Shown: positions 1-44,740 of the stretch, piece after piece
Numbering within the stretch: the first letter of the stretch is position 1
Layout of the letters: every line of letters begins with the position of its first letter
Virus record (IMG/VR): IMGVR_UViG_3300011438_000008
Location: 1-44,740 of that record
Strand: one strand, 5' to 3'
DNA: 44,740 nucleotides
Source: a virus
Taxonomy: Duplodnaviria > Caudoviricetes
Position numbers and translations under genes: made by a program
Notes under the pieces: model-generated
Told to the model about the DNA's origin: nothing
The model's input: only the letters and a program-made list of their open reading frames with translations
Databases searched by the model: none

Positions 1-123
1 ATGCCATAATCCGTCATCTTCATCAAAATACGCCTCATCGTGCCACAATCCGTCGTCATCTGGAAAGTAAGCTGCATCGTGCCATAATCCGTCGTCGGTG
101 TTCTGATCAACCTCATCGGCCAC
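1..123. repeat. Terminal direct repeat, copy 1 (circular assembly overlap)
   Basis: Identical to 44618-44740; an ORF reads through the junction. Confidence 0.95.
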
Positions 124-162
124 ACCAGCAGTAAACATTGATATGAATGATATTATACCCAT
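1..162 (-). CDS. 59-aa junction-spanning protein with 3x DDGLWHDxxYF (5' part; continues 44617-44600)
   Basis: Hand translation MGIISFISMFTAGVADEVDQNTDDGLWHDAAYFPDDDGLWHDEAYFDEDDGLWHDETYF*; ATG at 162 overlaps the end of the upstream gene; not in ORF track. Confidence 0.8.
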   Translation of the reverse strand, partial: MGIISFISMFTAGVADEVDQNTDDGLWHDAAYFPDDDGLWHDEAYFDEDDGLWH

Positions 163-1853
163 GTTCCGTGATGTGCGTTTCCTGACGTATCCGTACCTAA
201 TGCTAAAACAGGGATGTTTACTACAACAGTGGCCCCTGCGTTACTTCTGATTATAAAGTTTTTAGCTTCCCCCTCGTAAAAGTTAGCGTCTATAGGAATA
301 CCATGATTATCAAGTGTGGCGCCCACACCTAAATGCGCTGAACCACTGCTGTTTAAATTAGCAGGAAGTGAGCCAGTCTTACCGAAGTCAGATTTTGAAC
401 CTTGTGTAGCTCCGTCTATTAACAACGTGGCTCTATCTAATCCGTCATTGGTATCAATTGCTCCATCGTATTTCAAAACTACAACGTTTTCTCCTGCTGC
501 TAAATCAGTGCCTGTCCATCCAACATAACGCCATATTTGACCACCGACATAACCTAAGTAACCATAGGCAATAGTATTATTGTTATAGTATAATACTTGT
601 TGATTGTGTGGCGGGCCTCCAAACTTAGCAATCATCCTCCTTGTTCCGGATAAATTTGGATTGTTTAAAGTTATCTCTAACCAAAAATTAGTATCAGCAA
701 GCGCAAAAAGAGTATCTAAAATATCACCCAAATTAAGACGGTTAGTTGTACCGTTGAAATAAGTGTAGGCTGTGGTGGTGAAGGTGATTGATTGTAGTGA
801 GATCTCATTTCCCGAAACATCCTCAACATCATCAATAGCCAAGTAAACAAGTTGATTCGTTCCGTAGGTCGTGGTTGGGGTGATGGTAATAACAGTTTTT
901 GTAAAGTCTATTGTTGCTGTGAATCCAATATTTGCACCTCCTGAATTGGTTTGTTTAAGTACCAAAACAGCGGCAACATTTGAATTGTCAATTGTGGACC
1001 CGTCCGCGTTTCTTATCGGTTCATTAGATGTAATTGTTAATGGTTTATTAACTGTCCAAACCGCGTTCCCGTTGGCCGGAAGGAAAGTAAACGTAGGCGC
1101 TGTCACGTCTCCGGCGTCTTCCGTTGTTCCTGACGCTGTTGAGTATGGAGAATCAGCGTAAACCGAGCCATCGCCCAACGCTTTTATTCTGTAAAATACC
1201 GTATCCCCTGGATTAAGTCCGGCCTCACTGGCAGATGTTGCCCCAGCGACAGGATTTGAAAACAGAACCCAGCCTCCCAGTCCTGTTGCGCTTTTCTCAA
1301 TCTGATACCCAGACTCATTGGCGACGTCATCCCATGAAAGATCTAATTCGTTCTCACCGTCAGCCACGACAACAAAATTCGGTGGCGCTGTAAGTTGCGT
1401 TAATCCTGATGTCTGCTGTGTTGTGCCGGGAATATTAACTTCAATGCCGCCATTTACATAGTTTAACCATACGCGATGATTGCCAGCCGGTAGTATTCCG
1501 CCGTTGACCATTCCATAAATAAATTCAAAATTTGTACCCTGAAAAGTTATAGTATGGATGCCGTCTGATATTATTGTCATTCGTATAACTGATTCTTGAT
1601 CAGCTACATTACCACTTGATGCAAGTGTGAAAACGAGATCGGAATCCATCTCATGAGTGTCTACAAATATTAAATTCTTATCAAATAGAAGTTCTTCAGA
1701 GAATGTACGGTTGAATTCACGGGTTACACCTGATAAATCAGCCATATCCTGGGACGTCGTTTGTACGTTTGTCCCACCCTTAACTACTTCTACTAGTTCC
1801 GAACCGTCAAGCGCACCAGCGGCTCCGAGTTCTGATATGCGTGCGTCTGCCAT
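153..1853 (-). CDS. Fibre/adhesin protein (ISEL-type N-terminal anchor, FN3, Ig-like, LamG-like)
   Basis: N-term ARISELGAAGALDGSELVEVVKGG; FN3 LDLSWDD..YQIEKS..YRIKA; DVTAPT..DVSGN Ig-like; ConA/LamG-like C-term. Confidence 0.7.
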   Translation of the reverse strand: MADARISELGAAGALDGSELVEVVKGGTNVQTTSQDMADLSGVTREFNRTFSEELLFDKNLIFVDTHEMDSDLVFTLASSGNVADQESVIRMTIISDGIHTITFQGTNFEFIYGMVNGGILPAGNHRVWLNYVNGGIEVNIPGTTQQTSGLTQLTAPPNFVVVADGENELDLSWDDVANESGYQIEKSATGLGGWVLFSNPVAGATSASEAGLNPGDTVFYRIKALGDGSVYADSPYSTASGTTEDAGDVTAPTFTFLPANGNAVWTVNKPLTITSNEPIRNADGSTIDNSNVAAVLVLKQTNSGGANIGFTATIDFTKTVITITPTTTYGTNQLVYLAIDDVEDVSGNEISLQSITFTTTAYTYFNGTTNRLNLGDILDTLFALADTNFWLEITLNNPNLSGTRRMIAKFGGPPHNQQVLYYNNNTIAYGYLGYVGGQIWRYVGWTGTDLAAGENVVVLKYDGAIDTNDGLDRATLLIDGATQGSKSDFGKTGSLPANLNSSGSAHLGVGATLDNHGIPIDANFYEGEAKNFIIRSNAGATVVVNIPVLALGTDTSGNAHHGTWV

Positions 1854-2038
1854 TATTCAAGTAATCGTTTAAATCCACTCTCTAATAATCTATAAAAACT
1901 ATCTTCCAATAATCGGAAGCTACCACTTGTTTCAGTGATCGCGTTTATCGTAAACTCTATACGTCCGTCGTTCAACTTAAATTCTAACTCATCGCTGAGT
2001 ATAAATTCTATGGCGCTATCGTTTAACTGAAAGTTCAT
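1853..2038 (-). CDS. 61-aa adaptor-like protein with 3x RLLE repeats
   Basis: C-term FRLLEDSFYRLLESGFKRLLE; translationally coupled on both sides. Confidence 0.7.
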   Translation of the reverse strand: MNFQLNDSAIEFILSDELEFKLNDGRIEFTINAITETSGSFRLLEDSFYRLLESGFKRLLE

Positions 2039-5000
2039 GGTACTTGTATTCTTCCCCTATCTACAGGAGTTCCGAAGCCAACGTCGACCCCAGAATTAAG
2101 GAGTGGTGAACCAGCTGCCGGACGGAAGAACGGGTCATACACAAAAGGCGAAGGGTTCACACCCCCACCGCCTATGAAAGCGGGGCTAGTTGTTAACGTG
2201 TTGCTTACTGTCCACCCGCTGGGTAAAGTCGTAGCCATTCCGTTCACGGTGTTATACTCAAAATTGCATGAAGTCCATCCGCCCCCTGAACCTTCGAGCC
2301 GTGTTAATTGACTTGCACCACCGACGCCACCGTCAGAAGTAGATTGGTCGTAGATCACATTGTTCTTCGCTTGTATATCCGTGCTACTTCTGGCAAATCC
2401 ACAGCATCCGGTATAGAAAAGCGTAGTGTAGAAATTATTGCTAGGGGGTATGTGAATGGTGTTATTGAAAAAGTCTACATCCTGAAAACCTGCATAGCTG
2501 GATCTCAAAATTCCTGTAGGTGAGTTTACATGCCCCACACAATAGAACGTATTATGATGAATGTCCCAGTTAATCGCCGGGGCTGTTTCGTTTACGTTCC
2601 AGCTAACAATATAAGCGTATCGCCCACCGACAAAGTGATTGTTATCTATCTCTACATTATGATAGGATAACTCAATAGGGGTGTTTATTGAACTACCGCC
2701 CCCCTTGGTGATCATGTCAAACGTATTATTTGTAATGTGTACGGAAGGTATACCGTCATTAGTAGCCCCGTTTACCCGAACCAGCGAAACGCAGTTGTCA
2801 GTGTAGTTATTCTGAAACACACAGTTACGCGGTCTGCACTCAGCGAACTCATAAGCAATGTTTGGTATCCCACCACCCCCGTAAGGTGAATTGGCAAGTA
2901 TTCTAATTTCTGAGTTTTGAAAAGTGTGACTTTCGATGATCACATTCCCACCCCAGGACTTCACTCCATACCCGCCTGAGTTATCACTTATATCTACGTT
3001 GTCACACATGAAGTCCTCGGTACCGCCGACCAATAAATTTCCAGTAGAGAAACAAGCTGCAGCCTCGGCACTATTAATGATTTGTACGTTCTTAAATGTA
3101 TGCCCGTTCCCATGCACATACGCCCCGAAATAATCCATGTTTGTGATCTTGACATCTTCTACGGTCACGTTATTACGTGCGTTTGTGACCCCAATTACTA
3201 TACCTCCGTGGACTAGTTTAGCGTTACCCTCTATGGTCAGATCGCTTAATTTTTGCGCTGTGCTTCCTGATCCGGTGTATTGAAAGATGCATTTTGTCGC
3301 ATTGGCCCCGCTGCAATCAACATTCCAATTAAGGCCGCTAGTTACTTTTACTGTGGTGACGTCTATTCCTGCTCCTTGTATTGAAATTCCTGTACCCACA
3401 ACCAAGTAGGAAGTTTCCGTATACGTCCCAGCCGCTATGCTTATCACATCGCCAGAAGTCGATTGAGTCAATGCGTAAGTAATTGTCGCGCATGGAGTCC
3501 CCACGGTCTCGCAGTCGTTAGACCCGCCGTTAGATCCGGTTGTAGCCACGAACTTTGTTGCTGTTGCGGGTGGATCTGGTGTTTCTTCGTCGGGTACGTC
3601 TACAGGGTTTTCTATTTTTACATAGTCAACGATCAGGTAAACAGCAGATGAACTCGCGTTCTTAGTTCCAGTACACCTCAATTTTAACGTGTGTACGTCC
3701 TGCGTTAAATCTTCTTCATTATCGGGATCGTCAGCGTCACCAGAATCGAAAACTAGTTGTTGAAGTAGTGGTGTAGCTGAATAGAGATCGACCGTGTCCA
3801 CGACAACACCGTCTAACGACACTTCAAAGATTCCGTGTGTGTCTTTCTTTTCGGTATACAGTTGTACCCGTGTCCCGTTGAAAGTTATCTCAGCATAGGC
3901 GTTTGTCGTTCCGGTGTAGTCTAATGTCCCGTCATACCATCCCGCTACCCCCGTTCCAGGTGTGGCCCACGTGCTGACGTAATCCCATTGATAGCCTTGA
4001 GTCCCACGGACCGCGTTGTCAACTATCACAAAAGGAATATCAGGGGGAATAATTGGAGGTGGCGGGTTTCCACTCCCAGCCCCGGGAGCAAAGTTTCCTG
4101 ACGCGGTGTGTTTTACAATGTCGTTTGTGGCTGTTGCATCTCCGGTCAATTGGATAATAACATCATTGGTTAAATCTTCGGTAGTGGCCACATAGAACGC
4201 GCTAGCGATACCATCACTGCCTAAGAAAGTACCGTTACACTTTTGATTCCCTGCGTCTACACGTATGCACTGCCAGTCTAAAACCCATCCCTGTCCAATT
4301 GTAGGAGTGGTGGTGCTTCGTGTGACGATATCAGTAGCTCCAAAACTTAGTCGGATTGTTTTTACGTTTGCATTATTGGCTACTATCCCTGAAAATCTTC
4401 CGCTCACTAAATTGCCATTCGTAGACATGGTCCCAGCCGCTAGTGTGTCGGAAAAAAGCAAATCTTCTCCGGTAGTTACATTACCCACCGTTGAAAATTC
4501 GGTATAAACAGGGACGATAGTTTGCTGTGATATATTTGGCTTTTTGAACAGCTCCAACACCCAGGTGTCGGTTGTATTAATTTTTGTGACAATCGCGTAC
4601 TCATCTTCTTCCAGTGTCCACGGTCCTGCTGTCTGACATTTTATACTAACTGCTAGTCCTGGGAGAATTGCAAGCGTCCCAGCGCTGTCATTACGTATCT
4701 TAAACGGTGTTCCACTTTTAAAATTAGTTGTTGTAGATGGTGGGATAGTAAACGACACGTCAGTCACAGACTGAAAGGAGAACCCGACATTATAAAAAAG
4801 TGTATCTAACGCTGTGGGTGTATAGGAGGATGTTTTGGTGACCCATGTAGTGTTTTTACTCTGCGTAACACCCCCACTTACATCCATTGCCCGTAATTTT
4901 GTTCCGTCAAACTTCAGGGTATGTGTAGCCCCGGCTTTTATAACACCAGCGCCTAGCGCACTCCCACCATTGTCTGTTATTGTGGTGGCGGCTACTATCC

Positions 5001-5196
5001 CCTCTGGATCAAGAGTTACGGCAGGCGAGGTGTTGGCGTTGTTGAACGTGATAATATAAACCGTATAGATATTAAACGATGTCAATGGTGGGTAAAATAC
5101 AACCTCATAAAGGTCTGTGCCTGTAGCCGTTCCTATTCTTACCTGAGCTGTAGCCCACATTGGAATAAGGATAAGGAATAAAAGTATCTTTTTCAT
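2035..5196 (-). CDS. Large fibre/depolymerase-like protein with signal peptide, CBM-like domain and right-handed beta-helix
   Basis: Likely start 5196 (ATGA overlap with stop at 5193): MKKILLFLILIPMWATAQ; fibre modules; FVATTGSN..PCATITYAL..GDVISIAAGTY beta-helix cap and Asn ladders. Confidence 0.7.
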   Translation of the reverse strand: MKKILLFLILIPMWATAQVRIGTATGTDLYEVVFYPPLTSFNIYTVYIITFNNANTSPAVTLDPEGIVAATTITDNGGSALGAGVIKAGATHTLKFDGTKLRAMDVSGGVTQSKNTTWVTKTSSYTPTALDTLFYNVGFSFQSVTDVSFTIPPSTTTNFKSGTPFKIRNDSAGTLAILPGLAVSIKCQTAGPWTLEEDEYAIVTKINTTDTWVLELFKKPNISQQTIVPVYTEFSTVGNVTTGEDLLFSDTLAAGTMSTNGNLVSGRFSGIVANNANVKTIRLSFGATDIVTRSTTTPTIGQGWVLDWQCIRVDAGNQKCNGTFLGSDGIASAFYVATTEDLTNDVIIQLTGDATATNDIVKHTASGNFAPGAGSGNPPPPIIPPDIPFVIVDNAVRGTQGYQWDYVSTWATPGTGVAGWYDGTLDYTGTTNAYAEITFNGTRVQLYTEKKDTHGIFEVSLDGVVVDTVDLYSATPLLQQLVFDSGDADDPDNEEDLTQDVHTLKLRCTGTKNASSSAVYLIVDYVKIENPVDVPDEETPDPPATATKFVATTGSNGGSNDCETVGTPCATITYALTQSTSGDVISIAAGTYTETSYLVVGTGISIQGAGIDVTTVKVTSGLNWNVDCSGANATKCIFQYTGSGSTAQKLSDLTIEGNAKLVHGGIVIGVTNARNNVTVEDVKITNMDYFGAYVHGNGHTFKNVQIINSAEAAACFSTGNLLVGGTEDFMCDNVDISDNSGGYGVKSWGGNVIIESHTFQNSEIRILANSPYGGGGIPNIAYEFAECRPRNCVFQNNYTDNCVSLVRVNGATNDGIPSVHITNNTFDMITKGGGSSINTPIELSYHNVEIDNNHFVGGRYAYIVSWNVNETAPAINWDIHHNTFYCVGHVNSPTGILRSSYAGFQDVDFFNNTIHIPPSNNFYTTLFYTGCCGFARSSTDIQAKNNVIYDQSTSDGGVGGASQLTRLEGSGGGWTSCNFEYNTVNGMATTLPSGWTVSNTLTTSPAFIGGGGVNPSPFVYDPFFRPAAGSPLLNSGVDVGFGTPVDRGRIQVP

Positions 5197-5636
5197 ACTG
5201 CTGGGAAAAGTGTAAATTCTATAATCCAATTCGTTCCGTCGTAATCTGCTGTAGCTTTAAAAGTCCCCGTTTCAAGAGATGTAAACACCAGCGCCGCCCA
5301 ACGGGTGTCACCTGATTTAAAGTCTGATTCAAAAGTTAATGTTGCCGCTATGTTCGTAATCGTAAAAATCAAAGTAAAATGATTCGCATTCGTGTCTGTT
5401 GCTAGTACTACAGACTTAGGGGTGGCGAATGAAGCTGATCCATAAAAACTCTTTGACATCACGCCTGCTCCAAACGTAAGAGTGATAGTCGCCACTGTTG
5501 TATCAACACTAGTTAAACCACCACCACCAATCTGACTGGCTAAAACTTTCTTATTCACTCCCCCCTGGAGGACTTCAAAGTATTCTACCCCTGCTAGGGC
5601 TGAAGCTGCGGCCAGATCGGATATTTTTTTGTTCAT
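5193..5636 (-). CDS. Short tail fibre/connector protein
   Basis: N-term KKISDLAAASALAGVEYFEVLQGG paralogous to 153-1853; C-term YDGTNW module. Confidence 0.6.
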   Translation of the reverse strand: MNKKISDLAAASALAGVEYFEVLQGGVNKKVLASQIGGGGLTSVDTTVATITLTFGAGVMSKSFYGSASFATPKSVVLATDTNANHFTLIFTITNIAATLTFESDFKSGDTRWAALVFTSLETGTFKATADYDGTNWIIEFTLFPAV

Positions 5637-5980
5637 ATGAACTCAGCTTTTCCAAAACCAATCAAAACCGTATACCCACCTGCTAAAATATATTCAATCT
5701 CATAGTAATACTTTCCCCTTTCGATATCAGTGTCTGTAGCTGGTGCGTTTAGTGTAACCTCGTTTCCTGACACCGCCAGATTTGTGGGCGACGTCCATGA
5801 TATCATTAAAATCCCTCCTTCGCGCTCTTCCCATATCTTAAAAGTGAACCCCGTAGCTGCACTGAAATTCCACTCTGATCCGTCAATATCATAGAATGCA
5901 TGTACTTTGTTAAGTATCGCTTTCCCTGCGTAAAACACCAGGTCTTTTTTGTTCGCTATGAATTCGTTATGCGTGTCCAT
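5633..5980 (-). CDS. Virion structural protein, BppU-N-like
   Basis: VTLNAPATDT..GKYYYEIE..GKAEF beta-sandwich pattern; position next to fibres. Confidence 0.5.
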   Translation of the reverse strand: MDTHNEFIANKKDLVFYAGKAILNKVHAFYDIDGSEWNFSAATGFTFKIWEEREGGILMISWTSPTNLAVSGNEVTLNAPATDTDIERGKYYYEIEYILAGGYTVLIGFGKAEFI

Positions 5981-6503
5981 ACCGTGTGCAGCAGTCGTGA
6001 CAACCGCAATGCTTTCCGTGTTTAGTTCCTACCGCCGTTATATGAAATCCTGTACCTGTCCGTTTATTCTTGCAGCAGAAGTCCGCGTACAATGGGTAAC
6101 TGCTTGAATTATCCTCTAAGAATTGTACTAACTTTTCCTTCTTAGTCTGGCACCACATCTTTGCATCACGAATGAGTGTAGCCATCTGGGCGTCTGTCGC
6201 GGCCACTGAATTATCTTCTGTGTGTACCCTGATCCCCGACGCGTGGGTTTTAAAGTTGGCCTTTGGTAGCCAGAATTGATAGGCTTGCCACGCCAAGAAA
6301 GGTTTGATGTAGGTCAGTAGGGTAGTATTGGCCGTAGAATAGGAAGAAGGATACTGTCCGGCTATTTCGTTGTATAAACCTGAGCCAATAACCATTTCCA
6401 TCATCTCTTGACTTCTTTTGATAGGATTGTCCAATTCAGTCTCATCGACATTCTGTGAAATGTCGGTTTCAATCTTCATGTACTGGTAGTTAATCAGTTT
6501 CAC
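5967..6503 (-). CDS. Putative head-tail adaptor
   Basis: Follows portal; IGSGLYNEI, IKPFLAWQAY, FLEDN..YPLY pattern of Bacteroidota-phage adaptors. Confidence 0.55.
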   Translation of the reverse strand: MKLINYQYMKIETDISQNVDETELDNPIKRSQEMMEMVIGSGLYNEIAGQYPSSYSTANTTLLTYIKPFLAWQAYQFWLPKANFKTHASGIRVHTEDNSVAATDAQMATLIRDAKMWCQTKKEKLVQFLEDNSSSYPLYADFCCKNKRTGTGFHITAVGTKHGKHCGCHDCCTRYGHA

Positions 6504-8127
6504 CTTTCAATTCTTTTAATTTGTCGTTTGCCCAGATCATCATTTCCGATCCACCCCATGCGTAGTACTCGAGAGTTTCACAATTATCCCAGGGTTTATC
6601 TTTTGAGGTTGTACGTTTGCTTAAAAACCCTGATAAACGTCTAATTTCCTTCGGTCCCAACGGGGAGCCGTTCATAATCTGTTCTGAAAACTTTAATCCT
6701 GCTGGCTTTAAACAGTTTACACCCATTTTTTCCTTGTATTCTATCGCCCGTCGCACGTTTTCTCTCGCTTCTTTCGGGTAGGTGTTGAAATGTAAGTTTG
6801 TTATCCTGTTTTGTGCTGGTTCTGGGCTTGGTGTCGGCTCTGGTTGTTGTAAAGCTGGATCAACTTCTTCTTCAAGTTCAATTTCTGTGTGGTCACGTAT
6901 CCACTGGCGACGTTCTTCCGGTGTCAACTCATTCCATACCGCAGGATCAACACTTTCAAGCTCAGGGAATGGATTGTACTGTACTATCGTGATCGCGTCA
7001 GTATAAGGTTTGACCATGTTTGCGAGTAGCTCTTGGTAGTAAGCCACTAAAAGCGACTGTGGGCGTATAGCGCGTTGCTGTTGAAGTTTAACCGCTGCCC
7101 TGATAGTGTTGCCATCCCCACCTAAACTTACTCCCTCGGAGATATTTGCAAGTATCCCCACGACTTTTGTAGCTATGGTGATCTTTTTAGTGGCGTGTTC
7201 ATCTGTCACACGGTGCATATCCGCGTTGGCGTTCGAAGGAAAGGCTTCAGCTACCGGCCATTCATTTGGATTATTAGCCCAAAATGTCATAATCTGCCCA
7301 ACACGGTTAGCCCCTGAGAAGTTTTTAGTCATTTCAGTGTCAAACGCCTTGCCTTTTAAAATATCATCACCGTTTCCGTCCTTCATTCCTGACGGATCGT
7401 TCGGGTCGCCTATCATTTTTAAGATAGTAGGAGTTAAAAATCCATTCTCCAAGTTCTCAGCAAAATAAACACCCGCATTTTTCTCCACCGACATCCAATG
7501 TTGAGCGGAATAAAAATCAGGAATTGGATAAAACGGGTGCCGTGTGGTCCGAAGTCCCATCCAGAATATTTGGCCCTTGAACTTAGGGTCTTTGGCTATT
7601 TGTATGACTGCCGCTTCAGGGTTATAAGTGTCGTAAACTACTGTCTCATGTTTATGATACTCAAAACCGTCCCCGAAATATGGGTTATAATGTATCTTTG
7701 AAATCACCCCCTTAGAGTCAGGTTTGCCTAGTCGGCAGTACCCGAAAGGAAGATCAAAAAACTCTGTGATCTGCCCTAGTTTGTTGAATTTAACCAGTGT
7801 AGCCACCCCCCAATTGTGACTAAAATTGTCAGCTTGGATATTGTGGTAGTTGAAAAACGTCAGCCCTTGAGAATTGATTTTTAGGTTTTCAAGGTCTTCC
7901 CCTTCGTTAAATCCTTCCCCGGTGATAAAGTCTGTTAAGGTGCTTAAACAACTTGTAGCTGTGGGTGAGCCCTCAACCAGAGAAGCTAATTTATTAGGAA
8001 AGTTGTTTAAAGGTCCAAAAGGTAAAAAGCCCGCCGACGTGTCTATTTGGGATGTGTGGGCAAACTCACGCTGAATGAAGTTATAAATCTTTATGAACGG
8101 CTGACTTACTGCTTTGGTCAAACTCAT
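6490..8127 (-). CDS. Portal protein with C-terminal WGG-domain extension
   Basis: FGPLNNFP..SPTATSC..GEG, FYPIPDFYSA, NGFLTP, FSGANRVG portal motifs; ~100-aa tail ending YYAWGG..W. Confidence 0.8.
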   Translation of the reverse strand: MSLTKAVSQPFIKIYNFIQREFAHTSQIDTSAGFLPFGPLNNFPNKLASLVEGSPTATSCLSTLTDFITGEGFNEGEDLENLKINSQGLTFFNYHNIQADNFSHNWGVATLVKFNKLGQITEFFDLPFGYCRLGKPDSKGVISKIHYNPYFGDGFEYHKHETVVYDTYNPEAAVIQIAKDPKFKGQIFWMGLRTTRHPFYPIPDFYSAQHWMSVEKNAGVYFAENLENGFLTPTILKMIGDPNDPSGMKDGNGDDILKGKAFDTEMTKNFSGANRVGQIMTFWANNPNEWPVAEAFPSNANADMHRVTDEHATKKITIATKVVGILANISEGVSLGGDGNTIRAAVKLQQQRAIRPQSLLVAYYQELLANMVKPYTDAITIVQYNPFPELESVDPAVWNELTPEERRQWIRDHTEIELEEEVDPALQQPEPTPSPEPAQNRITNLHFNTYPKEARENVRRAIEYKEKMGVNCLKPAGLKFSEQIMNGSPLGPKEIRRLSGFLSKRTTSKDKPWDNCETLEYYAWGGSEMMIWANDKLKELKGETD

Positions 8128-8195
8128 AGTTCCCGGAATTAATCGTATCGAACGAATTAATTACCCGAAAATGCAGATTTGTATTTGGATTACAG

Positions 8196-8214
8196 TGAAG
8201 CGTTTCGTTCAGTG
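8196..8214 (-). promoter_or_regulatory. Putative late-gene operator, copy 1 (TGAAG-N6-GTTCAGTG on + strand)
   Basis: Same motif with same spacer length upstream of ClpP at 17590-17608. Confidence 0.45.
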
Positions 8215-8244
8215 GGGTTTAAATGAGCAAATTAGAATGTAAAA

Positions 8245-8997
8245 TTAATGATCCCATATAGGTAAATTAAAGGTATTTTCGCATTCAATCAATGTTTTCT
8301 GATAGTAATTGCAATACACCCCAGAGGCCGCCAACTCTAAATCGTTCAATATGCATGACCGCTCTAGATTAGTACGTGCTGTGGAATTCCGGATCTTCTT
8401 TTCGTAGTCCCCACGACACCACGAATAGTGCTCACATATAACGTCTTCAGTATATTCTACACCTGAATTTATATTCAATTGCCGTGTGGGATCTACCCGA
8501 ATCCGTCCGTCCCAAGCGTGTGGGTAATGTTTATTCAATCCGTGGGTTATACGTGAGGTTAGTTTATGAATGAACGGCACCCTCGTCCCGTCGAAGCCTA
8601 TTGTCAGATTGGGAGAACCAAAATATACCCGTGTGGGGCAGACAAGCCCGGCTAAGTCCTCATTTAAAAAACGTGCTTTGGCTTTTAAAAAAGACTCAGG
8701 TTCATACAGTTCATCTGCGTCTAAGGTTAAAAAGTGCGTAAAGCCTATTTGCTTAGCTTTCAAAAGTCCATAGTTGCGCTTATCTGTCTCTGACTCTCTA
8801 GCGTTACGTGATTGTGGCTCCCTTAAAAAGAAATTAGTCGAGTCTAAAACCCACTCAGGTATTGGAGAAATTTCCCCATAGTTGGAGCGATCTGACCCTA
8901 TTATGATAATACCGTCTACAAGCGGAGTGATGTTTTTAAGGGAATATTTAAGAAATTCCCAATCTGCCCAAACGTTGTAAATTGCGACTAATTGCAT
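8245..8997 (-). CDS. Glycosyltransferase, GT2-like
   Basis: VDGIIII, ETDKRN, FLTLDADE (DxD), HYSW. Confidence 0.75.
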   Translation of the reverse strand: MQLVAIYNVWADWEFLKYSLKNITPLVDGIIIIGSDRSNYGEISPIPEWVLDSTNFFLREPQSRNARESETDKRNYGLLKAKQIGFTHFLTLDADELYEPESFLKAKARFLNEDLAGLVCPTRVYFGSPNLTIGFDGTRVPFIHKLTSRITHGLNKHYPHAWDGRIRVDPTRQLNINSGVEYTEDVICEHYSWCRGDYEKKIRNSTARTNLERSCILNDLELAASGVYCNYYQKTLIECENTFNLPIWDH

Positions 8998-9053
8998 TTA
9001 AATACTTATATTTGATACGCGTCGGTAAAACCAATAAGTCCGGCGAAAATATT

Positions 9054-9086
9054 AACCCCCGCTTGGTGGCTATTGGCGGGGGTTTT
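9054..9086. terminator. Hairpin / intrinsic terminator
   Basis: AACCCCCGC...GCGGGGGTT inverted repeat. Confidence 0.55.
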
Positions 9087-9282
9087 AATTCTTCCACTTA
9101 TTCAATGGACATTGTTCCTCTGTCAATCTAGTTTTAGCAATCACCGGGCAACCGCAGCCCATACAGACCCCCCACTTTAAAAGATGGCATTTGGCACATA
9201 TAACAATACGTTCCTGCGCTAGTTTATCATTCCTGTTTATAAGCCAGTACCACCACGCTAAAGGGATTCTAAGTAGTTTCAT
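9085..9282 (-). CDS. Small Cys-rich metal-binding protein
   Basis: Start 9282 (ATGA overlap); R..ICxxC..CxxCGC..K..CP..KW. Confidence 0.7.
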   Translation of the reverse strand: MKLLRIPLAWWYWLINRNDKLAQERIVICAKCHLLKWGVCMGCGCPVIAKTRLTEEQCPLNKWKN

Positions 9283-9893
9283 ATCCCTTGCAAGTACATT
9301 ACCACCCCTGGTTCTGGATCGTTGTATCCTGGCCCAATGTAGGCCATGTGATGTCCCCCTCGCTGATATTTCATCCCTAGCCGTTGAGCTATAATCGACC
9401 CGCATGTCATATCATGCCTATGGTCACTCCATGAGCCACGGAAACATCCTGCGTGGGCTGAATCCATCCACTGTTTAAAAAACAGCATAGCTATCTCTGA
9501 TTTCTTGTTTAACCCGACAAATCCGGCTGAGAACATTATAAATTTGTGTTCGTGTGGCTGTAGTTTGAAATAACTACGTGTGTGAGCATTACACCACCTG
9601 TCAACATAGTGACCCGCTTCTGTTATGAAGTAACCGTCTGTCTTAATTATGTTCTCAATTATTGATAAATCCCCCACCCGCCAGAGTGAAGCGTCACAAT
9701 ACAAAACAATGTCATCAAGTTCGAAAGCCTTTTCGATTGCGTGTAATTTAAATTCGTAGGGGCTTTCCTGATGTGTCGGGCTTCCTATCACCTCGTAATT
9801 GTTAAACATGAGCATACGGTGCCCGCTAAGCGAAGCCATTAGGCGCTGCTGTCCTAATTTATACTCACGGGTGGCGAAGTTTACGACTATCAT
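9279..9893 (-). CDS. GT-A fold glycosyltransferase-like protein
   Basis: PYEFK, VLYCDAS, SAGFVG, DHRHD motifs. Confidence 0.65.
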   Translation of the reverse strand: MIVVNFATREYKLGQQRLMASLSGHRMLMFNNYEVIGSPTHQESPYEFKLHAIEKAFELDDIVLYCDASLWRVGDLSIIENIIKTDGYFITEAGHYVDRWCNAHTRSYFKLQPHEHKFIMFSAGFVGLNKKSEIAMLFFKQWMDSAHAGCFRGSWSDHRHDMTCGSIIAQRLGMKYQRGGHHMAYIGPGYNDPEPGVVMYLQGI

Positions 9894-10504
9894 TTGGCTA
9901 TCAGAATGTTTTCGGCCGATTCATAAATTATGCGTTCGATTCCAAATTTGGAAGTATAATACAAATATTCTTTTACCCTTTCTTTACTACCATTGTGTTC
10001 TATACAAATCAGTTCTGTCGACGACAAATCTATATCTGGGAGGACTTTTATTTCATGTGATTCTATATCAATGCTCACGAAAGTAAACTCTTTTATTCTC
10101 AACCTATTTAAGAACGTTTTCCATTTAAAAGTTTTGACCTCCACAGGCGCATAGCTAACTGTGCGTTTGAACCTTGCCATTTCGTGATCATGAAAAGTGG
10201 AAACCAGACCAACATCATCGGCGGAACACAGCGCACCGGATTCTTGCAATACTCCTTTGCCGTTGTGGTCAGAAATTGCGAAAGGATAGGTATAAATGCC
10301 TTTGTGTCCATCGTATAGATTTTTAAGTCTTTCGTATGCTTTTGGGGAAGGTTCGACTAATACACCACGCCAGCCTTTTAATATTAAAGCCCTGACGTTA
10401 GAGAATGTAACCCCGTCGTTTTCACCCAACGATAATAGAGTTCCAACTTTATCGCCGAAGTATTCAAGTATATATTGCTCTTCCAAATTTTGGCTAAATG
10501 GCAT
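9890..10504 (-). CDS. FkbM-family SAM methyltransferase
   Basis: SQNLEE, LGENDG..SN, GWRGVLVEP, SIDIE. Confidence 0.8.
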   Translation of the reverse strand: MPFSQNLEEQYILEYFGDKVGTLLSLGENDGVTFSNVRALILKGWRGVLVEPSPKAYERLKNLYDGHKGIYTYPFAISDHNGKGVLQESGALCSADDVGLVSTFHDHEMARFKRTVSYAPVEVKTFKWKTFLNRLRIKEFTFVSIDIESHEIKVLPDIDLSSTELICIEHNGSKERVKEYLYYTSKFGIERIIYESAENILIAK

Positions 10505-11123
10505 CTTGTAAATGTTTAGTTATGTTATCACTTTCGCTTGTTAGTTTACTATGTTGATAGCTATGAATTACCGCGTCTGTGTGGGCTTCTGTCTCGCAAT
10601 GTGTTAAGACTTGCTCAAACCATTTCCAGTCCTCCCCATAGTTAATATCATCGAACTCGTGTAGCTTGGCGTACTTACTTCTTACCGGACACACATGCCA
10701 ACAGTTACGCTTGACTATTCCGTTCGGATTTGCTTCATCATTTGGATAGCCTAGCCTCATATCTATTATTGTCCAATAGTTATCCAGTTTGGCCAAACTT
10801 CTGAAAGTGCAAACGTCTTTATTTTCATTACACATCCTAACTAAAGTTTCAATGTAGTTCGGCGCTATTTGTTCATCATCATCCAGGAAACACAAATAAT
10901 TTCCATTGGCCTTAGTGACTAACTTTTCACGCTTCTTCCCTATTGAAAGCCCACCGTCTAAAAATCTTTCTGATCCGTCTATTATTATTTCAATATCTCC
11001 TAGTGAAGAATGAAAAGTTTGCATGTATAACTTTTGCTTATACAACTCACTGGCCAGCTTTGAAAGAATGCCGTAACGCTTAGGTATACTTGGGATGAGT
11101 ATAGATAATATTATTTCGTTCAT
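10494..11123 (-). CDS. Glycosyltransferase family 2
   Basis: Start 11123 (ATGA overlap); LSILIPS, SIGKKRE, FLDDD, YGED. Confidence 0.8.
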   Translation of the reverse strand: MNEIILSILIPSIPKRYGILSKLASELYKQKLYMQTFHSSLGDIEIIIDGSERFLDGGLSIGKKREKLVTKANGNYLCFLDDDEQIAPNYIETLVRMCNENKDVCTFRSLAKLDNYWTIIDMRLGYPNDEANPNGIVKRNCWHVCPVRSKYAKLHEFDDINYGEDWKWFEQVLTHCETEAHTDAVIHSYQHSKLTSESDNITKHLQDAI

Positions 11124-11794
11124 GTTCTGCCTTTGTGTTTTCTTTCCCAGTAAGCGACACATGATTCACCAGACCACATAAGTTTAACTAATGGAACAGA
11201 CATGCCAAAGTATTCTAGTACAGCGGCCCTACATCCAGGTAACGCATAATCATCAATAATAACAATCCCCCCTTTAATAACTTTTGGGTATAAATGTTCT
11301 AATGCCACATATGTAGAATAATATAAGTCCCCATCAAGTCTAAGTAGGGCAATTGGGCCGATGTTTTTTGCTTCTTCTGGTATAGTTTCCTCAAACCATC
11401 CCTTCACAGCATAAATATTTTTATAGTCTAACCCCGACATTATGATATGATTTATAAAATCTTCCATCGGGACAACAGTTGCCCCGGATGTTTCTAACAC
11501 TTGTTTGCCCGGATCTGGTAATGCTTTACGTTCTGTCTCAGACAGGAACGCAATACCTGGCATCTGATCATCCATATTGCTCGGCAATGGGATACCTTCA
11601 AATGAGTCGAAAGCGTATATTGTCTTATCAGGTGCGCCGTATTTCATCGCAATAATCTGAGCGCCAGCGGCCACGCCAGCTTCTACATACACGCCTGGGC
11701 TGTCCTTATATTTAACTGCCATGTCATACGAGAATTGAAGAACCTCGCGATTTGAATAACATATTTTGGCAGCGTAATCTAAAGGGGTTTGCAT
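11120..11794 (-). CDS. TylF/MycF-family sugar O-methyltransferase
   Basis: [35 protein letters not shown]. Confidence 0.85.
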
Positions 11795-12207
11795 ACTCTT
11801 TTAGTAAATGGTTTTGGATATAGTCCTAGTTTCCTAGCGTGTCGATTGTTTTCAAGATTAGTGCACCATTCCAAGTTATCTACACGATTATCAGTCTTAA
11901 TCCCGTTTTTATGGTTGATTTGAGGCAGGTTGGATGGGTTGGGTATAAATGCTTCAGCAACTAGTCGATGTAATACACATGTCATACCGAAGGATCTATC
12001 AGTAGATCTCATATCAATTCTTAGATATCCCCTCTGATTAGTTGACGGTTTAATAATCTTTTCCTTTCTGGTTACATTATAAAACCTATTATGACCAGGA
12101 TCAAACACAACCAAATCTCTAGTGATTGATTTTATCCGGCCTAAATTTGACACTGAATATTTAGGTTGGCTTGGTACTATCTTCCAAATTTCTTCTTGAT
12201 CTTTCAT
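11779..12207 (-). CDS. NUMOD4-HNH homing endonuclease
   Basis: [15 protein letters not shown]; [26 protein letters not shown]. Confidence 0.9.
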
Positions 12208-12776
12208 CGTCTTCTGCGTTGTACTGATTCCGCGTGTTCAAAACAATAGTGATATAGCTGCATGGGTATATGAATTTCATTCTTCAGCACCCCGCTATCA
12301 TGTATCTTTTTACTCCAAATAAAATCTTCCTGTATCCATACATCTGGAAATTTAAACCTATTTACTAACGATCTTTTAAACACTGAGAGATGGTTGGGCC
12401 ATCTGTAATAATGACCGTTTCTTTCTTCGTACCTCTCCCCTAGTTTTATAGTCCAGTCTGTTTTGCGCTCCCCGTTGGTAGTCATCCACCCTTGAAAGGT
12501 CACAACGTCTGGACCATGAGCTATAGCTTTTAGGATCTCATCGACGTAATAACTTGAAACCTGATCATCATCATCGCAGAAACAGAAGTAATCCGATTGA
12601 GTTTGCTCTATAAGCCAATTTCTTTTTGTTCCTGTTGGTGTCTGTCGTCCTGAGTCGTTTATTGCAATGTAAACTTGATCCTTATGCCTGTCCACTTGTG
12701 GCTCTAAAATGTTCTTCAGCTGTTTGAGTTTGTCGAAACGTTCTGGAAGTGTGCATATGAGAATGGCTAAATTCAT
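12204..12776 (-). CDS. Glycosyltransferase family 2
   Basis: LAILICT, GTKRN, FCDDDD, QED; paralogous to 10494-11123. Confidence 0.8.
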
Positions 12777-13144
12777 TCAAAGTAGGTCTTAACAATTTTA
12801 GTAATAACAGTTGAGGAGAATAGGTCCAACTGAATTACAAAAGGATCAATTTGCCTAGCTGGCACTTCGCCAACAATTTGCCTGAAAACATCTGTAGGTT
12901 CATGACTAAACTCGAAATTGTAACTTGATCCATCTCTCCATACAAACAATTCAAAATCAGCTACTTTTTTATAATATCTTTCATGTGGAACCATCGAGTA
13001 GTACGAAAATAGATTATCAAATCCTAGACTCATGAATAGCTTAAAAAATAACTCGTTTCCCATTAATGTTTTTTCAAAACCATATATTCCAATCATTGTT
13101 TTTGCATAATCAAGCTTTGTCAACCATAGTTTATAGTTTTTCAT
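12773..13144 (-). CDS. Hypothetical protein (AT-rich insert)
   Basis: ATGA-coupled at both ends; no recognisable motif. Confidence 0.6.
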   Translation of the reverse strand: MKNYKLWLTKLDYAKTMIGIYGFEKTLMGNELFFKLFMSLGFDNLFSYYSMVPHERYYKKVADFELFVWRDGSSYNFEFSHEPTDVFRQIVGEVPARQIDPFVIQLDLFSSTVITKIVKTYFE

Positions 13145-13851
13145 CGTACTTTCCTTTTAAGCCAGTTAATCATATCGTTATCTTCAATTTTGTTCCCTGG
13201 TGGCAAGTCAAAGTTTCTTTTATACCGTTCTAAAAATAGTTTCTCCCCTTGATCCCACGTAGCGTCTGCTTTCTTGTTGATAGCGTCCGGTTGTTCTTTG
13301 GTGACTGAGTAATGTTTGTGATAGAAAAGCAAGTCTGATTTTATCTTTCGTCCTGTAATGTCGGCTACGCATGTAAGTTCAGTATCACAAAACATATGTA
13401 GGTATTCAGGATGGTAGATGTAGCCGAAACGATTATAGTAAGCTCGGTCCATGATAGGCATCGTGATTATCCATGGTTGAATACCGTCTTGAGTTTTTAG
13501 AATAAAGTCTTTTTTATCTTTTGTGGCTGATAATATTCTACTCCCCCAATCTATACAAGATTCCGTGTCGTCACTTACTACTATGAAAATATCCCCTTTT
13601 GCTACTTTAGCCGCGTTATTAATTGCATCTACCGCAGATCTGTTGTTATTACTAATGATGAACTTTGGTTTTGGCCCATTTAGGTCTAGCATCCATTCTC
13701 TAGAATAATGTATTATGTATTCTTTTTCCTGGTCTTTATCCACACTAACTATCACCTCATAGTCATAAACTCCAATATCATCAATCCATTCTTTAATAGT
13801 TTGAACTGACTTCTTTGCCCGCCCTCGGCTTGGATGGATTAAACTAATCAT
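13141..13851 (-). CDS. Glycosyltransferase family 2-like
   Basis: HPSRGR, IVSVD, VVSDD, YHPEY..FCD. Confidence 0.75.
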   Translation of the reverse strand: MISLIHPSRGRAKKSVQTIKEWIDDIGVYDYEVIVSVDKDQEKEYIIHYSREWMLDLNGPKPKFIISNNNRSAVDAINNAAKVAKGDIFIVVSDDTESCIDWGSRILSATKDKKDFILKTQDGIQPWIITMPIMDRAYYNRFGYIYHPEYLHMFCDTELTCVADITGRKIKSDLLFYHKHYSVTKEQPDAINKKADATWDQGEKLFLERYKRNFDLPPGNKIEDNDMINWLKRKVR

Positions 13852-14495
13852 GCTAGTGGCAAATAAGTTATTCTAACCCCTTTCATTTCATAATATAGTG
13901 ATGGAGACCTTTCCAGAACAAACGGACACAGCGGATAATCTGACATCCCCAACTTACTCTGAACACTTTTCAAATCAGCGTCTTTCGACAATCTCCCGTA
14001 ACCCGATGGCCGACACATGATCTCGTTTAGTTCTTCATCCTTTGTAATTAACTCCATCGCTGGGATCAGAAAGTTTGAAACGTAGTCTTTGTAAATATCC
14101 GTTCTAGCAGCGTAGTGGTTCATGTAGATAGGGTGCCTCGCTTCGCCAGGTCTTTTATAGCCTAGTTTGTTCCACAGCATATCCAGTGCGGTGATAGCAT
14201 CCTTGTGCCATTCTCGGAGCATGGCTATCATAGTGTGTTTCTTGCTTACTATCCTGAACCCCATCACTTCGTAGTTAGATTCTAACGCCACCTTAGTCAC
14301 CGGAAATATGTTACGGCTCTTTTGGTGAAGTCTCCACGAACAAACTGCGATCTTATCGGCTGTGCTTTCCATGACTAGCTTAGAAATAGGAACATTTTCA
14401 AAGAAGATGGTAAGACCTTCGTTATAGTAAGGCTTGGCGAATGGGTACAAGTGTTTGAGTTGTTCATCCTTATAGTAGATCTGGAAAAAGTCCAT
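13848..14495 (-). CDS. Putative glycosyltransferase-like protein
   Basis: Likely start 14495 (TGATG overlap); FQIYY, FFEN, CSWR, PFVLER pattern. Confidence 0.5.
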   Translation of the reverse strand: MDFFQIYYKDEQLKHLYPFAKPYYNEGLTIFFENVPISKLVMESTADKIAVCSWRLHQKSRNIFPVTKVALESNYEVMGFRIVSKKHTMIAMLREWHKDAITALDMLWNKLGYKRPGEARHPIYMNHYAARTDIYKDYVSNFLIPAMELITKDEELNEIMCRPSGYGRLSKDADLKSVQSKLGMSDYPLCPFVLERSPSLYYEMKGVRITYLPLA

Positions 14496-14689
14496 CACGA
14501 ACGAAGCCAATTTCTTACTTTACTGAAACAAGAACCACACAAAGAAAACTGCACTTTATTATTCGGGACAGCGGCGTTGTGAAGATCAAAAGCCCTGCGC
14601 CAGAGTTCGTGCTTAGAGTTTGAATCAAACATCCCCAGGCGTTTTAATTCGGCCACAACTTGGGATTTGTCTAAGGTACTTACGTCCAT
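14495..14689 (-). CDS. Small CxxC protein
   Basis: LCGSCFSKV; upstream TTTG..TACATTTA promoter-like sequence. Confidence 0.6.
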   Translation of the reverse strand: MDVSTLDKSQVVAELKRLGMFDSNSKHELWRRAFDLHNAAVPNNKVQFSLCGSCFSKVRNWLRS

Positions 14690-14719
14690 GACTTAAATGT
14701 AATTTAAATACCGCAAATT

Positions 14720-14751
14720 AAAAAGCCCCACTTTTTAGGGTGAGGCTCTTT
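14720..14751 (-). terminator. Intrinsic terminator after capsid/tail operon
   Basis: Minus strand AGCCTCAC-loop-GTGGGGCT-TTTT. Confidence 0.75.
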
Positions 14752-14768
14752 ATTTAGTTTAGGTTGTT

Positions 14769-15326
14769 TTAGAATTGCAGTGTCGTCACATAAGCCAACG
14801 TAGTGGCGTAGTCCGTCTTCAGAAGTATCCTGAACGGCAGCGCCTCCTGGCCTGTCAGTGTTATTTGTGTGCTTGTGTCCTCCCCTTGTGCGCGTCCTGT
14901 TGGCTCCACTGTACCCTCGGTAGCGGAGAGACCATTAGTTGCGCCGTAGATTCTGAACTCGTTGTTGTTTGTCAACACAATAGCGCCGACGGTAGCAACC
15001 ATAAGATCAGAAAGGGTGGCCAATTCAGTGGGTGTGTTCGCATTCAGCCTCAAAATTACAGACTGAAGGTAAGACACCGCCCCGGATTCGGTTTGTACGT
15101 TAATCGTAGACAGAGCAGAGTGTGAAAACTTGCCGGCGTCGAACAGATATAGTCCGTCATAGCCAGTAAACTCTAGTCCTGTCACATATCCGGTGCCATT
15201 GGGGTCGATTGGTGAGTTAAGGAGGTCTACGTTAAAGAGCCAAACCTTTTTGACCCCAGAAACCCGCTTTTTACTGAGACAATCGAAATCAATGCCGGAA
15301 CCTATGCCGCAAAGTACTATTCCCAT
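14769..15326 (-). CDS. Probable major tail (tube) protein
   Basis: Directly after MCP; C..SGVKKVWL, GATNGL, TGRAQGE, ITLTGQE. Confidence 0.6.
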   Translation of the reverse strand: MGIVLCGIGSGIDFDCLSKKRVSGVKKVWLFNVDLLNSPIDPNGTGYVTGLEFTGYDGLYLFDAGKFSHSALSTINVQTESGAVSYLQSVILRLNANTPTELATLSDLMVATVGAIVLTNNNEFRIYGATNGLSATEGTVEPTGRAQGEDTSTQITLTGQEALPFRILLKTDYATTLAYVTTLQF

Positions 15327-15328
15327 AG

Positions 15329-16381
15329 TTATTTAGCCCAAGCTATTAAATCACACTGTACGAAATTATAACCGAACCGCATCCGTCCCTTGAAAAGGTT
15401 GGAGTTGGTGCGGCAATCGAAACAAGAAGTCAAATTATTCAGGTCTGAAGCTCTTTCTACACCCATGTAATGGTTAGATTTTGCTGTCAGGACCGCGAAG
15501 TGACGTATTTCATCGTAGAAAGGGTTACCAGTCTCAGAAGAAAGCGACAAATCTGCGAAAGGAAGCGGGAAAAGCTCAATTCCACGATAGAAAAGTTTGT
15601 TCACACCGTCTTGGCCCATCTTCCAGCTACCCTCAACACAACAATTAGTCAAAAGTGACTGGAAATAGTTGTCCCAAACTGACTGAGTGACCCAAAAAGC
15701 CTTCTGATTGTCAGGTAGAGCCCGTAAAATCAGTGAACTTTGCTCCCAAATCTGTCTCAACACGTCGCGCGCGTTGTCAGCGGCCAAAATTGAGTTATGT
15801 TGGTTGGGAAATGTCGCGTTATTGATGGGTTGCACACAATAAGAGGCTTCATTGTCCAAAAACTTCGTGAAAACCCCGTCAATGACAGAATATATTGAAG
15901 TTGAGCCCGCGCCGAGTGAATTGTCACCGAAAAACATGACTTTCATCACATCTACCTTCATTTGCTCGACAATTTGCTCGAAAATCAGTGATTGAAGGTT
16001 ACTTTGGATCTCGTAGGCGTCCACACCCTGCCCAATGTACTTGTCGATGAGAACCGTACAAACGGCGGTAAATTCTTCCTCGCAAAACTCCATATTTACC
16101 CTAAAATCACCTGTTACAAGCTGTCTGTCAGTGATAGAACCGGCCTGCGTGTATACAGGATCGCAAGTACCTGACGCCTTAGACAAAGCAGAGGTCAGCG
16201 GCTGAATGTAATGCAAGTACTCCCCACATCGTACCCCTTGTATGATGGTGAAAAGATCTTGAGGAGCCGGAACCCCCACACGGAGCGGCTTAATAAGCTC
16301 GGTATTTAGTTTACCGGGATATGTATACGATATGTTAGGCGTATACATTGATGCTACTGGTTTAAATCTTGTCGCGTCCAT
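15329..16381 (-). CDS. Major capsid protein
   Basis: 350 aa directly after protease/scaffold; FFGD..IDGVF, YRGIEL, FGYNF. Confidence 0.8.
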   Translation of the reverse strand: MDATRFKPVASMYTPNISYTYPGKLNTELIKPLRVGVPAPQDLFTIIQGVRCGEYLHYIQPLTSALSKASGTCDPVYTQAGSITDRQLVTGDFRVNMEFCEEEFTAVCTVLIDKYIGQGVDAYEIQSNLQSLIFEQIVEQMKVDVMKVMFFGDNSLGAGSTSIYSVIDGVFTKFLDNEASYCVQPINNATFPNQHNSILAADNARDVLRQIWEQSSLILRALPDNQKAFWVTQSVWDNYFQSLLTNCCVEGSWKMGQDGVNKLFYRGIELFPLPFADLSLSSETGNPFYDEIRHFAVLTAKSNHYMGVERASDLNNLTSCFDCRTNSNLFKGRMRFGYNFVQCDLIAWAK

Positions 16382-16384
16382 GTT

Positions 16385-17554
16385 TTAGTCTTTTTGAATT
16401 CTGTCGCCAAATTTTTGTTTGAACCACTCCTGCATAGGGTCGGCAACGTGTTGTTTACCGTCGTTGAATTGCTTCTTTTCGCCCAAATCAGGTAATGACT
16501 GGTCCCCGGCTGTGGTGTTCTTGATCTTCGTCAGCTCTTCGGTTAGAGCCTTGATATCAATGTTGATTTTGTTCTCCAAAGTTTTCACTTTGTTCTCAGT
16601 CTCTACCACCGCAGTATTACGGGCTTCAAGTGCTGATTCTAGTTCCTTTATTCTGGCCTGAGCCTTTTCGAGTTCTTCTTTTGCTTTCATGTCTTCTGGT
16701 TCTTCTGTTTGTTGTGCTTCTGCTGTTCTTACCTCAGCGATGGTGGAGTTTTCACCGACTACAAGGACTGATCCGTCTGAAAGTGGGTATTCCCCCGCTG
16801 CCAGTGGCTGTCCATCTTCTGTCGATACTTGCTTACCCACCCATTCACCGTCTTCGGACATAACCTGTAGCACCACATTGTCTTTTGTGGTTACAGTCAT
16901 GTTCACCGGCGCTTTTATTTCGTTCTTAGGTTTCCAAATTTTTTCGATCTGCTTACCTAGATTTTCTATGGCTTGGAGTATTGTATTTTGTTCCATATAT
17001 TTTAAAAATTTCATGTCTGCAAATGCCACCGCTCGCATAGACTCCATCACCTCATCAACAAAACCTAGTTGTTGTGCCTGGCTTGCTGTCATGGTCTTTT
17101 GTGCATTTAGCACCTCCCATAAAGCTTCTTCAGACAATCCCGTCCGTTTGCGGTAAACATTAATTAAAAGCGTCTTGATTTGGTCAAGCTGATCGGCGCC
17201 GGCGCGAAGTTCGTTTGCGTCCCCTGAGATGTTGTTAAACCTGGGATTATGTACCAGGTATTGGGACTGCTCGTTTATAAGCAATTTCCCAGGAGAAGCG
17301 GCTCCTGCAATAAGTGTAGCTATCGAAGCACATACACCATTGATTTGAACCGTAATGCTTTTGCCTGTATTTTTTAAGGCGTTGTACATTGCAAACCCCT
17401 GAAACACATCCCCACCAGGTGAGAAAATGTGTACCACGTAGTCGTCTGCGTTGGGGTCAAACTCCTTTTGAAAGTCCTGAAAAGAATAGTGTTTGTCTGC
17501 GGCTTTTGGTGGAGCCTCACCTATTATTCCGTAAATCCAAAGGGTGCAAGTCAC
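16385..17554 (-). CDS. ClpP-like prohead protease fused to scaffold
   Basis: IFSPGGDVFQG, CASIAT, LVHNP, AQQLGFVD; coiled-coil C-term. Confidence 0.85.
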   Translation of the reverse strand: MTCTLWIYGIIGEAPPKAADKHYSFQDFQKEFDPNADDYVVHIFSPGGDVFQGFAMYNALKNTGKSITVQINGVCASIATLIAGAASPGKLLINEQSQYLVHNPRFNNISGDANELRAGADQLDQIKTLLINVYRKRTGLSEEALWEVLNAQKTMTASQAQQLGFVDEVMESMRAVAFADMKFLKYMEQNTILQAIENLGKQIEKIWKPKNEIKAPVNMTVTTKDNVVLQVMSEDGEWVGKQVSTEDGQPLAAGEYPLSDGSVLVVGENSTIAEVRTAEAQQTEEPEDMKAKEELEKAQARIKELESALEARNTAVVETENKVKTLENKINIDIKALTEELTKIKNTTAGDQSLPDLGEKKQFNDGKQHVADPMQEWFKQKFGDRIQKD

Positions 17555-17589
17555 GGAAGCGAATTTCCGCGTTTAGAATGAAAATCTAT

Positions 17590-17608
17590 TGAAGTAAGTT
17601 GTTCAGTG
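17590..17608 (-). promoter_or_regulatory. Putative late-gene operator, copy 2
   Basis: TGAAG-TAAGTT-GTTCAGTG on + strand, matches 8196-8214. Confidence 0.45.
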
Positions 17609-17824
17609 ACCCCAGCGGCTTATAACCTCGTACACCCAACGTTCAGTAACGCGCATTTCATCTGCCGTTCTTTTTACCGCCTCACCATGTTCGCAGCTTT
17701 CTTTGTGGCGCTTAACGCAAGCTAAAATATCTTCCTGTTTGGACACTGAACAGGATATTACCCCGTTTCGGATCATGTCTATCCAAACAGAATTGTCTAT
17801 GTGATATTTGTCTTTTAAGCTCAT
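17603..17824 (-). CDS. HTH protein, candidate late-gene regulator
   Basis: AVKRTADEMRVTERWVYEVI helix-turn-helix. Confidence 0.6.
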   Translation of the reverse strand: MSLKDKYHIDNSVWIDMIRNGVISCSVSKQEDILACVKRHKESCEHGEAVKRTADEMRVTERWVYEVISRWGH

Positions 17825-19692
17825 CTTTTAGAAAGGTTTTCTTTGACTTTTACCCGTCTGTCTACACGTGCAATTTCTACAACTGATACCTCTGGATTAG
17901 GCATATTCTTTACAATGTTTGCCAGTGCTATTTGCTGGTTAATAGGTTGGCTTAAAGAGTCGGTGACTAATCCCCCATCGGCATAGCCTCTGAATGTAGG
18001 GCGCATAGCGTTGGCGCGTTCCGGACCACCAGCCATAGCTACGTCGCGCTGTGACCACACCACCTCGCCAGCGTGAACAATCCCGGCTGGTTTCATCTTC
18101 GGCCCCACCCCGGTATACCCACCATCGGCAAATTCTACATTATTGATACGCGCTACGTTTGCTAGTCCCGCGGCCACGGCAGCGGCAGCAGCCAGAACAC
18201 CAAAGAAGACGTTTATCTCAGCCCCTGATTTATAAGCAGCGTTAGCGGCTGCGTAGGTGTTTACTAAAGCTTGGGCAGAGGTAATAACTCTTTGTTCCTC
18301 CGAATCTTCACGCATTAACTGAGACAACCCGCCTATGAGATTCCCAATAATGCGAGTCTTAGCCATCTCCGTTTGGATCTCTATTTCAGCGTTCTTTGCG
18401 GCGTCACTATTCCGTTTCTTCCAATAGGCATCCGTATCTTTTGCACGTTGATCTAATTGTTCTTTCATTAAGGCGGTTAGATCAGTTTCGATCTTAGCCT
18501 CTGTCTGAAAAGCGTCCGCTAATGGATCTCCACGTTCACCTTTCTGTTCGCGCTCTAATTTGGCTATCCGGCCCTGACGTTCTAAATCTATATTCTTTTG
18601 AAGGGATTCGTTTTGCTTATTTAACGCTGTATTTCTTTTCTCCTGAATAGCTGCAAGTGCATTCTCTCTTTTGGCTTGATCATCTAACGATGCCCCCCTA
18701 GCGTTCTCTAATGCAATAACTTTCTCAGCTATTTTATTTTTTTCTTCATTTCCTAATGCGGAACTATCTAAAAGTCGTTGGACGTATTGATCAAAACTCT
18801 CTTCTGATGTTTGTTGAAATTCTTGTGCCGCTCTGGTTTGCCTCGCTGTTATAACCAAATCCCGACGGGCTAAATCCTCTTTCTGTTTAACTAAATCCTC
18901 TTGTAGTTCTATTGCTTTTCTAACTATGTCCTCTTGTTCGTCAAGTGTTTTATTTACGTTCTTAGATTCCTTGTCTAGTTTTTTAAGCTCATTTTCTGTA
19001 CGGGCTATTTGGATGTTTAACATCCTGGTATCGTCTTCTAATTTTCTGGAAGCATCTAAATATAATTGTTGTTGTTTTACGGCCTTCCCTATTTCATCGG
19101 CAAGACCTGAAAAAGCCTCGGCTGTGAGGTCAATTGCTTTATCAAAATCCCCTGAGACTAACGCTACTAACGCCTCACCTAGCTTACCTATCCTCGCAGT
19201 GACAACTTCAACAACTACACCCACAGCGTTAGTGACATTTTCAAACTTATCCATCAAGTCGTCATTCTCGGATAAGGCTGTTTTAAGTAAGGTAAATACC
19301 GCAACCAGTGCCGCAAGAATGGCCCCTATTGGTGTGGCTATGAAAGCTAAAGCAGATTTAGCCATAGCCATAAACCCAGAAGCCCCCTTATCGAGTCCGT
19401 CAGCTACCTTTCCTAAGGCTGGATGAACACCATCTAACGCACTTTTATAATTACCAATATTGATTTTCTGTTTCTCAAGGGCTGAGACGTTGGTTTTAAT
19501 CTTGTTGGTGTTCTGATCGAGTAATGCGTTAATTTCTGTAGCGCGTTTCTTCCCCGCTTCGCTCTGTAGATTCAAGGCGTTACGCTCTGCCCTTAGTTCT
19601 TTATTGGCTTTGGTGAGACTGTTTATAGATTCGACGGCCTCTGATTCGTCAACCTCAAACTCTAGTACGACCGTTTCCTTCTGATCTGCCAT
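17821..19692 (-). CDS. Tape measure protein
   Basis: Coiled coils, Ala-rich hydrophobic helices, C-term FADGGYTG..PAGIVHAGE. Confidence 0.8.
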   Translation of the reverse strand: MADQKETVVLEFEVDESEAVESINSLTKANKELRAERNALNLQSEAGKKRATEINALLDQNTNKIKTNVSALEKQKINIGNYKSALDGVHPALGKVADGLDKGASGFMAMAKSALAFIATPIGAILAALVAVFTLLKTALSENDDLMDKFENVTNAVGVVVEVVTARIGKLGEALVALVSGDFDKAIDLTAEAFSGLADEIGKAVKQQQLYLDASRKLEDDTRMLNIQIARTENELKKLDKESKNVNKTLDEQEDIVRKAIELQEDLVKQKEDLARRDLVITARQTRAAQEFQQTSEESFDQYVQRLLDSSALGNEEKNKIAEKVIALENARGASLDDQAKRENALAAIQEKRNTALNKQNESLQKNIDLERQGRIAKLEREQKGERGDPLADAFQTEAKIETDLTALMKEQLDQRAKDTDAYWKKRNSDAAKNAEIEIQTEMAKTRIIGNLIGGLSQLMREDSEEQRVITSAQALVNTYAAANAAYKSGAEINVFFGVLAAAAAVAAGLANVARINNVEFADGGYTGVGPKMKPAGIVHAGEVVWSQRDVAMAGGPERANAMRPTFRGYADGGLVTDSLSQPINQQIALANIVKNMPNPEVSVVEIARVDRRVKVKENLSKR

Positions 19693-21872
19693 TATATTTT
19701 TATTAACTCAAGCGTACACTCATATTCACTTCCTTTGTATCCTCGTATCCTATTCAAATAGTACACATTCGTGCTTTCTTCTGTCAACACTTTTACAGGA
19801 CTCAAAAAATCTATCTGGTGGTAAACATGATAGGGTAAATTCGCTGTTGATATTAACTTGACAGGATCATTCAGCACCTGACCAAATAGTCTGAAATATT
19901 GTTGTATTAATGTCTGTTGGTAGTGTAGTGGATTACTTTCCCCCGAGAATGACAGCGAATAAATAAAGTCCCTGTTTACCTGTCGGCCTGTTTGAAGTAG
20001 GTTAGAAAATGCCATAGACAGAGTGCTTAAATCGGTGTTCTCTACCGTAAAGAAACTCTTACCGCTGAACTTCGAAACTGTGTATAGTGGCACATGATGC
20101 AGGATAAACACATCATCGCTTTCGTTATAATTAAATTGTAGCTTGGTTAGCTTAGCCGTGGCGGCTGTATCGAATGGAAGTCCTTTTAATTCTACATATC
20201 CGGCTGCCTGGTTCTCTACCATCCAATCACCATTATAAATAGGATTGGAACTTTCTGAAACTCTTACCAGATCGCTTAATTGAAATATGTCTTCTGGGAT
20301 CGCAAATCTCGCCTGTCCTGTTGAATCAGTAACGGCAGTAGCTTCGACCGATTCTTCCTCTGATACTGACAATAGGTTCAACCGTTCAATACTCATATCA
20401 AACGCAGGGTTAATATACCCTATCGGAAAGGCGAAATCACTTACTAACGCATCAGCCGAGTCTGGTAAAAAGTCGTTGTTAACTTCAATATCCCCCTTTG
20501 AATAGCTAAAGAACTTCTGAATCCTTTTTTTAATTTCTTCATCCTCTTTCTCTTTGAAACTTAGTAGACTTTTCTTCCCGTAGGCGCTTATGAATTCAGT
20601 ATAGTCCACCTCTGTCGATGAAATGTATTCAGATAAATCTATAGCCGGTTTGCTTTTGATCTTCTCAAATAAATTAACCGTCAGGGTCTGTGTAGATTCT
20701 TTGTAGGACGCCAAGCAGTTGAACAGTCTAAAGATGTTTGAAACGTATTCCTGCTGTGTCCAATCGGGAACAATGGCAGCCCCGAAGGCTTTATAAATAA
20801 ACTCAGGGGTAAATTTTACCGTTCCGCTTACAACGTCGTTCTGTGTCGACCCCGCGGAATGTTGCCACTCAGATTTAAAAAATATCGTATCGCCCTGATT
20901 GAAAACTATTGAACGGACAAAGGTGAACGTTTCAGAGTCTCCCGGAGTAGCCGAGTTGTATAATCCCCCTGCCGCCAGTCCTATATCAACAAAGGTATAT
21001 ACACCGTTTAAATACAGATATATCCGTTGGTTGTATGAAGCATTAACTATAGCTGGTGTTAATTCTACCTCAATCTTCAGCCTCATCTTATAAGGGACGG
21101 TATAAACTCCTGTCAGTGGGTTGTAAGGATTGTTTGCTCCGTCGAAATATGGATAGACTGAATCGTTATCGAATATGACGGTATACTGAACGTTTTCTCC
21201 CGGTCTGGCTTGTGTCGCTGTTTGCTGTGCAAACGTGGATGAAGCGTCTATTTCAGATTGATAGCGCCCATTTTTAATCGTTATCGCTGTTTGAAAATTA
21301 GCGTCTTCTAAAAGCTCCCCCTGAATCTTAATGCCGTGACTTGAGAATATCTTATTGAATACGTCTTTAACATGAATCCCAGCCACAAAGTCTTCAACCT
21401 TTAATTGCTGATAACCCCGGGTTAGTAGCGCACCATTGTCCACCACCGGGAATACGACCCCTCTGGTGTTAAATATTGCCGCTTGAATGGTAATTTCTGT
21501 TTGATTGGTGTCGTATTCAGACCAGTCCAAGTCTTGTAAAGATCCTGAAAGCATACCGAACCAATTATTATTGCCGGCAAAGAAAGAACAGTGGTAAACG
21601 TCTGTGATACGTTCTATTCGTATGAACCCGTCGAATGTTTCAGCGCCCGAGTCGCTTAATAGTTTAGCGGGGATCTTCTGATAAACAAGTTTTGAAATAT
21701 TGTCAGGCTGCGGGTTTTGTAGTATCCGGGTATTAGTAAGCGTCTTTCCAAGTTCAAAGGCATAGCTGAAATCCCCGTCTGTGGTGGAGATTTCTTCGAA
21801 GAGCTTTATTTGTTTTTCAACCTCTATAAGCTCGTCGAACTCTAAGAACTCATTTGAGACTTTTATCATCAT
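19692..21872 (-). CDS. Tail tip/hub protein
   Basis: 726 aa adjacent to TMP; FSYAF..T.TN N-terminus, YYLNRI C-terminus. Confidence 0.55.
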   Translation of the reverse strand: MMIKVSNEFLEFDELIEVEKQIKLFEEISTTDGDFSYAFELGKTLTNTRILQNPQPDNISKLVYQKIPAKLLSDSGAETFDGFIRIERITDVYHCSFFAGNNNWFGMLSGSLQDLDWSEYDTNQTEITIQAAIFNTRGVVFPVVDNGALLTRGYQQLKVEDFVAGIHVKDVFNKIFSSHGIKIQGELLEDANFQTAITIKNGRYQSEIDASSTFAQQTATQARPGENVQYTVIFDNDSVYPYFDGANNPYNPLTGVYTVPYKMRLKIEVELTPAIVNASYNQRIYLYLNGVYTFVDIGLAAGGLYNSATPGDSETFTFVRSIVFNQGDTIFFKSEWQHSAGSTQNDVVSGTVKFTPEFIYKAFGAAIVPDWTQQEYVSNIFRLFNCLASYKESTQTLTVNLFEKIKSKPAIDLSEYISSTEVDYTEFISAYGKKSLLSFKEKEDEEIKKRIQKFFSYSKGDIEVNNDFLPDSADALVSDFAFPIGYINPAFDMSIERLNLLSVSEEESVEATAVTDSTGQARFAIPEDIFQLSDLVRVSESSNPIYNGDWMVENQAAGYVELKGLPFDTAATAKLTKLQFNYNESDDVFILHHVPLYTVSKFSGKSFFTVENTDLSTLSMAFSNLLQTGRQVNRDFIYSLSFSGESNPLHYQQTLIQQYFRLFGQVLNDPVKLISTANLPYHVYHQIDFLSPVKVLTEESTNVYYLNRIRGYKGSEYECTLELIKI

Positions 21873-22288
21873 GCGTGTTGCGTTGGATAATCGTCGGTAT
21901 AGGTTATTGTAAAACTTAAATTATGAATCTTATTCGATCCCTTAACCACTACAATGCTGTCAGTGTCCACTATGACTGTGCGTCGGTCCCTGCGAGTTGA
22001 CAGTAGTTGAACTACAGGAGAACTTTTAATCTGCTCCCCTATCGTTAACGCCTGTTCCCTGGTGAACACTTGTGTACGGATTACCTTTTGTTTCTTGCTC
22101 TTCCTAAAAGTTTGTTTTGTGATCGTGTCCGCATTTGGTCCATAGCTTTTAGGCCATCCTGCAAAGACGTTCTTCCTAGTTTCACCCGTTTCAGTAACGG
22201 CTATTTGGTGGTCTGTATAAGCGATGAAAGGCCAGTATTCAAACCCGCCCAAATAGTTAAGCCACGTTATATATATTACTTCTCTCAT
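21869..22288 (-). CDS. Tail protein (WLNxLGG domain)
   Basis: ITWLNYLGGFEYWPF..IKSSPVV; start 22288 by ATGA overlap. Confidence 0.55.
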   Translation of the reverse strand: MREVIYITWLNYLGGFEYWPFIAYTDHQIAVTETGETRKNVFAGWPKSYGPNADTITKQTFRKSKKQKVIRTQVFTREQALTIGEQIKSSPVVQLLSTRRDRRTVIVDTDSIVVVKGSNKIHNLSFTITYTDDYPTQHA

Positions 22289-22509
22289 ACCCATCCAAAA
22301 GGAATAATTTTCTCTTCAAAATAATCATATGTATCAAGGCAGTCAACCCAACATTTATTAGGTATTTTCTTTTCATATTCGACAGCATATTTTATAGCCT
22401 CATAGTAATCTGAAAATTCACCTGAGCAATAAACGTAGTAGTTTTTGAAATTGACCTTACCGTCCATCCCGTGTAAATCTCTTGTGTACTCCCTTACTCT
22501 GTATGTCAT
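22285..22509 (-). CDS. Hypothetical protein inserted between tail genes
   Basis: AT-rich, ATGA-coupled. Confidence 0.55.
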   Translation of the reverse strand: MTYRVREYTRDLHGMDGKVNFKNYYVYCSGEFSDYYEAIKYAVEYEKKIPNKCWVDCLDTYDYFEEKIIPFGWV

Positions 22510-24356
22510 GGTGCACCTTCTAATAATCTTCTATCTCCATCTTCCAATAGTCTAAAGAACCCGGTTTCCAATAACCTGAAGAAGTCATCGTCCGGTGTTT
22601 CTCCTGATTCAATAGCAGCACACGCCGCCAGTATGTCTATACATATTTCCTCTGTGATCAGTAGCGCTTCAACCGCTGGTGTTACCGGGGTGGTTTCTGT
22701 TGCTGTGATTGAGTCTATGTCCACATCGTTTGTGTTAGACCCAAAGCCGTTCACAAACTCAAAGAAGTAAGCGTATTTCACTGCCCCAAAAGGTGCCACG
22801 AAGGTTATAGGATCGTTCTCTGTCCCTGTTCCTGCTGTTAACGTAGCGGTGTTCTGTACTAAGACGTTATTGCTTGCGTCAAGTATCTGAAATCTCAGAA
22901 AACAAGAACTATCGTTATTGTAATCTACATCGGGGGTAAACTCATAGGTGTTACCAACAACGAAAGGATAATCCTGTACCCATTTTTTACTTTGCACAGC
23001 CTCAAGGACTCCGGTAGCTGTCAGTGATACAGAAGGATTTGCGCCCAATGTCCACGACGTTCCGGTGCCTACGTTAATGCCCGTAGACAGACTGGGTAAG
23101 GTAATCGCAGACTCAACCCCCGGAACTTCTGCTGATTCAATAGTAGTGACGTAAATACAATACGAATCATATACAGAACTTACCTCTATTGGTATACGGT
23201 ACACTCCGATCCCGTTATCAGCATATAAAACGTCTTCCGTAGCTGTAAGGTAGTCAGAAACATATTTGTCTATGGTGACTTTAAACGCCCCGTCGATAGA
23301 TTTAATAAACGACACATCAAAATACAAGTCTTCAACCGCGAACAATCGTGAGAACGAGGTGAGCCACAGCGCCTGAGATCCAGAAGTAAACACGTAATCT
23401 GAATAAGATCCTGAATAGGTATTCTTAAACGGTAATTTTCCGGTGACAGCGTAGCCCTCGAATGTGTCGGCGGTGAACGTGCTTTCTTCTGTACTTAATG
23501 AATAGTTATCTGATACGTCGTAAGATTCCCCAGTGGCCACAAAGAACCCCGTAAAGGCGTCTAAGTTCAACGGAAACGATCCGATAATAGGATTATTCTT
23601 TACCGCTACCTTTCCTTTGATGTAGTCTGAAACTGAGAATGTTACTATGTTGTTTTCGTCAGGTGTTAGGCTTAATTCCGCTACTTCTACATAAGGTTTC
23701 TTATGCTGCCACGGATGCAGGGCGTTTAACCCACCGTATATTTTTACTTTAACCTGATAGTTATTGTAGTAATACTGTACGGTCGCCCCTCCGAATGAGT
23801 TGTTAACGTCATAGGGTAAACTTATAGTAACGTCGGATGTGGTGATAGCCTCAACTATCTGCCAAACTCCATTTAGCGCGTCATCTGAAGCCCCTTCTAT
23901 TTTAACGTACTCTAACGCATTAAAGGACGTTTTTAAAGCCCCCGAAAGGTTTAGGTTGGTATACCCGTTGTCGTCTGAGAAGGAGGAAACAGTCCGGGCG
24001 GTGTCTACGGAATTTGTCGGCCAAAGGTCGTTAGAGGCTTTGTAAACGATAGGAAGGAAGATAGAAGACCAGACATGGTCATTCGTCTGGTAGTAGTTAA
24101 TATCAAGATCCTGTTCATATTCAACGAAGTCAGCGCCGTCATATTCTGAGATTTTAAAGTTGTTGGCGTCTATTGCGGTGACATACCAAAAGCCATTATA
24201 TTCTTCGATGTCTGAGTCGATGTAGATGAAATCCCCTGTTCCAAGTCCGTGATAAGGAAAGGTTATTAAAGCGTCCCCCGCACTGTTGGTAACTTCGGCG
24301 GCTACGGCCTGGGCTATGATCTTGTGACCTTGAGGGTTTTTAACTACGGTCACCAT
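22506..24356 (-). CDS. Tail/baseplate protein with C-terminal 3x RLLE repeats
   Basis: HGLGTGD..NGFWYVT beta-barrel modules; FFRLLETGFFRLLEDGDRRLLE. Confidence 0.6.
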   Translation of the reverse strand: MVTVVKNPQGHKIIAQAVAAEVTNSAGDALITFPYHGLGTGDFIYIDSDIEEYNGFWYVTAIDANNFKISEYDGADFVEYEQDLDINYYQTNDHVWSSIFLPIVYKASNDLWPTNSVDTARTVSSFSDDNGYTNLNLSGALKTSFNALEYVKIEGASDDALNGVWQIVEAITTSDVTISLPYDVNNSFGGATVQYYYNNYQVKVKIYGGLNALHPWQHKKPYVEVAELSLTPDENNIVTFSVSDYIKGKVAVKNNPIIGSFPLNLDAFTGFFVATGESYDVSDNYSLSTEESTFTADTFEGYAVTGKLPFKNTYSGSYSDYVFTSGSQALWLTSFSRLFAVEDLYFDVSFIKSIDGAFKVTIDKYVSDYLTATEDVLYADNGIGVYRIPIEVSSVYDSYCIYVTTIESAEVPGVESAITLPSLSTGINVGTGTSWTLGANPSVSLTATGVLEAVQSKKWVQDYPFVVGNTYEFTPDVDYNNDSSCFLRFQILDASNNVLVQNTATLTAGTGTENDPITFVAPFGAVKYAYFFEFVNGFGSNTNDVDIDSITATETTPVTPAVEALLITEEICIDILAACAAIESGETPDDDFFRLLETGFFRLLEDGDRRLLEGAP

Positions 24357-24808
24357 TTCATTTCGCGTATTTTAAGTATCAAATTATCGGAAGCCTGTTT
24401 AAGCAAATCCTGGGCTGTGTTGTTTATAAAATCGTCGATCGCTGGTTCTACAATGTCCGTCCGTCCCCCTTGCTGCCACAGTTTAGTCCCTTTCTTGTTT
24501 ATGTTCACCGCAATGGCCCACACCGCTTTTTCATCCAGTCCTCTTCCAGCTACCCATTCTGCGATGTTGGCAATCATATCGCGTGAAGGTTTTTTTTCCA
24601 GTGTAGGCTTTCTCCCGGTTCTCACAGTGTTAAAGTAGGGTCTTCCAAACAACGTCATTTTAACCTTAGTGCCCTCCTGTTTTGTTTCTATCCGCAGGCT
24701 ATTGGCTGTTTTCAGAGTAACGTTAAGCCCAGCTTGGCCCATGTTCGCCCGTATGTCGTTGGCTAGTCCTATACCGTTGTTATTGACAATATCAATTATC
24801 TGCGGCAT
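24350..24808 (-). CDS. Tail completion / neck protein
   Basis: TANSLR, GRKP..PS, AIAVNINKKGT; probable start MPQ at 24808. Confidence 0.55.
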   Translation of the reverse strand: MPQIIDIVNNNGIGLANDIRANMGQAGLNVTLKTANSLRIETKQEGTKVKMTLFGRPYFNTVRTGRKPTLEKKPSRDMIANIAEWVAGRGLDEKAVWAIAVNINKKGTKLWQQGGRTDIVEPAIDDFINNTAQDLLKQASDNLILKIREMKW

Positions 24809-25289
24809 CCAGGTAGACGTTTTGAGGTGTGCAATAGTTAAAATCATCGGGGACAGTCATAGCAAAGGTTAGCAACCACCCTGTATGAATACCCGCGTCA
24901 TCTTTGTAAAACGGCTGCTGCAAAACGCCCCTGATGGTGACGTCCCCGACAATATCCTGTGAGGCTACCTTAGCCCATTCGTTTAGCCTAAGGATGAACC
25001 TGTCCACCATTGCGTCCTGCTGGTCTAAGATGTCATTGCTTGGCCCCTCTGTGGCGTCAAATGCGTCCTTGTCAAAGAATAATAAAGCGATGTTCCACGT
25101 TTTCTCGTACATCTCAACATCGTTAACTGCGAATCGTGGGTTAGCGGTGATTGGAAGTAACCATATCCACGGATAGGAAACATCCTTTTTCATATTGAAT
25201 TCTGAGTGTCGTCCTGATGAGAATTGTATTTTATCAGCCAGTGATTTGGCTACATCTTGGAGTAGAAGACGTACCGATTGATGAGACAC
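24792..25289 (-). CDS. Putative tail terminator
   Basis: YPWIWL, QQPFY..DAGIHTGW pattern; position in tail module. Confidence 0.55.
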   Translation of the reverse strand: MSHQSVRLLLQDVAKSLADKIQFSSGRHSEFNMKKDVSYPWIWLLPITANPRFAVNDVEMYEKTWNIALLFFDKDAFDATEGPSNDILDQQDAMVDRFILRLNEWAKVASQDIVGDVTIRGVLQQPFYKDDAGIHTGWLLTFAMTVPDDFNYCTPQNVYLDAADN

Positions 25290-25293
25290 GAAC

Positions 25294-25301
25294 CAAATAT
25301 A
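25294..25301 (-). promoter_or_regulatory. Bacteroidota -7 promoter element TATATTTG
   Basis: Perfect TAnnTTTG 4 nt before the GTG at 25289, just downstream of a terminator. Confidence 0.6.
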
Positions 25302-25315
25302 GAAAAAAATACAAT

Positions 25316-25348
25316 AAAAAAGGGTTACCCCGTCTGGATAGCCCTTTT
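25316..25348 (-). terminator. Intrinsic terminator
   Basis: AAAAGGGCTATCC..GGGTAACCCTTTTTT on minus strand. Confidence 0.7.
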
Positions 25349-25378
25349 ACAATTAACGAATGCTTAGGGTAAATGTAA

Positions 25379-25657
25379 TTATTTCTTCATTGCTATCAAT
25401 CGCTGATATTCTTTTAGTGCGTGACTTTCAAACGATCTGTACCTCACCAGGTGGTAGAACTCTTTTGCGCTCCACTCCTGACACACCCTTTCCATTTCAC
25501 TGGGCACCCCTTGTGTTATGTTCGTGAGTGTAGCAAAAAATCCAAAGTCTTCTGATAACCTGGTAAGCCCTGAATTAACCTCTTCAACCGATGGATCAGG
25601 ATCAGGAAGAGATTCATTGAAGGCGGTGATATATTCAATGGCCTGAATAAAAAAAAA
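25379..25657 (-). CDS. Tail assembly chaperone -1 frameshift extension (gpGT-like)
   Basis: T9 run at 25649-25657; -1 frame open 89 codons (IQAIEY..DFGFFATL..FYHLVRY..KK*) to stop at 25379. Confidence 0.7.
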   Translation of the reverse strand, partial: FFFIQAIEYITAFNESLPDPDPSVEEVNSGLTRLSEDFGFFATLTNITQGVPSEMERVCQEWSAKEFYHLVRYRSFESHALKEYQRLIAMKK

Positions 25658-26157
25658 GCACCCGTTCCGATAACCTCAGCACATGACGCGGTTTTTAGAG
25701 ACTCTTTTACCTTTGCAACCTTCGAGTTGTCGTACTTTCCGTCCTGTAGTTTTTGCATATAAATAGCACAAGCCTCAAGGCATAGGTCAGAGTATAATTC
25801 CCAGTCCTGATATTCGTATTCAGCCATCTGTTTCTTGGGGAGTTTGTTTAACAACCCCCGTAAGTCTTCGAACTGGCCTAGTGATTCGATTGTACAGTCT
25901 GCAGGGAGAACTATTCCGTTAACCACGTCCGTACGCTTGAACTGTGGGCTTATGGACATGAAAATCAACGCTATGTTAATCTTTTCCAGCCCCCTTAACT
26001 CTGAGTTCTGCAGCAGTTGTAGGTCTATTCCTGAGAATAAGGAAATGGTTTCCGCTAACGTCCGGGGGTAGATGTGGAATATGTACTGATTGTAGGTAAC
26101 ATCTTGCCACGAAGTGGGGCAACTCCAGGATTTACCTAATGTTTTGAATGTTATCAT
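25516..26157 (-). CDS. Tail assembly chaperone (gpG-like)
   Basis: CPTSWQDVT, LGQFEDL, GAFFL slippery site. Confidence 0.7.
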   Translation of the reverse strand: MITFKTLGKSWSCPTSWQDVTYNQYIFHIYPRTLAETISLFSGIDLQLLQNSELRGLEKINIALIFMSISPQFKRTDVVNGIVLPADCTIESLGQFEDLRGLLNKLPKKQMAEYEYQDWELYSDLCLEACAIYMQKLQDGKYDNSKVAKVKESLKTASCAEVIGTGAFFLFRPLNISPPSMNLFLILIHRLKRLIQGLPGYQKTLDFLLHSRT

Positions 26158-26369
26158 CTATTCTCGTTATAACAGTTTTCAAGTAGGTGTTTTTCGGATA
26201 GATAGTACTGGTAATATTGCTCCTTTTCCTTAGCGTCTGTGGCTTGTTCCATCTTGTTCAAAAGGCTTTTGCATTGAATCTCCATCTCGTAGCAAGGGCC
26301 AATTTCTTCGCTACAACTGGCAAAGATTAATGTTATAACAAGTGTTGTTTTACCGAGAAAACGCTTCAT
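26154..26369 (-). CDS. Small lipoprotein
   Basis: Lipobox FASC followed by SEE. Confidence 0.65.
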   Translation of the reverse strand: MKRFLGKTTLVITLIFASCSEEIGPCYEMEIQCKSLLNKMEQATDAKEKEQYYQYYLSEKHLLENCYNENR

Positions 26370-26381
26370 TTTAGATGTTTT

Positions 26382-27719
26382 TTACTTGTGAAATGACATG
26401 TTTAGTCCTGTCGATTTCTTTATCCCAACCTCCCACCATGCACGCATTATGTATGTATCCAAGTCGTCAGGGGATCGCCCTATCAAATCCTTTATTATTT
26501 CCTTTGGCATGATAGCTTGTTTCCTGTCAGACCCTTCCGTTTTTCTTTTAAGTTGCTCCAATTCCTCAATTAAAGCCTCCTTTTTAGCGGTGTCTTGACA
26601 ATTCTCATAGATCATGTTGTCGTTTATTAACTCAGACAACCGGTAGCCGCACTGGCTTTTAAGCATATCAAAGTTAGCCCCGTGTAATGGCCTGGATAAG
26701 GCTACAAACCCCTTACACCTGAGTATGTCTACCACGCCACCGCCTATGCCGTCCTCATCTACCATGACCTGAGACATCGGAACTGAGTACCTTGAGGCTG
26801 TGGACCGGATTAAAGCCGCTGATTCGGTGATTCTAAGCCCTGACCTCTCAAGCCTTTCCAGTACCCGAAGGCCATCCCATACCCTGATAATGGTTTTATC
26901 TGCACCAAAACGGGCTATGTCTGCCGTGATATACTTTTTACCTCCCTGCACGTACTCATTGGTGAAAATATTAAGTATCGCCTCATAGCTTGTAAGTGAC
27001 AAAGGATCATCTTCATATTCGAAATTGCCGTATTTAAGCCTTTCTTTAAGTACTTTATCCTTTATATCGTCAAGTGATTCCAAATATCCCTTATCAATCT
27101 TGTTATTCTCATGGGCTAGTGACTGAATGAACGCATAGCCTTGTTCTAATCTGTTTTCTTTCCATGGCTTGTAAAATGTGTGGTATGTCCAGTTCTTTTT
27201 TGGGTTGCCGGTGACTAAAACCTTCTTAGGTATCTTGTATAGCTCATTTAAATGTCGTCCCACGCGAGATTTAAGCGTATCAAAGGCGTTAAAATGCACC
27301 TGTCCAGCCTCTTCGATCAATCCTCCTGTATACTCAGTAGATCCAAACCTTTCGAACAGTGGATCTCCTGGTAAAAACTGAAGATTGAGTAATGCAATCT
27401 CTGATCCATTGTGGAACCTGATAGCCGAATAGTGTTCATAGTATCTAAATTGCTCAGAAATCCCATGATAATTAGCCATTTTAAAGAACGTCTTCACGGT
27501 AGAGTCTTTGAGCGATGAAAGTTGCTCCCGGCCCATAAAATACCGGACTCCGGGGAAATTTAGGCATATTGCAGCTTGCCACTCACACCCAACCCATGAT
27601 TTTCCCCCACCGGCGGCACCGCCAAAGTAAATATATTTGGTTACCTCATCGTAAAGTAATTCAAGGCAAAGAAACTGTTTGTAGTTTGGCTCATGCCTGA
27701 ACTTCTTTGTCTGGATCAT
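26382..27719 (-). CDS. terL: Terminase large subunit
   Basis: Walker A GGAAGGGKS, Walker B LIEEA, TGNP; nuclease ADIARFGAD, DEDGIG, SPDDLD. Confidence 0.95.
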   Translation of the reverse strand: MIQTKKFRHEPNYKQFLCLELLYDEVTKYIYFGGAAGGGKSWVGCEWQAAICLNFPGVRYFMGREQLSSLKDSTVKTFFKMANYHGISEQFRYYEHYSAIRFHNGSEIALLNLQFLPGDPLFERFGSTEYTGGLIEEAGQVHFNAFDTLKSRVGRHLNELYKIPKKVLVTGNPKKNWTYHTFYKPWKENRLEQGYAFIQSLAHENNKIDKGYLESLDDIKDKVLKERLKYGNFEYEDDPLSLTSYEAILNIFTNEYVQGGKKYITADIARFGADKTIIRVWDGLRVLERLERSGLRITESAALIRSTASRYSVPMSQVMVDEDGIGGGVVDILRCKGFVALSRPLHGANFDMLKSQCGYRLSELINDNMIYENCQDTAKKEALIEELEQLKRKTEGSDRKQAIMPKEIIKDLIGRSPDDLDTYIMRAWWEVGIKKSTGLNMSFHK

Positions 27720-28125
27720 CTGGTTTTACTATCTGAATCCCTCCAAAATTTATCTTCTCCCCACCCGTAGTAATATCGGTTTCTCTCTTGTCTGCCCATC
27801 CCATGTTCTTCAGGGCGAAAATGGCCCCGGCAACATTACCAATAGCAAGCATTTCCTCGTATTCATTTTCAATTAAAAGCCTTGCTTTTTTTATAGTGTA
27901 AGAGAATTCAGGACGTTTTTCATAGTCGTAAAATGATTGACGTGATTCGAATCCTAGATAAAGTGCTAGCCCTGTGATAGTTGGAACTGGTATTTCTTCA
28001 GTGTACCGTTTGTTTGGTGGGCCTAAGACAACTTTTTTAATCTTTACCCCTTCTTCGAAATACTTTTGTATCTCATCTTCAAGCTGATCCGCTGATTCAA
28101 AGTAGGCTGGCTGTCCTGCTGGCAT
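27691..28125 (-). CDS. terS: Terminase small subunit
   Basis: PTITGLALYLGFESRQSFYDY, GAIFALKN.GW; upstream of TerL. Confidence 0.85.
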   Translation of the reverse strand: MPAGQPAYFESADQLEDEIQKYFEEGVKIKKVVLGPPNKRYTEEIPVPTITGLALYLGFESRQSFYDYEKRPEFSYTIKKARLLIENEYEEMLAIGNVAGAIFALKNMGWADKRETDITTGGEKINFGGIQIVKPDDPDKEVQA

Positions 28126-28133
28126 ATTGAAAT

Positions 28134-28355
28134 TTACGCTTTTTCTATGTCTTCTACTATTTCGACGCTTGTTCCCAACACTTCCTGCGCATGTTTAGCG
28201 ATAGTTTTTAGCTTCCCTATTCGCGTTCTTAGTCCTACCATTCTTTTGTGTATGGTCTTCTTTGTTTCGGCTAATTCTTCGTGCTCTTTTTGAAGGTCTT
28301 CAATCTGCTTTGATATGTCCATAAGTACTTGGTTATAAGCGAGTTGTAGGTTCAT
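28134..28355 (-). CDS. Coiled-coil hypothetical protein
   Basis: Heptad pattern. Confidence 0.6.
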   Translation of the reverse strand: MNLQLAYNQVLMDISKQIEDLQKEHEELAETKKTIHKRMVGLRTRIGKLKTIAKHAQEVLGTSVEIVEDIEKA

Positions 28356-28361
28356 TGCCTT

Positions 28362-28529
28362 TCATAGGTATTTTTCTTCAAGTGTATTGATAATTTCACC
28401 GTTGAGGGATCTGTTGTTATCTTCCGCCTTATCCTTAATTACATCCAAAAGACTCTCCTTCATCCTGATAGGATAGGGCAATTTCTTGTCTAGTGACTTC
28501 GGGCGTCCCGGCCTTTTCTTCTTCGCCAT
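28362..28529 (-). CDS. Arc-like ribbon-helix-helix regulator
   Basis: YPIRM..L..IKDKAEDNNRSLNGEI; likely start MAKKK at 28529; divergent from early operon. Confidence 0.8.
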   Translation of the reverse strand: MAKKKRPGRPKSLDKKLPYPIRMKESLLDVIKDKAEDNNRSLNGEIINTLEEKYL

Positions 28530-28734
28530 ACCCAAAGGAAACACTTTAAATTGAGGTATGCAAAATATATTCAAAAAATAATTTACCTATTTCTTGCATA
28601 CATAAATTATAATGCTTTACTTTGAAACATCAAAAGGGAAAAGAGCCCCGGGCTATCAACAGACTAAGCAGGCGCGACTTTCTGGATGCCTGGCTCTTAA
28701 CCTTTAAACCTAAACAACTAAAACTCGCAAGGTT

Positions 28735-28986
28735 ATGAAAACAGCTGGTGAAATTTTATTAGGAACCGTTCCAAATGAATGCGTTTGGACTGAAATGGAT
28801 AACCTGACAAATATTCCTATTCGGTATATCCTCGATGCTATGGAGAAATATAAAGATCAAGGGGTTGATGAAATCAAAGGCAAGCTAGAAAGAATAGATA
28901 CACTGCTTCAAAAAGCACAATTAACAGCAGCAGAAAGGGCTAAGAGTCAATACTTGGCCGAGGCTATAAGGCTAATTCATAACTAA
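28735..28986 (+). CDS. Hypothetical early protein
   Basis: First ORF of rightward arm. Confidence 0.65.
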   Translation: MKTAGEILLGTVPNECVWTEMDNLTNIPIRYILDAMEKYKDQGVDEIKGKLERIDTLLQKAQLTAAERAKSQYLAEAIRLIHN

Positions 28987-29035
28987 AACCATGCGAGGTC
29001 TGGGGCGATAGCATCAAACCAGTTCGCTAAACAAT

Positions 29036-29203
29036 ATGAAACTGACACCTAAACAACTGCATTACCTTATCAACGTCCACGGGCTCAGAACACCACGCTC
29101 GAAAGAATTGAAGGCGATGGATCAGGAAAACTTCAGGCGTGGCTATAAGAAGTCAGGAACGACACTGAAGAGTATTTTTGAAGTAGTAAAGGAAACAATT
29201 TAA
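29036..29203 (+). CDS. Hypothetical 55-aa protein
   Basis: Hand translation MKLTPKQLHYLINVHG..KETI*; A-rich start context. Confidence 0.55.
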   Translation: MKLTPKQLHYLINVHGLRTPRSKELKAMDQENFRRGYKKSGTTLKSIFEVVKETI

Positions 29204-29214
29204 AACCCACAAAT

Positions 29215-29328
29215 ATGAAATACACAAATCACAACACATCCAAAAACCTGAGCGAAAGACTAAGTCCTTTCGCCGCAATCGTCCTTTTAATCACTATTAT
29301 CTTAACCTTAGCCTATTTCGGAGTATGA
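29215..29328 (+). CDS. 37-aa single-TM peptide
   Basis: MKYTNHN..FAAIVLLITIILTLAYFGV*; ATGA-coupled to next gene. Confidence 0.55.
   Translation: MKYTNHNTSKNLSERLSPFAAIVLLITIILTLAYFGV
29283..29328 (+). repeat. 46-bp exact direct repeat, copy 1
   Basis: Identical to 30407-30452. Confidence 0.95.
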
Positions 29329-29522
29329 AAGACATGAACGGATTAGCTTTAACAGACTATACAGTCGAAGAGCTTAAAACAATTTACACTGCGCTGGGTT
29401 CTTACGTCTTTTTCAGCGCTTCAGTTACCGAAAAGGAAAAGGAAATGATCGACCAGTTCAGAACGAAACTTTGCGAGGCTGGGGCTATAGTGCGGGAGAG
29501 CGAAAGGGTTACAGATAACTAA
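29325..29522 (+). CDS. Hypothetical protein, duplicated (copy 1)
   Basis: Near-identical to 30874-31071. Confidence 0.8.
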   Translation: MKDMNGLALTDYTVEELKTIYTALGSYVFFSASVTEKEKEMIDQFRTKLCEAGAIVRESERVTDN

Positions 29523-29528
29523 CACACT

Positions 29529-30134
29529 ATGACACAATTTATTCAAACATCGAAGATTAAGCCTGCAAAATACAATCCTAAAAGCAGGACCGAAAAACTT
29601 AATGGCCTTATGAACTCCATCAAAGAGCATGGTATTATCATTCCATTGATAATTGATGCTGATAATAACTTGGTTGATGGTCACCGGCGACTTGAGTCAG
29701 CGAAGAAACTAAAAATTGAAACCGTCCCAACGATTCAAATTAAAAAGGGTATGCCGGCGGATCTTGCCTATGAGGTTGTGAACACGAATGCAAAACGACT
29801 TGCGACGGGTGATTACATCTATATCCATTTGAACGGCGGTACGATACCCAGAAAAATTCTCACTCAAATCAACGTGCTTTCTGATATTGTCGGTGATGAT
29901 GGTCTTAAAAGGCTTTCTAAGGTGGGCGCATCTTACCGAATAGCTGATTATGCGTATAGAGTGGTGAAATATTGCAACAACAAACAGGAGAAGTTTTTAA
30001 GCCGAACCATCTTTTGGATGGCTGAAAACAAAATGGCCTTTGCGGTTAGAAGAGCGATGGAAAACAGAGTAAAGCATGAGGTCATTGAAAAAGCAATCGC
30101 GGCCAACCGTCCATTAAAGTCTACTTATCAGTAA
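29529..30134 (+). CDS. ParB/Srx N-terminal domain protein
   Basis: YNPK, SIKEHGIIIPLIID..VDGHRRL. Confidence 0.85.
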   Translation: MTQFIQTSKIKPAKYNPKSRTEKLNGLMNSIKEHGIIIPLIIDADNNLVDGHRRLESAKKLKIETVPTIQIKKGMPADLAYEVVNTNAKRLATGDYIYIHLNGGTIPRKILTQINVLSDIVGDDGLKRLSKVGASYRIADYAYRVVKYCNNKQEKFLSRTIFWMAENKMAFAVRRAMENRVKHEVIEKAIAANRPLKSTYQ

Positions 30135-30144
30135 CACCCCCACT

Positions 30145-30414
30145 ATGAACGAATTAACAACACTATCAGATCAGGTCAGTAAAATTGACTATAATAAGCT
30201 TTCGAGTCAGTACGGTTGGACTGACGTGGAGATAGCTACAATTCAAAGTACCGTAGCAAAAGGGACTTCTAAAGTTGAGCTTGCTTTCTTCCTGTCATTG
30301 GCAAAGTCTGTGGGGCTGAATCCTTTTAATAAGGAAATTTGGTGCTACAAAGACAATAAGGGGAATTTGCTTATCTTCTCCGGGCGTGACGGATTCTTGA
30401 AGAAGGCCTTTTAA
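30145..30414 (+). pseudogene. Truncated Bet/RecT-like single-strand annealing protein
   Basis: ELAFFL..GLNPFNKEIW..GRDGFLKKA N-terminal motif; cut at 89 aa where the 46-bp repeat begins. Confidence 0.75.
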
Positions 30415-30452
30415 TCACTATTATCTTAACCTTAGCCTATTTCGGAGTATGA
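30407..30452 (+). repeat. 46-bp exact direct repeat, copy 2
   Basis: Identical to 29283-29328. Confidence 0.95.
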
Positions 30453-30856
30453 GAAACTTTAATCATTCAGTAAACGTGCTTGTTAAGGCGTATTTAAATA
30501 ACTGGCTTATACATAGGAAATGTACTGCTTGTGCTGTTGGAAATTTAATCTCTGAAGGTAATCCGGAAGAGTATGATTTTTATCAAGGCCGTTGGTATAG
30601 CTGGTTTCGTTCTCTTGGTCTTAATTCTATGGACCCAGACTTTAGAGATTACGACCATCCTGACGTAATAAAAACAGGCTACTCTCCTAGTGAGTTAATT
30701 AGCATTGAAAGAGCATTTGAAAGGTGTGACCGAGGCTGTAATGAAGATGATTACATGTTCAACGGCCTCATGGCTGTCGTCGATGTCCTCGCAGAAATAC
30801 ACGGAGTAGACCTAACACAAAAAGAAACGGCTAAGGCGCTGTTCGTAAAACTATAA
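30449..30856 (+). CDS. Hypothetical protein with CxxC
   Basis: CTACAVGNL, GYSPSEL..IERAFE. Confidence 0.7.
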   Translation: MRNFNHSVNVLVKAYLNNWLIHRKCTACAVGNLISEGNPEEYDFYQGRWYSWFRSLGLNSMDPDFRDYDHPDVIKTGYSPSELISIERAFERCDRGCNEDDYMFNGLMAVVDVLAEIHGVDLTQKETAKALFVKL

Positions 30857-30873
30857 ACAAACAAAAACAAAAC

Positions 30874-31071
30874 ATGAAAGACATGAACGGATTAGCTTTA
30901 ACAGACTTCACAGTCGAAGAGCTCAAAACAATTTACACTGCGTTGGGTGCTCACGTCTTTTTCAGCGCTTCAGTTACCGAAAAGGAAAAGGAAATGATCG
31001 ACCAGTTCAGAACGAAACTTTGTGAGGCTGCCGGTATTGTTCGTCAGGCTGAGAATGTTGCAAATAACTAA
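30874..31071 (+). CDS. Hypothetical protein, duplicated (copy 2)
   Basis: Paralogue of 29325-29522. Confidence 0.8.
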   Translation: MKDMNGLALTDFTVEELKTIYTALGAHVFFSASVTEKEKEMIDQFRTKLCEAAGIVRQAENVANN

Positions 31072-31072
31072 C

Positions 31073-31336
31073 ATGAAAACACTCGCACTAGTATTCGCTC
31101 TTATTCTAGCTTCATGCAATGAAGAGGACGAACCAAAGAAAGACTGTACGCCATTGAAAAGTGAAATGGAATTAGCGGGTCAAGCCCTCTTTAGTGTAGA
31201 GAGACAAAACCCTTTTAACTACGGGGCAACACCAACTAGTAAAGAAGTTGAAGAGTACAACTTACAACATGAGAAGTATTTCGATGCCTACACCCAGGCG
31301 GTTACAAACTTTCACCAGTGCAAGCATGGAAAATAA
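31073..31336 (+). CDS. Small lipoprotein
   Basis: MKTLALVFALILASC-NEEDE; start 31073. Confidence 0.7.
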   Translation: MKTLALVFALILASCNEEDEPKKDCTPLKSEMELAGQALFSVERQNPFNYGATPTSKEVEEYNLQHEKYFDAYTQAVTNFHQCKHGK

Positions 31337-31376
31337 AAATATATAGGAATTAACAACACAAACAAAATAAACAATT

Positions 31377-31910
31377 ATGGAAAATTCATTCTTACCTCCT
31401 GATTACGAAGTCACTATAAGCGGTGGCAACTACGCAAAAATCTCTCTTGGAGAAAATCGTTTCCGCATCTGTTCAAAACCTATACTTGGCTGGGTAGGAT
31501 GGAAGGACAAAAAACCTTATCGCTTTTCTTACAGCAAGAAACCGGACACACAATTCGAACAACCGCTAAAACACTTCTGGGCATTTGTTGTCTGGGATTA
31601 CTCCGACAACGGGCTGAAGATCCTTGAAGTGTCCCAGGCTACGGTTCAAAGCGCCATCGCTGATTTGTCACGATCTGAAGATTGGGGTTCTCCGTGGGAA
31701 TATGATATCAAAATTACAAAGAGCGGTAGCGATAAAAATACAAAATATTCTGTTCAGCCCACACCGAAAAAGAAAGTTTCTGACGATGTGCTGAAAGTAA
31801 CACTTGAAAAACCTATCTGGCTTGAAGCGCTTTTCTTGAAAGATGGTGACCCGTTCGCAGTGAACAACCCACACACTACGGCTATTGAACTTTCAAACTT
31901 ACCATTCTAA
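31377..31910 (+). CDS. Probable single-stranded DNA-binding protein
   Basis: GENRFRI, YDIKITKSG..TKYSV, C-terminal LPF. Confidence 0.6.
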   Translation: MENSFLPPDYEVTISGGNYAKISLGENRFRICSKPILGWVGWKDKKPYRFSYSKKPDTQFEQPLKHFWAFVVWDYSDNGLKILEVSQATVQSAIADLSRSEDWGSPWEYDIKITKSGSDKNTKYSVQPTPKKKVSDDVLKVTLEKPIWLEALFLKDGDPFAVNNPHTTAIELSNLPF

Positions 31911-32389
31911 TGGATAACTTACCATCAACAGCGCTAGGGGCTTTAAAGCTCCTGGCGTCTACCCAAACACAAGTAGACGTATTCAGCGACCAACTTATCG
32001 CTGCGGTTAAGGAAGAGGGCGCAAACCCCTTAGAAATACTTGTGCAGCTTCGTGCTATGGAGAAAGTATCCGCGCGTGTGATTAAGGAAATCATGGAAAA
32101 CGCCGTCACTATGATCGACCGATATAACGGTAGGTTTGAATTGTCTGGAAACCTGATAGAACGTGCTGAAGTTGGGACTACTTACGATTATTCAAAAACA
32201 GGCGATATTATTTTAGAACGTAGAGTAGCAATAAGAGATGCGGCTGATAGTTTGGTTAAAGAGCGAGAATCTTTTTTGAGATCTCTTAAAGAAAAAATTA
32301 CGCTAGTTGATGAAGAGAGTGGCGAAATTTATGTAGTAAGCCCTCCAATAAAAAAGTCAAAAACAGGGGTAAAAGTCACAATACGATGA
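31910..32389 (+). CDS. Hypothetical protein (recombination module)
   Basis: Coupled to SSB-like gene; GTTYDYS, VDEESGEI..PP. Confidence 0.65.
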   Translation: MDNLPSTALGALKLLASTQTQVDVFSDQLIAAVKEEGANPLEILVQLRAMEKVSARVIKEIMENAVTMIDRYNGRFELSGNLIERAEVGTTYDYSKTGDIILERRVAIRDAADSLVKERESFLRSLKEKITLVDEESGEIYVVSPPIKKSKTGVKVTIR

Positions 32390-32904
32390 TAGAAATATGG
32401 AAACCAATTGATGGATTCCCCGGATATGAGATTTCAAATCTAGGTAACGTCAAAAGTTATAAAGTAAATAAGTCTGGGCAATTAATGAAGTTCAGAAAGT
32501 CACAAGTGTACGCAACGATAGCATTGCGGGTTGATGGAATGTCAAAGGATGAAAAATTTCACAAAAAAGTTCATTTTCTTGTTGCAAAGGCCTTTGTGGA
32601 TAACCCAAATAACTACCCGGTAGTCGACCATCTTGATGCCAATAAGTGGAATAACAAGGCTACTAATCTTGAATGGGTAACAGCGCAAGAAAACAGCGCC
32701 AGAGCAAAAAAAATGGGATTGTATCAAAGTCGAGTCGGTACAAAAAACACACAAGTCAAACTCACAGAGCTAGATGTTGTTGTGATCCGCGAAACGTGGG
32801 CTAAATTTGGAAGGGGCTGCCAGAAGCACATTATGGCATATTACGGCCTAGGCTCATTTATCGTATCTGCTATCTGTCAACGCCGTCGATGGAAACACAT
32901 ATGA
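32386..32904 (+). CDS. NUMOD4-HNH homing endonuclease
   Basis: EIWKPIDGFPGYEISNLG; VHFLVAKAF..VDHLDANKWNNKATNLEW. Confidence 0.9.
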   Translation: MIEIWKPIDGFPGYEISNLGNVKSYKVNKSGQLMKFRKSQVYATIALRVDGMSKDEKFHKKVHFLVAKAFVDNPNNYPVVDHLDANKWNNKATNLEWVTAQENSARAKKMGLYQSRVGTKNTQVKLTELDVVVIRETWAKFGRGCQKHIMAYYGLGSFIVSAICQRRRWKHI

Positions 32905-33263
32905 TTAACAGGGGAATTTTACTTGCCGCAATGGTAGAGAAAATATACACACTCAAAGACAAAAGCGTTAAATTGGTTCTCGAGACTCAGGAAATTAGCC
33001 CCAACAAAGCGGGTAATGTTTTCCAGCTTATGAACCAACTCGTAAGTGTGTATATCAAACCAAACGAAATCACAGAGGACGAAATGAACAAAGTAGATGA
33101 GGTTGACCCCGCAATGCCTGTAAAGTCGCCAAGTCAACGAATGCGTAATGTTCTATTCATCCTTTGGAAACAAGATAGTCAAGGCCATCAGGATTTCGAC
33201 AGCTACTACAGATTTGAAATGAACAAGTTTATTGAAGAGCTTAAAAACAACATCACACCATGA
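32901..33263 (+). CDS. Hypothetical protein
   Basis: Start by ATGA overlap; KSPSQRMRNVLF. Confidence 0.7.
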   Translation: MINRGILLAAMVEKIYTLKDKSVKLVLETQEISPNKAGNVFQLMNQLVSVYIKPNEITEDEMNKVDEVDPAMPVKSPSQRMRNVLFILWKQDSQGHQDFDSYYRFEMNKFIEELKNNITP

Positions 33264-33394
33264 AAAGAGTATTCAAAGACCCACAAAAACAGGCTGCAAA
33301 GATTCACTTGTATAGCCTCCTGGCCTCCACCTTTGTAGCCTTAGCGATTACGTTCCTGTTTATTTACGTCGGTTGTAGAGTAATATGGGGATGA
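33260..33394 (+). CDS. 44-aa single-TM peptide
   Basis: Hand translation; ATGA-coupled at both ends. Confidence 0.55.
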   Translation: MKRVFKDPQKQAAKIHLYSLLASTFVALAITFLFIYVGCRVIWG

Positions 33395-34773
33395 ACTACA
33401 ACGAATTTTTAGAATCAAAAAAGCATAGTTCCACTAACTATGGAATTGAGCCTACTTTTATTCCTGATCATATGTTTGACTTTCAAAAGTATGTCAGCGA
33501 ATATGCTATCCGTAAAGGTCGTTGTGCCTGTTTCCTGGATACGGGTTTAGGTAAGACCATCATCGAATTAACTATAGCCACCAATTATGTCAGACATACC
33601 AATAAACCGGTATTAATCATTACACCATTAGCGGTTGCGTTTCAGTTCATTAAAGAAGCTAAGAAGTTTAACATCGGTGATATTTCTTATTGCAAAGATG
33701 GCTACTATCAAACGAAGATTGTGGTCTGCAATTATGAAAGGTTAGAACACTTTTCTCCGAATGATTTTGATTGCGTGATCCTAGATGAAAGTTCTATTCT
33801 CAAAAACTTTGAAGGGGCAATAAAAAATCAAATCACCTCTTTCCTTAAAAAAGTAAAATACCGTTACTTGTTCACTGCTACCCCTTCGCCTAATGACTAC
33901 ATCGAATTAGGAACAAGTTCGGAGTGTCTTGGTTACTTAGGTTATACTGATATGTTAAACAGGTTCTTTAAGAACAACAATAACAACACAGTTAAAATAG
34001 GCCAGGTAGCTATGGCTCGTGAAGGAGTGGAGTGGTATTTAAAACCACACGCTGAACATGACTTTTGGCGATGGGTGGCAAGCTGGTCTATCTCCATGCG
34101 CAAACCTTCTGACATTGGGTTTAGTGATGACCGTTTTATATTACCTGAATTAAACGAGATTGAAACCATCGTAAAGAATAAAAAACCTCTAGCGGTAGAT
34201 GGGCAGGAACAGCTATTCAACATGCCGGCGATGGACTTTCGGGAAATCAAGGCTGAGGTCAGGGCCACTATTGAAGAACGTTGTGCGATGGCTGTACAGT
34301 TAGCTAAACACCATAAAATTTCAGTCTATTGGGTGAACCTAAACGATGAAGCGGATTGTATTTCGGGGTTAGATAAAGACGCCGTTGAGATCCGTGGTCA
34401 AATGGACATTGACCAGAAAGAGGACATTTTAATGAACTTCAGTGAGGGGAAAATTAAGAAGTTAATCACTAAAAGTTCTATTACTGCTTTTGGACTAAAT
34501 TGGCAACACTGCAACCATACGACCTATTTCCCTACATATTCTTACGAACAGTACTACCAATCTATTCGAAGGTTTTGGAGGTTTGGCCAAACCAACAATG
34601 TGACCGTAGATCTAGTTCTTTCCGATGGCCAAAGTAGGATTATGCAAAGTTTGTTAGTCAAAAAGAACAAGGCCAACGAGATGTTTTCCAGGCTCACGAA
34701 AGAAACAAATAGCGACTTTAAAATCACTACTAAAGGATTTGATAAACCATTTTTAATACCATCCTTCATATGA
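33391..34773 (+). CDS. SF2 (SNF2-like) helicase
   Basis: DTGLGKT, LDESS, TATP, FGLNWQ, QSIRRFWRFGQ. Confidence 0.9.
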   Translation: MNYNEFLESKKHSSTNYGIEPTFIPDHMFDFQKYVSEYAIRKGRCACFLDTGLGKTIIELTIATNYVRHTNKPVLIITPLAVAFQFIKEAKKFNIGDISYCKDGYYQTKIVVCNYERLEHFSPNDFDCVILDESSILKNFEGAIKNQITSFLKKVKYRYLFTATPSPNDYIELGTSSECLGYLGYTDMLNRFFKNNNNNTVKIGQVAMAREGVEWYLKPHAEHDFWRWVASWSISMRKPSDIGFSDDRFILPELNEIETIVKNKKPLAVDGQEQLFNMPAMDFREIKAEVRATIEERCAMAVQLAKHHKISVYWVNLNDEADCISGLDKDAVEIRGQMDIDQKEDILMNFSEGKIKKLITKSSITAFGLNWQHCNHTTYFPTYSYEQYYQSIRRFWRFGQTNNVTVDLVLSDGQSRIMQSLLVKKNKANEMFSRLTKETNSDFKITTKGFDKPFLIPSFI

Positions 34774-35756
34774 CTAAAGAACAAGTAACAACTGACACTT
34801 ACACCATAGTAAATGCTGATTGTATGGATGTTGTTTCGGCGATGCCAGACAAAAGTATTGATCTTTCTATTTACTCCCCTCCTTTTGCTGGGTTATATAA
34901 CTATAGCTCCCATGAAAGGGACTTTTCCAACTGTGAAAGTGGGGAACAGTTCTTAGAACAATATGAATTTTTAGTGTCTCAAATCGCAAGAACGACTAAG
35001 CCTGGCAGGATCTCGGCGGTGCATTGTACTGATGTGTTTGATAACCGTTCGTTCCTTTGGGACTTCCCCCATGAGATTATCAGGCTACACGAAAAGTATG
35101 GTATGCACTACCGAAACAGAATAACGATATGGAAAGAGCCTTTAAAGGTCAGGATGAGGACAATGGTTCAGAGTTTAATGCACAAGTTTATTGTGGAGGA
35201 CTCAACCCGGTGTTTTACAGCCATGCCAGATTATGTGTTAATTTTTACCAATTCAGGAGAGAATGATGTTCCTGTAACCCATTTTAACGGATTATCTGAA
35301 TATGAGTATTTTGGTGACACCCCATTTTTACCCGCCCATATTGAAACGTATGGCAATTACGAAGCCTTTGCAAAGAAGTGGAGATCATTCACTGGCGACC
35401 ATCGGGAGAATAAACTAAGCCATTTGATGTGGCAACGATATGCCTCCAGTGTGTGGGATGATGTACGCATTGACAATGTGCTGCCATTCAGGGACTCAAA
35501 AGAGGAGGATGACGAAAAGCACGTTCACCCATTGCAACTCGATGTAATCGACCGGCTGGTGGTTCTGTATTCCAATCCTGGAGAGGTTATAATGACACCA
35601 TTTATGGGTGTTGGGTCTGAGGTGTACAGCCCGGTATCGTTGGGCCGAAAGGCCATAGGAGTAGAATTAAAGGAAAGCTACTTTAAACAGGCTAAAATAA
35701 ATCTGTCATTGTGTAAAAGTAGATTTATAAACGCTGCTCAATTGAGTTTAATATGA
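34770..35756 (+). CDS. DNA methyltransferase (N4-C/N6-A, beta order)
   Basis: SPPF motif IV precedes PFMGVGS motif I. Confidence 0.9.
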   Translation: MTKEQVTTDTYTIVNADCMDVVSAMPDKSIDLSIYSPPFAGLYNYSSHERDFSNCESGEQFLEQYEFLVSQIARTTKPGRISAVHCTDVFDNRSFLWDFPHEIIRLHEKYGMHYRNRITIWKEPLKVRMRTMVQSLMHKFIVEDSTRCFTAMPDYVLIFTNSGENDVPVTHFNGLSEYEYFGDTPFLPAHIETYGNYEAFAKKWRSFTGDHRENKLSHLMWQRYASSVWDDVRIDNVLPFRDSKEEDDEKHVHPLQLDVIDRLVVLYSNPGEVIMTPFMGVGSEVYSPVSLGRKAIGVELKESYFKQAKINLSLCKSRFINAAQLSLI

Positions 35757-35932
35757 CCCAGCGCCACAAGCCCAACATCAGCGAGGATTACAAGCAAGGC
35801 CAAAAGCGATGCCAGTATAAGACTATGGAAAGCATTTGTAAAAACGACGGTAATTTTTGCTTTAGCAATAGAATAGAAGATTGGATGTTTAGCCGGATTC
35901 GTAAGCATAAGAATTACCCAAACCTATTCTAA
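35753..35932 (+). CDS. Hypothetical 59-aa protein
   Basis: Hand translation; overlap-coupled both ends. Confidence 0.5.
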   Translation: MTQRHKPNISEDYKQGQKRCQYKTMESICKNDGNFCFSNRIEDWMFSRIRKHKNYPNLF

Positions 35933-36129
35933 TGACCGCCACACAGTTCATAACCACCTGCCGCCTACGCCGTAACTACCTGGAAACAAGGCTTAGAAAG
36001 TGTCAGAACTGGGACAAGAAGCAGGATTTATTGTGGCAGATAGAGAAGCTGAACATCTTCATTCAGGAGTTCGGAGGGGTTGACGCCTATCACCTGAGCT
36101 ATAAAAAAGAAAGAAAAAATAAATTTTGA
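35932..36129 (+). CDS. Hypothetical protein
   Basis: TAATG coupling. Confidence 0.6.
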   Translation: MTATQFITTCRLRRNYLETRLRKCQNWDKKQDLLWQIEKLNIFIQEFGGVDAYHLSYKKERKNKF

Positions 36130-36149
36130 TTTGTGAAAAGTAAAATAGA

Positions 36150-36610
36150 AATTCGTTCCAACGATAAACCAAACGTAGTGCATGTGCGTTTAGGTGAAAG
36201 AATTTCTATCCCTTTGTGGGCAAGTAGGGCATGCACCCCGAAAGTCTGCAAAGGGAATTTTATTTTCTAAGGTTCTGCAAAACTTGCTCAGCCTGATTTG
36301 AACCAGAAGCAAATCGAAAAGCAAGCGTCTAACAATTGAAGGCACGAAATCCGGGTAGTTCCACCGACTAACGAACCCGGTCAATGGATACCGAAAGGTA
36401 AAATAAGTGCGCCCTCGTGGTTTAATAAATTGCCTCAAGTGAGGAATTGACAGGGGAGGGATTGATTTTGATTAGGCATAATAAAGCCCAATCTGGTTTA
36501 TAGAAAGGGCTTTACATTCAATGGAGGTACTAACTCTTGCAATCAATGTCCTGAGTGCAAATGTAGTAATATCCAGGGAGAAGGGTCGGTATGTTTAACA
36601 ATTAATTTAA
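36150..36610 (+). ncRNA. Candidate structured non-coding RNA / origin region
   Basis: No sense ORF in track; many stems including TACC-GAAA-GGTA, CCGGGT/ACCCGG, CCTCA/TGAGG, AAAGCCC/GGGCTTT. Confidence 0.45.
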
Positions 36611-36614
36611 CTGT

Positions 36615-37172
36615 ATGGATTTCACAACCTGGTTTACCGAACTGAAAGCCTCTAACCTTATTTGGTGGGACGCGCTGCCGTTAGCCTATCCGAAGAAAGA
36701 CTACGTTCAATTAGCTAAAGAGTGCTACGTCCATCTGCTTTCCAACTGCCAGACAATAATGAGAAATAAGGACTGGGAGCGTATGAGAAACACCTACCAG
36801 AAGTTTCTATTGTACGGCAAAGAACGGGTAGACGTGGAGAAGTTACCGGAAGCGGAACCGGTTGTTATTCATCCAAAGGCGCTAGAGGGAGAGGCAAGGC
36901 TGCAGAAGCTGAAAGAGTGGGAGCAGCAAATTAAAGAGGCTAAAGTTGTTAACGCTGTGCCCCGAATGAGCTACGCAGAAGAGGCAGAACTGTGTGGAGT
37001 ACGAAGGCCAAAGGACAAACCGTACCCCGCCACAACCCCCGAAGAATTGAGGATTAAGGAACGTCACCTTGCCTATGTAAAATACTGCTATGAACCAATG
37101 ACAGGCCAGCCAAATAGTAATTGGATTCCAGAGGAAGAATTTAACAAACTATTTGACGAAGGATTGATTTAA
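36615..37172 (+). CDS. Hypothetical protein
   Basis: 185-aa ORF, AT-rich start context. Confidence 0.7.
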   Translation: MDFTTWFTELKASNLIWWDALPLAYPKKDYVQLAKECYVHLLSNCQTIMRNKDWERMRNTYQKFLLYGKERVDVEKLPEAEPVVIHPKALEGEARLQKLKEWEQQIKEAKVVNAVPRMSYAEEAELCGVRRPKDKPYPATTPEELRIKERHLAYVKYCYEPMTGQPNSNWIPEEEFNKLFDEGLI

Positions 37173-37397
37173 CCACCCACAGTACAGAAAGAAATGAAAA
37201 GTAAAGAAAGGCCGTGGTTATATTTTATGGTGTTTGTCTGCATGTTGGCCAGTTGTAAGGTAATTCAAATGAGATTTTAGATAAAATGAATGCTATCGAA
37301 AACTGTAAGTAATCCCCCAACCAACGGAGTAACCAAAGAGAACATGAAAGAACAAAAGAAACTTGAGCCGGAACGAATGAAAAACAGAAATAAATAG

Positions 37398-37513
37398 TAT
37401 ATTTGAAATAGCGATCCAACTTATGAAACCATCAAAAATATGCCTCGCCTTAATGTGCCTTTTGACCTTTCGGTCAGTTGGATCGCCGCATTATTGCGGG
37501 GCTACTTTTTGTT
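37398..37513 (+). promoter_or_regulatory. Promoter (TATATTTG) plus structured leader of the RAMP-like gene
   Basis: TAnnTTTG at 37398-37405; 11-bp inverted repeat 37411-37421/37476-37486; additional hairpins. Confidence 0.65.
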
Positions 37514-38089
37514 ATGAAAACATTTCAAATCAAAATCAAAGGGCTGACACCTTATATGCAGCACAGAATGGATGACACCAAACTTGAAGAATGGGAAAAG
37601 AAACGGCCTAACATTATGGAACGTGCGGAAGTGTCACACGAAGACGCTGTAAGGGCTGAGTACCATTGCTACCGAAACAAAGACGGTAAATGCTTTATTC
37701 CTTCCGAACAAATTAGAGGCTCTTTAATCGGTGCGGGAACGTACATGAAAGCGAAGGTAGGAGGTCGGGCCAAGTCTATGAAAGTGATCGTAGCCGCTAC
37801 GTTCCAGCCCACACCTGACGAAATTCTATTGCCTGACTTCGACACCATCGACAAGAGATCAGCCGTAAACAGAAACGTGAAAGCGAGGGTGATGGTCATC
37901 CGCCCAAAGTGGAATGATTGGTCAGCGTCTTTCATCCTCAACGTTTACGAAGATACAATTACAAAAGAAACGGTTTCGCAACTAATAACATATGCTGGTA
38001 ATTACGTTGGCATTGGTTCGTATAGACCAACAGCTAGCGGATTGTTCGGCAGATTTGAACTTGAAAGTATTACAAATGGAGCACTGTGA
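37514..38089 (+). CDS. Stand-alone RAMP/Cas7-like protein
   Basis: beta1 FQIKIKGLTPYMQH; FIPSEQIRGSL (cf. IPGSSLKG of Cas7/Csm3); Gly-rich loop GIGSYRPTASGLFGRF. Confidence 0.75.
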   Translation: MKTFQIKIKGLTPYMQHRMDDTKLEEWEKKRPNIMERAEVSHEDAVRAEYHCYRNKDGKCFIPSEQIRGSLIGAGTYMKAKVGGRAKSMKVIVAATFQPTPDEILLPDFDTIDKRSAVNRNVKARVMVIRPKWNDWSASFILNVYEDTITKETVSQLITYAGNYVGIGSYRPTASGLFGRFELESITNGAL

Positions 38090-38170
38090 TGTCCAGTGTA
38101 GTCGCGTTTAGTACTGTCGCGTCGAGTCCTGTCCGGTCGCGTCGAGCATGGTGGAGTTATGTAAAGCCTT
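38081..38170 (+). repeat. Pentamer-periodic array (GYNNN)x18, candidate guide RNA
   Basis: gcact gtgat gtcca gtgta gtcgc gttta gtact gtcgc gtcga gtcct gtccg gtcgc gtcga gcatg gtgga gttat gtaaa gcctt. Confidence 0.9.
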
Positions 38171-38194
38171 TCGGTGGAGGTTAACCGAATTTTT
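38165..38194 (+). terminator. Hairpin/pseudoknot plus T-tract closing the array
   Basis: TTCGGT (38170-75)/ACCGAA (38184-89), then TTTTT. Confidence 0.5.
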
Positions 38195-38524
38195 ATGAAA
38201 ACATCAGAAGAATACGAAAAGGAAATAGCTCAATTAAAGGCCGAACTGGAAAAATGGAAACAAGCAGCTAGGAAAGTAGCGGGTGATTGGGAAGAAATGT
38301 ATCGAGAAGCTAAGGCCGAACGGGATAACGTTTTGAAACTTGCTAATGATAGAAACGAAGAATTGATAAAACTCCGCGCCGAACTTGAAGAATCAGAACA
38401 TGAGATTAAGAGCTTAGGTAGTTTATTAGTTGAGGTTCGCGCCGAACGGGATAAGCTGAAAGAGGAAATCGAACACCTAAAAGGGCGCATCCAATTTTGG
38501 ATTAGGAAGGGACAAGAAACGTGA
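38195..38524 (+). CDS. Coiled-coil protein with repeated (K/R)AE(R/L)(D/E) units
   Basis: Likely start ATG 38195; GCCGAAC recurs four times. Confidence 0.7.
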   Translation: MKTSEEYEKEIAQLKAELEKWKQAARKVAGDWEEMYREAKAERDNVLKLANDRNEELIKLRAELEESEHEIKSLGSLLVEVRAERDKLKEEIEHLKGRIQFWIRKGQET

Positions 38525-38543
38525 AATCTTACCTTGAAAACAA

Positions 38544-38693
38544 ATGAAAGAACCAAAAGACAAAACGTATTACGTGCTGATTGAAGGTAAGCCAGTTCGG
38601 ATACGCGCTCCAAAGAAACCAAATAAGAAGCTCATGAAAGCACTGACGGCTATGGTTAAACTGGCATACAACACTAAACTAAAGCACCAATGA
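38544..38693 (+). CDS. Hypothetical 49-aa basic protein
   Basis: Hand translation; ATGA-coupled to next gene. Confidence 0.5.
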   Translation: MKEPKDKTYYVLIEGKPVRIRAPKKPNKKLMKALTAMVKLAYNTKLKHQ

Positions 38694-39292
38694 ACCAACA
38701 TGCCATCTGGATACTGTCCATTGCTCTTTTGCTTTCACTTGTGGGTCATGTTGTGACTTGGAGGATCCGGGACAATGAGAGGACTAGACAACTTTTGGAC
38801 ATCGGCGAAGCGAAATTGACCATCGCCACTAAACAGGCCGAGATTTTAGGCAGGGATACGCTAATTCAAGCGCTGCAAACTAAGGTGGTAAAAGATTCAG
38901 CTAAATTTAAAGTGTCTCAGAACGCAGCCATACGCGAAATAAAGGTATACAAGGTTACGATAGCCAAACTCAGGCCGTTGTTGCAGGCAAAAATTGATTC
39001 ATTTCCTGACTTACGGGAGTTTGTAGCCGCCCAGGATTCGACCATTGACAACCAACAGGCCCTAATTCAGAGCCAAGAGCTTCATTGTACCCTACAGGTG
39101 CGCAGTTTGCAGCAAATCATAGCCCTAACCACCCAACAGTTCGAAGCACAGAAGCAGATAACCGCCGCCGTGACGGAACAGCTTGCAATAAGCACCCAGG
39201 AAACCCGAAAAGAACGTAGAGGTAAGAAGTTTTGGCGCGTCTTGGCGGTGGTCGGTACGGTAGGGGGAATACTATTGGGGGCTAGTCAGTGA
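38690..39292 (+). CDS. Membrane-anchored coiled-coil protein (spanin-like)
   Basis: N-term TM, long coiled coil, basic patch plus hydrophobic C-term. Confidence 0.5.
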   Translation: MNQHAIWILSIALLLSLVGHVVTWRIRDNERTRQLLDIGEAKLTIATKQAEILGRDTLIQALQTKVVKDSAKFKVSQNAAIREIKVYKVTIAKLRPLLQAKIDSFPDLREFVAAQDSTIDNQQALIQSQELHCTLQVRSLQQIIALTTQQFEAQKQITAAVTEQLAISTQETRKERRGKKFWRVLAVVGTVGGILLGASQ

Positions 39293-39492
39293 AACGAACA
39301 TAGTGACAGTAAACTATGGAAACCGTGTAACCGCAGTTTGTACGGTAGATGTTACAAACGCATCTGAATGGCTTGTGCTTGATATCAATAAGAACCCAAT
39401 TATCAGATGATTCGTGAAAGGTGTTTTCTCAAGGGTTGTCATACTTCCTGCTAATGCCATAATTTTTTTGTTTAAAGTTAGTCAATTAAATG

Positions 39493-39699
39493 TTACTGTA
39501 CCTTTAACCTGGGTAAGTCAACGTAAGCCCCGCCGAAGAAAAGGCTTAGGATAACGATTAAGGCTATTACAAGTAGAATAACCTTCACAATCTTCGCCAC
39601 TGGGTCGGCTACTGCCAATAATCCCATTATGTACTGAACGACATAGTAGATCAAAGCGAAGACGATTACATAGATCAATAATGTGATTAATATGCTCAT
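39493..39699 (-). CDS. Two-TM membrane protein (holin-like)
   Basis: Two hydrophobic helices; in lysis module. Confidence 0.6.
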   Translation of the reverse strand: MSILITLLIYVIVFALIYYVVQYIMGLLAVADPVAKIVKVILLVIALIVILSLFFGGAYVDLPRLKVQ

Positions 39700-40112
39700 T
39701 GTTTTATGGGTTTATCGCCGTTTGTTGGTGTTGGTGCCCCAAGTGTTCCGTCAAGCTCATCACTTTTATTCGTCTTAAAGTCCACAGCCTTTCTAAATTT
39801 ACTCTTTGCAACACTCATTGCCTGAAGGATAACGTAAGAACCAGAGAATCCAACGAATACAAATATAGATTTTATCTTCCCTAATATCCGTTCATCAAAG
39901 TCTAACCACTCGTCAGCCAAATACACAAGTGCAAAAGACGAACCAGCATCCACAATCAATGCCCATTTATCATCCTTGATATACTTAGGTATTGAAAACT
40001 CTAAATTGGCTATTTTATGATCAACTGCGAGTGATCGGATTTTGAACCCTATGTGGAGTAAATTACCGATTAGGCAAGCTAATACACATTGGAAGTAAAT
40101 TTCGTGTGTCAT
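39696..40112 (-). CDS. Putative holin (about 3 TM)
   Basis: Hydrophobic segments, charged C-term, follows endolysin. Confidence 0.55.
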   Translation of the reverse strand: MTHEIYFQCVLACLIGNLLHIGFKIRSLAVDHKIANLEFSIPKYIKDDKWALIVDAGSSFALVYLADEWLDFDERILGKIKSIFVFVGFSGSYVILQAMSVAKSKFRKAVDFKTNKSDELDGTLGAPTPTNGDKPIKQ

Positions 40113-40633
40113 GTGTTAAAGGTTACGGTTATAGGCCCATTTATTTGGATGAAGCCAAGTATTTTCAATCCGTTATCTACAGACGCGAGTACCTTTCGTT
40201 GATTCCTTGCTACTATAAAACCTTCACGTGATCCCTTTCCTTTAGTTGTGTTGCCCTCTACGCTGTCGAATTGCCATGTGTCAATTACTGAGACAACTAT
40301 TCCGGCATGTCCAGTAGTTAGTGGTTTTCCCTCTTTGTAGTTCTGCCATATTGCTAAATGGTTTACTCTAGGAACATTACTAACTGGGTATGCGGCATCT
40401 CTAAAGTTACGAAACGTTTGAATAGTTGAAGGGGAAAATAGTTTATCAAGCGATTCAGCACGTTCAGGATAGCAGTTTTTAAACACTACCTTAGCAAACA
40501 CTGAACACCACGCCCATCCTGTTTGCCATCCTTCCTCGCGCATCTCGGCTTCAAATATAGGATCTAAGAACCCAGCATTGCCAGGTTTTTCCATTTGCCC
40601 TAGATAGGTTAATGCATTTTCAGATGGACTCAT
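40109..40633 (-). CDS. Endolysin, CHAP domain
   Basis: WAWCSVF, GHAGIV, SVEGNT. Confidence 0.85.
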   Translation of the reverse strand: MSPSENALTYLGQMEKPGNAGFLDPIFEAEMREEGWQTGWAWCSVFAKVVFKNCYPERAESLDKLFSPSTIQTFRNFRDAAYPVSNVPRVNHLAIWQNYKEGKPLTTGHAGIVVSVIDTWQFDSVEGNTTKGKGSREGFIVARNQRKVLASVDNGLKILGFIQINGPITVTFNT

Positions 40634-41207
40634 ATTTTCTACTATGACCTGTTTTTATAGCTGATACGTACTTTTCACTGACCCCAAAATTCTCTGCTAT
40701 TTCACGCCCTTTGATACCTAGAAGCAATTGATACTTTAAATCCTTTATTTGCTCAGTTGATAACTTTGACGAATAATGGTTCTCTCCTTTTGCATACCTG
40801 ATTTTCTGGTTTTCTCTACCATGTTTCAGGTTATCCAATATAGTACTCCATTCAAGGTTCCAATCGTTGTTATTTGTTTTATCTAAATCCTTATGGTTAA
40901 TAGTTGCTAACGGAAACCATGAATCATACTTAAAGGCAAACCCAACCAGGCGATGCACTAATTTTCTATGCCTAATTCCATTTTGCATAAGATTACAGGC
41001 TACATACCCAGCAGCATTAATAAACGTAGACAGTATTTTTGTCTGTCCTGTGTGGTTAAAGTCTGTCGTCTTAACCCGTCCGTCGTTAGATACGAAATAC
41101 TTATCATATCCGTCGATTTGTTTCCATTTTACCATAAACAAAGATAGTAATAATATCGTCAAAACCAACGATACCATGTACTTTCTGGCTACTTCACTTG
41201 GCGTCAT
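40620..41207 (-). CDS. NUMOD4-HNH endonuclease, in frame with a relic endolysin N-terminus
   Basis: WKQIDGY..VSNDGRV; VHRLV..INHKDLDKTNN..NLEW; probable own start 41135. Confidence 0.85.
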   Translation of the reverse strand: MTPSEVARKYMVSLVLTILLLSLFMVKWKQIDGYDKYFVSNDGRVKTTDFNHTGQTKILSTFINAAGYVACNLMQNGIRHRKLVHRLVGFAFKYDSWFPLATINHKDLDKTNNNDWNLEWSTILDNLKHGRENQKIRYAKGENHYSSKLSTEQIKDLKYQLLLGIKGREIAENFGVSEKYVSAIKTGHSRKYESI

Positions 41208-41461
41208 TCTTTCTTTTCTCCTTGTGCCCTTGCCTTCTCTGTGGCGGTGGCTAAATCTTTTGTGGTCTGTAAAAGTTGTGTCATGTGCCCATTAGTGAGC
41301 CGATGGTTTTCATCAAGTTTCGTTTCAATTATCTCCACTTTTTTATTCGTTCTACTATTCACGTATACAACAATGACAGGCGTGACTACAGCAGAAATCA
41401 ATGCGATCAAAGCCATCAAAACATCTTTTGTATTTGCATCCATTTCATTGAGCCTTATCAA
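41204..41461 (-). CDS. Single-TM protein, lysis module
   Basis: TM followed by H..TNG.M coiled coil. Confidence 0.6.
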   Translation of the reverse strand: MIRLNEMDANTKDVLMALIALISAVVTPVIVVYVNSRTNKKVEIIETKLDENHRLTNGHMTQLLQTTKDLATATEKARAQGEKKE

Positions 41462-41792
41462 ACAGTTGCTTAATGCCTAAAAATATTGCGATCACCGTAC
41501 CCACTATTCCTATGATTGAGAATATTGTTTTAGCCACATCCGTCCAGCTAATGGTAAACTTTCCCCTGTTATCCTGAACTATTTTTTGCCAGCGCTGTAG
41601 GTGTTGCACATCCTGGCATAGTTGGTTGATAGCTACTTCAGCTTCCTTTTGCTTGGAAATAATTCCATCAACACCCATAGAAATAGAACCGCGTAACAGA
41701 ATAAGAATCTCCGATAGTGTCTTATCCTGCCGGTCAAGATGTTCCATTATAGTTTCCATCTCATCTCTTTCGCTGTTAAGCCTTTTACCCAT
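41445..41792 (-). CDS. Coiled-coil plus C-terminal TM protein
   Basis: Architecture typical of first lysis-module gene. Confidence 0.6.
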   Translation of the reverse strand: MGKRLNSERDEMETIMEHLDRQDKTLSEILILLRGSISMGVDGIISKQKEAEVAINQLCQDVQHLQRWQKIVQDNRGKFTISWTDVAKTIFSIIGIVGTVIAIFLGIKQLFDKAQ

Positions 41793-41834
41793 TAGGTTAT
41801 TTTTCTATCTGGTTATGCTTGCGCCGTACCTTTT

Positions 41835-43829
41835 TTAATCTTGAAAGTAAATAAGTCCATACCACGCCGGGATTGATACCGGATTACTAAAGGCCGCCCC
41901 AACATAATCACTATATCCACCGGGGGTGTTAAAATTCACAGGTGAATCCGTCGGATTCATTTCTACTAAAACATCGTCAGCGTCTGGAGTAACTTTGTAG
42001 TTCGTTCTCCCTGTCGCTGCTGCGTCGCCTGAAATATACGTTCTCCACTGAGCCAAAGTCATATCCGTAAAAGCCCCCCCGTTGTTCTGTGATCTGTTAT
42101 TAATATTCACTCCGTAAGGATGTACATAATGATTGTTGTTTATGGTAGAGAATGGGTTAAAGGTTGCCAAATTGTTAGCATTCTGAAGACTCATACACCT
42201 CCCGGCAGATGATTCCGAAACTAATATATTCCCTGTAGCCACGCAGTTTTGACAAGTGTTAAAGGGGAATGCTGGATCTGGGTTAGTATCCTGTCTTATC
42301 TGAATTTGAGCTATCGTCGCTCCGGTGACTAAATTATCTGTAAATGTATGGGCTGTACTGTGCGTATTACAGAATATTCCGTAGTATCCGGGATTTGAAA
42401 TTGTATTCATATTTAGCGTGTTGTCATTCAACCCCGCGTCCATATAAATACCAGCCACTAAAGTTACGGCCCCTGAAGTTATCCCCTCCGTGTTATTGGT
42501 AACATTGCCATCGTAAATAATATTGTTTTCTACTAAGTTGTCAGCGGTTGACCCCACAAATCCATTATTGTAGTACAGATGGATTCCTCCACCATCGGCC
42601 CACTTCAAACAATAGGTATAAATTTCATTGTAACGGACTATGTTATCATTACCAAATAACTGAATACCCTGGTATCCTACATTGTAAATTTCATTATGTT
42701 CTATTACCCCGTTGGCAGGAAGTATCACTGATAAAGTAAGATCAATTAACGGGGTAATCCCTGTTCCTCCAGTTTTATGAGCATCAAATGGATAGCCGAT
42801 ATTTAACTGTACTCCTATGTCGTAAATTTCACTATTAGTAATACTATAACCCTGCACCCCTCCTAATTCTACTCCTCGTAGTCCGCAGTTGTGTATCGCT
42901 ACATTATCAACCTCAAAATTAGTAGTATTGTTACCAAAAGCTCTTATAGCATTACCACGATTAGCTTGTATTTCACAATTCAGAATTGAACAGTTTGAAG
43001 AGTTCAAAACATATACACTGTGTTTGAAATAGTGCTTATAATCCACTCCATCGGAAGTAAAATTTGAAGCGTTTGAAACCTCAAAACAATAGTCCTGGTT
43101 TATAATTCTTATGCCTCTTGCGGTTGGGTCAGAGGCAGCTTTTAAATAAAGCCTTTCCGTTAATGTATCATAAGACCAATCCGCATCCTCTGTGGCGAAC
43201 TGCTTTTGCCCGTAAAGTTTTATAGGCATTCCTACGGCAGCCCCCACTAAAGATCCAGTAAAAGTTATATTACCATTTGATGAATTGTATCCTGTGACCG
43301 TAAGTACTTGAGACGCGCGAAAACTAAATTCTTTAACTACTATTTTAGCGCCTATGATTGAACTCATTGCGTTTATTGTGGCCGCCGTAACTCTTCTTAC
43401 TTGCGCTGAAGGAACAGCTGTTATCGCTATCCATGCGCTCTCGCCTTGCCTTAATAAAACATCCCCTTCTACTACCCATTTAGGTGCTGTTGCCCCGATG
43501 GTAGAGTACCAATACCCATCACCGTTATTTACCCATGTACTTACAGGACTTGAGCCTCTAATAATTGGATTTGCCCCACTTCCAAAGGCAAGAACTTGGA
43601 TGTTATTTAGGTTGCTAATAGAAAAACCTCCGAGATAAAAAGTGTCACCCTTGTTAAAGTAAATTCGGTCTCCTGGGAAAAGTAAGGAAGGGTCCAAAAG
43701 GGAGATAGGCCCAGGTGTTCCACTTGTTGTTCCATCTCCAGTTCCAGACGTAGAGATGTACCAATCCCTGGCCTCCACAGGGGGGCTAGTTTCACCCACT
43801 AAACCGTTTATGATTAAACTCTTTAGCAT
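41835..43829 (-). CDS. Tailspike/depolymerase-like right-handed beta-helix protein
   Basis: WYISTSGTGDGT..PGDRIYFNKGDTF; DGGGI, GIYMD; Asn ladders. Confidence 0.75.
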   Translation of the reverse strand: MLKSLIINGLVGETSPPVEARDWYISTSGTGDGTTSGTPGPISLLDPSLLFPGDRIYFNKGDTFYLGGFSISNLNNIQVLAFGSGANPIIRGSSPVSTWVNNGDGYWYSTIGATAPKWVVEGDVLLRQGESAWIAITAVPSAQVRRVTAATINAMSSIIGAKIVVKEFSFRASQVLTVTGYNSSNGNITFTGSLVGAAVGMPIKLYGQKQFATEDADWSYDTLTERLYLKAASDPTARGIRIINQDYCFEVSNASNFTSDGVDYKHYFKHSVYVLNSSNCSILNCEIQANRGNAIRAFGNNTTNFEVDNVAIHNCGLRGVELGGVQGYSITNSEIYDIGVQLNIGYPFDAHKTGGTGITPLIDLTLSVILPANGVIEHNEIYNVGYQGIQLFGNDNIVRYNEIYTYCLKWADGGGIHLYYNNGFVGSTADNLVENNIIYDGNVTNNTEGITSGAVTLVAGIYMDAGLNDNTLNMNTISNPGYYGIFCNTHSTAHTFTDNLVTGATIAQIQIRQDTNPDPAFPFNTCQNCVATGNILVSESSAGRCMSLQNANNLATFNPFSTINNNHYVHPYGVNINNRSQNNGGAFTDMTLAQWRTYISGDAAATGRTNYKVTPDADDVLVEMNPTDSPVNFNTPGGYSDYVGAAFSNPVSIPAWYGLIYFQD

Positions 43830-44596
43830 TACTCGTTAGTATTTATTCGCCAAGATCCATATACAGCCCTATTATTAGACCCTGTCCACGCCCCTGCGGC
43901 TACCGTTACATAAGCTGACACAGCATTCGCGTTTGCGGCTACTATAATTATTCCCGGTACCGTGGCCGCTACAGCGTTGTTAACGAAATAAGGCATTAGG
44001 TATCTTTGATTTGTTTGGGCTGTAAGTGATAATGGTAATGTAAAAGTTACCGTTGTCCCTGTTCCTGTTCCAAATGTATTTGTATAAAATGCTAAGTCAA
44101 CAAATCCTAATCCTCGTTTGAATAGATAAGTACCAACAGGATCAACAGTGAATCCAGTCCATGTAAGAGCATAGGCGTAATACATTCCCTGATCGAAACT
44201 TATAACATCCCAACTTCCAACACCCGCAGTAACGCGCGCAATTAGTGTTAAATAACCTTTCGTTGTTATGGCCAGAGTAAGTGCATTATTTAACTTCTCA
44301 GTTCCCGATCCGTCGATGGTAACTAGCTTACTTAACACAGCAATGTCAGCATCTCCTGCAAAAAGGATCATCTTCCCTTCATTACCTACCGCTGTCGGGA
44401 GAGTAATCGTATAGTCTGCCGACGTTCCTGAGCAGTGATGCCACTTCCCGAAGGCTGAATCGTCTAAAGTTGTAGTCCCTGTAACCAGTACTTTGGTAGT
44501 AGTTTCTATCGAGGCGTATAGCTCAATGGTATTGTTCTCCGCGGCTTCCCTGAAAGCTGTACGCGTCATTAAATTAGTAAAAGGTGTTCTAGCCAT
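43829..44596 (-). CDS. Tail fibre protein
   Basis: N-term RTAFREAAENNTIELY anchor-like; TITLPTAVG..G module; TFTLP tip-like C-term. Confidence 0.65.
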   Translation of the reverse strand: MARTPFTNLMTRTAFREAAENNTIELYASIETTTKVLVTGTTTLDDSAFGKWHHCSGTSADYTITLPTAVGNEGKMILFAGDADIAVLSKLVTIDGSGTEKLNNALTLAITTKGYLTLIARVTAGVGSWDVISFDQGMYYAYALTWTGFTVDPVGTYLFKRGLGFVDLAFYTNTFGTGTGTTVTFTLPLSLTAQTNQRYLMPYFVNNAVAATVPGIIIVAANANAVSAYVTVAAGAWTGSNNRAVYGSWRINTNE

Positions 44597-44599
44597 ATC

Positions 44600-44740
44600 T
44601 TAAAAATAAGTTTCGTCATGCCATAATCCGTCATCTTCATCAAAATACGCCTCATCGTGCCACAATCCGTCGTCATCTGGAAAGTAAGCTGCATCGTGCC
44701 ATAATCCGTCGTCGGTGTTCTGATCAACCTCATCGGCCAC
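44600..44740 (-). CDS. 3' part of the junction-spanning DDGLWHD-repeat protein
   Basis: Stop TAA at 44600-44602, 3 nt before the ATG at 44596. Confidence 0.75.
   Translation of the reverse strand: MADEVDQNTDDGLWHDAAYFPDDDGLWHDEAYFDEDDGLWHDETYF
44618..44740. repeat. Terminal direct repeat, copy 2
   Basis: Identical to 1-123. Confidence 0.95.

Follow-up and report, generated by a model that had tools for sequence, protein, structure and literature searches.

A single-guide VIPR locus of relaxed NGY/NN units in a phage genome, and the target information carried by the first unit base in related guides

The 44,740-bp stretch of DNA analysed here (the window) is a complete virus record with direct terminal repeats, and contains a VIPR locus with one guide, made up of relaxed NGY/NN units. 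In relatives of this locus, the first base of each unit (N1) was found to keep the amino acid encoded by the matched gene in held-out matches; thus, no target base is lost from the guides, which thereby bear a trace of the way they are written. With somewhat better than even confidence, we favor the reading that the locus silences foreign DNA by means of a guide copied from its target with GY inserted, and that the match of this guide to the gene downstream is probably due to chance. A first-pass annotation of the window had proposed that deleting the constant GY from the array yields a contiguous sequence matching that gene; the idea of decoding by GY deletion holds at the clade level, and the self-match that prompted it is its weakest part.

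The vipr gene, its array, and its tail

The window encodes terminase, portal, head protease, and tape measure genes, and no CRISPR-like tandem array is listed among its tandem repeats; VIPR is defined in part by such a setting, in a phage or provirus and without a CRISPR array. No Rfam family was matched and no promoter excess was seen, and contigs from three DNA sequencing runs showed no variant. Elsewhere in the genome, a 39-nt tandem repeat lies at both ends (2-97 and 44619-44713), within the terminal repeat, and an 89-aa ORF (30145-30414) matches only the N-terminus of RecT/Bet-like annealing proteins and may be a truncated gene. The features discussed below are collected in Table 1.

Table 1. 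Features of the window locus, and guides of related loci matching DUF2188 genes
Feature	Position	Strand	Remark
vipr gene, 191 aa	37514..38089	+	ATG at 37514; TTG at 37478 is an alternative start from the ORF caller
Predicted vrRNA guide tract, 17 N-G-Y-N-N units	38080..38164	+	Unbroken period-5 GY; overlaps the last vipr codons
Predicted 3′ tail: hairpin and crossing stem, then U run	38165..38194	+	Common to six close loci
Coiled-coil ORF, 109 aa	38195..38524	+	Four short internal repeats; not a conserved accessory gene
12/12 match site	38372..38383	+	Real match; 13/36 NN across the full guide
15/16 match site	38438..38453	+	Best contiguous match in the genome; probably chance
DUF2188-matching guides	L005:10798, L006:10811, L006:10981, L034:1078, L055:545, L061:4246		Match the start of DUF2188 genes

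The first of these ORFs encodes a Vipr homologue, that is, a stand-alone Cas7/RAMP-like protein with the RRM, thumb, and G-loop of that family. A profile of 88 sequences matched SUSP1 Vipr (PDB 36pp) over its full length (E 4.2e-13), phrog_4652 matched the ORF with an E value of 6e-25, and 653 homologues were found among 701 candidates. The best Foldseek matches of the predicted model (mean pLDDT 77) are type VII and type III Cas7/Csm3 chains. Among 401 genomes of one order, phrog_4652 was found in one, namely the center genome itself.

In SUSP1 Vipr, the first G of the unit (G1) is read by His17 and Asp177 (bioRxiv 10.64898/2026.04.26.720927). In the window protein, Ser occupies the position of Asp177, with the equivalents of His17 and Arg179 retained, and the same Ser is present in 96 of 98 loci (a set in which some contigs occur twice, being drawn from two collections, and from which two copies of the window's own record were excluded). 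The invariant GGY read by Asp177 in type II systems such as that of SUSP1 is absent from this clade, the first unit position being A in 40%, T in 34%, G in 15%, and C in 11% of cases. Because Ser stands where SUSP1 reads the first G, this position would be free. An independent search based on the scaffold only returned 50 Vipr-like loci among 133, and mostly-G units were present in eight of the nine Vipr-like contigs having Asp or Glu in a readable G-loop. Several variants of the locus were also encountered: two vipr copies carry one in-frame stop with their arrays kept (L013:10001-10591 and L090:2569-3114); Vipr-like genes adjoin other scaffolds, namely GTT/NN, GTC/NN, GAC/NN, CAC/NN, TGT/NN, and RGT/NN (L296, L304, L310, L314, L330, L343, L352, L359, L370, and L371); and one NGY VIPR locus (L293) lies on a contig whose title assigns it to a Pacearchaeota genome bin and which may be a mis-binned phage.

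Adjacent to vipr, GY recurs every 5 nt, 18 times, over 38080-38169, with the 18th unit (38165-38169) forming the first stem of the tail. The start given in the first-pass annotation, 38126, is thus a mid-array position and wrong, but removal of GY from the 18 pentamers yields exactly the 54-mer quoted there. A run of at least seven NGY/NN units was present on the vipr strand in 93 of the 98 loci. The NGY/NN unit corresponds to YNNNG, arrays of which are listed in the methods of the VIPR preprint (bioRxiv 10.64898/2026.04.26.720920), and the relaxed scaffold is therefore already known. Tandem Repeats Finder detected weak 15-nt periods alone at this site, as might be expected of a degenerate tandem repeat without guide function; however, that reading is very improbable, given that the array always adjoins a Vipr homologue, that the tail is conserved, and that the arrays of relatives decode to real genes.

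The tail comprises a hairpin (38170-38189) and a crossing stem pairing 38165-38169 with 38178-38182. In an alignment of seven sequences, 89.6% of cells were paired, with compensatory changes in the hairpin only, consistent with the structured, conserved 3′ tail of VIPR loci. A pseudoknot is possible in the predicted tail, and is the less sure because changes in the crossing stem are confined to one of its sides. A terminator-like site coincides with the tail, the folding energy of which was not above that of shuffles. Judged from these sequence features, the array behind vipr is likely a DNA-silencing guide RNA, that is, a predicted vrRNA. Multi-guide arrangements differ among loci: tails resembling the 3′ halves of tRNAs separate guides in L075:10658-11340, and long in-phase arrays with single T-rich units between guides occur in L009:9618-9972 and L014:7357-7776.

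Guide matches in related loci and the first unit base

Matches of guides to their own loci identified N4N5 with a 1-nt skip as the productive decoding rule: under it, 10 of 206 guides exceeded all 60 shuffles (3.4 expected), compared with 2-5 guides under other rules. Pairing through NN with a 1-nt skip, as described for VIPR, is thus seen computationally in the relatives, and no target was found for the window guide. In 18 whole records, z rose above 6 for 3 of 61 guides, all within 0.7 kb of vipr. Altogether, 9 of 210 guides have a match in their own locus, either in vipr or in a neighbor gene; none of the nine matches is farther than about 1 kb from vipr, although three occur in records of 53-78 kb. 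The matched neighbor genes are unrelated to each other (one is exonuclease VIII), and the genes beside vipr differ from locus to locus. The skip falls on the wobble position in five matches, compared with one in each of the other two registers. A reversed-guide control gave two NNx matches at p<=0.0025 versus five observed, and one null run gave three frame-incoherent matches at p<=0.002; the shuffle nulls are slightly generous. The only new NGY loci, L293 and L325 (four guides), gave no match. When 185 guides were compared as peptides in all six frames, the top four were those of L029, L009, L016, and L034. Two guides, L016:9147 and L047:998, match conserved vipr motifs (the G-loop end and an N-terminal motif); as contiguous DNA, the L016 guide fits the vipr of L009 slightly better than its own. 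Minus-strand decoding of L034:403 and L037:3556 yields one and the same peptide of 7 residues; N1 falls at codon position 2, and the two guides differ at wobble positions only.

The rule above makes no use of N1. Seven matches passed p<=0.01 on NN alone, and six were tested for N1, L036 (a 17-nt exact match) being excluded; frames were set manually from the target ORFs, that of L089 being uncertain. Of 32 informative sites, the held-out N1 keeps the target amino acid at 31 (17.6 expected, p 2e-8) and, in the four strongest matches, at 24 of 25, compared with 65 of 112 (61.3 expected) in 40 non-significant matches serving as control. Thus, at the clade level there is strong support for the proposal that such arrays stem from contiguous sequence into which GY has been interleaved every 3 nt, and decoding at homologous loci, a check suggested with it, does recover real gene sequence. 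In two matches in non-wobble registers, selected with N1 included, N1 agrees at 12/14 sites (L034, codon position 2) and 8/8 sites (L047, codon position 1). N1 equals the carrier's own skipped base at chance only (18 of 50 versus 15.4), and mismatches at NN are often synonymous, so that the template looks like a diverged homologue of the carrier's gene. Guides sharing sequence in shifted registers occurred at chance. In a target-free codon test, GY-deleted guides were more codon-like than N1-permuted ones (0/300); this test was not accepted as evidence, since N5 and N1 are neighbors in the DNA and an adjacency-free frame shows nothing. In the literature searched, nothing was found that links the first VIPR unit base to a target.

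A second group of targets emerged from cores common to guides of different phages, which differ at synonymous sites. The motif shared by these cores was taken to be that of DUF2188. Thirty DUF2188 genes were taken from the 54 positive genomes among 301 on the Bacteroidota side, and 6 of 235 guides, from five loci and chosen on NN only, match the first codons of such genes (0.075 expected; Table 1). These six are not independent, since their carriers share 78-86% Vipr identity. All six place the skip at the wobble position, with exact runs of 15-19 nt, and N1 keeps the target amino acid at 23 of 23 sites (11.4 expected, p 4e-8). In the nine DUF2188 loci examined, neighboring genes included CBASS genes in two and type I restriction subunits in four, as well as a pPIWI nuclease and a ThiF protein; DUF2188 itself has been predicted to act in defense (bioRxiv 2022.04.27.489752). 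Inspection of 168 carrier records revealed no DUF2188 start motif in frame. RNA-guided anti-defense is a possible function of these six guides. In the literature searched, nothing was found that links VIPR to DUF2188.

Over the neighbor-gene and DUF2188 sets, N1 is wrong at 1 of 55 sites, a rate that fits pairing as well as recent copying. A serious rival to the skip code is thus a contiguous three-of-five code in which N1 is read and only GY is looped out. Besides the low error rate, it draws on the chance-level agreement of N1 with the carrier's own base, which would confer self-immunity; on the high NN matches kept by own genes (20/22 in L016), which would amount to self-targeting under a pure skip code; and on the occurrence of matches in all three registers. 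Under this code, synonymous mismatches would shield the phage's own neighbor genes and leave rival alleles open to silencing, for which the marker exclusion known from free-standing homing endonucleases offers a precedent (PMC12724721). However, the wobble-aligned excess is what the skip code predicts, and we regard a read N1 as somewhat improbable, if less so than the other alternatives considered here.

The neighbor-matching guides might instead be autoregulatory or fossil, having been written from the carrier's own operon, the flanking gene later drifting or being swapped by recombination. Indeed, the carrier's own gene is the best match, among the sequences compared, for L003, L009, L029, L034, and L036, and the confinement of all nine matches to the surroundings of vipr, even in the long records, agrees with such an origin. 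On the other hand, the differences respect the genetic code at N4 as well (through swaps of Arg and Leu codons), a pattern that guide drift would not produce; a neutral N1 should decay while wobble sites saturate; and no self-targets were reported for the clades tested in the VIPR preprint (bioRxiv 10.64898/2026.04.26.720920). We consider this origin unlikely.

The window guide and the downstream coiled-coil gene

The 109-aa ORF starts 26 nt past the array and contains four [KR]AE[LR][ED] repeats. Its Pfam matches are to coiled coils only, all sub-threshold, the ESM Atlas returned generic coiled coils only, and no close homologues were found. It is an orphan coiled coil rather than a conserved accessory gene, and it stands downstream of vipr in place of the DNA-binding accessory gene vap1 of type II loci.

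Both matches reported in the first-pass annotation were reproduced in this repeat-containing ORF: the shorter is exact (12/12), and the sole mismatch of the longer (15/16) places a guide U opposite a template G. The first half of the guide is unmatched, as had been stated. The match is real as such, but the shuffle check advised there does not show it to be better than chance genome-wide, since 46-136 of 1000 shuffles equal it. In detail, across the whole 44,740-bp genome, 136 of 1000 triplet shuffles contained an exact match of at least 12, 130 of 1000 reached a +1/-1 score of at least 14, and 46 of 1000 a +1/-2 score of at least 13; with GC-weighted scoring, 33 of 2000 equaled the self-match. 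Over the full guide, the longer site pairs at 18/36 NN positions and so fails the published 2-of-3 code, the target cut-off in the VIPR preprint being 80% (bioRxiv 10.64898/2026.04.26.720920). In the alignments of both sites, the skipped base falls at codon position 2.

One version of the self-match idea holds that a rival phage's homologue of the coiled-coil gene served as the template of the guide. In the 1.2 kb around vipr, the self-match is equaled by 5 of 1418 shuffles (p 0.0035) and by none of 59 other loci, in a test whose neighborhood prior was drawn from other loci and which used one of four rules tried; the same site ranks best under all four. Furthermore, L003, a close relative with the window's layout, targets its own downstream gene, and N1 matches at 8 of 11 positions in the matched stretch, which was itself selected on N1. 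Against this origin, the best peptide-level match in the neighborhood is a different site, equaled by 481 of 2000 shuffles, compared with 0, 0, 2, and 2 of 500 in four relatives; a stop codon lies inside the guide in the matching frame; the match spans about 6 of 17 units, leaving the first half unaccounted for; 94 kb of unrelated DNA gives the guide a higher score (15 versus 14); and the gene lacks a detected homologue. In addition, the GC content of the guide (0.53, among the two GC-richest of 210) differs from that of the gene (0.41). By sequence comparison, then, the match is probably chance: we hold it doubtful that the self-match is real, and the copying from a rival's homologue equally so, with the neighborhood p value and the clade's neighbor bias keeping the self-match alive. 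Support for the earlier suggestion of the downstream gene, or a homologue of it, as the guide's target is accordingly weak for the window itself, while the pattern is real in the relatives, being that of the 9 of 210 guides above.

Searches for another target of this guide were negative. Seven decoding rules gave no significant self-target in the window genome. A short gapped motif gave 30 viral matches (best 7/18 flanking NN) and a second register 54 matches in 35 distinct footprints (best 10/27 flanking bases), and in the 401 genomes of one order, 28 one-mismatch sites were found, none extending. A target was thus not found in these genome and viral searches; it is possible that it differs within guide units 5-12, and it is probably GC-richer than the window phage.

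Proposed mechanism and relation to known systems

For SUSP1, filament assembly, gapped pairing, and transcriptional silencing have been described, and we infer by analogy that the same activity operates at the window locus. The Vipr homologue and the single NGY/NN array would likely form a guide-protein filament, and the guide would pair with a foreign DNA target through the two bases after each GY and so silence it, every third target base likely being skipped. The free first base would still carry the skipped base, such that GY deletion restores contiguous gene sequence, as is seen statistically in the relatives. Guides would arise as copies of contiguous target DNA, interrupted by a GY after each third base, and the free base would be a mostly unread footprint of this copying; that N1 goes unread is suggested by the SUSP1 structure together with the wobble-aligned excess (5 to 1 to 1). 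The targets in relatives would be DUF2188 genes of host defense islands and synonymous variants of vipr neighbors, probably rival alleles. The broader proposition, comprising a guide-writing process and the silencing of both DUF2188-start defense operons and rival neighbor alleles, possibly with all three bases pairing, is in our view evenly balanced.

The type II VIPR systems of SUSP1 and a P. fulva prophage (bioRxiv 10.64898/2026.04.26.720920 and 10.64898/2026.04.26.720927) likewise have a phage-encoded, stand-alone RAMP homologue, 5-nt units with a fixed GY, a structured 3′ tail, and a wobble-aligned 1-nt skip, and guides targeting vipr occur there as in the window's relatives. In contrast, the first unit base in the window clade is free, with Ser for Asp177, and carries target information; the window has a single 17-unit guide and no recognizable vap gene; and its relatives match their own neighbor genes and host DUF2188 genes. 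Of the non-canonical vrRNAs, WGT/NN, TGH/NN, and GAC/NN forms appear in a further preprint (bioRxiv 10.64898/2026.10.21.760802); the YNNNG listing already includes the window's relaxed scaffold, and the published text examined gives neither a target rule nor a relation of N1 to the target. Class 1 CRISPR backbones (Cas7/Csm3) share the RAMP fold, and the guides of the window clade likewise appear copied from foreign DNA, but the window lacks CRISPR repeats and a cas operon, and its guide is interrupted every three bases. The T4 homing endonucleases SegF and SegG (PMC12724721) may offer a functional analogy, the guides being aimed at alleles of neighbor genes; unlike free-standing homing endonucleases, the window locus contains no nuclease and would be RNA-guided.

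The VIPR text examined does not deal with guide acquisition. Canonical GGY guides do not retain the skipped base, and their origin is therefore unreadable from sequence, whereas NGY guides keep it, which argues for templated copying over base-by-base tuning. The retained base also makes NGY targets searchable as ordinary contiguous DNA, and the DUF2188 matches point to a phage RNA guide that may be directed against host defense islands.
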